Notes: a model not told the origin generated them from the sequence alone. 64,000 nucleotides of DNA from a virus (IMGVR_UViG_3300028591_003737:64001-128000); one strand, 5' to 3'. Numbered from the stretch's first letter, positions 1-64,000 are shown. Made by a program: numbers and translations.

Positions 1-188
1 ATCTTTACAATATACATATCATCAAACCTTTCCGGTTTTGCAATAGTTTTTCTATATTGCTTTGATGCAACATAATAACCCTTTGATAAAACAGTAATAG
101 CAATATTAATATTATTAGTATTAACTGTTACAATTATAGAAACAATAGTATTATCAGATAATGTGGCTGATGCAGTGTAATTTTTCAT
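1..188 (-). CDS. hypothetical protein (runs off window start)
   Basis: ATG at 188, 3 nt after upstream stop; open frame MKNYTASATLSDN... to the edge. Confidence 0.6.
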   Translation of the reverse strand, partial: MKNYTASATLSDNTIVSIIVTVNTNNINIAITVLSKGYYVASKQYRKTIAKPERFDDMYIVK

Positions 189-191
189 ATT

Positions 192-401
192 TTAGTCAAA
201 GTAATAAATCATTTTCTTTCCTTCGAAAACCATAGCATATGCAGTATTCGTATTCAAAAGTTCCTTCTGATATTTAATCAGTCTTTCAGCAGAAGCTCTT
301 GCATCTTCTTTTGAATCAAACTTATCACTACCAAGAATATAGTCTAAACCATCAAAGATTTTAACTGAAATAGTGGAAGAAATTACATTTGACTTTTTCA
401 T
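192..401 (-). CDS. hypothetical phage protein
   Basis: 69 aa ORF preceded by TGAA-N16-CTATATT motif. Confidence 0.7.
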   Translation of the reverse strand: MKKSNVISSTISVKIFDGLDYILGSDKFDSKEDARASAERLIKYQKELLNTNTAYAMVFEGKKMIYYFD

Positions 402-424
402 ATGATCTATGTTTTTACATTATC

Positions 425-451
425 AATATAGTAATAAATTATAATAATTCA
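425..451 (-). promoter_or_regulatory. class-1 (putative early/middle) promoter TGAA-N16-CTATATT
   Basis: recurrent motif upstream of minus-strand gene blocks. Confidence 0.55.
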
Positions 452-458
452 TTAAAAA

Positions 459-472
459 TTATTTTTATATAT
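459..472 (+). promoter_or_regulatory. class-2 (putative late) promoter motif TTATTTTTATATA
   Basis: same motif precedes structural genes at 29434, 37555, 47131, 58431, 61917. Confidence 0.45.
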
Positions 473-473
473 C

Positions 474-707
474 ATGGAATTAGTAAAAAAATATTCAATC
501 AATTTACTTAGAAATAAACTTCTTGGAAAGAAAGTACACTTTACAAGTGATTGTCAATTATTTCCAAATTTTAATGTTACAGGTAAAGTTATACAAATAA
601 GTTTATCTGGTACAATTCCATTATTCAAAACTATACTTACATCAGGTAAAACTATTGATATTGATGGTGGAATGTCTAATCTTTCTTTTGAGTTAATAAA
701 TACATAA
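474..707 (+). CDS. hypothetical protein
   Basis: 77 aa ORF directly after class-2 motif. Confidence 0.6.
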   Translation: MELVKKYSINLLRNKLLGKKVHFTSDCQLFPNFNVTGKVIQISLSGTIPLFKTILTSGKTIDIDGGMSNLSFELINT

Positions 708-1164
708 CTACCCACCACCAATTACAGTTCTCAACATTTTTAGGTGCTTCAAGTCTAATAGTACATCTTATTTTTTTCAAAAATACTATTACTACTTCAG
801 GACAATATTCCCAAACATTTTCACCCCATTTAGTTTTATATCCCATTGGTTCTACATGTATAGCAAACCATTTATTAAGAAATGATTTATATGAAGCATG
901 AATATCCATATAATATTCACACCAATTATCATCTGTTACTTCTCCTTTATAAAATACTAATCTTGGTTTTCCATTAATCTTCTTTCTAACTTTCCACCAG
1001 TCTTTCCAAAGTTTATGAAAACCTAAATCAATATATATTTTATGATTATACAATCTATAATCTTTAGATGTATAATATTTTAAATTCATTTTAAATTTAT
1101 TCCAATTTGTATAAAGTACTGTTTCTTTTACTTTAAAATACCATATAATATCTTTCCAAGTCAT
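676..1164 (-). CDS. hypothetical Trp-rich protein
   Basis: 162 aa ORF, ends in TAG. Confidence 0.65.
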   Translation of the reverse strand: MTWKDIIWYFKVKETVLYTNWNKFKMNLKYYTSKDYRLYNHKIYIDLGFHKLWKDWWKVRKKINGKPRLVFYKGEVTDDNWCEYYMDIHASYKSFLNKWFAIHVEPMGYKTKWGENVWEYCPEVVIVFLKKIRCTIRLEAPKNVENCNWWWVVMYLLTQKKD

Positions 1165-1228
1165 ATTAAATAAAAAATGTTTCTATATAAAAATATAGAA
1201 ACATTTATATATATTATTTATATTCTGA

Positions 1229-1630
1229 TTAACATCCTCCAGATGAATGTGAACTACCACATCCTCCACTATAACTTCTACTATAACCTGATGATCTTCC
1301 GCATCCACCAGAAGAATATGAACTTCCACATCCACCACCACTATAAGAAGAACTTGAAGATCTTGAAGGTTTAGATTGTCTAGATGGTTTATTTTCTTTC
1401 TTCTTTCTTAAAGCATCTTTTGTTTTCTGATTCTTTTTTAATTCTCTTTGAATATCTTTCCATAATTCTGGATTTGCTTTAAGAATATCTTGTAATTTAT
1501 CAGGATCTAAATCAGCTAAATTATAATCACTTGTTAAAGATAGTTTTTCATTTAAAAGTTCATTTCTATTATAATTTGTAGCGATAGTATCACCAATAGA
1601 TTCTGTTAATCTTGTTAATAAACTTCTCAT
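1229..1630 (-). CDS. protein with Ser/Gly-rich (S)GGCG-repeat C-terminal tail; possible head-internal protein or modification substrate
   Basis: likely start MRSLLTRLTES at 1630, just after a TTATTTTTATCTATAA motif; tail SYSGGGCGSSYSSGGCGRSSGYSRSYSGGCGSSHSSGGC. Confidence 0.7.
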   Translation of the reverse strand: MRSLLTRLTESIGDTIATNYNRNELLNEKLSLTSDYNLADLDPDKLQDILKANPELWKDIQRELKKNQKTKDALRKKKENKPSRQSKPSRSSSSSYSGGGCGSSYSSGGCGRSSGYSRSYSGGCGSSHSSGGC

Positions 1631-1668
1631 AAATTTAATTTTATCTTTATAGATAAAAATAATATATT

Positions 1669-2031
1669 TTAACAATGTGATTTATATGAATGATATCCTG
1701 TACAATCCCAATATCCATCTTCATCATCATTATCACAACCAGATTTTATTGGTTTTCTTTTAGAATAAAGTCCTGAAACATCAAGTGCGTCATTTCTAAT
1801 TTTATTCATTATTTTATTTAATTCAGATTCATCAACTGAATATTTATTTATATACCAAGTAAGTAAAAGAGCAAGAAGTACACTGTCATCTTTACTCTTC
1901 TGTAATTCTTTAATTATTTCAAGAAATGTTGGATTATATTTCTTATTTAATTCAGATATAAGTAAATTATTATCTTCTATCTTTGCAGCGATAAGACCAA
2001 CATTTTTAGTTATTCCAGTAAATAAATCCAT
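1669..2031 (-). CDS. hypothetical protein with Cys-containing C-terminus
   Basis: 120 aa; ends SGCDNDDEDGYWDCTGYHSYKSHC. Confidence 0.7.
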   Translation of the reverse strand: MDLFTGITKNVGLIAAKIEDNNLLISELNKKYNPTFLEIIKELQKSKDDSVLLALLLTWYINKYSVDESELNKIMNKIRNDALDVSGLYSKRKPIKSGCDNDDEDGYWDCTGYHSYKSHC

Positions 2032-2032
2032 A

Positions 2033-2356
2033 TTATAATATTGTCTCTATATTTAATTTCTTTTCATATTCCTTAACATTCTTTATATGTGCTTCTAATA
2101 ATTTATCATGTAAAGCAAGAAATTTAGGATTAGTTTGTGTATAAGTTGGAAGTATAATCTTACCTTTAATTATATCTTTTTGAATATCATATAAATTAAA
2201 TTTATATTGTTGAAATAAAATTAAGGAAAAATCATACCATTTTGAATGGTCTATATAATGTAATTTATCACCTCTACAACAACACCAATTATACAGATAC
2301 TCACTTAGATCTGTAATCATATCTATTAATACATCTACTTCAGAAGTTTTATCCAT
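2033..2356 (-). CDS. hypothetical protein (WCCCRG..H motif)
   Basis: 107 aa, tightly packed with neighbours. Confidence 0.7.
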   Translation of the reverse strand: MDKTSEVDVLIDMITDLSEYLYNWCCCRGDKLHYIDHSKWYDFSLILFQQYKFNLYDIQKDIIKGKIILPTYTQTNPKFLALHDKLLEAHIKNVKEYEKKLNIETIL

Positions 2357-2358
2357 AA

Positions 2359-2664
2359 TTAGTTTACTGGAACCAATACCTCAACATTCATGTCATTTAA
2401 TATCTGTTTATTAATTGCTTTTGATATCTCATCTACATGAAAGTCAAGTACTTTCTTTGCTTGTTCCTCAATATTTTTAATCTGTCTTTTTGTAAATGGT
2501 TTTTTCTTCTGAAGATGTACACATCCACAACAGTCTTCATATTTATAAAAACCAGCTTCTACAAATCCATTAATTAAATCATCAGTATTACAAGTTAACC
2601 CATTAAACTTTCCATCTTTAACAGGTTTAGATTTCTTAAATAATATATCAAAAAATGTATTCAT
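2359..2664 (-). CDS. hypothetical protein (DCCGCVH motif)
   Basis: likely start MNTFF, 2 nt after the radical SAM stop. Confidence 0.7.
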   Translation of the reverse strand: MNTFFDILFKKSKPVKDGKFNGLTCNTDDLINGFVEAGFYKYEDCCGCVHLQKKKPFTKRQIKNIEEQAKKVLDFHVDEISKAINKQILNDMNVEVLVPVN

Positions 2665-2666
2665 AA

Positions 2667-3554
2667 TTAAACCCAATGAGGATATATTTTTCCATTTTCA
2701 TGGATTACTCCAAAGAAATATGGTTTAGCAAATATCCATCTTGTACATATTTTTATAAAATCCCAAATATTTGCTTTCTTTAATTTACTTCTATAGAAAC
2801 AACTTCTTTTAATATAAAGATGACCATCAAAATTATCACCATATAATGACCATTTTTTAGCTCCTTTATATTCTGTCTTACAACCCCAAGCAAATGGAGA
2901 ATTCATCTTAATTCCAAGAGTTTTAGGAATATCTATATATAAATCATCTGCATCAAATAATTCACATATCTTTAAATTCTTAAAACCAAGACGATTAAAC
3001 ATCATTACATTATTTATGATATCATCTTTATTTTCAAAATATGGTTTAAAGATATTGATACTACCTAAAATCTTATCAGAACCACAATGTTCAAGAATTT
3101 CTTTATAAAATTCCTTTCTATCAAAATTACTTTTAGATTGTCTTATCATATCACTCATATTATCACTATAATATTGAAGTGATATTTGAATATTATCACA
3201 TTTATCTAGAATTTCAAAAAACTTATCTTTTTCTTTATAACAAATATTAGGTACACTTGTTATAACAAGAATTTTTAAATCAGTATTTTCTTTAATCCAA
3301 TTTACAAAATAAAGTAATTCATCAAGAAATATAAATGGTTCACCACCAGATATACATATATTTTTTACTTTGTCTTTATATTCATTAACAGTTTCAATTA
3401 TTTTATCTATTTCTGGTTTTTTAGTATTTACTCCTATATTTAATTTATCTATACAGAATTCACAATTATTAGGACATAATTTAGTAAAGTGAATCATAAG
3501 TTCACTTATTTTTGGTGAATGATCACATGTATTTATATTATATCTAATTTTCAT
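2667..3554 (-). CDS. radical SAM protein
   Basis: CxxxCxxC (CPNNCEFC) and SGGEP motifs; no obvious SPASM domain. Confidence 0.9.
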   Translation of the reverse strand: MKIRYNINTCDHSPKISELMIHFTKLCPNNCEFCIDKLNIGVNTKKPEIDKIIETVNEYKDKVKNICISGGEPFIFLDELLYFVNWIKENTDLKILVITSVPNICYKEKDKFFEILDKCDNIQISLQYYSDNMSDMIRQSKSNFDRKEFYKEILEHCGSDKILGSINIFKPYFENKDDIINNVMMFNRLGFKNLKICELFDADDLYIDIPKTLGIKMNSPFAWGCKTEYKGAKKWSLYGDNFDGHLYIKRSCFYRSKLKKANIWDFIKICTRWIFAKPYFFGVIHENGKIYPHWV

Positions 3555-3967
3555 TTGAATAAGTGAAAGTCAATATATTGTCCAAAATACCATCTTAAAA
3601 ATTCATATTCTTTTTCTCCCCAATATGCAGATCCTTCTGGAGAATCCATCCATGAAAATGCAGATGATATTGTTTCTTTATCAAGAAGTCCAGAAATAAC
3701 TTCAATAACTTTACAATTAATTTCTGCGCTTATTTCAGTAGTAAGTTGAAGACTACCATCATCTAAACGATATTTATTAAGAATATCTTGTTGAATATTA
3801 TCTCTAAAATCTGTATACCATTTTCTAGTCTTTAACCATTCTTCAATTTCTTCAGGATATCGACCATTAATTTTATAATAATTTAAATTATATTTTTGTA
3901 TGAGATAAATTGTAATTGGTAATAAAACCATACAAATTAAAATTAATATTAATAATGTATTACTCAT
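3551..3967 (-). CDS. hypothetical membrane-anchored protein
   Basis: N-terminal hydrophobic helix; FSWMDSPEGSAYW motif. Confidence 0.7.
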   Translation of the reverse strand: MSNTLLILILICMVLLPITIYLIQKYNLNYYKINGRYPEEIEEWLKTRKWYTDFRDNIQQDILNKYRLDDGSLQLTTEISAEINCKVIEVISGLLDKETISSAFSWMDSPEGSAYWGEKEYEFLRWYFGQYIDFHLFK

Positions 3968-4211
3968 CTTTCTTATCTTTTATACCTTTAGCAATTTCCA
4001 AAATATAAAGTCTTAAATCATGATAACATTCTGGATATGAACCATATTTTTTAATAGCACCAAAAATAAAAGCAAGTGCTTCATCTGCAATACCAGGTCC
4101 ACAAAATTCTCTATCATTATTCCAATCTGGTTCAATAGTACCAATAACTCTTGTTTTAGGATCAAGAATTTCTTTATTATCCTCTGTCAAAAACGCTGTT
4201 AATTTTTTCAT
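3960..4211 (-). CDS. hypothetical protein
   Basis: 83 aa; MKKLTAFLTE leader. Confidence 0.65.
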   Translation of the reverse strand: MKKLTAFLTEDNKEILDPKTRVIGTIEPDWNNDREFCGPGIADEALAFIFGAIKKYGSYPECYHDLRLYILEIAKGIKDKKDE

Positions 4212-4215
4212 AATA

Positions 4216-4488
4216 TTAATTTTTTATATAATCTTCTAAAATCATTGATTCAAATTTTTCAACAAATATTTTACATGTATCTTCATTTAATACATCTAAG
4301 GACAATTGATATGGGTCTCCAGATTTAATATATTGTCCTTCATCATTTTGTTTACATTCAGTACTTAAAAAGAAATATGAATTTTCTTTTTTTATAAATT
4401 CAACCATTACAAATTCACCATCTACATTTATAATGAATTTAACAAATGGTGAATTATCAATATAATTAATTAATTTTTCTTTATACAT
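4216..4488 (-). CDS. hypothetical protein
   Basis: likely start MYKEK just after pnuC stop. Confidence 0.6.
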   Translation of the reverse strand: MYKEKLINYIDNSPFVKFIINVDGEFVMVEFIKKENSYFFLSTECKQNDEGQYIKSGDPYQLSLDVLNEDTCKIFVEKFESMILEDYIKN

Positions 4489-4489
4489 A

Positions 4490-5116
4490 TTATTTACTCC
4501 ATTTAATATATCCATAAATACAATTCATAATCCAGAAAATGTATTGTACTATCATAAATATATTTCCAATATTTATCCAAAGAATAAGTGTAGCAATATC
4601 AACAATCAACCACATTATCCATTGTTCTCTATATCTAAACATCAACATAAATTGAGCAATAAATGCTGGTACTGTTGATATTGAGTCAAGAAATGGTCTA
4701 GGATCATTTGTTCTTAAAAGTATTATATATAGTAATATAGTACTTATAATAAATATACTACAACATAGTAACCAATCCTGCTTAGATAGTTTACGAGCAA
4801 TAACTTCTTTTTCCTCTTTATTATAATTCTTAATCCAAATAAAAAAAGCGATTGTTGTGGTAATTACATAAAATATATTTTCAACTAATTCGCCATAAAG
4901 ATGCTGTTGAAATATGATTACTATATAAGTAAACATTTGAATATAAGCAAATAAATAAAATGAAAGTTTCTTTTGAGAACAAAGAACCACATTTATTACT
5001 CCACTTAATCCACAAATAAATGAAAGTAAACTATCACCTGTAAATATATAACATATTATTTGAAGTAATACCCCAAATAACATAAATAACCAATCAAATG
5101 TTTTAATTTTACTCAT
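4490..5116 (-). CDS. pnuC: PnuC-family (nicotinamide riboside/vitamin) transporter
   Basis: 208 aa, about 7 TM helices; PFLDS, REQWIMWLIVD and C-terminal YGYIKW motifs. Confidence 0.88.
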   Translation of the reverse strand: MSKIKTFDWLFMLFGVLLQIICYIFTGDSLLSFICGLSGVINVVLCSQKKLSFYLFAYIQMFTYIVIIFQQHLYGELVENIFYVITTTIAFFIWIKNYNKEEKEVIARKLSKQDWLLCCSIFIISTILLYIILLRTNDPRPFLDSISTVPAFIAQFMLMFRYREQWIMWLIVDIATLILWINIGNIFMIVQYIFWIMNCIYGYIKWSK

Positions 5117-5167
5117 AATATATCAAAACTATCGTAATAATCAATAATTCTTTGATATTTATCCATA

Positions 5168-5491
5168 TTATTTAAAATATTTTTCTTCAAATGGTCTTAC
5201 TTTATAAGAATTTCTCCATGCAAGTATTTCTTCTTTACTAATTTCTCCATTTTGATATTGAAATTCTTTTGCTAAATCTCTTACCGCTGCCTTAAGATAT
5301 TTTATATCTTCAACATTATCATTTGGATCTCCACTATTAGGACTCATTCCAATTCTTATATTATGAGGTATCATTTGATGGAATCTTTCTTCATAATCCC
5401 AAATAGTAATATGAACATCTCCATCATTTCCAATGACAACTGTCATTTCTTGATCTGGTCCATCTATTGATTTTAATTTAAAACTATTCAT
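5168..5491 (-). CDS. hypothetical protein
   Basis: 107 aa ORF overlapping the upstream stop. Confidence 0.7.
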   Translation of the reverse strand: MNSFKLKSIDGPDQEMTVVIGNDGDVHITIWDYEERFHQMIPHNIRIGMSPNSGDPNDNVEDIKYLKAAVRDLAKEFQYQNGEISKEEILAWRNSYKVRPFEEKYFK

Positions 5492-5843
5492 ATCTTACTA
5501 CTTTAACAGGTATTCCTTTTTGTTTACATAAATCAATTGTATGTTTCGTTCCCTTTGATTTTCCATCCCAGAAACAAATAGCAGCAGAAGCAATATCTAC
5601 CATTTCTTTGTTTCTCCTATAGCCAGCACTTTTACCATATTTATCCCAATCTGCTGGATGAGAATCTATTTTATATCCTCTTTCTTTTGCATATTTCTCT
5701 CCAAGAGAATCAGCACCTCTTGCTGCACCAGATATAATTACTATTTCTGGATTATCTAAATTTGATAAATAGTAATCACATTTATTTTTTAATAATTCAT
5801 AATTATTAAAATCTCTACCACCAGCTATAATTACTTTAAACAT
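5484..5843 (-). CDS. YspA-like SLOG family protein (DUF2493)
   Basis: IIAGGRDF, SGAARGADSLGE, ADW..YGKSAG.RRN, FWDGKSKGT motifs. Confidence 0.88.
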   Translation of the reverse strand: MFKVIIAGGRDFNNYELLKNKCDYYLSNLDNPEIVIISGAARGADSLGEKYAKERGYKIDSHPADWDKYGKSAGYRRNKEMVDIASAAICFWDGKSKGTKHTIDLCKQKGIPVKVVRYE

Positions 5844-5845
5844 AA

Positions 5846-6085
5846 TTAAATTTCATAAGGTCTACTATATAAATATCTTTCAGAATCATATCTTCCTTGA
5901 CGACGAAGTTCACGTACTTCTCTATTCCAAAGTTCTTCATTAGTCCAACCACCTTGAAGATATTTAATATCATAACATACTGGAGTAAATTTATTTACAC
6001 CATAATGTCCACCAAAATAACAAGTATTTCTATTAAAAAATGCACATTCTCCACAATATGCTGGTATTTCATTTGGATTTCTCAT
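5846..6085 (-). CDS. small Cys-containing hypothetical protein
   Basis: 79 aa; CGECAFF motif. Confidence 0.65.
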   Translation of the reverse strand: MRNPNEIPAYCGECAFFNRNTCYFGGHYGVNKFTPVCYDIKYLQGGWTNEELWNREVRELRRQGRYDSERYLYSRPYEI

Positions 6086-6088
6086 AAT

Positions 6089-6259
6089 TTAATCTTGAAA
6101 ATGTTTTATTGTTCCTTCATACCAATCATCTGGTGTAGGTTCAAAATGAACTCCAATTGGTTTATCATAATTATCATTCTTTTCATCATCAGAATGATGA
6201 AAAATATTATAATCATAATCTGGTTGTTTATTACAACCATCATCACTAAAATGTTTCAT
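6089..6259 (-). CDS. small acidic hypothetical protein (56 aa)
   Basis: MKHFSDDGC...IKHFQD fills the gap; below ORF-track cutoff. Confidence 0.5.
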   Translation of the reverse strand: MKHFSDDGCNKQPDYDYNIFHHSDDEKNDNYDKPIGVHFEPTPDDWYEGTIKHFQD

Positions 6260-6287
6260 ATTTTTTTAATTATCTTTTATGTAATAA

Positions 6288-6659
6288 TTAAAATCCTTTT
6301 AATCCTCTTAATCCTCTATAGTATTTACCATAGAATTCTTTACCTTTATCAAATTCAGAATGACCACATTTATCAATGTATTTATTTATATCTTTTTGAT
6401 ATTTTTCATAAACATCATTCATAAGTACAGATATATTTACTTGTTCAAAGAAATGTTTATTGTTATCGTAAAAGCTTTTCATACGGAGAGCATGGTCAAA
6501 CTGTTCTCCAATCATAGTTCCATCCATATTAGATGTTGATACATCAAAATATGATACACCATCTTGTAATGCAAGATCTTGAAGATGAAACTTAAAGAAA
6601 GTTTTCTTAAAATCTTCTAAATCTTTACACTCACAAAACTTTAATTCTTTCTTACTCAT
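6288..6659 (-). CDS. hypothetical protein
   Basis: likely start MSKKEL, 1 nt after upstream stop. Confidence 0.65.
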   Translation of the reverse strand: MSKKELKFCECKDLEDFKKTFFKFHLQDLALQDGVSYFDVSTSNMDGTMIGEQFDHALRMKSFYDNNKHFFEQVNISVLMNDVYEKYQKDINKYIDKCGHSEFDKGKEFYGKYYRGLRGLKGF

Positions 6660-6660
6660 A

Positions 6661-6897
6661 TTACAATATTTTATATGCTTCTGCTTCAAGTGCAGGATAT
6701 TTACTAAAAGCACCATGTCTTACTTGGAATTCAAAAGAATCAATAGAATCAGGATTAATGTTATTCTCCATCAATTCATTTTTCCATTTATAAATTTCTC
6801 TCTCCCAGTAATGCCTTTCATTTTCTGAGGTTGCTTTATTTCTAAGACTATAACAGTCTTTTAACATTTCTGCTACATTATAAAGTCTGTCTGCCAT
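6661..6897 (-). CDS. hypothetical protein
   Basis: 78 aa ORF. Confidence 0.7.
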   Translation of the reverse strand: MADRLYNVAEMLKDCYSLRNKATSENERHYWEREIYKWKNELMENNINPDSIDSFEFQVRHGAFSKYPALEAEAYKIL

Positions 6898-6915
6898 AAT
6901 TATTAAATTTTTTTA

Positions 6916-6978
6916 ATAATGTTCATTATTTTATTTATGTTCATTAATTTTGAACATTGATATTTTTGTGAACATTAT
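6916..6978. promoter_or_regulatory. symmetric four-box element ATGTTCA-N11-ATGTTCA-N7-TGAACAT-N11-TGAACAT
   Basis: boxes at 6919, 6937, 6951, 6969; outer arms ATAATGTTCA/TGAACATTAT. Confidence 0.6.
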
Positions 6979-8087
6979 CCTTCAATTAAACTATTGATAT
7001 AATTCTTTACTTCAATAAAGTTCTCAAGATAAGATCCATTCAAATAAGTTTTATTTACATCAGGATAAAACTCAGCAACAAGTTTCTGAAGTTTTTCAAA
7101 ATTCTTATTTCTTTCTTCCATCGAAGCTTGTTTCATATATCTTACTCCATCATTTACAAAATTCTTAGATGGAGGGAATATGAATATTCTATCCCATTTA
7201 TATTCATAAATTTTATTTAACTCTTTAGCTTTCTCATAAAGGCAATCATAATCTTCTTTAGAAAGATAAATATCATAATCCTCTACATAAGCAAGAGCAT
7301 ACATAAGAGTTACTGTATTATCAGTATCTGAAATAAATACACCATTCTTTGATTTTCTTCTTTCAGTATCACAATAATCTAACTGTCCATTTAAGAAAGC
7401 ATCAAAATCGGCATATGTTAAATCTTTATCAGTTATATTGTCTGCCTTCATATAATCTCTACCATATTCTCTTGCATAAGGTATATCAAAATAATTAGCA
7501 ATATCTCTTACCAGTGTAGACTTACCTTCACTTGCAGTACCAATAACAAGAATATTCTTACAAAGATATGGTTTAAATGGAGCTGTAATTTTATTCCAAT
7601 ACTTAACAGGATTTTTTCTAATCTGTGTACCAGAAACTTGATTTACTTTATCAATAAGAACTACATTACAAGGATAATTATTTCCTTCAATATAAATACT
7701 TTCAAGGCATTTCTTATAAAATGGTTCAGCTACATACCAAGTTATTTTATAGTCTTCTGTTGTAACACTAATTTCATCCTTATTAATATATTCCATTACC
7801 TTTTTAGTCCAGATTTCCCAGTTATGCGTAGACATACTTTCATCAAGACCAAGCTCAGTATCATTAATCTTTCTAACTCTAATCTGCTCATCATATCTGA
7901 AGAAATCATAAATTAAAGTATATCTTTCATCAAGATTAAGATTAATTTCCCAACCACGAGGTTCATTATCATAACCGCATACAATAACATAACAGATGTC
8001 ATTTTCTTTCTTAGCTCTCATAATGACATCCATATGTCCTTGGTGAAGTGGGCAATAACCACCAAAACAAATACCTATATTTTTCAT
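6975..8087 (-). CDS. nadR: NadR-like bifunctional NMN adenylyltransferase / ribosylnicotinamide kinase (no HTH)
   Basis: N-terminal FGGYCPLHQGH (HxGH), SGTQIR.NP, Walker A GTASEGKST, EYGR, DTD motifs. Confidence 0.9.
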   Translation of the reverse strand: MKNIGICFGGYCPLHQGHMDVIMRAKKENDICYVIVCGYDNEPRGWEINLNLDERYTLIYDFFRYDEQIRVRKINDTELGLDESMSTHNWEIWTKKVMEYINKDEISVTTEDYKITWYVAEPFYKKCLESIYIEGNNYPCNVVLIDKVNQVSGTQIRKNPVKYWNKITAPFKPYLCKNILVIGTASEGKSTLVRDIANYFDIPYAREYGRDYMKADNITDKDLTYADFDAFLNGQLDYCDTERRKSKNGVFISDTDNTVTLMYALAYVEDYDIYLSKEDYDCLYEKAKELNKIYEYKWDRIFIFPPSKNFVNDGVRYMKQASMEERNKNFEKLQKLVAEFYPDVNKTYLNGSYLENFIEVKNYINSLIEG

Positions 8088-8338
8088 ATTACAAATGTAG
8101 TCTTTTTAATACATTCTTCCATTTCTTCTCTAGTCCAAATCTTTGGTTGATCTAACTCATATATCTTAATTCCAAGACAATCATGACCAGCAATCTTAAG
8201 AGTTTTTCTAAGAAAACGTTCAAGTTCTTCATTATTTTCAGAACTATCAACTACAAAATCAAAACCTAAAAATTGAGGTCCACCACACCTAATATCTTCC
8301 CAATCATTTTGTTCGCAATCAATTACAACTCTTTTCAT
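8084..8338 (-). CDS. hypothetical protein
   Basis: 84 aa; ATGA overlap with nadR. Confidence 0.7.
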   Translation of the reverse strand: MKRVVIDCEQNDWEDIRCGGPQFLGFDFVVDSSENNEELERFLRKTLKIAGHDCLGIKIYELDQPKIWTREEMEECIKKTTFVI

Positions 8339-8339
8339 A

Positions 8340-8987
8340 TTAAATAAATTTAATTCTTAATGAAACAATTTCTCCTTTACTATTCTTTCCAGCATAAAGA
8401 TTATAACTACCATCACCAAATCCACTAAAACTAATAACACATTTATTATCAAGTGCTATAGCATCTCTTCTTTCTTGACCAGAATATTCCCAGTGGCCTT
8501 CTCTTGGATTACTAATAGTTCCATCTTCATTAAAGGTCCAATCATCTACCCAATGAGGTTCTATAAAATCTTTACCATTAATATCAAAATCATATCTTAA
8601 ATCAAACTGTCTTTCATACCACTCATCACTTTCGGGGTAATCATCAATATATTTACCTTCTTCAAGAGTATGATATTTTTCAAAGTATTCTTTATCATAA
8701 ATACCTGCAGCACCACTATCTACTCCAATATCAATATTTTTATCAAGAAGTTTAGTAGGAAAATTTTTAATATATTTTTCATGTGCTATCCAAAGATCAG
8801 TCTCACGAATACCACCAAATCCACCAGGACCAAAATCTTTCTTATATACAAATCCATAATATTTTCCTGGTTTAAGACCTTCAACAAAGGCTTGACACCA
8901 AGTGCCTACTCCATAACAAGGATCACTTACATAAACTTTATCACTTAATTCTATTGTACCTAATTCTTGTTTATATTTTTTACTCAT
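8340..8987 (-). CDS. DUF4241-like protein
   Basis: VSDPCY, IGVDSG.AGI.D, SGFGDGSY..Y...GEIV motifs. Confidence 0.7.
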   Translation of the reverse strand: MSKKYKQELGTIELSDKVYVSDPCYGVGTWCQAFVEGLKPGKYYGFVYKKDFGPGGFGGIRETDLWIAHEKYIKNFPTKLLDKNIDIGVDSGAAGIYDKEYFEKYHTLEEGKYIDDYPESDEWYERQFDLRYDFDINGKDFIEPHWVDDWTFNEDGTISNPREGHWEYSGQERRDAIALDNKCVISFSGFGDGSYNLYAGKNSKGEIVSLRIKFI

Positions 8988-8992
8988 ATCTA

Positions 8993-9178
8993 TTATATTT
9001 GGTTTTTTATATAATTATATTCATATTGTATTAATTCTTCTTTATGTTCTTCTATATATTGTTCTACAAAGTTACGTATTTTGTCTTCATTAAATAAATT
9101 ATCAAAATTATTATTTGATTTAATAAAATCATTATTATTTGGTTCAATAAAAACTGTATCTTTTTTTAGTATTAACAT
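8993..9178 (-). CDS. small hypothetical protein
   Basis: N-terminus MLILKKDTVFIEP nearly identical to neighbour's. Confidence 0.6.
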   Translation of the reverse strand: MLILKKDTVFIEPNNNDFIKSNNNFDNLFNEDKIRNFVEQYIEEHKEELIQYEYNYIKNQI

Positions 9179-9356
9179 CCCATTTTAATTTATTAATTTC
9201 ATTTGCAATTTCTTTAGAAACAACTATATAATTTGCTTTACCTCTTTTACTTCTATTATTAATTTCATTAGCATGTTTAAACATTATATTAATAGATTCA
9301 GAAATTATCTTTTCTTCTGGATCTATAAATTGAGTATCTTTTTTAAGTTTTAACAT
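9144..9356 (-). CDS. small protein resembling a T4-like major capsid protein segment
   Basis: ANEINNRSKRGKANYIVVSKEIANEI resembles the gp23-family ..RRGKGNFII.S..VA.. segment. Confidence 0.55.
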   Translation of the reverse strand: MLKLKKDTQFIDPEEKIISESINIMFKHANEINNRSKRGKANYIVVSKEIANEINKLKWDVNTKKRYSFY

Positions 9357-9372
9357 AATTAAAATTATTTAG

Positions 9373-9407
9373 AAGTATATAGAGGAACATTCAACCTCTA
9401 TATACTT
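9373..9407 (-). terminator. putative terminator hairpin after the TonB-dependent receptor gene
   Basis: AAGTATATAGAGG-N9-CCTCTATATACTT 13-bp stem. Confidence 0.7.
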
Positions 9408-9413
9408 AATATT

Positions 9414-11486
9414 TTAGAAATAGAATTTAAGATCTGCAAAGAAATTAGTACCAGCTTCTCTGAACCAAAGAAGTTCTGTAGCTCCTTCTGCTGCATTATA
9501 ATAATTTACTCTATTAAGTAGATTATTTACTCTAAGACCAAATTCAACATTCTTATATCTATAGTTTCCATAGAAATTAAATGTAAGATAATAAGGAATC
9601 TCATACTTATTATTCTGATCAAGATACATCTTTGAATGATATAAATTATTTAGACCAACCTTAAAATTATTTCCTTTATAATAAATATCATTATTAAGAG
9701 TAAATGCAGGAGTAAGAATATGATACTTATTTGTAAAGTTTTCAGAATTTACTTTATTCTTGCTAAGTGAAGTATTAAGTGCATAATGAATTCCATTCCA
9801 AATATTCCAATCAAGACTTACTTCAACACCCATTCTATATGAATTAGTTGCAGTATCATGAAGAGGAAGACCATTCAAACCATATTGTCCATTAAGAATA
9901 CGCTCATTCTTGAAGTACATGTAATAAAGATTTACATTAGCTTCAATTCTATCTGATGTAACTACATAACCAGTTTCAACATCATATGAACGCTCAGCTT
10001 TATTAGTTGCAAGTTCATTAAGTTGACCAGTAGCTAAATACGCAATTCTGAGATCTTCATTTCCACCAAACATATCAGTTCTTGTAGGCTCACGAGAAAC
10101 CTCAGAATATCTTACATAGAACTTATTATAATTATTAAGATCAAAATCAACATTTAATCCATAGTTTATAAAGTTCCAATCAGTACCATATTTCTTTTTA
10201 CCAAAGGACCAAAGTGGATTCATATTATCAGCATAAGAAAAATCTACATGTCTATACTGAACATTTCCACCAAATGTAAACTTATAAAGCTTATAAGTTG
10301 CTGAAATAAAAGCATTAGCATCAAACTTATTACCAGTATTATCATAATATTCAGAAGGATCAACATTTACAAAATGAGAACTTAGTTTATCATTCATAAA
10401 ATGTTCTCTCTGATACTTATAAACATTTGCACCAGCAGTAAGTGTTACAGGTCCAAGATAAAATTTTCCAGCTAAATTACCTCCATAAAGATAATGTGTA
10501 AGCCCATAAGTATAAAGAATACCAGTAGCTCCCCATGTAGCATCAGCCATTCTAGTCATATAATTATCAAGGTCGAAATTATACCAACCATTCTGATACT
10601 GGAGGTAAGCAGATGCACTTAGAAGAACATTATTAGATAGCCAGCCCTTATATTGAATCTTATTAATACTCTGGAACCATTCATCATCTTCTGACTTAAG
10701 ATTACCATTTGCACGAGGATTAACAGTAAGTTCATTAAGAGTATTACCTAACCAACCTTGACCATTACGATGACGACCATTTAAAGAAATAAAATCAATA
10801 CTATGTTTAGGATTAAAGAAATATCCATACTTAATAGTAAATGCCTGAGAGTTATTGAATCCATAATCCTTAAAACCATCAGTCTGCTGCTGAGTAGCCT
10901 TTACATGAACTGCATTATGATTTCCAATAAGACCAGAATTATAAACTATACTTGTCTTATAAGTATTAAATGAACCACCACCTACATAACCATAACTTTC
11001 AGTATCTTTAAGTAAGTCAATAGATTCAAGATTAATACTACCACCACTAGATGCAGTACCATTATTTGTACTAGAAGTACCACGTTCAACCTTTAAAGTA
11101 TGAAGTGAAGACATAAGGTCTGGAGAATTAGCGAAATAAGTACCATAATCTTCAGCTTCATTCCAAGGCATACCATCAAGAGTAACATTGATACGAGTCT
11201 GATCAAGACCACGAATACGGAAATATCCATAACCAAATTCAGTACCATTATCATTCATACTGAAAATACCAGGCATCTTACGGAATACATGAGAAGGTTC
11301 CTGACCATGATTCTCAGATACAAGAGACTCATGATTTACAAGAGACCCAACATTAACTGTATTACGATAAAATGAAACAACTGACACTGAATCAATACTA
11401 TAAACATTTGTAGTGTCAACATTCTGTCCAAAGACAGAACCCATCATAAGAAAGATGGTAAGAATAAAAATTAAAATTTTCTTCAT
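9414..11486 (-). CDS. TonB-dependent outer-membrane receptor (resembles the Bacteroidota thiamine/vitamin TBDT family)
   Basis: signal peptide; plug motif GYGYFRIRGLDQTRINVTLDGMPWN..ERG...GGSINL; beta-barrel; C-terminal VNNLLN and terminal Phe. Confidence 0.92.
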   Translation of the reverse strand: MKKILIFILTIFLMMGSVFGQNVDTTNVYSIDSVSVVSFYRNTVNVGSLVNHESLVSENHGQEPSHVFRKMPGIFSMNDNGTEFGYGYFRIRGLDQTRINVTLDGMPWNEAEDYGTYFANSPDLMSSLHTLKVERGTSSTNNGTASSGGSINLESIDLLKDTESYGYVGGGSFNTYKTSIVYNSGLIGNHNAVHVKATQQQTDGFKDYGFNNSQAFTIKYGYFFNPKHSIDFISLNGRHRNGQGWLGNTLNELTVNPRANGNLKSEDDEWFQSINKIQYKGWLSNNVLLSASAYLQYQNGWYNFDLDNYMTRMADATWGATGILYTYGLTHYLYGGNLAGKFYLGPVTLTAGANVYKYQREHFMNDKLSSHFVNVDPSEYYDNTGNKFDANAFISATYKLYKFTFGGNVQYRHVDFSYADNMNPLWSFGKKKYGTDWNFINYGLNVDFDLNNYNKFYVRYSEVSREPTRTDMFGGNEDLRIAYLATGQLNELATNKAERSYDVETGYVVTSDRIEANVNLYYMYFKNERILNGQYGLNGLPLHDTATNSYRMGVEVSLDWNIWNGIHYALNTSLSKNKVNSENFTNKYHILTPAFTLNNDIYYKGNNFKVGLNNLYHSKMYLDQNNKYEIPYYLTFNFYGNYRYKNVEFGLRVNNLLNRVNYYNAAEGATELLWFREAGTNFFADLKFYF

Positions 11487-11507
11487 TATTTATTTTGTTT
11501 TAAAAGG

Positions 11508-11900
11508 TTAAATATTTAAACAAAGTGTTGACTCTGAAACACATTTACCATCAACATAAAGTGCTAAAGCATATCTAGTATTACCTATATCTGTTCTTTT
11601 TGCTTTAAAATCAACTTTAACATGATTTCTCAAAAAATTTGTAAGTATTTCAGGATTATCAGTCAAATATTTTTCAATATAAGTATTTATATTTTCTTGA
11701 GTAATGATTTGTTTTTTCTGTTTTTTACTTTTTCTAGATTTATGAGTAGTAAGTTTTTTGCTTACCTTTTTAGGATAAACATTTTCATCATTAACAGATA
11801 TATTATCTATACTAACATTATTCATTTTCCCAGTTCTATATAATTCATTAATTATATTATCAATAAAACTACTTATACTATCAATACTATTATCTACCAT
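11508..11900 (-). CDS. hypothetical protein
   Basis: 130 aa with basic central tract. Confidence 0.65.
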   Translation of the reverse strand: MVDNSIDSISSFIDNIINELYRTGKMNNVSIDNISVNDENVYPKKVSKKLTTHKSRKSKKQKKQIITQENINTYIEKYLTDNPEILTNFLRNHVKVDFKAKRTDIGNTRYALALYVDGKCVSESTLCLNI

Positions 11901-11932
11901 ATATTATCATCTTATATTAATTTAATATAGAA

Positions 11933-12331
11933 CTATTCATTCAAAGAATTTCCATCTGGAGAACAACAATATAAATCCTCAGATATAAGTGGTTTATATT
12001 TTCCTATATGTTTTTTATCTACAGGAAGCCAAGTATCTTTAGTATCTGTTTCTGTCCATTTTGGATTCTTTCGTATAACTTGACTACAATTAATTGCTAT
12101 TTCCATTCCTTCTTCGCGAGATACAAATCTACCTTTTGAAGTATAGAATCCCATAGCATTTTGCTCTTGAACAAGTTCATCTCCAAAGCGTAGAAAGATA
12201 TCATGATGACGATATCCTAATTCAATGTTTAGAATATCATTATTAACATGATATGGTTTACTTTCTACTTTTCTTGGTTCTTTTCTTTTCCAAGCAGCAC
12301 AAAGGATATATTCTTTTGTATTATCAATCAT
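11933..12331 (-). CDS. conserved phage hypothetical protein
   Basis: ILCAA..., GYRH, GFYTSKGRFVSREE, SEDLY motifs. Confidence 0.7.
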   Translation of the reverse strand: MIDNTKEYILCAAWKRKEPRKVESKPYHVNNDILNIELGYRHHDIFLRFGDELVQEQNAMGFYTSKGRFVSREEGMEIAINCSQVIRKNPKWTETDTKDTWLPVDKKHIGKYKPLISEDLYCCSPDGNSLNE

Positions 12332-12507
12332 AAATTATTTTCATTAGGAGTTTGTCTTTCACATAAACACCAACAATAATGATAACCATTAGATATACAT
12401 GCAGAAATTTGAATAATTTTCCAACCTTCTGTATTTAATTTTTCAACTTTATTATCAACTTCATATTGATAATCTCCATCTATTTTAATTATTTTCTGTT
12501 CAATCAT
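12328..12507 (-). CDS. small hypothetical protein (59 aa)
   Basis: MIEQKIIKIDGD...LNTEGWKIIQ; ATGA overlap with next gene. Confidence 0.55.
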   Translation of the reverse strand: MIEQKIIKIDGDYQYEVDNKVEKLNTEGWKIIQISACISNGYHYCWCLCERQTPNENNL

Positions 12508-12509
12508 AA

Positions 12510-13409
12510 TTAGTCCTCAACAATCTTTCCATTCTCAACAAGGAAATCATATAAATCTTTAACTTTAATCTTCCATTGTGCTTTATATTCACAACCACCA
12601 TAGTAGTCATGATCTCCCCACTCGTCAAGTTGAATATATTTCTTCTTCAACTCTTTGAATTTAAGATATGTAATGTCTGGATATTCATTCTGAAGAATTT
12701 CATCAAGTTCTTCAAAGTCAGATTCAGGTTCAGCAGAACATGTACCTTCATTACCCCAACAATTTGCCCAAGTTCCACCAGTGGTCCAAGAATCAGAAGT
12801 TATATATTCTTTTTCCTGACCATTAAAATCATATCCATATTTGAATTTGAACTTATCCCAAGATGTTGCCTTTTCAATAGAATGGTTATACCACCAGAAA
12901 TCAATGTCAGGAAATTCCTTCTTAAGTTCATCAATACTAACATTAATATTTGCATTCATAATTGTAATTGCAGAATCTATTTCTCTGCGACCTTTATCAT
13001 TATGAAGGCAAAGTTCTCTATTAGGAATCCAAAAGTCTATGATTACCTGATATTTAGCATTTTTATCTGCATAATAATATTCACTATCATTCTTTACGGC
13101 CTTGAAAATATATTTCAATGCATTAATGATAGTCTCATTATTAAGGAATAATCCATCAAGAATAATTTCATCGTATTTAGAATAACTGTCATAATGACTA
13201 GCTTCTTCAAGAACTTCTTCAATAGTATTGATATGCTCTTGTTCAAGATAGTAATCACAATTTACCAGCTTGACACTATTATATCTAATACCATTTCTAA
13301 TGTTTCTTTTTTCAGTTTCATAATCAGACATATACTTTCTTGCCCAAGTAGTTTTACCACTACCTGGAAGACCTACAAGAACGTGAATACTTTTAACAAA
13401 TTCGCTCAT
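12510..13409 (-). CDS. P-loop kinase (AAA_33/polynucleotide-kinase-like) with C-terminal domain
   Basis: VLVGLPGSGKTTWA Walker A; IILDG. Confidence 0.75.
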   Translation of the reverse strand: MSEFVKSIHVLVGLPGSGKTTWARKYMSDYETEKRNIRNGIRYNSVKLVNCDYYLEQEHINTIEEVLEEASHYDSYSKYDEIILDGLFLNNETIINALKYIFKAVKNDSEYYYADKNAKYQVIIDFWIPNRELCLHNDKGRREIDSAITIMNANINVSIDELKKEFPDIDFWWYNHSIEKATSWDKFKFKYGYDFNGQEKEYITSDSWTTGGTWANCWGNEGTCSAEPESDFEELDEILQNEYPDITYLKFKELKKKYIQLDEWGDHDYYGGCEYKAQWKIKVKDLYDFLVENGKIVED

Positions 13410-13434
13410 AATATTTATATTTTAATCCAACTAT

Positions 13435-13469
13435 AATATAGAAAAAGGTTTGAAAAATTCAAACCTTCT
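13435..13469 (-). promoter_or_regulatory. class-1 promoter overlapping hairpin AAGGTTTGAA-aaa-TTCAAACCTT
   Basis: TTGAA-N16-CTATATT; -35 lies in the inverted repeat, A-tract on + strand. Confidence 0.6.
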
Positions 13470-14070
13470 TAAATAAATTCTCAAATAAATTGTCTCTTGT
13501 AAATATCTGCCTTATATTACACCCAATATAGTTTCCTATAACTACAATTATATAATATATAGTTGGTTTCCATAGACCATAATTTAAAAACAAATTATCT
13601 TCTATTCCAAAATAGAATGCATCAGCAATAGAGTGATTAAAACCACATATAACAAATAAAGGAATACCAATAAGAAGAGGAATTACTGAATTATCTCTTT
13701 TAGATAAAAAGACTGAAATATCAACAATACATCCACACATAATTGCTTTTGATAATGTGACATACCATGGTGACATAAGTTTATTAAATATAATTGGAGA
13801 AAGATTATTTCCAATAGCACCATCATAAGTAAAGTGCATTAACCATGCTCCAAGTGAAGCTCCACCAATATTTAGGGCTAAAACTTCCATTTTAGTCCAA
13901 AACTTCTCTTCTGTACCAGCAATACCTGTATATAGTGGAGTTTGTAATTTGACTACACAAATAATACCAAAAGCAAATAGAAATGCTCCAATTATTCCAC
14001 CAACTTTAAGAAATGCATATCCACCGATAGCAATTAAAAATCCAGCAAAAATTTTTTTAAGAATATTCAT
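13459..14070 (-). CDS. formate/nitrite transporter (FNT) family channel
   Basis: AGFLIAIGG, LYTG, N..G, FVICGFNHSIAD, GN.IG motifs; multi-TM. Confidence 0.85.
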   Translation of the reverse strand: MNILKKIFAGFLIAIGGYAFLKVGGIIGAFLFAFGIICVVKLQTPLYTGIAGTEEKFWTKMEVLALNIGGASLGAWLMHFTYDGAIGNNLSPIIFNKLMSPWYVTLSKAIMCGCIVDISVFLSKRDNSVIPLLIGIPLFVICGFNHSIADAFYFGIEDNLFLNYGLWKPTIYYIIVVIGNYIGCNIRQIFTRDNLFENLFKKV

Positions 14071-14241
14071 TATTTTTCTTTTTATTAGGACAACCAGCAG
14101 CTAAATCTAAATTATGACTAAGCATGCATTTTAATTCATTAGTATCTTTAATTATAGAGAAAAAAGCACAATCTTTACACTTTTCTGGAATATTCATAAG
14201 TACAATCAAATAATATATTTGAATATACTTAAAAATAAAGT

Positions 14242-14595
14242 TTAATCTACTACTTTTTCTCTTTTAAATATATACATAATAGCATAAGGTTTACCATCAC
14301 CGCCATAACTAGTTAATGCACTAAAACTTACTAATTCCCATTTAGCAACTTTATTTAAAAATGTTAAAATATCTTTAAATTTTTTAAAATCAAGTTTTTC
14401 ATAATATTTATCAAAATGATCTTCAATAGTTAAAAATCCATTATTTATATATGTTTTAATATCATTAAAATTATATTGATATGGTGTTTGTGGATGTTTC
14501 ATTTCAAGAGAAATAAAACCGCATATTTGCTCATAATCTATAATTATTTGATTATATTCATAATAACTATCTGATGTTGATTTTTTGTCTTTCAT
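14242..14595 (-). CDS. hypothetical protein
   Basis: 117 aa; LNKVAKWELV..YIFKRE. Confidence 0.65.
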   Translation of the reverse strand: MKDKKSTSDSYYEYNQIIIDYEQICGFISLEMKHPQTPYQYNFNDIKTYINNGFLTIEDHFDKYYEKLDFKKFKDILTFLNKVAKWELVSFSALTSYGGDGKPYAIMYIFKREKVVD

Positions 14596-15083
14596 TAGAA
14601 TAAATTTAATTGTTCTATCTTCTTTACTTCTTTTTCTGGAAGAGGACCTTTATCTCTAAGATAAGTTAATCTTCCACAGAATTCTGATGTAGTCAACACG
14701 GTTTCATTTATTTTATTCTTTCCTATAGAATGAGTTAATGTACTTCCTTTAGTTGCTTCAAGAGCTTTTCTAAATCCTTCATTCTTATAAAGTTGATTAT
14801 ATGCTCTATTCAAAAGATTCTGATATTCATCACTATCTCTTTTATACGTATCTCCAAGCCAATAAAGTTCTTGTTTTTGAAACCACTTCTTTTTCTTTCC
14901 TTTAAACTTTGCCGCTTTACCTACAAGAGTACATACATATTTCTGCATTTCAACAGATTCAAACTTCAATGACTGAAGAAATCCTTCCATTGAATTACAT
15001 TGTACTCCATCAATCTCAAATGGGTGTGGAGCAAAATTACTTAAGGTTCCAGCAGGATAACCATTACCACTTCCTATATCCAT
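14595..15083 (-). CDS. NADAR family protein (T4 gp30.3-like)
   Basis: LSNFAPHPFEIDG..C.SMEGFLQSLKF, LYW.G, LTHSIG, T.LT..EF motifs. Confidence 0.8.
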   Translation of the reverse strand: MDIGSGNGYPAGTLSNFAPHPFEIDGVQCNSMEGFLQSLKFESVEMQKYVCTLVGKAAKFKGKKKKWFQKQELYWLGDTYKRDSDEYQNLLNRAYNQLYKNEGFRKALEATKGSTLTHSIGKNKINETVLTTSEFCGRLTYLRDKGPLPEKEVKKIEQLNLF

Positions 15084-15085
15084 AA

Positions 15086-15409
15086 TTATTTATTTATTTC
15101 TTTATAATATTCATCATCAATTCTATTGATATAATCAAGAGGAGATTCACCAACTTTTAAAATATGGATTTTTTCAAATCCATTTTCTTTAGTAATTAAA
15201 GATTCTTCTTCTTTAATACTACCTTTATATTTTAATCCATAATCACCAGACATTTTCTTTGTAGCTGGATCTAAATCACCCCAATAAGTTTTCTCATCTC
15301 CATCAATAGTTTCTACATAATAAGATTTACCAGTCTTTAAAGATTTAACTATAAAACGACCAGTTTCATCTCTATTAAATAAAAATTTTTTACTAAAATC
15401 TTTATCCAT
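15086..15409 (-). CDS. conserved phage hypothetical protein
   Basis: ETGRFIV.S..TGK.YYVE...WGD.DPATKK..G.YG.KY.G. Confidence 0.75.
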   Translation of the reverse strand: MDKDFSKKFLFNRDETGRFIVKSLKTGKSYYVETIDGDEKTYWGDLDPATKKMSGDYGLKYKGSIKEEESLITKENGFEKIHILKVGESPLDYINRIDDEYYKEINK

Positions 15410-15734
15410 TGTCTTTAATTCTATGTTTTACTGCATATTTTGGGAATGAATCAGCTAATGCTTGTGCTATTGTTTCCCAAGGTTGTATACAATTTTCGGT
15501 ATCTTCACAACTATATCCAACACCTTTAAATACAGTTATACCATCATATCTTGCATAATTAAGCATTTTTACTTTTCTACCTTTATCAAAGTAATAATAT
15601 GATAATAAAACTTCATTACCTACTTTTGGTTTTAAAATTCTTTTAACCTTAGTAGATAATTTTACATACTGATATTTTTCAGGATAATTATTAAAACCTA
15701 CTTTATCCCAAAATTCTTTATCATAATGAATCAT
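15402..15734 (-). CDS. hypothetical protein
   Basis: 110 aa packed ORF. Confidence 0.65.
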   Translation of the reverse strand: MIHYDKEFWDKVGFNNYPEKYQYVKLSTKVKRILKPKVGNEVLLSYYYFDKGRKVKMLNYARYDGITVFKGVGYSCEDTENCIQPWETIAQALADSFPKYAVKHRIKDNG

Positions 15735-15736
15735 AT

Positions 15737-16003
15737 TTATTCAACTATTTCAAATCCTTTTAATTCATTATATTCTTTATCAGAAACATATCTCCATGCT
15801 AAAAGTAAAATAGGAGGAATAGTTATTTCTCCATTAAAATGAATTGCTTGATCAAAAACAATATCATTATTTTCATCTACATGACCAACATATTTACCTT
15901 GATTAGTTTTACAATAAATCTTTCGTCCTACTTCTGGCCATGCATCATAATCATCATCTCGTCTATAATACCATTTTTTATTCATACTTACTGTCATCAT
16001 CAA
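15737..16003 (-). CDS. hypothetical protein
   Basis: ORF; true start may be MNKKW. Confidence 0.6.
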   Translation of the reverse strand: MMMTVSMNKKWYYRRDDDYDAWPEVGRKIYCKTNQGKYVGHVDENNDIVFDQAIHFNGEITIPPILLLAWRYVSDKEYNELKGFEIVE

Positions 16004-16187
16004 TTACTTCATACTGACAATGTAATTTGACTTCTTTAATACCATCAGGAAATATATCAATATCATTTTCATAATATTCTGAAAATTTCTTAATAGCATC
16101 TTGAACATCTTTTGCTACAACAAGTTCACCATCACGTAATCCATAATGATTAACTTTAAATATTTTTATATAATTTCTTGTAATCAT
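15978..16187 (-). CDS. hypothetical protein
   Basis: 69 aa packed ORF. Confidence 0.65.
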   Translation of the reverse strand: MITRNYIKIFKVNHYGLRDGELVVAKDVQDAIKKFSEYYENDIDIFPDGIKEVKLHCQYEVIDDDSKYE

Positions 16188-16188
16188 A

Positions 16189-16527
16189 TTACTTTAAACC
16201 AATAACTTTAATTGCTCCTTCTATTTGTTCAATATCAAATTTTTTAAAACATATATTGTTTTCAATTTTAAAACCATTTCCACAACCATAAAAACTATAC
16301 CAGTTTCTTATACTTACAAGACCAAACTTATCTGTAACTTTTTTATATACATGAGTATATCTACACCATTTATTTGCACTTGTAATATCTTTAGAACTAA
16401 ACTTTTCATAAGTTATTGTTCTACAATATACTTTTTCTTTACAAGCATTATTTCTCTCATTAGTTTCTTCTTTAATATATTCAGAGAAACCATGATCTTT
16501 AAACTATTTATCATCAATCTTAGACAT
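16189..16527 (-). pseudogene. 112-codon frame interrupted by one in-frame TAG at codon 8
   Basis: ATG TCT AAG ATT GAT GAT AAA TAG TTT... fills the gap exactly and ends TAA-T-ATG. Confidence 0.6.
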
Positions 16528-16738
16528 GATTAACCTCCCTATCAATTTCAATTAACTTTTCTGGATGCATTGTCCAAAACTGAAATAAATTACTATCAAA
16601 CATATTTACATCGACTTTCTGATAATAAGCAATGCAATTTGGTTCATTTGCTCTCATTACAGCAAGACCAAGATTAAGGTTCTTTTTTGTAGTAAAAAGA
16701 CCCATAAGCATTCTATTTTTATTAACTAAGATGTACAT
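16520..16738 (-). CDS. hypothetical protein
   Basis: 72 aa packed ORF. Confidence 0.65.
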   Translation of the reverse strand: MYILVNKNRMLMGLFTTKKNLNLGLAVMRANEPNCIAYYQKVDVNMFDSNLFQFWTMHPEKLIEIDREVNHV

Positions 16739-16971
16739 GGTGAATATGTTTTAATTAAACTTTCAAGATTATTAAATTCAATTCTTCCAGGAATCCACTG
16801 ATAATAACTTACTTCTACATTATAATTCTTTTTAAGTTTATTTAATATAGTATTAATTTCATCAGCACAAATTCCTGAATATAAAGTACCAACCATCTTA
16901 TTGAAAGCTTCTCCACGTTTTTGAAGTTCAATAAGAAGGTCATATATCTTTTTATTACGTCTGCTATCCAT
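16726..16971 (-). CDS. hypothetical protein
   Basis: 81 aa packed ORF. Confidence 0.65.
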   Translation of the reverse strand: MDSRRNKKIYDLLIELQKRGEAFNKMVGTLYSGICADEINTILNKLKKNYNVEVSYYQWIPGRIEFNNLESLIKTYSPCTS

Positions 16972-16974
16972 AAA

Positions 16975-17946
16975 TTAAATAAGGGATTCATTTACTTTCT
17001 TTACAGCTTCCACACTTTCAAGAAGTCTTTCTTTCACAGATTCCTCAAATTCCTTATCGATATAAACCTTAGGTGCATTATAAGCATCTTCAGTAAGCTG
17101 AATCAAAGAGCCGATGCAGCAACCATATTCCTCACGCCAGACAGATGCAGTAAACATCTCATCATTACCTTCATAAATAGAAGCACACATATCAGCAATT
17201 GCCTGAGCAGGAGCTTCCCATGCAGAAGTACCAAGCAATCCAGTAAGAATTGCGCCTCCTCTCATAGTACGGTCAACTACATCTTCAATTTCTTCTGTAT
17301 TAAGATAATTAGTAAGAGGATTACCATAAACAGTAACTTCACTTACAATCGGAATCATAGTTTTATCACCATGACCGCCAATAACATATGCATTCTGTAC
17401 ATCATCAGGAACAAATCCAGCATCAGGCATTTTTTCATTAAGCTTTGCCCAAATAGTATACTTGAAACGTGCACTGTCAAGAGATCCACCAAGACCGATT
17501 ACCTTACTGTCAATATCCCACATAGGTCCATAATTCTTAATAAGATAATCACGTACCATCTGAGTCATCGTATCCATTGGATTGGAAACAACAACATATG
17601 TTGCATCAGGAGAATACTTAGTAGCCTGATCAAGAACGGAAGTCATAATCTTAGAATTAACACCAACAAGCTCTTCACGAGTCATACCAGGCTTCCTAGG
17701 CATACCAGAAGTAATAACAATAATATCTGACTTAGCAGTTTTTGTATAGTCATTAGTAGTACCAATAACTACAGTATTGTTATTCCACTTCATCATAAGA
17801 GACTGCATAATATCCATCGCCTTACCTTCGGCAACACCCTCCTTGATATCAAGAAGAACAACTTTATCAAAAATACCAAGTTCAGCAATTTTCATTGCAG
17901 CAGTTGCACCTACATTACCAGCACCAATAATAGAAACTTTACTCAT
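16975..17946 (-). CDS. mdh: malate dehydrogenase (LDH-like MDH)
   Basis: IIGAGNVG Rossmann motif, EGKAMD, TSGMPRKPGMTREEL, VSNPMD, LDSARF, GGHGD. Confidence 0.93.
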   Translation of the reverse strand: MSKVSIIGAGNVGATAAMKIAELGIFDKVVLLDIKEGVAEGKAMDIMQSLMMKWNNNTVVIGTTNDYTKTAKSDIIVITSGMPRKPGMTREELVGVNSKIMTSVLDQATKYSPDATYVVVSNPMDTMTQMVRDYLIKNYGPMWDIDSKVIGLGGSLDSARFKYTIWAKLNEKMPDAGFVPDDVQNAYVIGGHGDKTMIPIVSEVTVYGNPLTNYLNTEEIEDVVDRTMRGGAILTGLLGTSAWEAPAQAIADMCASIYEGNDEMFTASVWREEYGCCIGSLIQLTEDAYNAPKVYIDKEFEESVKERLLESVEAVKKVNESLI

Positions 17947-18136
17947 ATCTTTTTAAATTAAATTATTACAATTAAAATATAGAAATAAATATTTAAAATT
18001 TATTTTTTGTGATGTTTCTTTTTTGCTTTTATTCGTTCAGCAGTAGTTATATAACCATTTTTACGTGGTATTCCATATTGTTCATAAATAGTAGTCCATT
18101 TATCTCTACTAACTGTAAAATTTCCTAGATACATAA

Positions 18137-18997
18137 TTACTTCTTATTAAGTTTATTAAGTTCAAAAATAGCTTTTATATGAGTATAATCATCAAGAGTA
18201 ATATTAAAATCATCTTTAAAACATTTATCAAGGAAAGGAACTCTAAAACGTTTAAAATAAACTAAATTATATGTTCCAAATTCAATGATATTTTCCATCA
18301 TATCATCAATAGTGATAGGAAAATAATTTTCATTAAGTTCACGTTCCCAATTTACAACCCAACGATATTTAAGAAGGAAATGAACAACATTCTTCATATT
18401 ATCAAAACTACCCCAATGTTTGTTAAACTCTTCTTTCTGTTTAATCAATTGGTTAGAACGATTATAAATATCATTATAAATATCACTTATATTCTGAATA
18501 ATACTTGGGTCTGTAGGACGGTCAAGATCTTCAGAACACATCATATCTCTAATGCAAATATAATCAAATCCAGAGTCAACAACCCTTCTCCAGAAAGTAA
18601 TAATATCATCTTGATCTGCAGCATATGAATAAACTTCATGAATAACAGATGAAAGAATTAAAACTTTCTTACGATATATTGGTTGTTCAGAAAGATTCTT
18701 AACAACATCTTTCCAATCAGAAGTAAAATGAACATTTTTGGCACCACCGTTGAAATTAGTTTTAGCAAGTTCAATCATAGTGTCAGAAATATCATAACCA
18801 ATGTATGTATTGGTATAATAATTATTGTAAATGCCTACAAGATAGTTGATAAGAGTACCATCAGCACAACCAAAATCAACAAATGTATATTCTTGATTTT
18901 TAGGAAGTTCATTCAAAAAGAATAGCTTATCTTCCATTCCTTTTGCCATATTCTCATTATAAGAGAGAATATTCTTGAAATTAGGACCGATTTCCAT
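18137..18997 (-). CDS. class I SAM-dependent methyltransferase
   Basis: VDFGCADG, GYDIS..MI, LSSVIHEVYSY. Confidence 0.8.
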   Translation of the reverse strand: MEIGPNFKNILSYNENMAKGMEDKLFFLNELPKNQEYTFVDFGCADGTLINYLVGIYNNYYTNTYIGYDISDTMIELAKTNFNGGAKNVHFTSDWKDVVKNLSEQPIYRKKVLILSSVIHEVYSYAADQDDIITFWRRVVDSGFDYICIRDMMCSEDLDRPTDPSIIQNISDIYNDIYNRSNQLIKQKEEFNKHWGSFDNMKNVVHFLLKYRWVVNWERELNENYFPITIDDMMENIIEFGTYNLVYFKRFRVPFLDKCFKDDFNITLDDYTHIKAIFELNKLNKK

Positions 18998-19245
18998 TAT
19001 TCAACAGATTTATAAATGATATGTTCTGCACGACGAACCCAAGAAAGGAGTTCTTCAACACTAAGATTGTCAACATGAGTAAGACGACCATTCATATTGA
19101 CAAGAACTCTGTCATATTCAACTGTAATACCATTTGTAGTTTCCATATTTTTGTAACCACGAGAATGGAAAATAGTACGAATATCTTCAATCATTTCCTG
19201 ACGAAGTTCAAAAATCTTACGTTCATTTTTAGCGAAATAATCCAT
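18997..19245 (-). CDS. hypothetical protein
   Basis: 82 aa, first gene after a class-1 promoter. Confidence 0.7.
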   Translation of the reverse strand: MDYFAKNERKIFELRQEMIEDIRTIFHSRGYKNMETTNGITVEYDRVLVNMNGRLTHVDNLSVEELLSWVRRAEHIIYKSVE

Positions 19246-19271
19246 AATGTTATCTTGTTTATTACATTAAT

Positions 19272-19310
19272 AATATAGAATAAAAAAGAGGAAATTCAAA
19301 ATTTCCTCTT
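19272..19310 (-). promoter_or_regulatory. terminator hairpin (AAGAGGAAATT-caa-AATTTCCTCTT) fused with class-1 promoter
   Basis: 11-bp stem with U-tract on - strand; TTGAA-N16-CTATATT. Confidence 0.65.
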
Positions 19311-19830
19311 ATTTCTTTTTATTAGGTCCTAAAACTATATACATTCTTTTTCCTTCTAGTTTAGGCATATTCTCAGCCTTACCGAATTCTTCACATTCAA
19401 TAGCAAATCGAAGTAGAAGTTTTTCACCTTGTTCTGTAAAATTAATGCTTCGTCCCTTAAAGAATATAGATGCCTTAACTTTATTTCCATCTTTCAGAAA
19501 TTCTTGTGCATGTTTCAATTTAAACTGAAAATCATGTTCATCAGTATTAGGTCCAAAACGAATTTCTTTAATTTCAACTTGTTTAGAATTAGCTTTCATC
19601 TCTTTGGATTTCTTCTTCTGTTGATAAAGATATTTCTGATAATCTAGTATCTTACAAACAGGAGGATCTCCATTTGGATTTATTTCAACTAAATCTAATT
19701 CTAATTCATCAGCAATTTGCATTGCTTTTCTGGTATCATAAATACCAACTTCAACATTATCTCCTACAAGTCTAACTTTAGGAACTCTAATTTGTTCATT
19801 AATTCTTAAACTGTTTTCTTCTTTCTTCAT
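19309..19830 (-). CDS. infC: translation initiation factor IF-3
   Basis: INEQIR...RLVG...[42 protein letters not shown]. Confidence 0.95.
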
Positions 19831-19848
19831 TTATTATAAATTTATTTT

Positions 19849-20115
19849 TTACCAATCTTTTTCTAAAACAATACCATCATCATCGCATAAATGACCATTT
19901 TGTACCCAAGTATAATGAACATGTTTACTTCTTTCGTTGGCAAGTTCATATAATTCACTTTCGGATGGTTCTTCTTCAACAAATAATGAAGATATATTTG
20001 GATGATAATCTGAATCAAGTTTATTTATACGTTTTTCTAATTCTACTCGAATTTCTTTCAATTCAGTTAAATTATCTGAACTATTAATAAAATCAATTAT
20101 TTCTTGTTTATTCAT
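19849..20115 (-). CDS. hypothetical protein
   Basis: 88 aa. Confidence 0.65.
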   Translation of the reverse strand: MNKQEIIDFINSSDNLTELKEIRVELEKRINKLDSDYHPNISSLFVEEEPSESELYELANERSKHVHYTWVQNGHLCDDDGIVLEKDW

Positions 20116-20570
20116 TAAAATAAATTTTTATCTATTTCTTTTGTTAAATATATTTCTTTAATATCACCTTTTAATTTATCTAATCTATCAGAATGTTTAT
20201 AATATTCATTTTTAAGATATTCTAATCTTTTATTCATTTCTTTATAATTACCTACAACAGGTATAACTTTTAATGATTTAGAATAATCTTCATGATATAC
20301 CATCATACACCATTCTGTAGGCATATATGTTGATTCTCCAATAGTATCGGTATTATCTTTATAATTATCACTTTCATTTTGAAGTCTAAAATATAAAATA
20401 TCTTCTAAATTTATCCATGTTTTTCTAGGTTCGTCATGTTCCCCCCTTTTAGTTTTTTCATTATATGATTCACCATGAGTATCATAAACAAATAATTTAA
20501 CTTTAGTTTCTATTTTAGAAACAATTTCTTCATTAGATTCAAAATTTGTATTATAATCTATCGTATTCAT
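20115..20570 (-). CDS. hypothetical protein
   Basis: 151 aa; TAATG overlap. Confidence 0.7.
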   Translation of the reverse strand: MNTIDYNTNFESNEEIVSKIETKVKLFVYDTHGESYNEKTKRGEHDEPRKTWINLEDILYFRLQNESDNYKDNTDTIGESTYMPTEWCMMVYHEDYSKSLKVIPVVGNYKEMNKRLEYLKNEYYKHSDRLDKLKGDIKEIYLTKEIDKNLF

Positions 20571-20983
20571 TAATATTGTTCTTTTGTTAAACTTTCTAAT
20601 AATTCTTTATACTCTTTTCTATAAGATTCACTACCAAACTTAATTGTTAAATCTTCTTGAGGATAACTTCTATCATAATCAATACTCATTAAATAAAAAT
20701 CATCTGAAATCCAAAAATCTGTATAATTAAGTCCTAATTTCCAATGTTTATAACTATCTAATTCTTTAATCTTTTCAATTTCATTAGAACGTATTTCATG
20801 CATTCTGTCAAGAGTTTCTTTATTATGCTCTAACCATAATTGATGTTTCTCTTCTTTTTCTTTTAATATTTGCCTATGTTTTTCATTCTCTAATTGACAT
20901 AGATAATTATATTCATCAATGTAATCTTTCGTTTCAGAATACATTTTATTTATTGTATCATTAGTATATGGAATTACAGTCAT
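20570..20983 (-). CDS. hypothetical protein
   Basis: 137 aa; TAATG overlap. Confidence 0.7.
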   Translation of the reverse strand: MTVIPYTNDTINKMYSETKDYIDEYNYLCQLENEKHRQILKEKEEKHQLWLEHNKETLDRMHEIRSNEIEKIKELDSYKHWKLGLNYTDFWISDDFYLMSIDYDRSYPQEDLTIKFGSESYRKEYKELLESLTKEQY

Positions 20984-20985
20984 AT

Positions 20986-21480
20986 TTATTCAGAATAATT
21001 TATAATTTTTATCTTCTCTAATTTATCTATTATGTTATAATATTTTGAAATTAGCTTAGTATATTCTTCTATTTTCTTTCTACATAATTCTCTGATATAT
21101 GCTTCTGCATCTTCTTTTGTTGCAAAAATGCGATAATGATATACATCTATATGTGTAGAATTTAATACTTGTTCAAATTCATCATCAAATAGATGATCTT
21201 GTCCATGCATACCAGTATGTTCTGGTGTGGATTCACGAGCATCATTACAAAGACGGATAACTTGAAAATCGGCACCATTGCTAAAATTCTTTGATGAACG
21301 AATTGTACCTTGAATATGTTTAGTTGGTGTTTCTTCACCCCACATACTTCTATCCCATTCTTCGTATTTAAGATTTACCTTACATTTATATATCTTATTA
21401 GGTACTTCATCTTCTTTTAGTTTATAAAAATCTAAAACATATACAAATGTATCTTTATTTAATATATCTAGTACTTTCAT
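20986..21480 (-). CDS. hypothetical protein
   Basis: 164 aa. Confidence 0.7.
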   Translation of the reverse strand: MKVLDILNKDTFVYVLDFYKLKEDEVPNKIYKCKVNLKYEEWDRSMWGEETPTKHIQGTIRSSKNFSNGADFQVIRLCNDARESTPEHTGMHGQDHLFDDEFEQVLNSTHIDVYHYRIFATKEDAEAYIRELCRKKIEEYTKLISKYYNIIDKLEKIKIINYSE

Positions 21481-21485
21481 ATCTA

Positions 21486-21782
21486 TTAATATCTATCTGG
21501 ACTTCCAATATCACCTTTATCATCATTATGTGTATGCCACCAATTCTGTTCTAAATCCATAAGTAATCCTTCTGGATATTCTTCAGGACAATCTGGATCT
21601 TCTTGAAGAGTAGCATCAAGTTCATCAGCAATCATCATAGCAGCACTGCATAATCCTTCACGATAACCTTCCTGAAGATAATATAGTTGTTCTTCAGTCA
21701 TATCATCTGATTTAATTGTATAAGCCCTATAATCTCTAAGTTGATTAATTAATCTTTTAAGAAGTTCAATTTTATTTTCCAT
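21486..21782 (-). CDS. hypothetical protein
   Basis: 98 aa. Confidence 0.7.
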   Translation of the reverse strand: MENKIELLKRLINQLRDYRAYTIKSDDMTEEQLYYLQEGYREGLCSAAMMIADELDATLQEDPDCPEEYPEGLLMDLEQNWWHTHNDDKGDIGSPDRY

Positions 21783-21783
21783 A

Positions 21784-22074
21784 TTATTTAATTTTTAAAA
21801 TTTCACCGTATTGTTCTGCTATATATAAAAATTTTTCTACCATTCCTTGAGAATAATAATTTCTTACAATTACTCCATTTTCATATCTTGAATTAGCTAC
21901 AGCAGCAAATGTTATTTCATACGTTTTAGAAGAATCATTTTTATCTCTTCCAATAACATTAAAACTTCTAGTAGGAGGTATTATTTCATTTACAACAAGA
22001 CTTTTAAGATATTTTGTAATATCTTCTTCATTTATAAATTCTTCTACTACTAAATTTTTATTAAGATGTAACAT
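21784..22074 (-). CDS. hypothetical protein
   Basis: 96 aa. Confidence 0.7.
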   Translation of the reverse strand: MLHLNKNLVVEEFINEEDITKYLKSLVVNEIIPPTRSFNVIGRDKNDSSKTYEITFAAVANSRYENGVIVRNYYSQGMVEKFLYIAEQYGEILKIK

Positions 22075-22166
22075 TATTTATTTATTAAATTTTGATGTAT
22101 CTTCAACTCTTCTTTGTGCTTCATCTACTTTACCAAGAATTTTTAATGCTTTATCAGATTTTCTTT

Positions 22167-23933
22167 TTATTTATTTTTTGATTTATTTAATTTTTCTTTT
22201 TGTTTAGCAAGTTTCTCTTTTTCTTTTGCTAATTTTTCTTTTTCTTTTAATTTCTTTTCACGTTCTTTAGCTTTACGTTCTTTTTCTTTCTGTTTTGCTA
22301 ATTTTTCTTTCTCTTTTAATTTCTTTTCTTTCTCTTTTTGTTTAGCTAATTTTTCTTTCTCTTTAGCTGCCTTTTCTTTTTCTTTCTGTTTCTTTGTCTT
22401 TTCCTTTTCTTTAGCAAGTTTTTCTTTCTGTTTCTTTTCTTTTACTTTCTGCTTTTCTCTTTCAAGTTTAGCTTTTTCTTCATCTTGCTTATATACACCA
22501 GTAAACTTTTCTTTCTTAGGATTTTCATCTTCAGGAAAATCAGATTCAAGAAGTTTTTTAAGATCCTTCAAATCCTTAAGATACATATCTTCAATTGTAG
22601 TATTCTTAATATATTCAAGTTCTTTCTTTATCTCTTCATTTTCTTTAAGAAGTGCTTCATATTCTTCCTTGGTGAGCTTAGAAATTGGAACATTAAGCAT
22701 TGTATCTGGAAGTGAATAAAGCTTCAAATCAGCTTTAATATCAGCTCGTGGACGATTATTTATCTTAATCGTTCCTTCAATAACAAGTTTAATGAACTTA
22801 CAAATATCAGTATTATCTTTTAATTTCTTTGTAAGAACATCAACAAGACGAGACTTTCTATCATTATATTTATTAAGTCTAAATGAAGTGAAATATTCAA
22901 TAAGACTATTAGGGGTTTCAAAATGTTTTACTTTACCATTCTCATCAAGAACCCAAAGATTATCATTAGGAACCCTCTTTATAAGTTTAAATTTATTAGG
23001 AAGATGAGTATCAGTATCTTCTTGACCAATCTCTTTCTTTAATTTACCACTATCAAATTGAACTGAATAATTAATCTTATGACCATCAGAGAAATTCTTC
23101 CAATCTTTAATATATCCAGTTTCAAGATATTTATTAAGAAGTTTTTCAAAATCATCAAATGTCATATCATAAGGAAGATCTGTGATAATCATAATATCAC
23201 GACTCTTATTATATGACCATTCGCCATAATTCTCCCAATAAGAAACTTCTTTTTCTTGATCAAATATAAATTTCCAATTATATGTTTTAACTCCTCTGAC
23301 ATATGGACGAGTCAATACATTACATTTTCCTTTCTTAATATATTCAATACAATTATCGATAATATCAATAGGATTATAACTCATTGTACTGAATCTATAA
23401 CCAGGAGCCATACCAATACCTCTACTTGTAAGAACAGTAGGAATAATTGGAAGATAATAAATTGGTTCTAGATATTCACCTTCGTCAAATATATAGTTAA
23501 GACAATCATAATCAGTTTTATATATCAAATTAGCATATTTATTTAGTTTGACATACAAATATCTTGGACTTGATGCTTCAGGAGAACGAAGTGTACCATA
23601 CTGACCTTCAATTGAAAGAGGATTAAGATTATCATTAAAATCTTGAGCAAGAGTAATGATAGTTGAATTAAGTGAAGCATCACCATGAGCATAAAGTGAA
23701 AGTTTAAGAGTATCACCAGAAAGATTAAGAAGTTTTACTGTAGAACCATTTTTAATAGTACCATTAAATGCTGCATGCATAATCTTTCTAGCACCTACTT
23801 TAAAACCATCAATAAGTGAAGGACAAGCACGTGTAGAAATAGTATATTTAGTAAAATCGGTATAATCAGAATTAAAGAATTCAGTTACACTTTTATTTTC
23901 TATTGTTACAATATTTTCTTTCTCTTTTGCCAT
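22167..23933 (-). CDS. DNA topoisomerase II, breakage-reunion subunit (T4 gp52-like) with K/E-rich C-terminal tail
   Basis: RACPSLIDGFK...RKI, YAHGDASL, GQYG, SSPRY (catalytic Tyr), EP.YYLPIIP. Confidence 0.93.
   Translation of the reverse strand: MAKEKENIVTIENKSVTEFFNSDYTDFTKYTISTRACPSLIDGFKVGARKIMHAAFNGTIKNGSTVKLLNLSGDTLKLSLYAHGDASLNSTIITLAQDFNDNLNPLSIEGQYGTLRSPEASSPRYLYVKLNKYANLIYKTDYDCLNYIFDEGEYLEPIYYLPIIPTVLTSRGIGMAPGYRFSTMSYNPIDIIDNCIEYIKKGKCNVLTRPYVRGVKTYNWKFIFDQEKEVSYWENYGEWSYNKSRDIMIITDLPYDMTFDDFEKLLNKYLETGYIKDWKNFSDGHKINYSVQFDSGKLKKEIGQEDTDTHLPNKFKLIKRVPNDNLWVLDENGKVKHFETPNSLIEYFTSFRLNKYNDRKSRLVDVLTKKLKDNTDICKFIKLVIEGTIKINNRPRADIKADLKLYSLPDTMLNVPISKLTKEEYEALLKENEEIKKELEYIKNTTIEDMYLKDLKDLKKLLESDFPEDENPKKEKFTGVYKQDEEKAKLEREKQKVKEKKQKEKLAKEKEKTKKQKEKEKAAKEKEKLAKQKEKEKKLKEKEKLAKQKEKERKAKEREKKLKEKEKLAKEKEKLAKQKEKLNKSKNK
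22180..22480 (-). repeat. low-complexity KEKEKLAKQ-type coding repeats
   Basis: repeated KEKEKLAK(Q/E) units at the end of the topoisomerase gene. Confidence 0.8.
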
Positions 23934-23935
23934 AA

Positions 23936-25831
23936 TTAAACCTCATCTTTAAGTGCATTTCTTCTCTCATCAGCAATACCTTTTGCAAGCCAATGTCTGA
24001 ATGTAGAATCAGCAAGTTCATCTTTTGAATAAACTTGAAAATGTGGATTTTGCATCATATCACGATAATATCCACCTTCAAGAGTACCAAGTCCTTTAAT
24101 ATATTTAATCTTAAATCCCTTTAAACTCTTTTCATCTTTTTTATATTCTTTAAGAGTAAAATAACTTCTATGATCTTTTCCTTTCTCTGCAATGATAATA
24201 GGAGATATACTTCTACAAATTATACCTTGTTCAAATAATTCTGGGAAATGATTACAGAACTGCATAAGAAGACCAGCAATATGGTGACCATCTGCATCAG
24301 CATCAGAACTAATTACTATTCTATTAAAATTCAAAGTTTCTTTAGAATTCTTTTCACCCCATTTAAGATTCATTATATTAATGATATCACTAAATACTTG
24401 GTTTTTCATAACTTGAACAGCACTCATACCATAAGTATTAAGTGGAACACCTCTCATAATATATGCTGCTTGAGTAATAGGATTTCTTGAAACACGGAAA
24501 CCAGCTTTAGCAGAATCTCCCTCAAATATCCAAAGTTCTTTCTCACTTCTATTTCTAGAAGTACAGTTAATAAACTTATCAGAACGAAGAAGTTTCTTAC
24601 CGGCTTCTTTATTAAGTTTACGTATCTTTGCTAAATCTTCTGCTTCACTCTTCTGTTGATACCAATCAAGAACAATATTGATAATTTCAGATTTTGTAAT
24701 AGCATTTAAAAATTTATCTGGACAAGGAATATAACCATATTCTCTTGAGAATAATTCAGCACTTGTAGTTAATTCTTCTTTAGTCTGAGATGAATATGCT
24801 GGATTAGAAACATCAATACTCATAAACATTGAATACTTATTATCTACACCAACACTAGATTTGAGTTCAATCTTATGCTTCTTTTCCATGAATTCAATAA
24901 TCTTATTATTGATTTCATTTCTAACTGCTTTAATATGAGTACCTTTACTACATTCTGCACCATTAACAAAACCAATATTGATATTTCCAGAAGGATATAC
25001 CCATACTGCTTTCTGAGAGTCTTCAAATTTAATACCTTCTTGAATATCTACAAAATTTGAATATAAGTCAATATACTCATCAAATTTCTTAAACTTCCAT
25101 TTACTCTTCTTTGAATCTTCATCATCTTTATATTCAAAATGTACTGTAAGACCAATATTTGCAGCTGCTGCATCAATACATCTCTTTTCTATAATATCTA
25201 CAAAATCAAGATTAAAACATTCTTGATTGTCAAATCTCTTATAATCAAGTAAAAATGTTGTCTTCGTATAATGTTGATCTGATTTTTCAACTTTAAGATC
25301 ATCATTAACTACTCCCATATTATCACTCCAAGAACGATAAAACTTATGTTTCTTATCACAAGTTTCAATAATAAATTGTTTTGAAAATACATTACAAAGA
25401 GCAGAACCAACACCATTTGTACCAATTACATTTCTATCTTCAGTATCATCATAATTACTTGATGTACGAAGTCTACCAAATATAAATTCAGGAACATATA
25501 TACCTGCTTCTTTATGTTTTACTACAGGAATACCACCATTATCTTTAATGGTTATCCAACCATCATCTGATAATGTTACCCAAATATCTGTAAGTCCAAG
25601 ATTATCTTTTCTACGAAATTCATCACAAGAATTAGAGATAACTTCATCTACAACTTTAAGCATTGCAGGAGTATACTTTACTTCTCTAATTTCCATTGTT
25701 TCAGAATGAGAATCATATAAGAACATAGTCTTTTCTTCCTCTTTGATAGAACCAACCCACATACCAGGTCTTAATAGGATATGTTCTCGTTCTGATAATT
25801 CTTTATATTTTTCTTCTATCTTTTTCGCCAT
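23936..25831 (-). CDS. DNA topoisomerase II ATPase/TOPRIM subunit (T4 gp39+60-like)
   Basis: EHILLRPGMW.GS, DE.ISN..D, DNGGIP, TSSNYDD, GTNGVG, EGDSA, D.D.DG.HI, KGLG. Confidence 0.95.
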   Translation of the reverse strand: MAKKIEEKYKELSEREHILLRPGMWVGSIKEEEKTMFLYDSHSETMEIREVKYTPAMLKVVDEVISNSCDEFRRKDNLGLTDIWVTLSDDGWITIKDNGGIPVVKHKEAGIYVPEFIFGRLRTSSNYDDTEDRNVIGTNGVGSALCNVFSKQFIIETCDKKHKFYRSWSDNMGVVNDDLKVEKSDQHYTKTTFLLDYKRFDNQECFNLDFVDIIEKRCIDAAAANIGLTVHFEYKDDEDSKKSKWKFKKFDEYIDLYSNFVDIQEGIKFEDSQKAVWVYPSGNINIGFVNGAECSKGTHIKAVRNEINNKIIEFMEKKHKIELKSSVGVDNKYSMFMSIDVSNPAYSSQTKEELTTSAELFSREYGYIPCPDKFLNAITKSEIINIVLDWYQQKSEAEDLAKIRKLNKEAGKKLLRSDKFINCTSRNRSEKELWIFEGDSAKAGFRVSRNPITQAAYIMRGVPLNTYGMSAVQVMKNQVFSDIINIMNLKWGEKNSKETLNFNRIVISSDADADGHHIAGLLMQFCNHFPELFEQGIICRSISPIIIAEKGKDHRSYFTLKEYKKDEKSLKGFKIKYIKGLGTLEGGYYRDMMQNPHFQVYSKDELADSTFRHWLAKGIADERRNALKDEV

Positions 25832-25854
25832 ATATAAAAAATATTATTCAATAT

Positions 25855-25890
25855 AATATAGAAAACAGATGAAAATATTTTCATCTGTTT
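25855..25890 (-). promoter_or_regulatory. perfect palindrome AAACAGATGAAAAT/ATTTTCATCTGTTT overlapping a class-1 promoter
   Basis: 28-bp palindrome 25863-25890; TGAA-N18-CTATATT. Confidence 0.6.
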
Positions 25891-25914
25891 CATAATATAT
25901 TAATATTTAATTAG

Positions 25915-26856
25915 TTATAATAATTCAATTCCATCTCGTTTACATTCATCAATCATCTCTTTTGGCCAAACTGAAGCTTGAACTTCACCAATATGCTTCT
26001 TTTGTAAGATTAACATACATAATCTTGACTGACCTATTCCACCACCGATTGTATAAGGAACATTTTTATTTAGAATATCTTCATAATATTCACATTTTTG
26101 AAATAGTATATTATTTTTTCCAACATAATTTAATTGATCAAATAATGAATCTCTATCTACTCTAATTCCCATACTTGATATTTCAATAGGAGCTTGTATT
26201 GCATCAGACCAATATAGTAAATCTCCATTTAATTGCCAATCATCATAATCAGCAGCTCTTAAATCATGTGGTTTACCATCTGGAAGTGGCCATCCTATTC
26301 TTTCAATAAATACTACTTTATTTTCTTTACATATTAAATATTCTCTTGACTTTGGAGCTACTGCTGGATATAAATCATATAAATCTTTTGAATTAATAAA
26401 ATATACATTTTCTGGATATTTTTTATTAATATCAAAAAATGAATTTATAACTTTATGTATTATTGAAACTGTTTCTTCTAAATAATTTTTAGTTCTATTA
26501 CTTTCATTAATTATTTTTTCCCAATCCCATTGGTCAACATAAATTGAATGAAGATTGTCAGGAGTTTCATCAGGACGAATAGCATTCATATCAACATATA
26601 TTCCTTGGTATTTTGATGAATCAAAATCTTTAAGTCTCATTCTTTTCCATTTAGCAAGACTTTGTACAACTTGTAATTTTCCAGATTGTGTATTAAATGT
26701 TACAGGATTACTGTTTCCAAGATCATCATTAATATTTGATTCTACAGATACAAAAATTGGACCAGAAACTCTAAGTAAATTTAACTCATAAGCAAGTTTT
26801 CTTTCAAAATTATCTTTAATTTGTTTTATCTTTTCTTCTGTCTGTTCTCTATTCAT
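25915..26856 (-). CDS. asnA: aspartate--ammonia ligase (asparagine synthetase A)
   Basis: VVQSLAKWKR, DMNAIRPDE, HSIYVDQWDWEK, HD.RAADYDDW, EISSMGIRV, TIGGGIGQSR, HIGEVQASVW. Confidence 0.95.
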   Translation of the reverse strand: MNREQTEEKIKQIKDNFERKLAYELNLLRVSGPIFVSVESNINDDLGNSNPVTFNTQSGKLQVVQSLAKWKRMRLKDFDSSKYQGIYVDMNAIRPDETPDNLHSIYVDQWDWEKIINESNRTKNYLEETVSIIHKVINSFFDINKKYPENVYFINSKDLYDLYPAVAPKSREYLICKENKVVFIERIGWPLPDGKPHDLRAADYDDWQLNGDLLYWSDAIQAPIEISSMGIRVDRDSLFDQLNYVGKNNILFQKCEYYEDILNKNVPYTIGGGIGQSRLCMLILQKKHIGEVQASVWPKEMIDECKRDGIELL

Positions 26857-26857
26857 A

Positions 26858-28108
26858 TTAATCTAATAATGTAATTATCATTTCTTTTTCCTTTGAAGTC
26901 AATGAATTACCAATATTTTTTAATGCTTGTGTTATAATATACTTTACTTTATTTGCTGGTATTCCTTCTGACTCTGAAATTTCATTTATTGAAAGTTGAT
27001 ATGGCATTCCTACACCAAAACGTTTTTTAATTATTCTTCTATCAGTAACAGATAAATTACATAATGCCTTTTCAACTACTTCTTTAAGTATATCTTGTTT
27101 TTCAAGATTTTCTACATATTCATCTTCAATAATGAATTCTTCATTAGTTACTTTAGCAAGTTCATCATCATAATAAGTATCATCAGTATAAGGATTTACA
27201 CTATCTAGATTTATTATAGTAATACTTGAATTAACTTTATTACCTTCTTCATCAGTTTTCTTTCTTGCAGATTTTGGAACTCTAACAACTTTACTTAACT
27301 TATTTAACTCTAATAAGATATAAGCTCTAATCCATTGGAATGCAACAGATGCAAATATTGCAGTCTTAATATTCTTATTTGTCCAGTTTAAGAATTCATC
27401 TTTATCTACAAACCCATCTTCAGGAATAAGATTAAGTGTTCTTTCAAGATCTTTTGAATATGTGAATGATTTTTTAATTATTTCTTCAGCATCTTTATTA
27501 GTAAAACTTTCTAAAGATGACTCTTTAATATTTTTAACAATTGTATTCTTTAAATTTGCCTTTTCAGTATCAAACTTATCAAATGCTACACAAAGACCAT
27601 AATTTCCAATTTGAATTAAATCTTCAAATGGAAGTCCTAAATTTTGATAACGTTTTGCACAATTGATTACAAGTTTAAGATTATTCTTGATGAAAGTATC
27701 TCTATTCTCTGGTAAGAATTCCAGATTATCACTATCAGACATAGGAGATTTGATATACTCTCTTTTTACATCATTGAAATAAATATCAATGTTATTGTCA
27801 TATGTTTTATAATCTGTATAATGTCGTGCAAGTTTTCCTCTTGCTACTACTTTCAATCTATCAAAAAAATCTTCATCAATCTCATTACAATTATTCAATT
27901 GTTCTTTGATTGACTCTAAATAATAATCAGTTATAGCACGTTCGCTACAACCTTTTAATGCTTTTATTTCTGATTTTAATACTTCTGAAAATACTGATAT
28001 AAATCTATCAGGATCATCTATACAAATAATTTCATCTAAAGTCTTTCTAAATTTTTTAAGTTTAGTCTGACTGGTTTTGTTTAAATTAATACTACTACTT
28101 CTACTCAC
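26858..28108 (-). CDS. phage RNA polymerase sigma-70 family factor (divergent)
   Basis: region 2 NLKLVINCAKRY...DLIQ.GN.GL..A.DKFD ... FQWIR; region 4 LS..DRRIIKKRFG....SINEIS; GTG start. Confidence 0.85.
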   Translation of the reverse strand: MSRSSSINLNKTSQTKLKKFRKTLDEIICIDDPDRFISVFSEVLKSEIKALKGCSERAITDYYLESIKEQLNNCNEIDEDFFDRLKVVARGKLARHYTDYKTYDNNIDIYFNDVKREYIKSPMSDSDNLEFLPENRDTFIKNNLKLVINCAKRYQNLGLPFEDLIQIGNYGLCVAFDKFDTEKANLKNTIVKNIKESSLESFTNKDAEEIIKKSFTYSKDLERTLNLIPEDGFVDKDEFLNWTNKNIKTAIFASVAFQWIRAYILLELNKLSKVVRVPKSARKKTDEEGNKVNSSITIINLDSVNPYTDDTYYDDELAKVTNEEFIIEDEYVENLEKQDILKEVVEKALCNLSVTDRRIIKKRFGVGMPYQLSINEISESEGIPANKVKYIITQALKNIGNSLTSKEKEMIITLLD

Positions 28109-28241
28109 GGTAATTACTAATCTATATTTATAGATTTTATACCGTTCTATATTATAAAATAGTAAATATATAACAAAATATTCAAAAAATTTAATAACTT
28201 TTTGAATATCTTGTTGAAATATTTTAACTTTTTTAATTAAA

Positions 28242-28478
28242 TTACTTCATATATGTAACAAATCTTTTCTTAGATTGAGTATATGAATATTCTTCAATAT
28301 ATTCTCTCCATGTTTCAGATATCTTATATTTATTATTTGATTCTTTTACAACCCATACAAGATACTGAGGATCTGTTATCATAACAGTAGATAATGTTCT
28401 TCCTTGATATTTACCAAAGTTTAATTTTTCTGTTTTATCTACTAGTAATTTACCTGTAAAAAGGTCTCTTTCAATCAT
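28242..28478 (-). CDS. small FGKY-domain protein (DUF3820/ExoX C-terminal-like)
   Basis: LNFGKYQGRTL.....DPQYLVW. Confidence 0.7.
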   Translation of the reverse strand: MIERDLFTGKLLVDKTEKLNFGKYQGRTLSTVMITDPQYLVWVVKESNNKYKISETWREYIEEYSYTQSKKRFVTYMK

Positions 28479-28484
28479 TTTTAT

Positions 28485-29354
28485 TTAAATTTGAAAAACA
28501 CTTCCCATAGGGAAACCACGACGATTAATTACATTATAAAGTTTCTTAGTAACTTCTTTTCTTACTTCAGGAGTGTTCTCAGCATTTGCAAATTCATCAA
28601 GAACTTTATCAACTTCATGATTAATAGCTCTTCTTTCAGCAACTATCTCATTAAGTATTTCTTGTTCTTCTGAATATTTTGTCTGAGGAGGAGCAATAGG
28701 AGCAGTTTTTATTTCCTCAACAAAATGAGGAGTACCTTTAATAACAGTAGGATCTTCTTCTACTTGGACAACTCCAGGTTCTTCTACTGTTTTAACTTCT
28801 GGTTCCTCATCTACAAGAGGAGCAGATTCAGCAACTACTTCAATAGGATCAATATTCTCAGAAACAAGTTCTTCTGGATTAGGAAGTACAGGATCTTCTA
28901 CAATAGGTTCTCTATGGTCATAGATAGTTACATCAAGTCCTTCACACTGATTAAGATACTTTTCCATAATAGGAATTACTTCATCAGGATTAAGTCCACC
29001 ATTTGAACAACCAAGAAGAGGGAATGCAACAGAAGTTATACCCTTCTCTGACCAAATTTCTACAAATTTCTTAAGTCCTTCTTCAATATATTCAATTTTA
29101 GAAGGATTCTTCCAATCAATCTTAGTAGGGAAATTTAAAATCCACTTACCATCTTCTGCTTTATAAATCCAAAGAACACCAGGTTTAAAGACTCCTTTAT
29201 CACAGAAACTTTTATATTTGTCAAACATTGCTGGGTATCTGTTTTTAAACTCAAGAGCGAGTCCTTTACCCATAACACCTACACAGTTAATTGTATTTAC
29301 TAGAGTTTGTGCAGATGAATCAAAAATAGTTTTACCACGTTCAATTTTAACCAT
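28485..29354 (-). CDS. macrodomain ADP-ribosylhydrolase (DarG-like) with acidic Pro/Glu/Val-rich extension
   Basis: LVNTINCVGVMGKGLALEFK, ILNFPTK..W..PS, SVAFP.LGC.NGGL. Confidence 0.9.
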   Translation of the reverse strand: MVKIERGKTIFDSSAQTLVNTINCVGVMGKGLALEFKNRYPAMFDKYKSFCDKGVFKPGVLWIYKAEDGKWILNFPTKIDWKNPSKIEYIEEGLKKFVEIWSEKGITSVAFPLLGCSNGGLNPDEVIPIMEKYLNQCEGLDVTIYDHREPIVEDPVLPNPEELVSENIDPIEVVAESAPLVDEEPEVKTVEEPGVVQVEEDPTVIKGTPHFVEEIKTAPIAPPQTKYSEEQEILNEIVAERRAINHEVDKVLDEFANAENTPEVRKEVTKKLYNVINRRGFPMGSVFQI

Positions 29355-29386
29355 ATATCTAATAATTATAGTTTATTTCATAATTC

Positions 29387-29455
29387 AATATAGAATAATA
29401 ATTTTACTAAATTCATGAAAATATCAATCTTCTAAAGTTTTATTTTTATATAAAT
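29387..29455. promoter_or_regulatory. divergent promoter region: class-1 on minus, class-2 (AAAGTTTTATTTTTATATA) on plus
   Basis: strand-switch intergenic region containing both motifs. Confidence 0.6.
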
Positions 29456-29478
29456 ACAATTATGTTTGAATTAAAGAT

Positions 29479-29658
29479 ATGGCAAAAGTGTATATTTTTA
29501 TTGATGAAGATGACGCTGCTGAATATGGTGGTGAGATATTAGACGAATATTTATCAGCTGAATTTGGTGATAAAATATTTCTTATATCAGAAGATGGTAA
29601 ATCCTTGTTTTTAACAGAGGATGGTGCTTCTTATTTAATTCAAGAATACTTTGAATAA
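29479..29658 (+). CDS. small acidic protein (59 aa), probable virion accessory
   Basis: MAKVYIFIDEDD...LISEDGKSLFLTEDGASYLIQE; first gene after class-2 motif. Confidence 0.6.
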   Translation: MAKVYIFIDEDDAAEYGGEILDEYLSAEFGDKIFLISEDGKSLFLTEDGASYLIQEYFE

Positions 29659-29685
29659 AATATAAAATAATAAAAGATATAAATT

Positions 29686-30231
29686 ATGGCTATAAGTTCA
29701 AAAAAGATTTCTGGTTTTAGAGAATTACAAACATTAAGTGGTGATGAATACTTAATGGTTGCATTTAATAACCGTTCATATAAGGTTAAAACCTCTTTAT
29801 TTACATCAGATATTATTAGAAGCATTGATCAGAAAGTTGTTACTGGTGATGAAGCTGCAAATACTATTACAATTACAACTGGTAATGGTCAAGAGTATGT
29901 TTTCACAGTAAAGAATGGTGCTAAAGGTTCAACTGGTGCAACTGGTGCAACTGGTGCTAAGGGTGAAACAGGTAATACTGGTATTGCTCTTTATAATACT
30001 GATTTTGATGATAGAGTTATTAATACATTAGATGGTACAGATAATGAAGGTAATTTATTAGAAGATGATGAATTAACATCATATGCTTTATCTGCTATGC
30101 AAGGTTATGTATTAAATAACAAATTAGATTCTTTAGCAGAAGAATATATTTCACAAGACGAATATGATGAAAGAGTAAGAACAAATAATATCTCTGCTAA
30201 TACAAAATATTTCATAATAGATGAAGATTAA
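29686..30231 (+). CDS. collagen-like repeat virion/fibre protein
   Basis: GAKGSTGATGATGAKGETGNTG; ALSAMQG motif. Confidence 0.75.
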   Translation: MAISSKKISGFRELQTLSGDEYLMVAFNNRSYKVKTSLFTSDIIRSIDQKVVTGDEAANTITITTGNGQEYVFTVKNGAKGSTGATGATGAKGETGNTGIALYNTDFDDRVINTLDGTDNEGNLLEDDELTSYALSAMQGYVLNNKLDSLAEEYISQDEYDERVRTNNISANTKYFIIDED

Positions 30232-30253
30232 AAAAATATTCTTGATATAAACT

Positions 30254-30457
30254 ATGGCACTTTACGTACAATTAGAACAAGGTAAACAACCAAAACAAGT
30301 TACCGGTATTTATAAAGGAACTAGTGAAGGTCCTAAGGTTGTTTCTGCTGTATATCAAGGATTAAAATTATTATGGCAGTTCATTAAGTCATGTTTTGGT
30401 CGTGGTTATTGGATTAATGATAAAATGTGGTCAAACAATGACGGTTGGGCAAATTAA
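30254..30457 (+). CDS. small probable structural protein
   Basis: AVYQG.KLLW...SCFG.GYWIND..WSN.DGW. Confidence 0.65.
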   Translation: MALYVQLEQGKQPKQVTGIYKGTSEGPKVVSAVYQGLKLLWQFIKSCFGRGYWINDKMWSNNDGWAN

Positions 30458-30484
30458 AAAAGAATAATATAATTAATATAAAAT

Positions 30485-33400
30485 ATGGCTAATAAAAAGA
30501 CACAATCAAAGATATTAAGAGTTAGTGATCTTCCTATTATGAATAAAATATGGGATGGTATGTATACTATCCTTGCTTATAATAAGCAGAACTATCTCTT
30601 AGATGTATCTAAGATAAAAGGTAAAAAGATATTTGATATTACTGCTAGTGAATCAGAAGAATCTGGTGGAAAAAATATTATTTATATAAAATTTACTGAT
30701 GGTACTTCAGAATCATTTAGTGTATGGAATGGTACACAAGGTGAAACTGGTAAAACAGGTCTTACAGGTCCAGATGGTAATCAAGGTGAAGATGGTTTCA
30801 TTGATGAAAGAAAAGATGGTATCAGTGGAACATTATATATCATAAATAATACAACTACACAAGATCCTGATTCTCCTTGGTCAGCTTATAGAGGTAAAGT
30901 AATGAATGATTCTATTTATGAATTAAATGAAACTTTCATTACTGAAAATGAATTTGATGTTTTATTTAATAACATCAGATATATGTATGCAGAATTTAAA
31001 ACAACTTCTGATAATCAGTCAACTGCTCTTTTCAATAATGATACTAATAATCACTTAGTATATAAGAAATATTGGACATATGAAGATGAAGGTCTTGAAA
31101 CATATTATATTTATAATCCTGTTTCAGATACTTATGATACTGTATTAGCAGATCTTTGGAAAGATATTTATCTTGGTGCTACAGAAGGTTATTTCTTAGC
31201 AACAACAAGTATGTTAAAAGATGATACAGTTTTATACTATTTAGATAAACAAACAAATCAATATTTTACAATTACAAAACTTGTATCAGTAAGAACAACT
31301 ACTGTTGATGGAGTAACAACAACTGAAGAAGTTGGTTATTTAGGTGATAAGAGAATTGATAGCTATTATCTTCCTGAAATTGATGCAAGTATTTCTGCAG
31401 AATTTTCAATTCAGACAAATAAATGGACTCTTGAATTAAATTCTGCATCAGAATTAGTTCCTGAAGTTTATGTTACTGAAGATGGTGAACATTTCACAAA
31501 ACTTACTGATGAAGAAGTATTAGCAATTGATACAAGTGTTTATGCTGAATATTTCCAAAAAGTTGATGGTGAATATGTTACAATTCCAAATATTGCTTCA
31601 TATCTTGCTACTAAAGAAGTAAGATATTATAAGAGAACTAATGGTATAATAAATGAAGTTAATGAAGAAGATATTTCTGAAGTAAATTATGATGATTATA
31701 TCATTGTATCAAGAAATAGATTAACAAATACTTATACATTTGAAAGACATCATGCAGAACTTGTATATGATGAAATGGTTTATTTCACAGATACAGTTTC
31801 TTTAAGTAGTATTGATTTATATTATCATACTTCTTCTAGAGATTATTATACTCTTTCTCTTGAAAAAGAAGAAACTCTTGCACCAGATGGAGAAACAATA
31901 ATTGAAACATTTAAACAAGTTTATACAAAGATTGCTATTCCATCATGGATTTATGCTGAATTTAAGACAAATGATGAAGACCAATTATCATTAATTCTTA
32001 GTTCAAATGAAGATCTTGGTGAAGAAGATAATACTGAAATTGATGAAACTGAAGAAGATACTAATGCTTATGTAAAAGAAAAGAATATTACTAGAATTGT
32101 TCCTGGTGATAAGAAACCTTTATATCACAAGAATAGTAATAATACATATACATTAGTTAATTTAAATACTGATTCTATTTATTCAACTGCTGAATATTAC
32201 ATCTTAGATGATAATTACATTTATGAAGAAATTCTTGGTAGTGATGCTAAAGAAAATGGTATTTCAGAACTTTATAATAGAAATACTAATGGTACATATT
32301 CATTAAATGTAAGTATAGTAGTTGATAATAATATATATTATATAAGAAAAGAAAATTATATTAAAGTAGATAATCCTGAAGAATATCTTTCAACATATGA
32401 TTTAGTTTTATTCTATGGTGAACCTAAAGTATTACCTATTTCAATATATCCAGTAAATTCTTATAGAAGTTATGTTACAGTAGAATATGATCCTGAAAAG
32501 ATTATATTATATGAAGATGGTAGAATTGCTGCTACAGTTGGTAATAACTTTGATTCTCAAGTAATTATCAAAGCAACAAATAATCCTAATGTATATTGTA
32601 CAATTAATGTAAGATTAACAACCCCTGTTAAACAAATAGTATTTGCAAATGATAATATTAAAGAATTAAATATTGGAGAAAGTGGAGTTATTAATTACAA
32701 TGTTTTACCAGCAACAGCATTTGATAAAGGAATTAATTGGACATTATCAGATAATGAAGCTATTTCTATTGAACAAATTAATGAAAGTTCAATCAGATTA
32801 ACTGCTAATAAGAAATGTGAAAAATGTACAATTACTGCTGAAGCTGCTGATGGTTTTGGTGCTGCTGCTTCATTTGATTTTGAAGTTATTCAACCAGCAG
32901 AATCTGTAGTATGGGATCAGGATAATATAATTTATAATGAACCAGTTTATTATACTCCACAAGAAGTTGCTGCATTTGAAGCAGAACATATGGATGAAAT
33001 AGCAGCTGGTACAATAGTTCCTATTACAACAGATGATATTAAAGAACCAGCATACTATTCAATGGTAGCTTTACTTTATAAAGAATATATACTTAGTCCA
33101 AAAGTATCTCCAGAAGATACTTCATATAAAGATATAAACTGGACAAGTTCAGATTCTTCAATAGCAGAAGTTATTGAAAAGAATGTTAAAGTTATTGATG
33201 TTGAAAAAGTATCTCACATTGCTACAGAACTTGATGTTGAAGCAGGACGTGCAACAGAAGTAGGACAAGAAGTTATTGATACTCCTGAACGTTCACATAC
33301 TGAATTAAAATATGTTTTAACTTCTCATAAAGTTGGTAATGTTGAAATTACTGGTGCATTAAGAAGATATAATGATTTAGTAGTAAAGATTAGTGTTAGA

Positions 33401-34198
33401 ATTGATCAATCAATTGAAACAATTAACGTTTATCCTTCTACTTTATCACTTAATATAAATACTAAGAAAAAACTTACTGCAGAAATTTTACCTGAAACTG
33501 CAGTTAATGGAACAATTACTTGGTTAAGTAGAAATAACAATATTGTTACAGTTAGTCCTCAAGGAACAATTACTGCTGTAAATCCTGGTGCTACAACAGT
33601 TGTAGCTCATGCTCTTGATGGTAGTGATGTTGATGGTATATGCTCAGTAACAGTAACAATTCCTGCTAAAGACATTACTTTAAGTGGTGATACTACAAAT
33701 GGTATTGTTTATGTAGGTATTGGTAACACAACAGTTATTACTGCTGAAATAACTCACAATACTACTTATGGTACAAATGAATCTAATATGAACAAACAAA
33801 TTAATTGGGTAAGTTCAGATACAAATGTAGCAACAATTAATGAAAGTGGTGTTGTAACAGGTATTACATTAGGTAAGACAACAATAATTGCAAATGCAAA
33901 AGATGGTTCTGGTGTATTTGGAACAATTCAAGTACAGGTAATCAAATTAATCGAAGAAATTGGATTTGAATTTGATGAAATTGAAATGGAATTAAGTGAT
34001 TCATTAGTACTTGTACCAAATATTTTACCTGCTGATGCTTCTAATGAAATAGTTATTTGGTCATCAAGTGATGAAACAGTAGCTAAAGTAAAAGAAAGTG
34101 GTATTGTTTATGCTCTTTCACAAGGAACTGCAACAATCACAGCAACTACAACAGATGGTAGTAATTTAACAGCAACTTGCAATATTACAATTTTATAA
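30485..34198 (+). CDS. large fibre/adhesin-like protein with collagen segment and several Ig-like (Big_2) domains
   Basis: GXY repeats near N-terminus; repeated WTSSD..VA.V...G.V.....G.ATITA...DGS motifs. Confidence 0.85.
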   Translation: MANKKTQSKILRVSDLPIMNKIWDGMYTILAYNKQNYLLDVSKIKGKKIFDITASESEESGGKNIIYIKFTDGTSESFSVWNGTQGETGKTGLTGPDGNQGEDGFIDERKDGISGTLYIINNTTTQDPDSPWSAYRGKVMNDSIYELNETFITENEFDVLFNNIRYMYAEFKTTSDNQSTALFNNDTNNHLVYKKYWTYEDEGLETYYIYNPVSDTYDTVLADLWKDIYLGATEGYFLATTSMLKDDTVLYYLDKQTNQYFTITKLVSVRTTTVDGVTTTEEVGYLGDKRIDSYYLPEIDASISAEFSIQTNKWTLELNSASELVPEVYVTEDGEHFTKLTDEEVLAIDTSVYAEYFQKVDGEYVTIPNIASYLATKEVRYYKRTNGIINEVNEEDISEVNYDDYIIVSRNRLTNTYTFERHHAELVYDEMVYFTDTVSLSSIDLYYHTSSRDYYTLSLEKEETLAPDGETIIETFKQVYTKIAIPSWIYAEFKTNDEDQLSLILSSNEDLGEEDNTEIDETEEDTNAYVKEKNITRIVPGDKKPLYHKNSNNTYTLVNLNTDSIYSTAEYYILDDNYIYEEILGSDAKENGISELYNRNTNGTYSLNVSIVVDNNIYYIRKENYIKVDNPEEYLSTYDLVLFYGEPKVLPISIYPVNSYRSYVTVEYDPEKIILYEDGRIAATVGNNFDSQVIIKATNNPNVYCTINVRLTTPVKQIVFANDNIKELNIGESGVINYNVLPATAFDKGINWTLSDNEAISIEQINESSIRLTANKKCEKCTITAEAADGFGAAASFDFEVIQPAESVVWDQDNIIYNEPVYYTPQEVAAFEAEHMDEIAAGTIVPITTDDIKEPAYYSMVALLYKEYILSPKVSPEDTSYKDINWTSSDSSIAEVIEKNVKVIDVEKVSHIATELDVEAGRATEVGQEVIDTPERSHTELKYVLTSHKVGNVEITGALRRYNDLVVKISVRIDQSIETINVYPSTLSLNINTKKKLTAEILPETAVNGTITWLSRNNNIVTVSPQGTITAVNPGATTVVAHALDGSDVDGICSVTVTIPAKDITLSGDTTNGIVYVGIGNTTVITAEITHNTTYGTNESNMNKQINWVSSDTNVATINESGVVTGITLGKTTIIANAKDGSGVFGTIQVQVIKLIEEIGFEFDEIEMELSDSLVLVPNILPADASNEIVIWSSSDETVAKVKESGIVYALSQGTATITATTTDGSNLTATCNITIL

Positions 34199-34221
34199 GA
34201 AAATAATAAAAGTATTAAAAT

Positions 34222-37221
34222 ATGAATAATTTAAGTAATATACAAAATTTAGATTCAATTATATTTTTTACAGGAGAATATTCAACAGTTGCTGCTCAAA
34301 CTTTAGAAAATAGAGACTATGGTACATCTGTTGAAGGATATGGAACACTAAAGAAAGATGGTAATTCTTATTCATATTATAGTAGTTTTCCTAATGTAAA
34401 ATATATTGAAAGAAATGTTAATTTTGAAAATATGAATGATTTGTATTTTGAAACATTAAGTTATGTTTCAGATATAAATCCTGATTTCTCAGTTGGATAT
34501 ACTTATATTGCAAAGAATAGATATAATGCTATTTATACATATGAAACTGATTTAGATAATGATTTTGATAATGCAAAGATTTTTGTACCTAGAGATTTAA
34601 ATGACTTCTTAGTTGGTTTAAATAATCAAAAGTATAATAAACAAGCAAAATATGGTAATGGAATTGAAGTATCATCAATTAAGATTGATCAAACATATTA
34701 TAGATGGTACCCTAAAGATACTATTGCTTACTATAATATTATCGAACATGAAATTCCTATCACATATACATATTATACTATGAATGATAATAGTACAAAT
34801 GCATTCACTGATTGGGATAGTGTTGAAATGACAGAAGAATTATCTGAAATGAAAGCATATGCTGAAGCAAATAATTTATATCTTCACCAGTTTACATATA
34901 GTTATACTGAAATTGAAACAGAAAGTATTCCTTATATAATTGGTGGTAACTATTACTCATATGTAAGAAAATCTTATGATACTATCAATAATACAATAGT
35001 TAATAAAGTAGCTTATAATCTTGGAAAATTTGAAGAAAAATATAATAATGATCCATCAATTTATGCTTACTATATGTATGATTGTAATTCTGATATTGAA
35101 ATGTTATTAACAACAGAAAGTCTTGGAATTAAACAAAGTACATTTAAGATTGGATTTGATAGTAAATATGATAACTGGTTTGGTAATACTATTAATATTA
35201 AAGCTGATTTATCTTCTGGTGATGAAGTTGCTAAGATAACATCATTTAAAGATAATGAAGTATTCTCAATTTTCAAAAATAAGAAAGATAGATTAACTGG
35301 AGAAAATATACAAATTAATAAAGATAATACTGAAACATTTGTTGCACAATTATCTTCTTCAATTGAAGATGAAGATATAATCAATATTCTTACTCCTTAT
35401 TCTATTGATACTTTAGATTTAAGTCCTATTAAGACAAAGATTTCTTCAGTATTTAATATTAATGAAAGTAACTGGATTTTAAGAGATTGTAATCTTAAAT
35501 CACTTATTCTTGATGATGGTGATAATAATACTAAATCTAATATTGAAAAGATTTTTGGATTAAATGATATTACAACATTAGAATATATTAATATATCAAA
35601 TGTTAATAAACTTAGAGCAACTCCTGCTATTGATAAACTTGAAAATCTTAAAGTTTTCAGTGCAAGTAATAGTAATATTGATTCATTCCGTCCAGCAAGA
35701 GGTGCTACATTATATCATGTAGATCTTCCAGAAAGTGTTAAATCAATTAAATTAGTTGATAATACATTTGAAAGTGGAGTATTAACTATTGCTGGAGAAG
35801 CAAGAGAATTTGATGGTAAATTAAATTATACTCCTAATACAAATTTAAGTAATTTAACATTAAGAAATATTGATAATGAATTATCATATAATCTTGTAAC
35901 AGATTGGTATAGTGTATTAGATGATGCTAATATGTTAGATAATAGTTTAATTTATCTTGAAATGAAGAATATTAATTGGAATAATGTTCCAGCATCAACA
36001 CTTATTAATCTTAAGAAATTTGATATTAATCCTAATTTAAGTGGAGAAATTTCAATTATTGGTTCTGGTAATTATAAATGGTTAACTAGAAGTGAATATC
36101 AGAATATTACAAAATTATATGGTGTTAATGCCTTTGTTCAAGGAAATACTGTATCTAATAAGATATTTAAAGATTTAGATATTGATGTAACAAAGAATAA
36201 AGAAACATTTGAATTTACATTACAAGTAAAAAATGATAATGTAACTAATAAAAATGCTGCTTTAACAATTGATGATATTACTGCAACAAGATATAAAGAT
36301 ACTCTTAATGTAGAATTCAAAGGATATATTTATGATAGATCAGATAATGCTGAAACAATAGTATCTCCTTATAATAACAGAGCTGCTAATTCTGTTTTAG
36401 ATATGATTTATTCAGGAGAAGTTACAGAATTTAACTTTGTAAAAGATCCTATTGATAAATATGTATATTGTAAACTTCCTAGAAGTATTGATACTTCTTC
36501 TTCAAATGAAGTAAAGAATATTAATGCTGGTGATATACTTTTATTCAATGGTGATACACTTGTAATTTTCTTTGAAAATACTACAAATACATTATATGAA
36601 TATATTAAACTTGGTTCAATAGTTGATGAAACTGTACAAGATTATATGGGTAGATTAGTTTCAAGTATTGCACACTGGTTTGATGATGACGATGAAAGTT
36701 ATAAATTAACATTTATTCCATCTCAAAGAGAAACAGTTATTCAAGAACTTTCAATTGAACTTGAAGGAAATCATGAAAATAATATAATTTATAATACAGA
36801 TGTAAATCCATTTAGTATTAAAGTTTATATTGATGAAAATGCTCTTGAAAATCTTGAAGATGTAGAAAATAAACAAGTTAATATTGAATATGATTCAAAT
36901 ATATTAACTATTACAGAAGAAGAACCTACTGATGAATATAAATTATATTCAGTTCAAGCAAAAGATGGTTATAACTTTAATGAAATAGTTAATACTACAA
37001 TTTCAATTTATTGTGATGCTAATAGAGTAGATACTGAACAAGTTATTAATGTATCACTTAGAAATGAATTTGAATATTCACAATATGATGAAAATGAAAA
37101 TAATCTTCTTCTTAATAGTAATATGTATCAATATAATGATAATGATCAATATATAACAATTGATACTTCATTAGTTGATGTACATTATGATGAAGATACT
37201 CAAATACTTACAATTGATTAA
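34222..37221 (+). CDS. large probable virion protein with LRR-like module and cyclophilin-like-fold segment
   Basis: LRR-like LKSLILD/LEYINISN/LENLKVF; AGDILLFNGDTLVIFF...Y.YIKLGSI. Confidence 0.75.
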   Translation: MNNLSNIQNLDSIIFFTGEYSTVAAQTLENRDYGTSVEGYGTLKKDGNSYSYYSSFPNVKYIERNVNFENMNDLYFETLSYVSDINPDFSVGYTYIAKNRYNAIYTYETDLDNDFDNAKIFVPRDLNDFLVGLNNQKYNKQAKYGNGIEVSSIKIDQTYYRWYPKDTIAYYNIIEHEIPITYTYYTMNDNSTNAFTDWDSVEMTEELSEMKAYAEANNLYLHQFTYSYTEIETESIPYIIGGNYYSYVRKSYDTINNTIVNKVAYNLGKFEEKYNNDPSIYAYYMYDCNSDIEMLLTTESLGIKQSTFKIGFDSKYDNWFGNTINIKADLSSGDEVAKITSFKDNEVFSIFKNKKDRLTGENIQINKDNTETFVAQLSSSIEDEDIINILTPYSIDTLDLSPIKTKISSVFNINESNWILRDCNLKSLILDDGDNNTKSNIEKIFGLNDITTLEYINISNVNKLRATPAIDKLENLKVFSASNSNIDSFRPARGATLYHVDLPESVKSIKLVDNTFESGVLTIAGEAREFDGKLNYTPNTNLSNLTLRNIDNELSYNLVTDWYSVLDDANMLDNSLIYLEMKNINWNNVPASTLINLKKFDINPNLSGEISIIGSGNYKWLTRSEYQNITKLYGVNAFVQGNTVSNKIFKDLDIDVTKNKETFEFTLQVKNDNVTNKNAALTIDDITATRYKDTLNVEFKGYIYDRSDNAETIVSPYNNRAANSVLDMIYSGEVTEFNFVKDPIDKYVYCKLPRSIDTSSSNEVKNINAGDILLFNGDTLVIFFENTTNTLYEYIKLGSIVDETVQDYMGRLVSSIAHWFDDDDESYKLTFIPSQRETVIQELSIELEGNHENNIIYNTDVNPFSIKVYIDENALENLEDVENKQVNIEYDSNILTITEEEPTDEYKLYSVQAKDGYNFNEIVNTTISIYCDANRVDTEQVINVSLRNEFEYSQYDENENNLLLNSNMYQYNDNDQYITIDTSLVDVHYDEDTQILTID

Positions 37222-37243
37222 TAAATATATTTAAATATATACA

Positions 37244-37468
37244 ATGACAGAAAAATTAGTTAAAGGTTTAAAATTATCAAATTCAGAAGATACATTTGTT
37301 ATTGACTGTAAAAATGATAATTTAGTTGAAACACTTAGTAGTCAAGTAACTTCATTAATTGAAGAAGTAAATGCTTTAAAATCTAAATGTAATGCTTTAC
37401 AAGAAGAAGTTAATGATCTTAAGTATAATCAATCTGATGAACAAGGAGAACATAATTCAAATAATTAA
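37244..37468 (+). CDS. small coiled-coil protein
   Basis: heptad LSSQVTSLIEEVNALKSKCNALQEEVNDL. Confidence 0.7.
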   Translation: MTEKLVKGLKLSNSEDTFVIDCKNDNLVETLSSQVTSLIEEVNALKSKCNALQEEVNDLKYNQSDEQGEHNSNN

Positions 37469-37500
37469 TCCTTTTTATTATAGCATATTTTATATTTTTG

Positions 37501-37530
37501 AGGTGGTATATTTTATATATATCACCTTTA
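37501..37530 (+). terminator. putative terminator hairpin
   Basis: AGGTGGTATAT...ATATATCACCT followed by T-rich tract. Confidence 0.5.
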
Positions 37531-37633
37531 TTTATGGAAATTTATACAGTTTTTAGTTTTATTTTTAATTAAATAAGTTCTTATTTGTTAAGAATTGAAT
37601 TATACAAAATAAATAAATATACTTTAATAAAAT

Positions 37634-40600
37634 ATGGCAACAATACTTTGGGATCAAGAGATTGATAAAACAATTGATTGGGCTGGTGATGTTAATACTG
37701 GTAACGCACCTGTTTCTGGAAAGTATGTACAAAAATTTATCAAAGACACTCTTGCAAAGAAGTTTGGTTACATGTATTATGATAGATCTGCTCTTAAATA
37801 CTTAGTATTTGCAGATGAAGATGATTATAATACATATTCATTAGATCCTACAAATAATAGCAGCTTATTGCTTGCAACATTCGATGCTCCAGCACCTGCT
37901 ACTATTTCTATTGTAGATTCTTCAGACTATAATGTAACAACACTTTTAACAGCAAGTCAAAGAAAATTACACTTCAATTATTATATCATTGATAAGTCAA
38001 GTAATGCTGTAGCTGAAAACGTTTCTATGAGAGTTTTAATTACTCGTAGTGGTGAATCTCAGTCATTTACTGATACTATCTCAATCGATAGAGAGAATTA
38101 TAATAAACCTGAAGTTGGTACATATAAGGAAATAGAACTTGATAGTTATCTTACAGAAGAAGGTAACTATACAATTACTATTACCTTAACAGGTCTTAAC
38201 ACCCAAGCTTCAACAACTTTAACATATTTCTATACAGTTGTTAATCTTGATCTTTCATTAGATAACTTTAAGTATTATATTCCATTTGATAGCACAGAAG
38301 GTACATTTGAAATTTCATTTACTGCTAAAGGTGCTGCTGGTATTCAGAAATCAATGGAAGTATACATTGATGGTGAAGAATTAAATCAGGAAGGATTAGG
38401 ATTTAGAAATGCTTTCTCAAGTGGTAATACAATCGGTGGTGGTGCTTCTATTACTGATTATCTTACTCTTTACAATAAAGATATTAATGGTAATCTTGTA
38501 AAATGGGGAACAGATATTGAAAATAGTAATTTATGGAATAAATCAAAATTTGCTCCTGGTAAGCACTCAATTCAGTTAAGAATTTCTATTCCTGGTGAAG
38601 AACTTGATAAGCCATTCTACTCAAAGACAAAATACTTTGACTTTGTTGTAGTAGATCCTGAATCAACATTAAAACCAACTTACTTACTTTATGCTACTGA
38701 TGTTGAAGCTGGTAAGATTTTCGATGTTAATAGTCCTATCGAAATTACTGGTCAACAGTATACATCTATTGGTTTAAATGTTGCTGCAGTTGATGTTGGT
38801 AATAGAAAAACAGTTGTTAATTATAATATTGAAGGTGAAACTTCACATACAACTAATTCAATTCAGCACACTGTAGATAATCAAACTGTTGATACATTCG
38901 AATATATCTTCGATACTCCTGATACATATGTATTAACAGTAACTGATGGTTTCACAAATTCAGTACAGGTTGAAGCTAAAATTACAGTAACAGCTTTCAA
39001 TACTAATGGTGAAAAACTTGAAGAACAAGATCAATCTAACTTACTTGTTAAATATACAGCTCTTAATAGAAGTAATTCTGAATTAAATAAGACAGTTTGG
39101 GAAAACAGTGCTATTAACTTCTCACACAATAAATATTCTGCAATATTTAACAATGTTCTTTGGAATGACCAATCTGGTTGGAATGGTGAAGCACTTGTAC
39201 TTAAGAATGGTGCTACAGTAGAACTTCCAGTTGATTTATTTAGTATTTTCGATAATGCTGGTCTTGGTCTTACATTTGAAATTGATTTTGAAACATTCGA
39301 TGTTCAAAATGATGATGCTTTAGTTATGGACTATAGCGATAATCAATTAATTAACTCTTCATATATTAAGATTACCGCTACACAAGCATCTATGAATTCT
39401 AATAAAGGTATTTTCCTTAAGACAAACTTCAAGGATAATACAAGAAATAAGATTGCATTCGTATTTAACCCTACAACAAAAGTAGAAGGTGGTATTTCTC
39501 AGGGTACAGGTAATCCTAACCTTATGTTAATCTATGTTAACGGTGTTCTTGACCGTGCAGGTAAATGGGGTAATGGTGAACCAGCATCAGATGATATTAA
39601 CTGGACAAATCCTAATACTAAATCAATTATTATTGGTAATACAACAGGTGAAGCTGGTATTAAGGTTTATAGTATTAGAATTTATCGTTCATCACTTGTT
39701 CCTGAACAGGCATTTATGAACTATATCGTTGACCAGGGTAAGAATATTCCTGCAATTATTAATAAAAACCACGTTATTGATGAAAGTGGTAATATCAGCT
39801 TAGACTTAGTAAAGGGTAAGATTCCTACACTTATTCTTTCAACTGATTACACTTTAATCAATAACCAAACAAATAAGAAGAATAATACTCAGTATGAATT
39901 ACAGTATTTTGACCCAATTGATCCAACTCTTAACTTCTATGTAAGAAATGGTTGGTTATCATGTCAGGGTACTTCTTCTATGCAATATCCTATTAAGAAC
40001 TTACGTCCTTATTTCAATAAACAGGCTAATGAAAAAACATTCTCATTTGGTATTTCATCAAGTGCTGCAGCTCAGGCATTAATTTCTAATGGTATTAGTG
40101 TTACTCCTAACTTTAATACAGAATTCTGGCCAGCATGTGAATATAACAATGATTCAATCGGTAATCATGAAGAAGATGTTGCTTCATTCGTTGATGCTAA
40201 TGGTATTCTTCCTTATTCTGTTAATAAGAAAGAAGTTGTAAAAGATAAGGAATTTAAGAATGATAATGGTGATAATGAATTCCATGAAATTGGTAAAGGT
40301 TTATCTAAAGAATATAAGATTGATTTAGGTACTAAATATTTTGGTAAGACTGAAATTTATTATCTTAATGGTACTGCTACTGTTAAAGGTAAAGAAGTTG
40401 ATCACTATGAAATATTAACTCTTGCTGATGGTCAATCAGCTAAAGATGCTATAACAAATCTTGTAGAAGCTGGTAAATCTATTTATATCTCAGCATATCG
40501 TCCACTTCTTAGATATGGTTGGGAAATTGGTTCTGATGATTATTGGATTTATATAAAACAACTTAGATATTCTGGTCAGAAATTATTTACTAAGGAAGTT

Positions 40601-43600
40601 ATCTCTGATCAAGATGGTAATGTTTTAGGTATTAGATATAATAAAGCTAAGAAGCTTAATAAAGATACAGAATATTACGGTTTAGGTGCTTGTTGGAGAC
40701 AATATGCTGAACCTCTTCACTACTCTGGTTGGACAGATAAATGGACACTTAAAACTGACTATGCTGAATCTTCAATGTGTCATAACTCTGGTATTGCTAG
40801 AGTATGGGGTAATGCTCTTAGAAATGTAATGCTTAATGGTGTTGCAGTTGGTTTAACAAAGGCACAGGGTTGTTCTAATGATCCATATTTCATTGATATT
40901 AGAACTTCTTGTGATGGTAAACCTGTTGTTCTTTTTGTAAAGAATCCTATTGGTTATGATGAAACAACTGGTAAAGTTGTATATGGTTCAGCTGAATTTG
41001 CTGGATTATTCAATATCATGACTGATAAATCTTCTACTCCATTATTTGGTTTCGAAGATATTAAAGATGAAAATAATAAATATTTATTTATCGCTAATGC
41101 AGACCTTGAAGATGATAAATCTAAGATTCCTGTAGGACAAGAAGATAATAAAGTTCAATGTTGGGAATTCTTACAGAATGGTTCTGCTCTTGGTACTGGT
41201 AATTCTCTTGCATTTGATACTCCTGGTGCAGCAGTATACAATGAAAAGGGTGAATTAATTTCTGGTGAAGTTACATATGCTGATGCTCAAACAGATAAAA
41301 AATTAGGTAAGAATATTGGTGAAGGTCGTCCAATCTTTACAGATTTTGAACCAAGATGGCCTGAAAGTGGTGAAGCTTATCATGAAGGTGATATGAACTT
41401 CTTCCAGGATGATGTATTCGGTGTTGAATCTAATTCATTTGAATCATTCTGGAACTGGCTTAACTTCACTAAACCAGCTGTTAACTATATAGTTTCTGGT
41501 AAATCTGGTTATGACTTCAGTCCTTATGTACCATTTGCAAATACTGCAGAAGCTGTATCTTGGAAAGCAGCTAACCCAGATAAACATATCTATATTCAGT
41601 GGAATAATTCAGGTAATATTGCTTATGCTGAAGAAGGTACACAATATGGTCTTAAGGGTGAAGAAACAATATTTGAATTTAATCCAAATATTGAAGGTCA
41701 ACCAATTTATTGGTTAGATGAATCAATTGATTATGAAGATGTTTCTAAATCACTTAATAATGCTAAGATTGGTGAAGTTTGGGGAAGTGATGTTTATGAA
41801 GTTCCTATTTATGGATTTGACTCTCTTAACCGTTTCGTTGATTCTGAAACAGGTTCAATCAATGAAGATGAAGCTTCTAAGTATGCAGTAACAGTATATA
41901 TGTCAAGAAATGGTAGAACATATACATATACAGATTGTTATGGCGTAACTAAGACATATGCTAATAGTTCTGAAATTTCTGATGATGAATATATGAGAGC
42001 AAGTGATGGTATATCATATGCTCAAAAGACATTTATGCAATTCTTCAGTGCAACTAAGTATGATCACTTAGATGTTTATAAAGTAGCTGCATATTATGTA
42101 TATATTATGAGATTCGGTGCTGTTGACCAGGTTGTTAAAAACTGTATGATGACATCAGAAGATGGTAAGCACTGGTATTTCATTAACTATGATAATGATA
42201 CTACTCTTGGTGTTAGAAATGATGCTCAGTTAATCTTTAACTGGGACTTCGATAGAGATACTTATGACTATTCAGGTAACTCATATGCTTACGCTGGTGC
42301 TAAGTCAGTTCTTTGGAATAACCTTTCAATGGATAATGACTTTATGAATATCGTTAAAGCAATTGATGCAGTTATGTATTCAACTGGTTTACTTTCAGCT
42401 AAAGCAGTTCTTGAATATCTTGATGAAAAACAAATGAATGTTTGGTGTGAAAGACTTTATAATAGTCAGGAACAGATCAAGTATCTTTCAACATTCAAGA
42501 ATAATTTTGAAACTGATAAATTCTTGTTATTCATGCAAGGAACAAGACATTCACATAGACAGTGGTGGGTAAATCACCGTTGGGAATTATTCGATGCTAT
42601 GTGGAGTAATGGTTCTTATGCTGATAAGAAGATTAAATATTATGAAGTTATTACAGATGCTTCTAATACTAATGAACTTGAATTCTTAAAGATTACAGCT
42701 GCTTCTAAGTATTACTTCACAGTTCAGAAGAACAATAATACAATTAATGGTGGTTTTGTTGAATTAAAGGCAGGTGAAAGTGCTTCATTCAAGACAAAAG
42801 AAAATATTGCTATTGGTGACCCTATGGTATTCATTGGTCCTCATAAGACTAAAGTTCTTAACTTCCGTCCTGGTAATAGATATCTTTCTGCAACACTTTC
42901 ACTTAATGAAACTTATCAGATCACAGAATCAGATGGTGTTACTAAGAGAAATACTAACTGGGTAGCAGAAGGTGGTACAATGATGAGTAAGTTATTAATT
43001 GGTAATGGTGTAACTAATTGTCCTGTAACTAATATCTCTGGTCTTAATGATATTTCTTCTCTTGAAGAAATTGATATTAGAAACTGTACATTATTAACAG
43101 CTTCACCATCAGTTAATAGACTTTCTAACTTACATATCTTTAGAGCAACTGGTTCAACATGTACAGTATTTGAACCTGCACAAGGTGTTATCTTACAAGA
43201 AGTTTCACTTCCTTCAGATAATGCTGCAGCATCAGGTGAAATTTATGTAACTGATGAACAAGGTAATCTTATTCCTAAGAAGGATGAACAAGGAAACATC
43301 TTAACTGATGAACAAGGTAATACTATTTATGAAACACAAAGAGTTTCTAATGTATATGCTCTTCAAACATTATCTCTTAATAGAGTAATCTTCCAGGCAC
43401 CTAATGAAAATTATGTTGTTTACCAGGAAGGTACTGATAATGATGCTCTTCCATATTCATTTGATGAAGAAGGTCATCTTACAGGTGTTTATACAGATGA
43501 TAAAGCATATAGATATACTTCAGAAAGTAAAGCAATCTTTGATGTACAACCTACAGCAAGATTAACTAATGTAACATTTAATAATGTTGTTGGTCTTGAT

Positions 43601-46498
43601 ACAAAACAATTTGTATTAGATTGGAAAGACAAAGTTGTTGCTTCTGGTGAATCATTAAGTAGTAGACTTGTTGTTCTTAGTGGTATTGATTGGAAGGATA
43701 TTACAGTATCTCAACTTATTGAATTCGTATTTGGTGTTAAAGCTGATGGTTCAAGAACTGCTACATTTAATATCAAAGAATTCACAGGTACAGTTAAGGT
43801 TAAATCAGATGATCCTGAAAATAGTTCAATTAGTATTGATGAATATAATAGAATTATTGAATTCTTCGGAGAAAATGCATTTGATCCTGAAAACCCTGTA
43901 TTTATTACATGTAATGATGGTATTTTCTATCAGCCAACATCTACAACAAAACAAGTTGTTCTTAGTTCTTATGATGCTGATAGTGTTGCTTATTCTCTTG
44001 TATCAAGATATGGTAATGTATATGAACTTATTAGAGGAGATGAATTTAAAGTAAAAGCTACAATCTTCCCTAATGATGGTACAAAATATGTATATGTATT
44101 AACTGGTTTCACTAGAAATAATCCATTTACAATTACACCATCAGAATCATTAGTTTATAATCATGGTACTTCAGGTGCTAGATTAGTAAATAATGCAGAT
44201 GGTACAGCTACACTTAAATTCGCTGAAGGTTCAGTATATACAAACTATATATTCGCAATTACTGTATGTAGATTAAATGATGATGGTACTCCTGATTTCA
44301 CAACATCATCAGTATATGATGAAGATCATAATATTTACATTGGTTCAGTAGCAAGAAATATTCCTGTTGCAAATCAAATTACTGTAAATATTGATAGTGA
44401 TACTAGAAATATTACTGAATATAATGTTGTTGATGAAAACAAACATACTGTTAAATTTAATTTACCTGCTAATACTAATGCAGCAGTAAATGAAGTTAAT
44501 ATTACTTTAAGTAATATTGGTTATGCAGAAAATATTACTATTGATAAGGATAATTTCAGAATTGAAAATAATGTTGTAAGTGTTGATTTTGAATGTGTAA
44601 TTCCTGCAGAAAAGATTGAAAACTTAGCTGTTACATTTGGTCTTATCTTCGATACAACAGATGCTTCAATTAGAGAAGTAAATAAGATAATTACATTTAC
44701 AATCACTCCTATTTATCCTTCATCAATTACATTATTAAATGGTGAAGATACTATTACTGATAGATTTGTAATTAATCAAAGTGGTGAATATAATTTCAGT
44801 ATTGAAGTAAATCCTTCAAATTATAATGTTGAAGTTACTGAATTAACACTTTCTTCAGAAAATGTATTTGGTGGTAACCATCGTCAAGTAACATATTCTG
44901 AAATTGAAAATAATACTTTCAAGATAACTGTTAACAATACTAATTATGAATCATTCGCAAGAAGAGATAATATTACAATAACATTAGTAAATAAATTTGA
45001 TACTAATAAACAGAATACAATTACTAAGACAATTGAAGTAGAAACATTTATAGTATATCCTGAAAATACTTATGTTGCTATCCAGGATTATAATGGTAAT
45101 ACTGAAAATTATATCAGAACAAATACTACTGATAGAAATCTTGCTGATATTTATGTATTAAATGGTCAGGGTACAATTAATCCTCATAGCTTATCTAATT
45201 ATACTAGTTTAATAAGTGGTTCAGAAGTAATATATGCTAAGATATTACCTGAAAATGTTGAGATGTTTGTTCCTGGTGTAAGTACTCCAGAAGTATTTGA
45301 ACCTACTGAAGATTATACAATTACAATTGGTAATAATATTAATGTTGTAAGTAGTAGTATTGAACAAGTTTCTTCTGATGATGTTAATGTAACAATCGAT
45401 GGTAATACACTTGCTATTAAGATTGCTGCTAATACAAATATCATTGCAACAGTAACAATTAGTGGTACTTATACAATTGTATATGATGTTGATAGAGATG
45501 ATACAACAAATAATGGAGTTAATAATACTTATAACTTTACAATTAATGTAAATTATACATTAGCAACTCAAACAACATATACTAAATTAAGTGCTGGTGA
45601 ATATTACTTAGTTGATGAAAATTCTAACTATTATTCAGTAGATCTTGATGGAGAATATAATCTTACTGAAGAATCAAGAAATAGAATTACTAGAGCTCAT
45701 AACTTAGGTATTAAATTTGCTGGTGTCGGTTATAATAGCCAAACATCTACTCAGATAATTCCTCACTTTATTGCTCTTGTTGATGATAGCAGATACTTTA
45801 GAACAATTGGTGAATTTACTGCTAATGGTGCTAATTCTCCTGTTCCTGTATTCTATCCTCAAAGTGCTAAAACAGGTATTATTGAATCAGCATATCATAA
45901 TGATAATGATAATGATATTAGATTTAATGGTAATGATAATACAGAATACTGGTATGATTTATTACAAGAAGCTAATGATTATCTTGATTCAGGATTTAAT
46001 GCTATCTATAGTAAATATGGTACTACTTTAAATATTACTCCTAAGGTATATGGACAAATGAGAACAGGTAAAGTTCTTCTTTATATTCCTACAAATAAAG
46101 AACTTACTGGTTTCTTTGGAACATCTACAACAACATATATACAGATTGATAAGATTATTGAATACCTTAATACTAAGGAAGGAAATAATTATATGTTAAT
46201 TGCAAATATATTATATGATAAGGATGGATTTAGAACTGGTTCTGTAGGTAATGATGTTCATGGTGTTGATAATAATATGTTAAATAATCTTGGAGATTAT
46301 GATAAGATTATGCTTATATTAACATCTAATGCTAATAATACAGCTTCTTCTGCTCATGTAGTAGCAAGAATTGGTGTTAAGAATGCAGGTGGTGCAAATA
46401 GTGTATTTGTAAATACTCCAATTACATTAAATATTGTTACACAATATTATGGTCACTATAACTATACATCAATTTTACCATTCGTAAAGGTATCTTAA
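37634..46498 (+). CDS. giant (2954 aa) probable virion protein: LamG-like, CotH-kinase-like, LRR and Ig-like regions
   Basis: LTFEIDF...LIYVNGV...IKVYSIRIY (LamG); QGTSS..YP.KN, TLKTDYAESS..HN, DQVVKN, YDNDTTLG (CotH-like); LRR. Confidence 0.8.
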   Translation: MATILWDQEIDKTIDWAGDVNTGNAPVSGKYVQKFIKDTLAKKFGYMYYDRSALKYLVFADEDDYNTYSLDPTNNSSLLLATFDAPAPATISIVDSSDYNVTTLLTASQRKLHFNYYIIDKSSNAVAENVSMRVLITRSGESQSFTDTISIDRENYNKPEVGTYKEIELDSYLTEEGNYTITITLTGLNTQASTTLTYFYTVVNLDLSLDNFKYYIPFDSTEGTFEISFTAKGAAGIQKSMEVYIDGEELNQEGLGFRNAFSSGNTIGGGASITDYLTLYNKDINGNLVKWGTDIENSNLWNKSKFAPGKHSIQLRISIPGEELDKPFYSKTKYFDFVVVDPESTLKPTYLLYATDVEAGKIFDVNSPIEITGQQYTSIGLNVAAVDVGNRKTVVNYNIEGETSHTTNSIQHTVDNQTVDTFEYIFDTPDTYVLTVTDGFTNSVQVEAKITVTAFNTNGEKLEEQDQSNLLVKYTALNRSNSELNKTVWENSAINFSHNKYSAIFNNVLWNDQSGWNGEALVLKNGATVELPVDLFSIFDNAGLGLTFEIDFETFDVQNDDALVMDYSDNQLINSSYIKITATQASMNSNKGIFLKTNFKDNTRNKIAFVFNPTTKVEGGISQGTGNPNLMLIYVNGVLDRAGKWGNGEPASDDINWTNPNTKSIIIGNTTGEAGIKVYSIRIYRSSLVPEQAFMNYIVDQGKNIPAIINKNHVIDESGNISLDLVKGKIPTLILSTDYTLINNQTNKKNNTQYELQYFDPIDPTLNFYVRNGWLSCQGTSSMQYPIKNLRPYFNKQANEKTFSFGISSSAAAQALISNGISVTPNFNTEFWPACEYNNDSIGNHEEDVASFVDANGILPYSVNKKEVVKDKEFKNDNGDNEFHEIGKGLSKEYKIDLGTKYFGKTEIYYLNGTATVKGKEVDHYEILTLADGQSAKDAITNLVEAGKSIYISAYRPLLRYGWEIGSDDYWIYIKQLRYSGQKLFTKEVISDQDGNVLGIRYNKAKKLNKDTEYYGLGACWRQYAEPLHYSGWTDKWTLKTDYAESSMCHNSGIARVWGNALRNVMLNGVAVGLTKAQGCSNDPYFIDIRTSCDGKPVVLFVKNPIGYDETTGKVVYGSAEFAGLFNIMTDKSSTPLFGFEDIKDENNKYLFIANADLEDDKSKIPVGQEDNKVQCWEFLQNGSALGTGNSLAFDTPGAAVYNEKGELISGEVTYADAQTDKKLGKNIGEGRPIFTDFEPRWPESGEAYHEGDMNFFQDDVFGVESNSFESFWNWLNFTKPAVNYIVSGKSGYDFSPYVPFANTAEAVSWKAANPDKHIYIQWNNSGNIAYAEEGTQYGLKGEETIFEFNPNIEGQPIYWLDESIDYEDVSKSLNNAKIGEVWGSDVYEVPIYGFDSLNRFVDSETGSINEDEASKYAVTVYMSRNGRTYTYTDCYGVTKTYANSSEISDDEYMRASDGISYAQKTFMQFFSATKYDHLDVYKVAAYYVYIMRFGAVDQVVKNCMMTSEDGKHWYFINYDNDTTLGVRNDAQLIFNWDFDRDTYDYSGNSYAYAGAKSVLWNNLSMDNDFMNIVKAIDAVMYSTGLLSAKAVLEYLDEKQMNVWCERLYNSQEQIKYLSTFKNNFETDKFLLFMQGTRHSHRQWWVNHRWELFDAMWSNGSYADKKIKYYEVITDASNTNELEFLKITAASKYYFTVQKNNNTINGGFVELKAGESASFKTKENIAIGDPMVFIGPHKTKVLNFRPGNRYLSATLSLNETYQITESDGVTKRNTNWVAEGGTMMSKLLIGNGVTNCPVTNISGLNDISSLEEIDIRNCTLLTASPSVNRLSNLHIFRATGSTCTVFEPAQGVILQEVSLPSDNAAASGEIYVTDEQGNLIPKKDEQGNILTDEQGNTIYETQRVSNVYALQTLSLNRVIFQAPNENYVVYQEGTDNDALPYSFDEEGHLTGVYTDDKAYRYTSESKAIFDVQPTARLTNVTFNNVVGLDTKQFVLDWKDKVVASGESLSSRLVVLSGIDWKDITVSQLIEFVFGVKADGSRTATFNIKEFTGTVKVKSDDPENSSISIDEYNRIIEFFGENAFDPENPVFITCNDGIFYQPTSTTKQVVLSSYDADSVAYSLVSRYGNVYELIRGDEFKVKATIFPNDGTKYVYVLTGFTRNNPFTITPSESLVYNHGTSGARLVNNADGTATLKFAEGSVYTNYIFAITVCRLNDDGTPDFTTSSVYDEDHNIYIGSVARNIPVANQITVNIDSDTRNITEYNVVDENKHTVKFNLPANTNAAVNEVNITLSNIGYAENITIDKDNFRIENNVVSVDFECVIPAEKIENLAVTFGLIFDTTDASIREVNKIITFTITPIYPSSITLLNGEDTITDRFVINQSGEYNFSIEVNPSNYNVEVTELTLSSENVFGGNHRQVTYSEIENNTFKITVNNTNYESFARRDNITITLVNKFDTNKQNTITKTIEVETFIVYPENTYVAIQDYNGNTENYIRTNTTDRNLADIYVLNGQGTINPHSLSNYTSLISGSEVIYAKILPENVEMFVPGVSTPEVFEPTEDYTITIGNNINVVSSSIEQVSSDDVNVTIDGNTLAIKIAANTNIIATVTISGTYTIVYDVDRDDTTNNGVNNTYNFTINVNYTLATQTTYTKLSAGEYYLVDENSNYYSVDLDGEYNLTEESRNRITRAHNLGIKFAGVGYNSQTSTQIIPHFIALVDDSRYFRTIGEFTANGANSPVPVFYPQSAKTGIIESAYHNDNDNDIRFNGNDNTEYWYDLLQEANDYLDSGFNAIYSKYGTTLNITPKVYGQMRTGKVLLYIPTNKELTGFFGTSTTTYIQIDKIIEYLNTKEGNNYMLIANILYDKDGFRTGSVGNDVHGVDNNMLNNLGDYDKIMLILTSNANNTASSAHVVARIGVKNAGGANSVFVNTPITLNIVTQYYGHYNYTSILPFVKVS

Positions 46499-46525
46499 TT
46501 AAGAAATATATAAAATTAAAATATA

Positions 46526-47071
46526 ATGAATACATTTTTTAATAATTTCGGAAAAACATCAGAATTCAAATATATTGTTGAATTAAATGATGGTAAGTAT
46601 CTTGTTAGTTTTGATAAAGTTGATATATTAGTTGATGAAGTAGTTTACAAAAATAGTAAACCAGTTAAAACTGGAAACTCTTTACCATCTGGTGAATCTG
46701 TATGGAAATCAATTATTTTGGATTTCCATGCAGATCCAGTAACAATAGCAAATACATTAACTCAGTTAATTGACAAAGATACTCAATATAATATTATTAA
46801 TTCATTCATTTGGAATGGTTATAATGTTTACTTAAGTAAAGAAAACCAAATGAATTATAAAAATGCATATGATTTAGCAGTATCAACAAATGGAGAATCA
46901 CTCCCTGTAACATTTAAATTTAAAAAGAATGGAAAAGGTGTATATTATACATTTGATACTGTTGCTGAATTAAAAGATTTTTATATCAAATTAAACAAAC
47001 ATATTAATGGTTGTTTAGAAAATGGATGGAAACGTAAAGATGATATTATTGCAGACAATTATAAAATTTAA
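46526..47071 (+). CDS. tail-fibre-associated protein (DUF4376-like)
   Basis: FIWNG..VYLS.ENQ.NYK.AYDLA..T.G.SLPVTFK...GW..KD. Confidence 0.7.
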   Translation: MNTFFNNFGKTSEFKYIVELNDGKYLVSFDKVDILVDEVVYKNSKPVKTGNSLPSGESVWKSIILDFHADPVTIANTLTQLIDKDTQYNIINSFIWNGYNVYLSKENQMNYKNAYDLAVSTNGESLPVTFKFKKNGKGVYYTFDTVAELKDFYIKLNKHINGCLENGWKRKDDIIADNYKI

Positions 47072-47096
47072 TATTTTATAAAGTATATTTATTTTG

Positions 47097-47135
47097 AAGA
47101 ATGTGTATAATTTACTTTATACACATTCTTTTTTT
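47097..47135 (+). terminator. intrinsic terminator
   Basis: AAGAATGTGTATAA-N6-TTATACACATTCTT plus T-run. Confidence 0.8.
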
Positions 47136-47167
47136 ATTTTTATATATAAAATATATATAATTTAATT

Positions 47168-47455
47168 ATGTCTGCTCAAATTGGAATTCCTACTTATAAA
47201 GATGAAATTAATGCAGTAAAACTTAATGAAATTAAAGAATATATTAATGGTTTATGTTTTGATTTTGCTAAATTATCATCTACAGAAGCAATTGAAAATA
47301 GAGAATCAGATGGTTATGAAGCATATGCACATCAATATGAACATGATATGGCTATAATGAAAGATATTGTTTCATTAGCACAAAAATTACAAAATACAGT
47401 TAATGATTCATTATTTGCTATTGCAACTCGCGAAGTTTATTCTCATTTAGTATAA
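47168..47455 (+). CDS. hypothetical protein
   Basis: 95 aa after class-2 motif at 47131. Confidence 0.7.
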   Translation: MSAQIGIPTYKDEINAVKLNEIKEYINGLCFDFAKLSSTEAIENRESDGYEAYAHQYEHDMAIMKDIVSLAQKLQNTVNDSLFAIATREVYSHLV

Positions 47456-47493
47456 AAAAATAAAGGTATCAATATTGATACCTTTTTATTTTT
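47455..47493. terminator. bidirectional terminator between convergent genes
   Basis: palindrome AAAGGTATCAATATTGATACCTTT flanked by A- and T-tracts. Confidence 0.75.
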
Positions 47494-47924
47494 TAGAAAC
47501 TAGGATCTCGATATGGTTTTGCACTTCCAAAATAAACTGGTGAAGAATAACCATACTGACCGGTCTTAACTAATTTTCTCCATTCTCCTTTCTTTCTCTT
47601 AGAATAAGTTTCACACTTCTTTCTATCTATTTTATGAAAATCTTCATACCACATTATTCCATCTTCATCAACAGAAATATTACTCTGATTATAAATATTA
47701 TTTTCATCAAATTCGTGAAGACGTTTAAGAAGAATTCTCTTAGGAGTTAAATTATCTACACAAACAACAGCATATCTATCAGAACCAACATATTCTGTAC
47801 CCATCATTCCTGGTTTAGGATCCCAATCAGATTTATTTGTTAAATCTAATTTTTTTAAAGGAATTTCATTAATAGGAGTTCTATTAGGAAGATCTACTTT
47901 AAGATTTTTATCAAGCTTCAGCAT
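47493..47924 (-). CDS. conserved phage hypothetical protein
   Basis: P.PGM.GT...GSDRY ... G....YRDPSF. Confidence 0.7.
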   Translation of the reverse strand: MLKLDKNLKVDLPNRTPINEIPLKKLDLTNKSDWDPKPGMMGTEYVGSDRYAVVCVDNLTPKRILLKRLHEFDENNIYNQSNISVDEDGIMWYEDFHKIDRKKCETYSKRKKGEWRKLVKTGQYGYSSPVYFGSAKPYRDPSF

Positions 47925-47950
47925 AATATTATTGTTTGTTTTACATTAAT

Positions 47951-47978
47951 AATATAGTTAATTTTTTAGAAAATTCAA
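47951..47978 (-). promoter_or_regulatory. class-1 promoter TTGAA-N16-CTATATT
   Basis: motif match, followed by AATGTAA as at 421 and 19261. Confidence 0.6.
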
Positions 47979-48244
47979 TTTACTTTATCTAAATAATCAA
48001 CTAACTTCCAATATCTTTCATCTAAACCAAACAATTCTTCATATGCTTGTAAAACAGTATTATATCCATCACAATATCCTGTATCAAGTATACTATTAAT
48101 AAAATCTCTGATATCTTGAATTTTAGCATCTAACTTTCTTTTTGTCCAGAATCTACGTGATGATTGTCTACCTCTTACTCCTTTCTTCCAAAGTTCAAAC
48201 TCTTCTTTTGGTAATTCTTCAAGTATTATATCTTCTTCTATCAT
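47975..48244 (-). CDS. hypothetical protein
   Basis: 89 aa. Confidence 0.65.
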   Translation of the reverse strand: MIEEDIILEELPKEEFELWKKGVRGRQSSRRFWTKRKLDAKIQDIRDFINSILDTGYCDGYNTVLQAYEELFGLDERYWKLVDYLDKVN

Positions 48245-48588
48245 ACTATATCTCTAAAATAATTACATTGAAAAAAGTCAATAACTGTATATATATCATC
48301 TGGATTTAATAAATCATAATTTAATGTATTATTATTTTCAAATAATATATATAAATCATTATTTGTGTATAGATTCTTTATAAATCCAGATATATTTCTA
48401 TTATTTATAATAAAATCTTTTACCATATCATGTGCTTTAAAAATTTGAGAATTATTATCAACATGACATGTTATATATTTACTATCTTCAGACTCAGTAT
48501 TATAACAATTTGACATAAATTTACTAAGTCTATTTAATATTTCTTCTTTTATACTTTCTTTATTCATAGTCTTCAATTTTTTCTTCAA
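48241..48588 (-). CDS. hypothetical protein
   Basis: true start probably MNKES. Confidence 0.6.
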   Translation of the reverse strand: MKKKLKTMNKESIKEEILNRLSKFMSNCYNTESEDSKYITCHVDNNSQIFKAHDMVKDFIINNRNISGFIKNLYTNNDLYILFENNNTLNYDLLNPDDIYTVIDFFQCNYFRDIV

Positions 48589-48760
48589 TACAATTTACTT
48601 TAAAACTTACTTCTCCCCAATGATCAAGAGAATCAAAAAGCTGTAAATCAACTTGATTTTTCCAATTTTCAAGTTTTTCTTCAAAGGTATCACCTTCCAT
48701 ATTTGAAGTATCTATCTCAGCAGTTACCTCAAATTTTACTACTAATTTTTTATCTTCCAT
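48560..48760 (-). CDS. hypothetical protein
   Basis: 66 aa. Confidence 0.65.
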   Translation of the reverse strand: MEDKKLVVKFEVTAEIDTSNMEGDTFEEKLENWKNQVDLQLFDSLDHWGEVSFKVNCIEEKIEDYE

Positions 48761-49337
48761 TTTTTACTCTTTCTTTATTATACTTAATCTGTTCAGTAAA
48801 ATCATATTCTGTCATACCCATAGATTTTCTAATTGTATTAGAAGCTTGACATGCAGTTTCAAAATTATTAAATGCAATCCATTTACCTTCTTTAACTAAA
48901 TCTAACCACTTTCCACTCATTTTAAATGCTTGCATATAATCTTCACATGGTTGAGGTAAAAAATCTAAATCACGAATATACCACCAATAACCAAACTTTT
49001 CTATAAATCTTTCTTGTTTACTTTTCTTTTCTTCTTTCTCCACAGGCCAATATACTTTTACTTTAGATGGATCATATTCTTTAATATATTCATCAGTATA
49101 CCAATCAGGACGTTGAAATCTTGAATTAAATTCAATTTTCTTAACTTCTTCTGAATCTATATCATGTGCTTCTGGCCATTGTTTATATAATTCATCCAAT
49201 GAATCAACATAAGCAACAATAATAAAATCAGTATAGCTTTCGCCAGTACACCAATATGGATATTTTACAGGCCAAATAACTGGTCTATAATCATTATCAC
49301 ATTTTTTAAATGGTAAATAAAATCTAGTCCAAATCAT
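48750..49337 (-). CDS. conserved phage hypothetical protein
   Basis: DYRPV.WP..YPYWCTG....WPEA...F..RF..P.W. Confidence 0.7.
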   Translation of the reverse strand: MIWTRFYLPFKKCDNDYRPVIWPVKYPYWCTGESYTDFIIVAYVDSLDELYKQWPEAHDIDSEEVKKIEFNSRFQRPDWYTDEYIKEYDPSKVKVYWPVEKEEKKSKQERFIEKFGYWWYIRDLDFLPQPCEDYMQAFKMSGKWLDLVKEGKWIAFNNFETACQASNTIRKSMGMTEYDFTEQIKYNKERVKNGR

Positions 49338-49358
49338 AATTTAAAAATCAAAATTTAA

Positions 49359-49805
49359 TTATCCTGCACAAGGAGTAAGATATAATCTATTAAATAAATC
49401 CTCCATACTTGTTGCTTCATATACAATAGCATGATCTCTTGCAATATCAGATACAAGTCTACCAGTAGCTCTTAATGATTTAATTTCATGTTTTTCAAAC
49501 TTTTCTGGTGTAAGAATACAATAAATAACTAAATCTACATTAGTTCCATACATATTAGCAAGATGTGCTGAATGAATTATTTCTGCAATAGAATATACAC
49601 CTTGCATTTCTGGAGTAATTACATAAAGATGAATATTACATTTATTATTCTTTTCATCTTCTTCAATTACTTGACATTCTGGTGTCCAATCTTCTACAAC
49701 AGGATTAAAATATTCCACCCCTTGTTTATCAAGTAATGGCATTAATTCATCTCTCCATGTTGTTTCACAACAAGTACCACCTAAAAAATATCTTTGTTTT
49801 TTCAT
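49359..49805 (-). CDS. nucleoside 2-deoxyribosyltransferase-like protein
   Basis: FLGGTC..TTWR..L...YFNPVV.DWTPEC...E...LYVIT..M.GVYSIAE. Confidence 0.8.
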   Translation of the reverse strand: MKKQRYFLGGTCCETTWRDELMPLLDKQGVEYFNPVVEDWTPECQVIEEDEKNNKCNIHLYVITPEMQGVYSIAEIIHSAHLANMYGTNVDLVIYCILTPEKFEKHEIKSLRATGRLVSDIARDHAIVYEATSMEDLFNRLYLTPCAG

Positions 49806-49829
49806 TATATAACTTAAAATATATTTATA

Positions 49830-50321
49830 TTAACTAAAACATACACAACGATGTTTCTTTTCTTTAAGATTAATCCACCATTCTCTACCTGCTAATACTT
49901 TCCAACTTATTTCTGGTGTTCTTGCTGAAATTTCACCATCATTCATTATAGTTATTGTCAATTCATCAAGACCTTTATCATCAGTTTGTAAAAGTTCTTT
50001 TACAATTTCTCTTTCTTCATGAGTTAAAGTATATGGTTTCTTAGAAGCTTTTTTATTTTCATATGCTTTCCATTTTGCTACTTCTTCAGGATGTTCTTCT
50101 TCCCATTTCTTTCTTTTTTCTTCCTCTTCTTTTCTCCAAGCAGCATATTCTTCTTCTGTTTGAGCTTTTAGAGGTTTTATATCAAATCCAATAGTTTTTG
50201 AAACGACATCAAAAGCTAATTTAAGATCCTTTTCTTTATAAGTATCTGTCGATGATTTAGGTTTAAATGTTTCAAACATTTCCTTCATCTGATTACCTAA
50301 CTTATTATAATCTGGTTCCAT
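49830..50321 (-). CDS. hypothetical protein
   Basis: 163 aa. Confidence 0.7.
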   Translation of the reverse strand: MEPDYNKLGNQMKEMFETFKPKSSTDTYKEKDLKLAFDVVSKTIGFDIKPLKAQTEEEYAAWRKEEEEKRKKWEEEHPEEVAKWKAYENKKASKKPYTLTHEEREIVKELLQTDDKGLDELTITIMNDGEISARTPEISWKVLAGREWWINLKEKKHRCVCFS

Positions 50322-50322
50322 A

Positions 50323-50514
50323 TTAATCTTCTAATTTAAAATTTTCTTCAAAATCTTCTTTTGTTCTTGCAAAATACTCTCCATCAGGATTATCATATTC
50401 TGTTTTATAAAGGCAAAGACCTCGTCTCCATTGACCATTATCTTTAAACATAAAATTATCAGTAATCAATGTATAAGGCTTACCAGTTTTAATATGAAAA
50501 TATCTTTTATTCAT
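50323..50514 (-). CDS. DUF1653-like small protein
   Basis: RYFHIKTGKPY ... YFART.EDF..NF. Confidence 0.6.
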   Translation of the reverse strand: MNKRYFHIKTGKPYTLITDNFMFKDNGQWRRGLCLYKTEYDNPDGEYFARTKEDFEENFKLED

Positions 50515-50547
50515 AATCTTGTATCTTTCTATATACCATAAATCTTT

Positions 50548-50802
50548 TTATAAGAACAGGTCTTTTAAATAATCTTTTTCAATATCATTTATATGTTTTA
50601 TTCCTTCATTAACATATTCTGGATAAATATATTCAATATCATTATTTTCTTTTATAAGAATATTAGGTAAACAAGATGAAATTATTTTACTTCTTAAATT
50701 ACAAAAATAATTTTGAATTTCTTTAATTCTTTCATCTTGCAATCTTCTTAAATAAGGATTGGATAATATAAAAGATTGTTTAATTTTTTGTGTATTAGTC
50801 AT
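50548..50802 (-). CDS. hypothetical protein
   Basis: 84 aa. Confidence 0.6.
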   Translation of the reverse strand: MTNTQKIKQSFILSNPYLRRLQDERIKEIQNYFCNLRSKIISSCLPNILIKENNDIEYIYPEYVNEGIKHINDIEKDYLKDLFL

Positions 50803-51142
50803 AATCCTTTTCTAATTTTCTATATCCCATAAATCCTTTCATAGGAACTTGTTCTTTCAAATAATGGAATTTACCAGTTCTTGAAATATAATTACCATCA
50901 GCCCAATCTTTACCAGTTGTAGTACAAGTAAATCCATCTCTTTTAGATATATTAGATATTTTCATCCAACCTTTAATATATCCATTATGACAAATATAAC
51001 ATCTATCCCCAATATTCACATCTTTAGGAATAGTAGGAATACGATAATTCATCTCTTGAGTTTCATCCTCAACAGTCTTTAATTCCTTCTCATAATCTTC
51101 CCATTTTATAGACTTAGGAATTGTTATACAAATACTACTCAT
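50795..51142 (-). CDS. hypothetical protein (possible PUA/ASCH-like fold)
   Basis: P....IGDRCYI..NG.IKG ... PMKGF.GYR. Confidence 0.6.
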   Translation of the reverse strand: MSSICITIPKSIKWEDYEKELKTVEDETQEMNYRIPTIPKDVNIGDRCYICHNGYIKGWMKISNISKRDGFTCTTTGKDWADGNYISRTGKFHYLKEQVPMKGFMGYRKLEKDYD

Positions 51143-51326
51143 TTATTTTCTTATATTTATTTACTTTACACTTTACTAATGCATCTGTTGGATGACCATC
51201 ATAAGTACATTTTCCATTTGTATCAGAAAATCTTCCTGCTACAGGACCAAAATCTTCATATAATTTACATGAATAACACATTCCTGGATAATCATCAGGA
51301 TTTAATAAACAACCAAATCTACCCAT
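51135..51326 (-). CDS. small Cys-rich protein
   Basis: CYSC...GKC...C. Confidence 0.6.
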   Translation of the reverse strand: MGRFGCLLNPDDYPGMCYSCKLYEDFGPVAGRFSDTNGKCTYDGHPTDALVKCKVNKYKKINE

Positions 51327-51327
51327 A

Positions 51328-51525
51328 TTACCAATTACCTTTTATATGATTAACATGAAATGGAAACCAACCAAATGCCCAGTCTCTACTACAAAATATA
51401 GTACAGAGAACTTTCAATGGATTCCAATAAAATACATATAAACCACCACTTTGTGTGGATTTAAACCAAATACCTTGTTTGTCAATGTGATTAATCACAA
51501 ACCATTTAAACTTCGGAGCTGTCAT
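51328..51525 (-). CDS. hypothetical protein
   Basis: 65 aa. Confidence 0.6.
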   Translation of the reverse strand: MTAPKFKWFVINHIDKQGIWFKSTQSGGLYVFYWNPLKVLCTIFCSRDWAFGWFPFHVNHIKGNW

Positions 51526-51890
51526 ATTTTGAAAATTAATATAAAATTATCATTATAACTATTTATATCATAAGAATATGCTGCTGGATATATTCGTTTC
51601 ATATAGCCATTATAACCCTTTACTTCAGTAATATATCCTTCCCTATCACATAAAGTAAGTCTTACATTATTAACTTTAGATATCATAAATTTTGAATCTA
51701 AATTTTTAAATAACTTAGTATATTTTACAATGATGAAAATTTCAGAAGGACTCATATAAACATCGGTTACACCCTCATTTAGTCCTTTAATTTCATCATC
51801 ATCAATATAAAAATTTAATTCAAATAGATCTCTTCTATCATTTTCATCTATTGGTTCAGGAATCCAAGGTTCAAATTTAACTTTATCCAT
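51522..51890 (-). CDS. hypothetical protein
   Basis: 122 aa. Confidence 0.65.
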   Translation of the reverse strand: MDKVKFEPWIPEPIDENDRRDLFELNFYIDDDEIKGLNEGVTDVYMSPSEIFIIVKYTKLFKNLDSKFMISKVNNVRLTLCDREGYITEVKGYNGYMKRIYPAAYSYDINSYNDNFILIFKI

Positions 51891-51894
51891 AATA

Positions 51895-52146
51895 TTATAC
51901 TGTTATTACTATTAGTCGTGCTAATTCATTAAATGTACAAATATGATATTTCTCTTCATATTCTTTTTTAATATATTCTGTAACTTTATTAATATCATAT
52001 TCATAAGGAATATTTAATATTACACAAAAACCATAATCTGGTCTTTCAAATAAAATTTCAGGATATTCAGTAACAATATATCTTAAAACTTCACTGAAAT
52101 TACCAAATAAACTACCCCATTGATTTTTTCTACCTAAATTTTTCAT
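51895..52146 (-). CDS. hypothetical protein
   Basis: 83 aa. Confidence 0.65.
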   Translation of the reverse strand: MKNLGRKNQWGSLFGNFSEVLRYIVTEYPEILFERPDYGFCVILNIPYEYDINKVTEYIKKEYEEKYHICTFNELARLIVITV

Positions 52147-52148
52147 AA

Positions 52149-52631
52149 TTATGCTCTATTAATATCAATATCTAATTCTGTATCTCCTTTATCAGATATA
52201 TCTCTTACATATCCATATCCATTTTTAATACACCAAACTAATGTATTATAACCAGCAATTAATGGATATTCTGCATAAGGAGCATCTCCATTTTCTTTAC
52301 TATCTTCTGTCTTATAATAAAAACCATAAAATGGAGCATCTTTAAAGAAAGTTACTCCTTTATAACCATCTTTTCCAATCCATTCTGGAAGTTTTAATAA
52401 AAGTTCAGGAAGAGTATATGTATCACAAACAAAACTATAATCTTTTGGATTATTTATTTGACTTTCCCAACCAAAATTAGTTTTATATACAACAAATAAA
52501 TTTAATGGATCTATATTAGCCTGTATAATACAAAACTTTGAATCAGATGTATCTACACCTAATTCAATTAATTTCTGCATTCTTTCTGGACTTAAAAACT
52601 CTTGTTTAGTTTTATTATCTAACCTTATCAT
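52149..52631 (-). CDS. hypothetical protein
   Basis: LS.ERMQKL.ELGVD ... YTL.ELL.KLP motifs. Confidence 0.7.
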   Translation of the reverse strand: MIRLDNKTKQEFLSPERMQKLIELGVDTSDSKFCIIQANIDPLNLFVVYKTNFGWESQINNPKDYSFVCDTYTLPELLLKLPEWIGKDGYKGVTFFKDAPFYGFYYKTEDSKENGDAPYAEYPLIAGYNTLVWCIKNGYGYVRDISDKGDTELDIDINRA

Positions 52632-52632
52632 A

Positions 52633-52971
52633 TTAAAAATCTATACAATCTCTATATAATCTTTCAACTACAAGTTCATCCCCTTTATATTGATATTCAT
52701 TCCACCATACCCAATCAGAAGTCATTGGAATTTCACCTGTAATATCATATAACTTATTATTTATATAACATGCATAATGATTTTCTTTATCATTATACAT
52801 TATTTGTGATTCAGGTTCAAATGAACAAAATCTATAATTAAGTATGTATGCAAACCAATAACAACATCCTTGAGTGAATGTTTTTATAGTTCCTTCATTT
52901 TGGAATCTTTTAATGAAATTTAATATTTCTTCTTCAGTATATCTTAATATTCCAAATTGATCTTTATACAT
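52633..52971 (-). CDS. hypothetical protein, possible Cys-His-Asp hydrolase fold
   Basis: FTQGCCYWFA..L ... HY...I...LYDITG. Confidence 0.6.
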   Translation of the reverse strand: MYKDQFGILRYTEEEILNFIKRFQNEGTIKTFTQGCCYWFAYILNYRFCSFEPESQIMYNDKENHYACYINNKLYDITGEIPMTSDWVWWNEYQYKGDELVVERLYRDCIDF

Positions 52972-52973
52972 AA

Positions 52974-53120
52974 CTAATAATCATAAACATCCATTTCATC
53001 ATCTTCTATATCGAGGCATTCTTGATAAACATCTCGATATACTTTACGAACTTCATCAGGAAGAGTTAAATCTTCTGACTTATTCTTACAATATCTTTTT
53101 ATTTTATCGTATTTATACAT
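52974..53120 (-). CDS. small hypothetical protein (48 aa)
   Basis: MYKYDKIKRYC...; ends TAG-TT-ATG of next gene. Confidence 0.5.
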   Translation of the reverse strand: MYKYDKIKRYCKNKSEDLTLPDEVRKVYRDVYQECLDIEDDEMDVYDY

Positions 53121-53667
53121 TTACTCCAACTTTAGCATATCTTAAAATTGTATCACCCATCTTATATCCTTTAAACTGAGTGAACTTAACTGTATTCTTT
53201 TTATCTTCTTCACCAGGAATAGCAACAATAGCTTCATGAACAGAGTCATCAAACTTATCACCATCTTGAGGATTAATAGTATCTATACCATTAGCTTTAA
53301 GCATATTCATAATCTTATTGTAAATAAACTCAACACCTTCAGTAAGTTCACCAGCTTCCTTTGCTTTTTCAAAGTCATCAATAATAGGAAGAAGATCCTT
53401 AAATACAGAAATTTTACCAGCATTCTTAGAACTGGCAATATTAGCGTCAGAAATACGCTTTAAATTTTGATAATCAGCAAGAGCACGAAGATACTTATCA
53501 TTAGTTTCTTTAATAGTAACTCCGCAAGTTTTAATAGTTTCATTTGCTAAAGACATAGCTTTCTTATTTTCTTCAAGAGTCTTTTCAAGCTCTTCATAAG
53601 TAGGTTTTACTTTCTCTACTTCTTCAACTTTCTGAAAATCTTCAATAATTTCTTTATTTTCTTCCAT
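53113..53667 (-). CDS. grpE: GrpE nucleotide exchange factor
   Basis: YLRALADYQN.KR, DLLPIIDDFEKA, G..FD...HEA, KGY.MGD.ILR.AKV.V. Confidence 0.92.
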   Translation of the reverse strand: MEENKEIIEDFQKVEEVEKVKPTYEELEKTLEENKKAMSLANETIKTCGVTIKETNDKYLRALADYQNLKRISDANIASSKNAGKISVFKDLLPIIDDFEKAKEAGELTEGVEFIYNKIMNMLKANGIDTINPQDGDKFDDSVHEAIVAIPGEEDKKNTVKFTQFKGYKMGDTILRYAKVGVNV

Positions 53668-53707
53668 GATTTATTTATTTAAATTATTATACCAATACTT
53701 TGAATAT

Positions 53708-53735
53708 AATATAGTATAAAATACCTCTATTTCAA
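53708..53735 (-). promoter_or_regulatory. class-1 promoter upstream of grpE
   Basis: TTGAA-N16-CTATATT. Confidence 0.55.
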
Positions 53736-53740
53736 TATAG

Positions 53741-53774
53741 AAATAAAAAAGAGTTGGTTTCAAAACCAACTCTT
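53741..53774 (-). terminator. intrinsic terminator
   Basis: AAGAGTTGGTTT/AAACCAACTCTT stem with U-tract on - strand. Confidence 0.7.
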
Positions 53775-53778
53775 AATT

Positions 53779-54033
53779 TTAAACAATTAATTCTTTTAAA
53801 TGTAAAGATCCTTTATTATCTATTAATTTACAAATTATCCTAATTATATTTTTGTTTTCAAAAACATATTCTTTAGAACCATCTTTATTATGTATCTCAT
53901 TATAATTTACCTTACAATTAGATAAATCAAGATCTCTATAATAAAAATTATTATTGTCATCAATTCCAGGATAAAAATATAAATGTATAAATTTATCAGA
54001 ATCTTTAAAAATTGTTACGTAACCAGGAAACAT
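53779..54033 (-). CDS. hypothetical protein
   Basis: 84 aa. Confidence 0.6.
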   Translation of the reverse strand: MFPGYVTIFKDSDKFIHLYFYPGIDDNNNFYYRDLDLSNCKVNYNEIHNKDGSKEYVFENKNIIRIICKLIDNKGSLHLKELIV

Positions 54034-54037
54034 AATT

Positions 54038-54892
54038 TTATTGTTTTACAAGAATCATCTTAAACTTATTAATATCAAAGTCTGCACCAAATAACTTAGC
54101 TACTGATTCGCAACCCCAGTCACCAGCATTGAATAATTTGTCACCCCATGGATATACAGGATCTGCACCTTCATATTCAAATCTGATCTTAGCATTTACA
54201 TTTTCTGTAATATTTGGACATACCCAAGGATATTGTGCACCAGGATTATTAACTGCACCAGCCCAACTTCTACCACAATCACTTGAATAAGTAATAGATG
54301 AAATAGATAAAGTCTTATTAGCTGATTCTGTTAATGCAACATCATTAAATAATGCAACATCTTTTGGTTCAAAACCATAGAAAATAGCTCCATAATATTC
54401 AACACCATCAATAACTAATTTCTGTGCATCGTTACTTGCCCAAGATGCTGAAGCTGATACATTAGCTGATGATTCTGAATCAATAAGAGTACCTATATAA
54501 ACTCTATCATTGTAGTTACATGCTCTATTAGCAGCATTGTTCCACCAATCTTCTTCAGGATATTTAGCATGATACTTAGCAAGAGCACCATTTGCTTCAG
54601 ATTCATTCCAAGAAGCTTCATCCCATACATAATCATAAGCGGTAGATTCTTCTTCTACTGGTTCAGCTGGTACTACTGGTTCTTCAGGTTTTTCTTCTGG
54701 TTCAACATCAGAGAATTTTTCTGAAAGATCAAGACCAGCATCTTCCATAAATTCTTTAGTAAGTTCAGCTCTTCTATTATTTTTACCTTCAAGCATAGCT
54801 CCATCAGGAATTAACCAAGCTAATTTTTCTTCTGAAAGATTAGAAGGATCAAATGTAAGACCTGTTACTTTTGTAAATAATTGTCTATCCAT
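54038..54892 (-). CDS. protein with N-terminal LFTKVTGLTFD/KLAWLIPDGAML domain, Pro/Glu linker and C-terminal domain
   Basis: N-terminal ~60 aa paralogous to 54916..55167. Confidence 0.75.
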   Translation of the reverse strand: MDRQLFTKVTGLTFDPSNLSEEKLAWLIPDGAMLEGKNNRRAELTKEFMEDAGLDLSEKFSDVEPEEKPEEPVVPAEPVEEESTAYDYVWDEASWNESEANGALAKYHAKYPEEDWWNNAANRACNYNDRVYIGTLIDSESSANVSASASWASNDAQKLVIDGVEYYGAIFYGFEPKDVALFNDVALTESANKTLSISSITYSSDCGRSWAGAVNNPGAQYPWVCPNITENVNAKIRFEYEGADPVYPWGDKLFNAGDWGCESVAKLFGADFDINKFKMILVKQ

Positions 54893-54915
54893 ATTGTATT
54901 ATTTAAATATAATTT

Positions 54916-55167
54916 TTAGTCATTACTTGATGAACTATTATTTTCTTCTTCATCATCATAGTCTACTTCTACTGTTGAGAATTTAGAATCTTCACTAAGA
55001 CCAACAAGAGTCATAAATTCCTTTGTTTCTTTTGCTTTTCTACCATCTGTATTATCAAGCATTGCACCATCAGGAATTAACCATGCTAACTTATCAAGAT
55101 CTGTTATTTTTTCAACATCAAAAGTAAGACCAGTTACCTTTGTAAATAATTCTTGTTTTGTAGCCAT
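54916..55167 (-). CDS. small protein consisting of the same LFTKVTGLTFD/KLAWLIPDGAML domain plus an acidic tail
   Basis: 83 aa; downstream of class-2 motif. Confidence 0.75.
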   Translation of the reverse strand: MATKQELFTKVTGLTFDVEKITDLDKLAWLIPDGAMLDNTDGRKAKETKEFMTLVGLSEDSKFSTVEVDYDDEEENNSSSSND

Positions 55168-55190
55168 TTTATATTTTATATATTTTTACT

Positions 55191-55212
55191 TTATATATAA
55201 AAATAAAACTTT
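55191..55212 (-). promoter_or_regulatory. class-2 promoter AAAGTTTTATTTTTATATA
   Basis: 19-mer identical to those at 29434 and 58431. Confidence 0.65.
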
Positions 55213-56464
55213 AAAATAGTTCAAGTTGAACAACATTACTAGCATTTACAAGAGGTATCTTCATAACTTCCAAGAAGCGGTTAATTGGATCTATGACAGT
55301 TTTTTGCCATTGTGTAAGTTTATCCATTTTAGGTGCCCAAGCTGGAAGTTCACCAGCAGGGAATCCAAAATAACCAGTATCATCTTTACCAAGACCAGTC
55401 CTTATATTATAATATTTAATTTTACCAGAATAGAACTTAAGATGGTCTTCTCCATTTTTATGAGCTAAATAATTAAATCTTGCTACAGAGTGTACAGATA
55501 CAGGAGTGCCTTTACCAAGAATAAGTTCAGATGTATCATTTATTACATATTTTTTATAATCACCAACACCAATTGATTGTGATATATCTTCAAGAGGTGC
55601 TTGATAGAATTGTCTTCTATATTCAGAAAGTTTATCATTGAAATACATTATATATTCTTCTCTCTTTTCAGGAGTTGAATCATCAAAGTCAAACATAAGA
55701 CTTTTCATTAAATCAGAGAGAATAGTTCTACAAAGTTTAGGTGTTGTAGATTTAATAATTTCAATACCAGTTCCTGAAACTTTAGGATTATCATAGAAAT
55801 TACCTTTACTAAATACAAGTCCTTTAAGATATTTCTTTTTAGCAAGATAAATACCTGCTTTACTTATAGTTTCAAGCTCAAATTCATGAATAGAATGACC
55901 ATGACGAGGATTATAAATCTCTTCACACCATTTTGTATTTTGTTTATCAAGGAATTCTTTATTAAACTTAAGAATAAAATCTACTTTCTTTTTATCAGTA
56001 TTAAAATTCTTTTGACTTTCTGGAGTCATTGCTTGGAATAATGTTCCATATGTTGTATAAACAGAATCAGTATCAGAATAAATACTTATTGTTTGTTGAC
56101 GATACCAATCATGTTTACTTTCATCTAATTCAAAACCAAATTGTTCTTGTAAATCTTTTCTTTCCCAAAGAGTTTCATGGAAAAAGTTCTCAAGATTATG
56201 CCACATTGTTTTTGTAAGATGACGGCATTCACCTGTAATATCTCCTGCAAGAGCTATATTAAAGAAATAAAAATATTGATTTGCAGCAGCGCCATAAGCA
56301 GCATTACCTAATGCTTTACATGCCATTTCAAGAAGCCAATACTCTTGACGTAAAATAGTTACTTCTTCTTTAAATGCTTTAAGTTCTTCCAGATTCATTT
56401 GATATATATCTTTATCTGGAAAATGTTCTTTCATTAATTGAACAATATCTTCAGAAAAATTCAT
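55211..56464 (-). CDS. family B DNA polymerase, C-terminal subunit (split polymerase)
   Basis: motif B K.LGNAAYG, ITGE.R, motif C YSDTDSVY, KKKY, G.EIIKSTTP; lacks exonuclease domain and motif A. Confidence 0.88.
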   Translation of the reverse strand: MNFSEDIVQLMKEHFPDKDIYQMNLEELKAFKEEVTILRQEYWLLEMACKALGNAAYGAAANQYFYFFNIALAGDITGECRHLTKTMWHNLENFFHETLWERKDLQEQFGFELDESKHDWYRQQTISIYSDTDSVYTTYGTLFQAMTPESQKNFNTDKKKVDFILKFNKEFLDKQNTKWCEEIYNPRHGHSIHEFELETISKAGIYLAKKKYLKGLVFSKGNFYDNPKVSGTGIEIIKSTTPKLCRTILSDLMKSLMFDFDDSTPEKREEYIMYFNDKLSEYRRQFYQAPLEDISQSIGVGDYKKYVINDTSELILGKGTPVSVHSVARFNYLAHKNGEDHLKFYSGKIKYYNIRTGLGKDDTGYFGFPAGELPAWAPKMDKLTQWQKTVIDPINRFLEVMKIPLVNASNVVQLELF

Positions 56465-56496
56465 CTTTCAAATTTATAAGTTGTATTTGTAATATT

Positions 56497-56529
56497 AAAA
56501 TAGAAAAACCAATGAATTAAATTCATTGG
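56497..56529 (-). promoter_or_regulatory. hairpin CCAATGAAT-taa-ATTCATTGG overlapping a class-1 promoter
   Basis: TGAA-N18-CTATTTT. Confidence 0.55.
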
Positions 56530-56530
56530 C

Positions 56531-57472
56531 TTAATAATTCAAATAAAGACTATCATAAACAATATCTGTTGGATTTGTCTTTACTGTTTTTGATCTCAAC
56601 TTTTTGAATGATGAGTGTCCACTATCTACATAAACATGACGAGTATAAAATTTTCTAACATTACATGTTCTATCATCTTTTCCTGATGTTCCATCATATG
56701 AAAGAAGTATTTTTACATTTTTAGCAGTAAGGTTTTCAATAACATCATACATATGTTCTGAATTAAATGTATCTGCCATAAAATACATACTTCCAGTATT
56801 TTCATAAGGAGGATCCATATAAATTACATCTCCTTCATGAGCATCTTTAATTATATCATCATAAGAACCACTTATAAATGTAATCTTATCTTTAACAGGT
56901 TCAATAACAGAATACCAAGAATCTAATACCTTTTCAAGTTCTTCTGGTTTAATACCATATCTTCCACCAACATGAAATGGTGTATTGAATTTACCACTTG
57001 GATTATATCTAATAAGTCCATTAAAACAAGTTCTAGAAATCCAATAAAGAAGTTTTGCTCTTTCTGGATCATCTTCACTCATATTATTATACTTTTCTCT
57101 ATTCTCATAATATACTGGTTGAATTAACTTTATATCATCATGAGTTAATTCTTTTGCATCTTTATAATCAACTTGTTTTCTAAGTTTTTCATAATTCTCA
57201 GTATAATAATCTAATAGTTCTTCTCTATTATCTTTTAATAAATTCCAGATATTCATAAGATCTTTATTAAGATCAGAACATACAATCTTATTTACTTTAA
57301 TATTACCAAGAGCTATTTCATTTAATAACTCATGAAGAACAGAACCACCACCAAGAAATGGCTCATAATATGTATCTATTTCTTTTGGAAATTGATGTAC
57401 AATATATGGAGCTTGCTTTCTTTTAGAACCACTCCATTTAATAAAAGGTTGTTTACCAATATTTACTAACAT
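56531..57472 (-). CDS. dam: DNA adenine methyltransferase (Dam/D12 class)
   Basis: PFIKWSGSK, YYEPFLGGGSV, CFNGLIRYN..G.FN.PF, YMDPPY. Confidence 0.9.
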   Translation of the reverse strand: MLVNIGKQPFIKWSGSKRKQAPYIVHQFPKEIDTYYEPFLGGGSVLHELLNEIALGNIKVNKIVCSDLNKDLMNIWNLLKDNREELLDYYTENYEKLRKQVDYKDAKELTHDDIKLIQPVYYENREKYNNMSEDDPERAKLLYWISRTCFNGLIRYNPSGKFNTPFHVGGRYGIKPEELEKVLDSWYSVIEPVKDKITFISGSYDDIIKDAHEGDVIYMDPPYENTGSMYFMADTFNSEHMYDVIENLTAKNVKILLSYDGTSGKDDRTCNVRKFYTRHVYVDSGHSSFKKLRSKTVKTNPTDIVYDSLYLNY

Positions 57473-57473
57473 A

Positions 57474-58364
57474 TTATTTAATTAAATCACTTAATTTTAT
57501 TATTCTTATTTTACATATTTCATATAATCTTTCATATATTACTTTATTAAGACCTTGATATATTGTATCAAGTAAATCCATATCCATTTTATAATTATTA
57601 ATTAAGAATTTATTTAATGCTTCTGTAAAGTTATTAATATATTCTTCATCATAATGTAAAAATTTCATTAATCTTATTACTGATTTAAAAAATTCAGGAT
57701 GGTTTTCAATAAATTCTTTAGAAATATAATCATAAGTATGAATATCAAACTTCTTTTTTAATACTTCTTCCGCAGCTTCTTTTGTTTTAAATATAAACTG
57801 TCCATCATAATCAGAATATATCTTATCATTCATAATTATGATATATTTATCCGTAATAAAATTTGATACTTTATCATTTAAATAAAGATTTCTAACAGAG
57901 CGTGATAATGCATCTTCAATATTATCATCAGGTGGTGCAAAAGTAAATTTATTTAAATCTCTTTTAATTTCCTCATGTTCATCTTTTGGAAATGCATTCT
58001 TATTTACTTCATCATCAGTTATACAATTATCATATAATTCTTTAGAATCACCCCCATATGAATATTTCCATTCATCAATAAGTTGATTTACTAAATTGCT
58101 TTCAAAATATTTATTGAATGCATCATATAAATCTTCTATTAATCTATCAACCTCTTCTTTAATATATTCTACTGGTTTTTCTCCTTTAGGTGTTATATCT
58201 TTAGGAGTAGACATAGCAAGAGATAATAAATCACCCTTTAATTTATCTAATTCATTATTTGCAGAAGTTTCAGCAGATTTTGCTTCATATACTGATTCTA
58301 TATCAACATTATCAAAATAAAGAATTGGCTTTCTTAATCTTATTTCAGTACCATTTGAACTCAT
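57474..58364 (-). CDS. hypothetical protein
   Basis: 296 aa. Confidence 0.75.
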   Translation of the reverse strand: MSSNGTEIRLRKPILYFDNVDIESVYEAKSAETSANNELDKLKGDLLSLAMSTPKDITPKGEKPVEYIKEEVDRLIEDLYDAFNKYFESNLVNQLIDEWKYSYGGDSKELYDNCITDDEVNKNAFPKDEHEEIKRDLNKFTFAPPDDNIEDALSRSVRNLYLNDKVSNFITDKYIIIMNDKIYSDYDGQFIFKTKEAAEEVLKKKFDIHTYDYISKEFIENHPEFFKSVIRLMKFLHYDEEYINNFTEALNKFLINNYKMDMDLLDTIYQGLNKVIYERLYEICKIRIIKLSDLIK

Positions 58365-58394
58365 ATTATAATGTTTTAAACATAATTATAATTT

Positions 58395-58452
58395 AATATA
58401 GATTAATTATAACTAAAAAATCAATCTCTCAAAGTTTTATTTTTATATATAA
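58395..58452. promoter_or_regulatory. divergent promoter region (class-1-like on minus, class-2 on plus)
   Basis: TCAATCTCTCAAAGTTTTATTTTTATATA, closely matching the element at about 29425-29452. Confidence 0.6.
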
Positions 58453-58476
58453 TATAGTGTTTTGTAATGTATACTT

Positions 58477-58869
58477 ATGGCAGGTGTTAAAATATCTAAA
58501 ATGGATAAATATGAACAGATGTTTGATGGTACTAATTTACCAGAAGACATTACTAATATGATACTTCCAATAAGTTTTGGAAATCAAACTATTAGTATTA
58601 CTGTTGGAACATTGATTCATTTAATGCAACAACAAGATGATGATCAAGATATTAAAATTGATGCTAATACTCAGCTTATTCTTCAGAATACTGAACTTAT
58701 TAATTCTCTTAGTGATGAAATATATCAAAGAATACAGCAATTACAAGAAGAAGCAGAAGCAAAACACAAACAAATGATTGATGACCAAAATGTTATCGAT
58801 ACAGAACAGAATGAACGTATTGGTGATATAGAAGCTACAAATCTTTGGGAAATATATGGAACTGAATAA
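58477..58869 (+). CDS. coiled-coil probable virion protein
   Basis: MAGVKISKM leader; Gln-rich coil. Confidence 0.7.
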   Translation: MAGVKISKMDKYEQMFDGTNLPEDITNMILPISFGNQTISITVGTLIHLMQQQDDDQDIKIDANTQLILQNTELINSLSDEIYQRIQQLQEEAEAKHKQMIDDQNVIDTEQNERIGDIEATNLWEIYGTE

Positions 58870-58871
58870 TA

Positions 58872-59372
58872 ATGCCTAGTAATATCTTTGTTGGAAAAAA
58901 TAATTCTAAGAAAATATCTGAATTAAGACCTCGTGATATTATTACTACTCATCGAGATCATTCATGGATTCCTGTTGCTCAATTTGATAGCAGAATCAAT
59001 GCTTATACAAACTTTGCAATTAACTTATCAGCTATAACTGAATATACTGATGCATATTCATATGCAGCAGCTCAAGTAGTTATGGCTAATTTTGCTTATG
59101 AATATAACTTAGATGAATGGGAAAGATTACATGATTTTGGTGCTACTGAAAATCCTGGATATATAACTAATGAAATGGACACATTAATTACATATTCAAG
59201 TATTGCACAAAATATTGTAACTTATTCTTTCTCATATACAGATAAAATTCATGGTTGGCAATATCTTTTTGGACATTATGATGTATTTATTCCAGAAAGA
59301 CCAGCTTATATTTACACAGAACTTGAAGAATATATTAATACTGAAGACGGTACTAATAGAATTACATTATAA
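58872..59372 (+). CDS. hypothetical probable virion protein
   Basis: SKKISEL motif; C-terminal INTEDG. Confidence 0.7.
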   Translation: MPSNIFVGKNNSKKISELRPRDIITTHRDHSWIPVAQFDSRINAYTNFAINLSAITEYTDAYSYAAAQVVMANFAYEYNLDEWERLHDFGATENPGYITNEMDTLITYSSIAQNIVTYSFSYTDKIHGWQYLFGHYDVFIPERPAYIYTELEEYINTEDGTNRITL

Positions 59373-59378
59373 TAGAAT

Positions 59379-60440
59379 ATGGATGAAATTATTAATAGAA
59401 TAACTGTTGACCAATTAAAAGAAAATCCTCCAGTAATTACTAAGAAATTTCTTTTAGTTGATTCATCATTATATACTAATGAAGCTTATGAATATCTTTT
59501 AGAGATTATAAATGAGACAGATTCTATCGCATTTATAAGAGATTTAAAAAAGATATATACTCATGGTGAATATTTTGGTGGAGATATTTGGGAAGAATCA
59601 TTATTCTATTTTGGTAGTTTTCAGATTTTAGATAATGAAAGTGAAGAAGTATTAACTAATCTTGAAGCTGAAATAAGAAATGAAACTTTAAGATTAAAAG
59701 GAATAAATAATATTAAGTTAATTCCTGAAATAGAATGGAGTAATGGTGTTAAATATAAAACTATAAAAATTGGTTATAATATTGATAATTCAATAGATAA
59801 AACACCAGTTACTATTGATGATAATACTGCTCAATATAATCTTGAAATAAAAGATGATAAAATATCTGTAAATAAATATATTCCAATAAGAATAGAAGCA
59901 CCAAAGTTAAATCTTATAGAATATGATACAGAAATAGAATCATTTGAATTTAATATCAATATTTTAGGAAATGATGATGATAAAAGAGTAGTAATTACTT
60001 CAGACCAAGCTATTGTAAACTTATCTGATGATTTTAGAACAGTATATACTAATATACTTAGACCAAATGCTACTATTGAATATTTAGTTTTATATAGTGA
60101 TTCTAAAACACAAGGAGCAATGAATATTTATCAAAAATATGGATTTGCTAATATATATTCAGTAAATCAAATAACTAAAGAAAATTTTAATTTATTTGAT
60201 AAATATATATCAGAAGATAGTTGTCAAGGAGAATTTACATTAGATATTCCTGATGATCAATATGGATGGTTTGCTTGTCCAAGCTTTTTAAAACCAAAAT
60301 TTATTGATAAAGATACAAATATTTGCGGTGGTTGGGAACAACATAGTTATGTATATTTATATTCATTAAATATGGAATATATTGTATATAAAACTGTTAA
60401 TAGTGGTTTAGGATTAACAAATTGGAAAGTTATTGAATAA
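59379..60440 (+). CDS. hypothetical probable virion protein
   Basis: IAFI.D..KIYTHG.YF; QYGWFACP. Confidence 0.7.
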   Translation: MDEIINRITVDQLKENPPVITKKFLLVDSSLYTNEAYEYLLEIINETDSIAFIRDLKKIYTHGEYFGGDIWEESLFYFGSFQILDNESEEVLTNLEAEIRNETLRLKGINNIKLIPEIEWSNGVKYKTIKIGYNIDNSIDKTPVTIDDNTAQYNLEIKDDKISVNKYIPIRIEAPKLNLIEYDTEIESFEFNINILGNDDDKRVVITSDQAIVNLSDDFRTVYTNILRPNATIEYLVLYSDSKTQGAMNIYQKYGFANIYSVNQITKENFNLFDKYISEDSCQGEFTLDIPDDQYGWFACPSFLKPKFIDKDTNICGGWEQHSYVYLYSLNMEYIVYKTVNSGLGLTNWKVIE

Positions 60441-60457
60441 AATTATTAATTTAATTA

Positions 60458-61906
60458 ATGGCTAGATTAACTTATAATGAAATATTTACTAATGTTCATA
60501 AATATGATGAGACTGGTGCTTATATTGGCCTCCAAATAGCTAGTAAGTTAAATCAAAAGAATGGTCAAGATTATAAACTTATTGATGCAGTTGATATTGA
60601 TTGGAATGGTGCATTTTTAAGAATAACTGGCGCATACATTAATAATACTGAAGATTTATTTGAATCAATAAATAATATTGCAGATTTATCTGACCTTGAA
60701 TGGATTAGAGAAAAGATAAATACTTTAACAGAAAATGTTGATACAATATTATCAACATATGTTACTAAAACAGAATTAGATGAAATATTAGCACAATATC
60801 AAAAACCAATATCTGCTGGTGAAAATATTACTATTGATAATGATAATGTAATTAGTACTTATGGATTAATTACTTCAGAACTTGCAAATGAGTTATTTGC
60901 TAAAGAATTAGATTTTGAAGAATTAGTTCAACGTTTAGATGAAGATTATTATACAAAAACAGAAACTGCAGAAGTTGCAGGTGAAATTACTCTTGCTACA
61001 ATACAAAGTATTATTATAAAAGATGCTGATGAAAGATATAATGATTTAGAAAAAATTTCTAATTGGATTTTATCTCAACCAGAAAGTATAACAGAAGATT
61101 TTGAAATATTTAATAATAGATTAAATCGTATAGATGAAGCTCTTGGTTATGTAGTATATAATGAAGAATTTAATACTTATACTTATACTGATGGTCTTTT
61201 ATATGAGACACATAATCTTCAAATTCAAACAGGTGAATTAAATACCAGAATGGTTAATTTAGAGAATACTGTTGAAGATTTTGGTGTAAAAGTTACTCAA
61301 GCTTATAATACTGCAAATACTGCATATGATATGGCATATGAAGCATATACTACTTCTAATAGTTCTTCTGAAATGGCAGAACTTGCATATGAAATGGCAT
61401 ATACTTCTGTAGTTAAAATTGGTAATAGAAGTGAAGATGAAAGATTTGAAGAATTAACTCAAGAAGATATTGATTTATTAAATGAAGATCCTAATGCTAT
61501 TCAGGTTTATACTATTCGTGATGATAATCATTCAGGTATTCCTCTTCCAGATTATTATAATCCAGATTCTGGTTTAATATATTATAAATTTATTGAAGCC
61601 GTTGAAGGAACAGGAATTTATAAGGAACTTGAAGATGTAGTTGATATAGCAAATGAAGCTAAAGAATCAGCAGATAATTCATTATTTAGATTACATACTG
61701 ATAGAAGAGGAACTACTTATGCTTATTTATCATTATCACCAGATGAAAATGATGGTTCTGGACATAGAACAATTACTTTAAATGTTGATGAAGCACAGAT
61801 AAATAGTTATAATGGTGAAATAGAACAAGAAGGTTTAATTACAACATTTTCATTATCTAATACATTATCTTATATCTCAACTTTTGAAATTATTGAGGTA
61901 AACTAG
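60458..61906 (+). CDS. coiled-coil fibre-like protein
   Basis: L.QKNGQDY.LIDA.DIDW, AGENITID..NVIS, LEKISNWI, A-x-x-A repeats. Confidence 0.75.
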   Translation: MARLTYNEIFTNVHKYDETGAYIGLQIASKLNQKNGQDYKLIDAVDIDWNGAFLRITGAYINNTEDLFESINNIADLSDLEWIREKINTLTENVDTILSTYVTKTELDEILAQYQKPISAGENITIDNDNVISTYGLITSELANELFAKELDFEELVQRLDEDYYTKTETAEVAGEITLATIQSIIIKDADERYNDLEKISNWILSQPESITEDFEIFNNRLNRIDEALGYVVYNEEFNTYTYTDGLLYETHNLQIQTGELNTRMVNLENTVEDFGVKVTQAYNTANTAYDMAYEAYTTSNSSSEMAELAYEMAYTSVVKIGNRSEDERFEELTQEDIDLLNEDPNAIQVYTIRDDNHSGIPLPDYYNPDSGLIYYKFIEAVEGTGIYKELEDVVDIANEAKESADNSLFRLHTDRRGTTYAYLSLSPDENDGSGHRTITLNVDEAQINSYNGEIEQEGLITTFSLSNTLSYISTFEIIEVN

Positions 61907-61977
61907 GTATAAAATAATTTATTTTTAAATATATAAATATAAATATAAAAAATACATAATATATAATTTATAAAAAT

Positions 61978-64000
61978 ATGGCTAATTCAAATGTAAATAT
62001 TGCTAATAAATTATATGCATATATTAAACATGGTGTTGATATATCTCCTGAGATAAAGCAGATATATAACAATTCTATGATTTTTATTGGCGATGAACAA
62101 CAGATTTATGTACCAGTAATGGATACATATGTTGGTATCGGTATGACTGCATATAATGCAACAATTAACAGAATTGCATCAGTTGAAGAACAATTAAGAC
62201 AATTAGCTGAAAACCTTGCTACAGACCTTGTTACCAAGATCTATGCTGACTACTCTTTAACAGAACTTTCTAAGGGTGGTATGATCGAAGGTGGTCTTCC
62301 AGAAGGTTTTAGTGATGATTCTTGGTCATTAAATAATGATATCACTATTAAAGGTATCAATGATTATAACCCAGAAACTCATTATGCTCGTAGAATAGTT
62401 AATGGAGAAATAATTACTTTAACAGATGCTAATGGTGTTAGTGCTCAATTAGTAAATAATGGTAATACTTATGTTGGTGTTGCTCCTTATTCACAAGAAC
62501 CAGGTGTTGAAACATTTGTAAATGCTAGTTCTGGTATTACAATTACTCCACACTGGGGAGATAAAGTAAGAACAACTAACCCTGTTACTGGTCAAGTATT
62601 TGAAAAACGTACTGGTAACTATATCACTATTGATGATAAACTTACATGGAGCTACATGACAAGTGCTTATTCATACTCATTAGCATTTGCTCAGAATTAT
62701 ACAGCTTCTGAAATTGATAGAGTTTATCATAATCTTCTTGGTGAAAGTGAAGTTACTTATAATCCTGTTTCATTCAGATCATTTGTTGATGATGTAACTG
62801 AAGAATTTTCAGCATACACAGAAGGTTTAACAACTGATTTTATTAATCAATATAATGCATCTCACCCTGATACTTGGGTAGTATTACATGATAGTGGTAC
62901 TGTTGATAGTGAAAATAAACCTATTTATGATGGTGCTTATCGTATTGATAGAAAGAATATATATGTTGCTACATATACTGGTAATGATATTCTTCTTGGA
63001 GATAAGGTATACTTTGAAACAACTTATGCTCAAATTGCAAATGTATTAAGTGGTTCAGGTACATCATTTACACCAGCAACTGGAACTTCTTATGTATTAT
63101 ATGATAATGCTGAAGTTTTAGGTGTAACTTCTAATTTCTATCAGTTATATGAAAGAAGTGAACAGTATAATTCATCATATAACATGAATATTAAAGATGG
63201 TATTGAAACTCTTAAAGAAGTTGCTTACTTACTTGATGTTCTTACAGATGGTACACTTGGTGAAACAACATATTTAACATATGGTGAATGGAAAACTACA
63301 GATGCTTTAAAGGATCTTACATTTACAGATGAAGATGGTGATGGTGTTTATACAGGAACCGTTAATGATGTAACATATACTAAAGTATATAAAGGAACTG
63401 CTCCTAATGATAATGAGACATATGCTTTCTATACAGTAATGAATCCAGAAAATCTTGGTATTCAGATGGCTTATTCAATTGCTGGTAATAAGAAAGATAT
63501 TGAAGATTTACATAAGCATGCTGAATTATTAGAAAAAGGTGAAACTACTCTTAGAAGTATTCAATCAACTAATTCACAATTTGCTAATGTAACTTTACTT
63601 GGTGGTACAAAACATTGGACAAATACTGATACTAATCAAGGTGAAGCTAATTTCAATGATGAAGATGGTGATGGTCATAAAATTCATCCAAATCATGATG
63701 TAGATGAACATGCTAGACAAGAAAATTCATATCTTGTTGGTGATGTAAATATTAAAGTTACATTAAATACATCATTAACATATGCAACTGTTCATACTAC
63801 TGATGGTACAACAAATCCTCCATTTACTGATGAGGCTGGTGTTGAATGGCATGGTTTCTATACAGCTGCTGATATGGATGCAATAGATACAGCACATGCT
63901 ACTTATTATACTATTTCAGGTGGTGCTGGTACTTTACAAAGTCCTTATGAATTCCAACCAATAAGTGCTGCAGCTATTGCTGAAGCTCATACAAATGATT
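61978..64000 (+). CDS. large probable virion/fibre protein (partial, runs off window end)
   Basis: ATG at 61978 after class-2 motif; open to the end (>670 aa); IETLKEVAY motif. Confidence 0.75.
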   Translation, partial: MANSNVNIANKLYAYIKHGVDISPEIKQIYNNSMIFIGDEQQIYVPVMDTYVGIGMTAYNATINRIASVEEQLRQLAENLATDLVTKIYADYSLTELSKGGMIEGGLPEGFSDDSWSLNNDITIKGINDYNPETHYARRIVNGEIITLTDANGVSAQLVNNGNTYVGVAPYSQEPGVETFVNASSGITITPHWGDKVRTTNPVTGQVFEKRTGNYITIDDKLTWSYMTSAYSYSLAFAQNYTASEIDRVYHNLLGESEVTYNPVSFRSFVDDVTEEFSAYTEGLTTDFINQYNASHPDTWVVLHDSGTVDSENKPIYDGAYRIDRKNIYVATYTGNDILLGDKVYFETTYAQIANVLSGSGTSFTPATGTSYVLYDNAEVLGVTSNFYQLYERSEQYNSSYNMNIKDGIETLKEVAYLLDVLTDGTLGETTYLTYGEWKTTDALKDLTFTDEDGDGVYTGTVNDVTYTKVYKGTAPNDNETYAFYTVMNPENLGIQMAYSIAGNKKDIEDLHKHAELLEKGETTLRSIQSTNSQFANVTLLGGTKHWTNTDTNQGEANFNDEDGDGHKIHPNHDVDEHARQENSYLVGDVNIKVTLNTSLTYATVHTTDGTTNPPFTDEAGVEWHGFYTAADMDAIDTAHATYYTISGGAGTLQSPYEFQPISAAAIAEAHTND

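Follow-up and report, generated by a model that had tools for sequence, protein, structure and literature searches.

Does a giant phage carry its own route for an NAD+ precursor across both membranes of its host? The question is raised by a window of 64,000 nucleotides, positions 64001-128000 of the IMG/VR record IMGVR_UViG_3300028591_003737, which is 169.6 kb long. The window derives from a giant phage of the rumen, a relative of the Lak megaphages. At the DNA level the only relatives of the window are Prevotella Lak phages, and its PHROG matches include a phage topoisomerase II, a sigma-factor and a DNA-polymerase. An NAD-dependent DNA ligase domain is also encoded in this record, as is a gp30.3/NADAR protein at 14595-15083. 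A sequence-only reading of the window had placed a TonB-dependent receptor (TBDT), a NadR without a helix-turn-helix (HTH), a YspA/SLOG protein and a PnuC transporter on one strand. All four genes are found at the positions given there, on the minus strand, and Pfam matched their families (Table 1). Reading TAG as Gln leaves the four genes unchanged.

Table 1. Coordinates of the features discussed, counted from the first nucleotide of the window
Feature	Position	Strand	Evidence
TonB-dependent outer-membrane transporter, 690 aa, of a NadR/PnuC-linked Bacteroidota family	9414..11486	-	Pfam Plug and barrel, AF2 model, homologues
Stable hairpin just past the TBDT stop	9373..9407	-	13-bp perfect stem, z -4.72
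DUF4241 protein, lineage-specific insert between TBDT and nadR	8340..8987	-	PF14025, E 1.7e-10
HTH-less NadR-like enzyme, NMNAT and ribosylnicotinamide kinase domains, 370 aa	6975..8087	-	Pfam, NCBIfam, 6gye alignment
Four-box palindromic element at the nadR stop	6916..6978	.	Inverted repeats I1, I2
YspA/YAcAr SLOG protein, lineage-specific insert between nadR and pnuC	5484..5843	-	PF10686, phrog_289
PnuC-family inner-membrane transporter, probably nicotinamide riboside type	4490..5116	-	PF04973, TIGR01528, 4qtn

Identity of the receptor, the enzyme and the transporter

The identities of the three genes are clear, and their catalytic motifs are intact, as the targeting motifs appear to be. The TBDT matches the Pfam Plug domain (PF07715, E 6.4e-10, 39.9 bits, cut-off 23.9) and, over residues 229-656, the TonB_dep_Rec_b-barrel (PF00593, E 1.1e-16, above the cut-off). 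It begins with a putative signal peptide, a hydrophobic leader that ends in GQ, and its last residue is Phe (...KFYF). Where cellular homologues have LxEVxV, the phage protein has an aligned TonB-box-like segment, IDSVSVV, with Ser replacing the usual Glu. The AF2 model (pLDDT 88.4, pTM 0.87) has a plug, with pLDDT above 85, and a full barrel. The best PDB matches are PqqU (9c4o), FyuA, YncD, FecA and BtuB, and the barrel model compares with solved TBDTs at TMq 0.73-0.79. A plug-and-barrel fold is confidently predicted, closest to TBDTs for small cofactors and siderophores. Homologues are encoded in all 15 Lak records (41-42% identity) and in LR756501/2/3 and LR745206 (31-35%). No TonB_C domain was found in the 169-kb record, so the receptor would rely on the energy coupling of the host and would have to be assembled in the outer membrane while the infection cycle lasts.

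The NadR-like protein has the Pfam domains CTP_transf_like and AAA_28 (75.6 bits). On the NadR model NF005988, which has 411 positions, its alignment spans positions 63-407, and because it begins at 63 the N-terminal HTH is missing. The closest solved relative is the Lactococcus lactis NadR (6gye, E 6.5e-52). Aligned with it, the phage enzyme conserves the NMNAT motifs PLHxGH (PLHQGH) and SxTQIR (SGTQIR). In the kinase domain the Walker A motif GxASxGK[ST]T is GTASEGKST, aligned with GSASTGKTT of 6gye, and DTD is also conserved. The protein is 50-51% identical to the NadR of Lak phages. It scores below the NCBIfam equivalog cut-offs (206.3 bits against 341.15 for TIGR01526 and 138.7 against 201 for NF005988), and we therefore call it a divergent, NadR-like enzyme.

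The transporter is a clear member of the PnuC family by PF04973 (E 8.2e-41, 140.3 bits, cut-off 27.3) and TIGR01528 (137.1 bits, cut-off 42.45), and it matches the nicotinamide riboside (NR) transporter 4qtn with E 1.3e-29. Several columns that discriminate PnuC from PnuT, W169 and D173 for example, have the state of the PnuC encoded in cellular operons. The Lak-type PnuC differs from the consensus of those operons at many conserved columns.

The receptor gene is linked to nadR and pnuC in cells and phages

We compared 80 cellular loci from Bacteroidota genomes and 51 viral loci from IMG/VR, all selected by TBDT similarity alone. The cellular TBDT homologues are full length and 30-34% identical to the phage protein. 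A NadR-like gene lies directly 3' of the TBDT gene in 71 of the 80 loci, with PnuC encoded in between in 42. All 71 of these NadR proteins keep the PxHxGH signature, and their median length of 333 aa indicates two-domain enzymes without the HTH. Genomes with the TBDT-NadR pair only still have Pnu genes elsewhere, and in a few Chitinophaga loci the TBDT gene has no partners nearby.

The viral loci give a similar picture. Both PnuC and NadR are encoded in 41 of the 51 contigs and NadR alone in six more. One contig with full flanks (L136) has the TBDT gene without partners nearby. In two megaphages, LR745206 and LR756502, start and stop of the successive genes of the trio overlap, and LR756501 and Lak-A1 also keep the trio. 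It is retained in four other megaphage lineages. In Lak-A1 nadR and pnuC are adjacent, and in close relatives of the window phage (L099, L100, L105 and L106) TBDT, NadR and PnuC are contiguous. Among phages the TBDT is represented by over 120 clusters (66-100% identity); every one is full length, and the contigs reach 473 kb.

The linkage of the three genes is conserved in cells and phages, and the co-location of the receptor with the NAD genes is far beyond chance. The sequence-only reading had named, as a result that would count against it, a TBDT occurring independently of pnuC and nadR in related phages; the 41 contigs with both genes point the other way. Its proposal of a phage-borne outer-membrane step with a functional tie to PnuC and NadR is strongly supported by these comparisons, in which the TBDT belongs to a family of the Bacteroidota TBDT-PnuC-NadR operon. 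We consider the system, with a probability of about 70%, a phage-borne copy of a three-gene NAD-precursor salvage system of Bacteroidota.

Elements between the genes of the trio

In the window the three genes are spread out. The 1.3 kb between TBDT and nadR contain four ORFs unrelated to the trio, and the 1.86 kb (about 1.9 kb) between nadR and pnuC contain seven small ORFs, also unrelated. The hairpin past the TBDT stop, which had been pointed out before, was confirmed by folding: it reaches -17.3 kcal/mol, and none of 200 shuffles fold as well. A simple terminator scan did not call it; it is possibly a terminator, an attenuator or an RNA-stabilising element. Given the two spacers and this strong hairpin, co-transcription of the trio in the window is doubtful. 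The element at the nadR stop consists of two ATGTTCA boxes followed by two TGAACAT boxes and is possibly a protein-binding site.

The SLOG protein is well assigned (PF10686, 60.3 bits, cut-off 28.2, and a phrog_289 match). It had been counted with the pathway but does not belong to the module: neither in the 80 cellular loci nor in 56 other viral loci is a SLOG homologue encoded within 10 kb of the TBDT. Neither a DUF4241 homologue nor any of the remaining interleaved ORFs was found within 10 kb of the TBDT in the 56 viral loci. Since TBDT, NadR and PnuC are contiguous in close relatives, SLOG, DUF4241 and the small ORFs are lineage-specific inserts outside the module.

Other readings of the locus

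A TBDT and a Pnu transporter are paired for thiamine uptake in Bacteroidota, and the trio could in principle be a module of the OMthi-PnuT type in which the kinase domain of the NadR-like protein traps thiamine. We searched the window, the loci L002-L004 and six cellular operons for a TPP riboswitch with Rfam and found none, whereas the same search detected one (66-71 bits) in the control loci L095 and L096, where the layout is TPP riboswitch-TBDT-PnuT. The same Bacteroidota genomes carry such a TPP-riboswitch-TBDT-PnuT locus, without NadR, separately from the operon. The identity of the phage TBDT to NadR-linked receptors is 30-34%, but only 26-27% to the thiamine TBDTs that have a riboswitch, and in the tree the thiamine pair lies 3 changes per column away. 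The likeness to a thiamine receptor proposed earlier thus holds at the level of the superfamily but not as a closer kinship. The partner enzyme is not a lone kinase: its NMNAT domain is complete, and the phage copies share PxHxGH with the cellular ones; no member of the TPK family was matched among the ORFs scanned, and the transporter has the PnuC rather than the PnuT state at the discriminating columns. With the control loci of the same genomes showing a riboswitch beside a far more distant TBDT, we rejected thiamine uptake, which is very improbable here.

Many phages use TBDTs as receptors, and some encode outer-membrane proteins that change the cell surface. The phage TBDT could accordingly act at the surface as a decoy or substitute for a host TBDT that serves as phage receptor, in superinfection exclusion or masking, and solved structures of FhuA bound to T5 pb5 and to Llp are among its fold matches. 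We regard such a role as highly unlikely: it leaves unexplained why free-living Bacteroidota have the gene in an operon with PnuC and NadR and why several phage lineages retain the trio contiguous, and the plug, the TonB-box-like segment and the barrel are intact, as one would expect of an active transporter. A little less remote, though still improbable, is an auxiliary TBDT unrelated to NAD, a SusC-like carbohydrate importer or a siderophore or metal receptor that just happens to be close to pnuC and nadR. The receptor of LR745206 and Mar_Mega_1 has been annotated as SusC with a suggested role in carbohydrate uptake (PMC9723777), siderophore and metal receptors are among the closest solved folds, and in the window the TBDT is set apart from nadR by the hairpin and by unrelated ORFs. 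However, the protein lacks the SusC-type N-terminal extension; Pfam found in it neither an STN domain nor the CarboxypepD_reg domain, which sets it apart from the distant relatives P0229 and P0186. No SusD-size gene lies beside it, the neighbors being ORFs of 70 and 130 aa. The linkage to NadR, with or without PnuC, in 71 of the 80 cellular loci and 47 of the 51 viral ones also argues against chance proximity, and in LR745206 itself the genes overlap. A different matter is what the NAD+ would be for. The trio may give general metabolic support rather than counter-defence, providing NAD+ for the ligase, for enzymes that handle ADP-ribose and for a long megaphage infection. We hold this tentatively as a serious possibility, if not the favored one. 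The ligase domain and the gp30.3/NADAR protein of this phage are in line with it, as is a study in which genes that make or consume NAD+ are described as a general feature among gut jumbo phages (PMC11662467). On the other side, the published NARP3 system acts against Sir2-HerA (PMC13464706). The two benefits are compatible, and the present data are in line with either.

Comparison with known systems

NARP3 of the Escherichia phage TrudiRoth consists of the PnuC-like transporter Bas30_87 and the HTH-less NadR-like enzyme Bas30_86; it was shown experimentally to import NR and to overcome Sir2-HerA, and its modules are largely confined to phages of Enterobacteriaceae (Yan et al., Sci Adv 2026, PMC13464706). 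With this pair of proteins it is closer to the window module than NARP1, NARP2 or the KVP40 genes, which had been cited before. The sequence-only reading as a whole is partly supported: the tie of the receptor to PnuC and NadR has strong support, and SLOG membership, the thiamine-receptor likeness and the published systems chosen for comparison are unsupported or call for correction. Both NARP3 and the window module are sets of lytic-phage genes that combine a PnuC-family transporter with an HTH-less NadR keeping its NMNAT and RNK domains, and in both NR is expected to be converted to NMN and on to NAD+. Unlike NARP3, the window module has a dedicated TonB-dependent outer-membrane receptor; TonB, the outer membrane and Bacteroidota are not mentioned in the NARP3 paper (PMC13464706). 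The enzymes are also distant. The window NadR matches the Bas30_86-like 9x6f with E 3.8e-15, against the far stronger match to the L. lactis NadR, and is about 25% identical to the NadR of T5-like phages. In contrast to the two-gene NARP3 cassette, nadR and pnuC are not adjacent in the window, though they are in Lak-A1 and close relatives.

The cellular TBDT-PnuC-NadR operon, of which we found no description in the searchable literature, is encoded in Flammeovirga, Chitinophaga, Zobellia, Capnocytophaga, Dysgonomonas, Porphyromonas and others. The three gene families are those of the phage module, with genes overlapping or close and mostly in the order of the LR megaphages; the Lak-type order is TBDT-NadR-PnuC. 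The phage copies form lineages of their own, the Lak-type clade (99% support) being sister to the rest, and the window carries extra inserts.

The thiamine system of Bacteroides (TPP riboswitch, OMthi TBDT, PnuT and thiamine pyrophosphokinase) shares the logic of an outer-membrane TBDT, an inner-membrane Pnu facilitator and a trapping enzyme, but the phage module has no TPP riboswitch, has NadR instead of TPK and uses other TBDT and Pnu subfamilies. Haemophilus influenzae takes up NAD and NR by a two-membrane route to NAD+ that ends in PnuC and NadR (PMC6593275), as does the path from outside the cell predicted here. Its outer-membrane step is the passive porin OmpP2 with the periplasmic hydrolases NadN and e(P4), whereas the window module has a predicted energised TBDT and no linked periplasmic nucleotidase. 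PqqU and YncD (9c4o, 6v81), the best structural matches to the TBDT model (TMq 0.78-0.79), are small classic TBDTs that scavenge a small redox cofactor, PqqU importing PQQ. They share only 16% sequence identity with the phage receptor and have another ligand and unrelated genomic partners.

A proposed route from outside the cell to NAD+

Many Bacteroidota and giant phages have the trio as an operon, so its most likely function is NR import across both host membranes and NAD+ synthesis. The TBDT would be exported, assembled in the outer membrane of the host and energised by the host TonB complex, on which it presumably depends. It would take up a pyridine nucleoside or nucleotide. NR is the most likely ligand; NMN or NAD+, trimmed in the periplasm, or another riboside is possible. 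NR would then cross the inner membrane through PnuC and be trapped as NMN by the kinase domain of the HTH-less NadR, and the NMNAT domain would adenylate NMN to NAD+. This NAD+ could supply the NAD+ consumers of the phage, refill pools drained by NADase defences, or both; an anti-defence benefit in the window phage is plausible.

PnuC with an HTH-less NadR is already published as NARP3. New here are the receptor and the Bacteroidota setting. The module would in effect be NARP3 plus a dedicated outer-membrane receptor, fitted to hosts that use TBDTs for vitamins.

A receptor, NadR and PnuC encoded in a Lak-type megaphage

The window has a G+C content of 25-30% and encodes a phage-type topoisomerase II, a sigma factor, a DNA polymerase, and Ig-domain tail proteins. 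It lies in an IMG/VR virus record of 169.6 kb, and its only DNA-level relatives are Prevotella Lak megaphages. Gut metagenomes from sheep, goats, and cattle contain near-identical DNA. The four genes named in the sequence-only reading, coding for a TonB-dependent transporter (TBDT), a NadR-like protein, a YspA/YAcAr SLOG protein, and PnuC, are all present. None of them is altered when TAG is read as Gln, as in some Lak phages.

Features of the window around the TBDT, nadR, and pnuC genes
Feature	Position	Strand	Length	Family, match or remark
Radical SAM gene	2667-3554	-		downstream of pnuC
PnuC	4490-5116	-	208 aa	Pnu transporter
YspA/YAcAr SLOG protein	5484-5843	-		SLOG family
Palindromic four-box element	6916-6978			two ATGTTCA, then two TGAACAT; overlaps nadR stop codon
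NadR-like protein	6975-8087	-	370 aa	NadR family
Small ORF	9144-9356	-	70 aa	just after the TBDT hairpin; weak match to phrog_138 (major head protein), E 5.7e-5, 37 residues
Hairpin	9373-9407			perfect 13-bp stem, z -4.72
TBDT	9414-11486	-	690 aa	TonB-dependent transporter
Formate/nitrite transporter family member	13459-14070	-		PF01226, E 1.7e-13
gp30.3/NADAR-family protein	14595-15083	-		PF08010, E 9.2e-55

The TBDT has a leader peptide and a C-terminal Phe. Its TonB-box-like segment, IDSVSVV, lines up with LxEVxV in cellular homologues. An AlphaFold2 model from a 57-row alignment (pLDDT 88.4, pTM 0.87) forms a complete barrel enclosing the plug. Foldseek placed the TBDT among the classic small TBDTs, with PqqU as the top match (TMq 0.79) followed by FyuA, YncD, FecA, and BtuB. 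The SusC-type N-terminal extension is absent, no gene of SusD size adjoins the TBDT, and NCBIfam has no model specific to it. A search for TonB_C in the 169-kb record, which is a fragment, gave no match.

Both domains of the NadR align with those of L. lactis NadR (6gye, E 6.5e-52), and the PLHxGH, SxTQIR, Walker A loop, and DTD motifs are retained. The alignment to the trifunctional NadR model begins at model position 63, so the HTH is absent. The score is below the NCBIfam equivalog cut-offs and the enzyme is therefore a divergent NadR. PnuC scores exceed both the Pfam and the TIGR01528 cut-off, and the protein matches 4qtn, a solved nicotinamide riboside (NR) transporter (E 1.3e-29).

A demand for NAD+ by the phage is plausible because the record encodes an NAD-dependent DNA ligase adenylation domain (G000:C1:50855-51589, outside the window), an NAD+ consumer, in a 634-aa ORF, together with the gp30.3/NADAR protein. 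The latter may handle ADP-ribose, which would fit an NAD-centred gene neighbourhood. The formate/nitrite transporter family member adds a second membrane transporter to the surroundings of the module.

Linkage of the receptor to NadR and PnuC in phages

All 15 Lak records of the phage collection encode a TBDT homologue (41-42% identity), as do the phages LR745206 and LR756501/2/3, of 634-735 kb (31-35%). Start-to-stop overlaps join the ORFs for the TBDT, PnuC, and NadR in LR745206 and LR756502, while two small ORFs interrupt the trio in LR756501. Lak-A1 has an adjacent NadR-PnuC pair with the TBDT 5 kb upstream. Between its TBDT and nadR is a 431-aa ORF (L001 5693-6988) that stays open only if its seven in-frame TAG codons are taken as sense codons; the genes of the Lak-A1 trio have no such codon.

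Scanning IMG/VR with the TBDT alignment gave 51 contigs. Independence of the TBDT from pnuC and nadR, the outcome named beforehand as counting against the proposed link, was not what these related phages showed: both partners are downstream of the TBDT in 41 of the 51, NadR alone in six, and PnuC alone in one. Neither is present in the other three, two of which terminate at the TBDT. In the nearest relatives (L099, with a TBDT identity of 60%, L100, L105, and L106) the order is TBDT-NadR-PnuC with zero intervening genes. Homologues of the ORFs interleaved in the window, including the SLOG and DUF4241 genes, are missing within 10 kb of the TBDT at 56 other viral loci, so we regard these ORFs as lineage-specific inserts. 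The SLOG protein, originally proposed as a pathway member, accordingly drops out of the module.

A radical SAM gene is kept directly 3' of PnuC in 13 related viral loci (43-46% identity), and LR745206 also has one just after the trio. No orthology between the window and LR745206 copies is detectable, so the radical SAM genes were left out of the module.

The hairpin reported between the TBDT and nadR was confirmed, with no call there from a simple terminator scan. A sigma-70 promoter scan of 4000-12500 was uninformative (62 sites against 67 expected). Given the hairpin and the inserted ORFs, the TBDT, nadR, and pnuC of the window possibly form three separate transcription units. The palindromic element is a possible binding site for a protein that controls the genes downstream. 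Contigs from RNA libraries of two studies, X3 and X16 from one sheep-gut sample and X17 from a bovine metatranscriptome, contain stretches that match parts of the TBDT exactly. Exact matches to parts of nadR occur in X3 as well, and the stretch of X17 over nadR shows four differences. Being contigs of partial coverage, and possibly the product of DNA carry-over, they were rejected as a demonstration of transcription or operon structure and give only a weak hint of expression.

Cellular homologues of the receptor lie in an operon in Bacteroidota

An exhaustive profile-free search gave 1,242 representatives at E < 1e-10. Their alignment, scanned against one genome per species, yielded 80 cellular loci, almost all from Bacteroidota, each with a full-length TBDT homologue of 30-34% identity. 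A NadR-like gene directly follows the TBDT in 71 of the 80. PnuC is encoded between the two in 42 loci, and two further contigs end inside PnuC. In five of five genomes that have the TBDT-NadR pair alone, Pnu transporters are encoded elsewhere. Like the phage enzyme, the cellular NadR has two domains and lacks the HTH, as the PxHxGH signature is found in 71 of 71 and the median length is 333 aa. A few partnerless loci from Chitinophaga sit among linked ones in the tree. The literature searched yielded no paper describing a TBDT-PnuC-NadR operon or tying a TBDT to pnuC or nadR, an absence that is not proof.

The locus L067, from a 'Prevotella sp.' MAG, was set aside as evidence of the operon in Prevotella hosts, being near-identical to L039 of Dysgonomonas. 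The distant TBDT relatives P0229 and P0186, whose contigs both stop right at the TBDT, gave no basis for setting the family boundary. Capnocytophaga (L097) and Zobellia (L098) have the operon plus a second PnuC beside a stand-alone kinase matching only the ribosylnicotinamide kinase half of NadR, without a TBDT or a riboswitch.

The Lak-type receptors, including that of the window, form one clade (99% SH-aLRT). It is sister to a group of LR745206/LR756502, cellular proteins, and LR756501, in which the LR756501 receptor pairs with an uncultured Bacteroidales contig. PnuC comes last in the Lak type (TBDT-NadR-PnuC), and NadR does in the LR phages and cells (TBDT-PnuC-NadR). The receptor tree and the differing gene order suggest that the genes were either captured repeatedly or rearranged long ago.

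Thiamine or NAD precursors as the substrate

A Pnu transporter behind a TBDT could instead serve thiamine uptake. A second Pnu paralogue is encoded in four of five operon-carrying genomes, and in two of those four it lies behind another TBDT and a TPP riboswitch with no NadR nearby, the known thiamine arrangement. Identity of this riboswitch-linked TBDT to the phage protein is only 26-27%, and a tree built in IQ-TREE under a mixture model places it 3 changes per column from the node at which the phage and NadR-linked receptors join. Riboswitch searches of the window, the three LR loci, and six cellular operons gave no match of any family at threshold. At columns separating operon PnuC from the thiamine-type PnuT, the phage proteins mostly show the PnuC state.

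The linkage in both phages and cells argues instead for a phage-carried receptor, PnuC, and NadR acting in NAD-precursor import and salvage. This reading, at the core of the original proposal, is well supported. Most likely the receptor carries NR, or NMN/NAD+ trimmed in the periplasm, over the outer membrane, powered by the host TonB. PnuC would then move NR inward and NadR would convert NR to NMN and then NAD+.

Relation to known systems

Phages often encode PnuC (729 records) and NadR (386 records). Both genes, with no receptor, are listed in a survey of gut jumbo phages from 2024 (PMC11662467). The name NARP3 was given to the pair in August 2026, when it was shown to import NR, synthesize NAD+, and overcome Sir2-HerA (PMC13464706). 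According to that paper, NARP3 modules are mostly confined to phages of Enterobacteriaceae, and the words TonB, outer membrane, and Bacteroid are absent from it (PMC13464706). The module described here shares the PnuC-NadR core of NARP3 but adds a receptor and is encoded in a Bacteroidota phage. By analogy with NARP3, we infer that the trio may relieve the window's phage of NADase defences.

The megaphage receptor has attracted attention once before, in Mar_Mega_1 and LR745206, where it was interpreted as a SusC for carbohydrates (PMC9723777). The overlap of the LR745206 gene with pnuC and nadR argues against carbohydrate uptake, and this linkage corrects the earlier interpretation.

What is new is a receptor-equipped, Bacteroidota-phage form of NARP3-type NR salvage, which points to an unnamed cellular receptor family. 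We think it somewhat better than an even chance (about 0.55) that the receptor represents an unnamed, Bacteroidota-wide TBDT family for vitamin-B3 ribosides/nucleotides, the first outer-membrane receptor for NAD precursors, and that giant phages captured the whole operon more than once as NARP3 plus a receptor, upholding NAD+ where the host outer membrane limits precursor entry, including under NADase attack. If so, phages can bring a whole nutrient route over both Gram-negative membranes, beyond cytoplasmic salvage enzymes, and NARP3 counter-defence would extend from enterobacterial phages to giant gut and rumen phages of Bacteroidota. The unannotated family of outer-membrane NAD-precursor receptors indicated in Bacteroidota would also bear on vitamin-B3 cross-feeding in gut communities.
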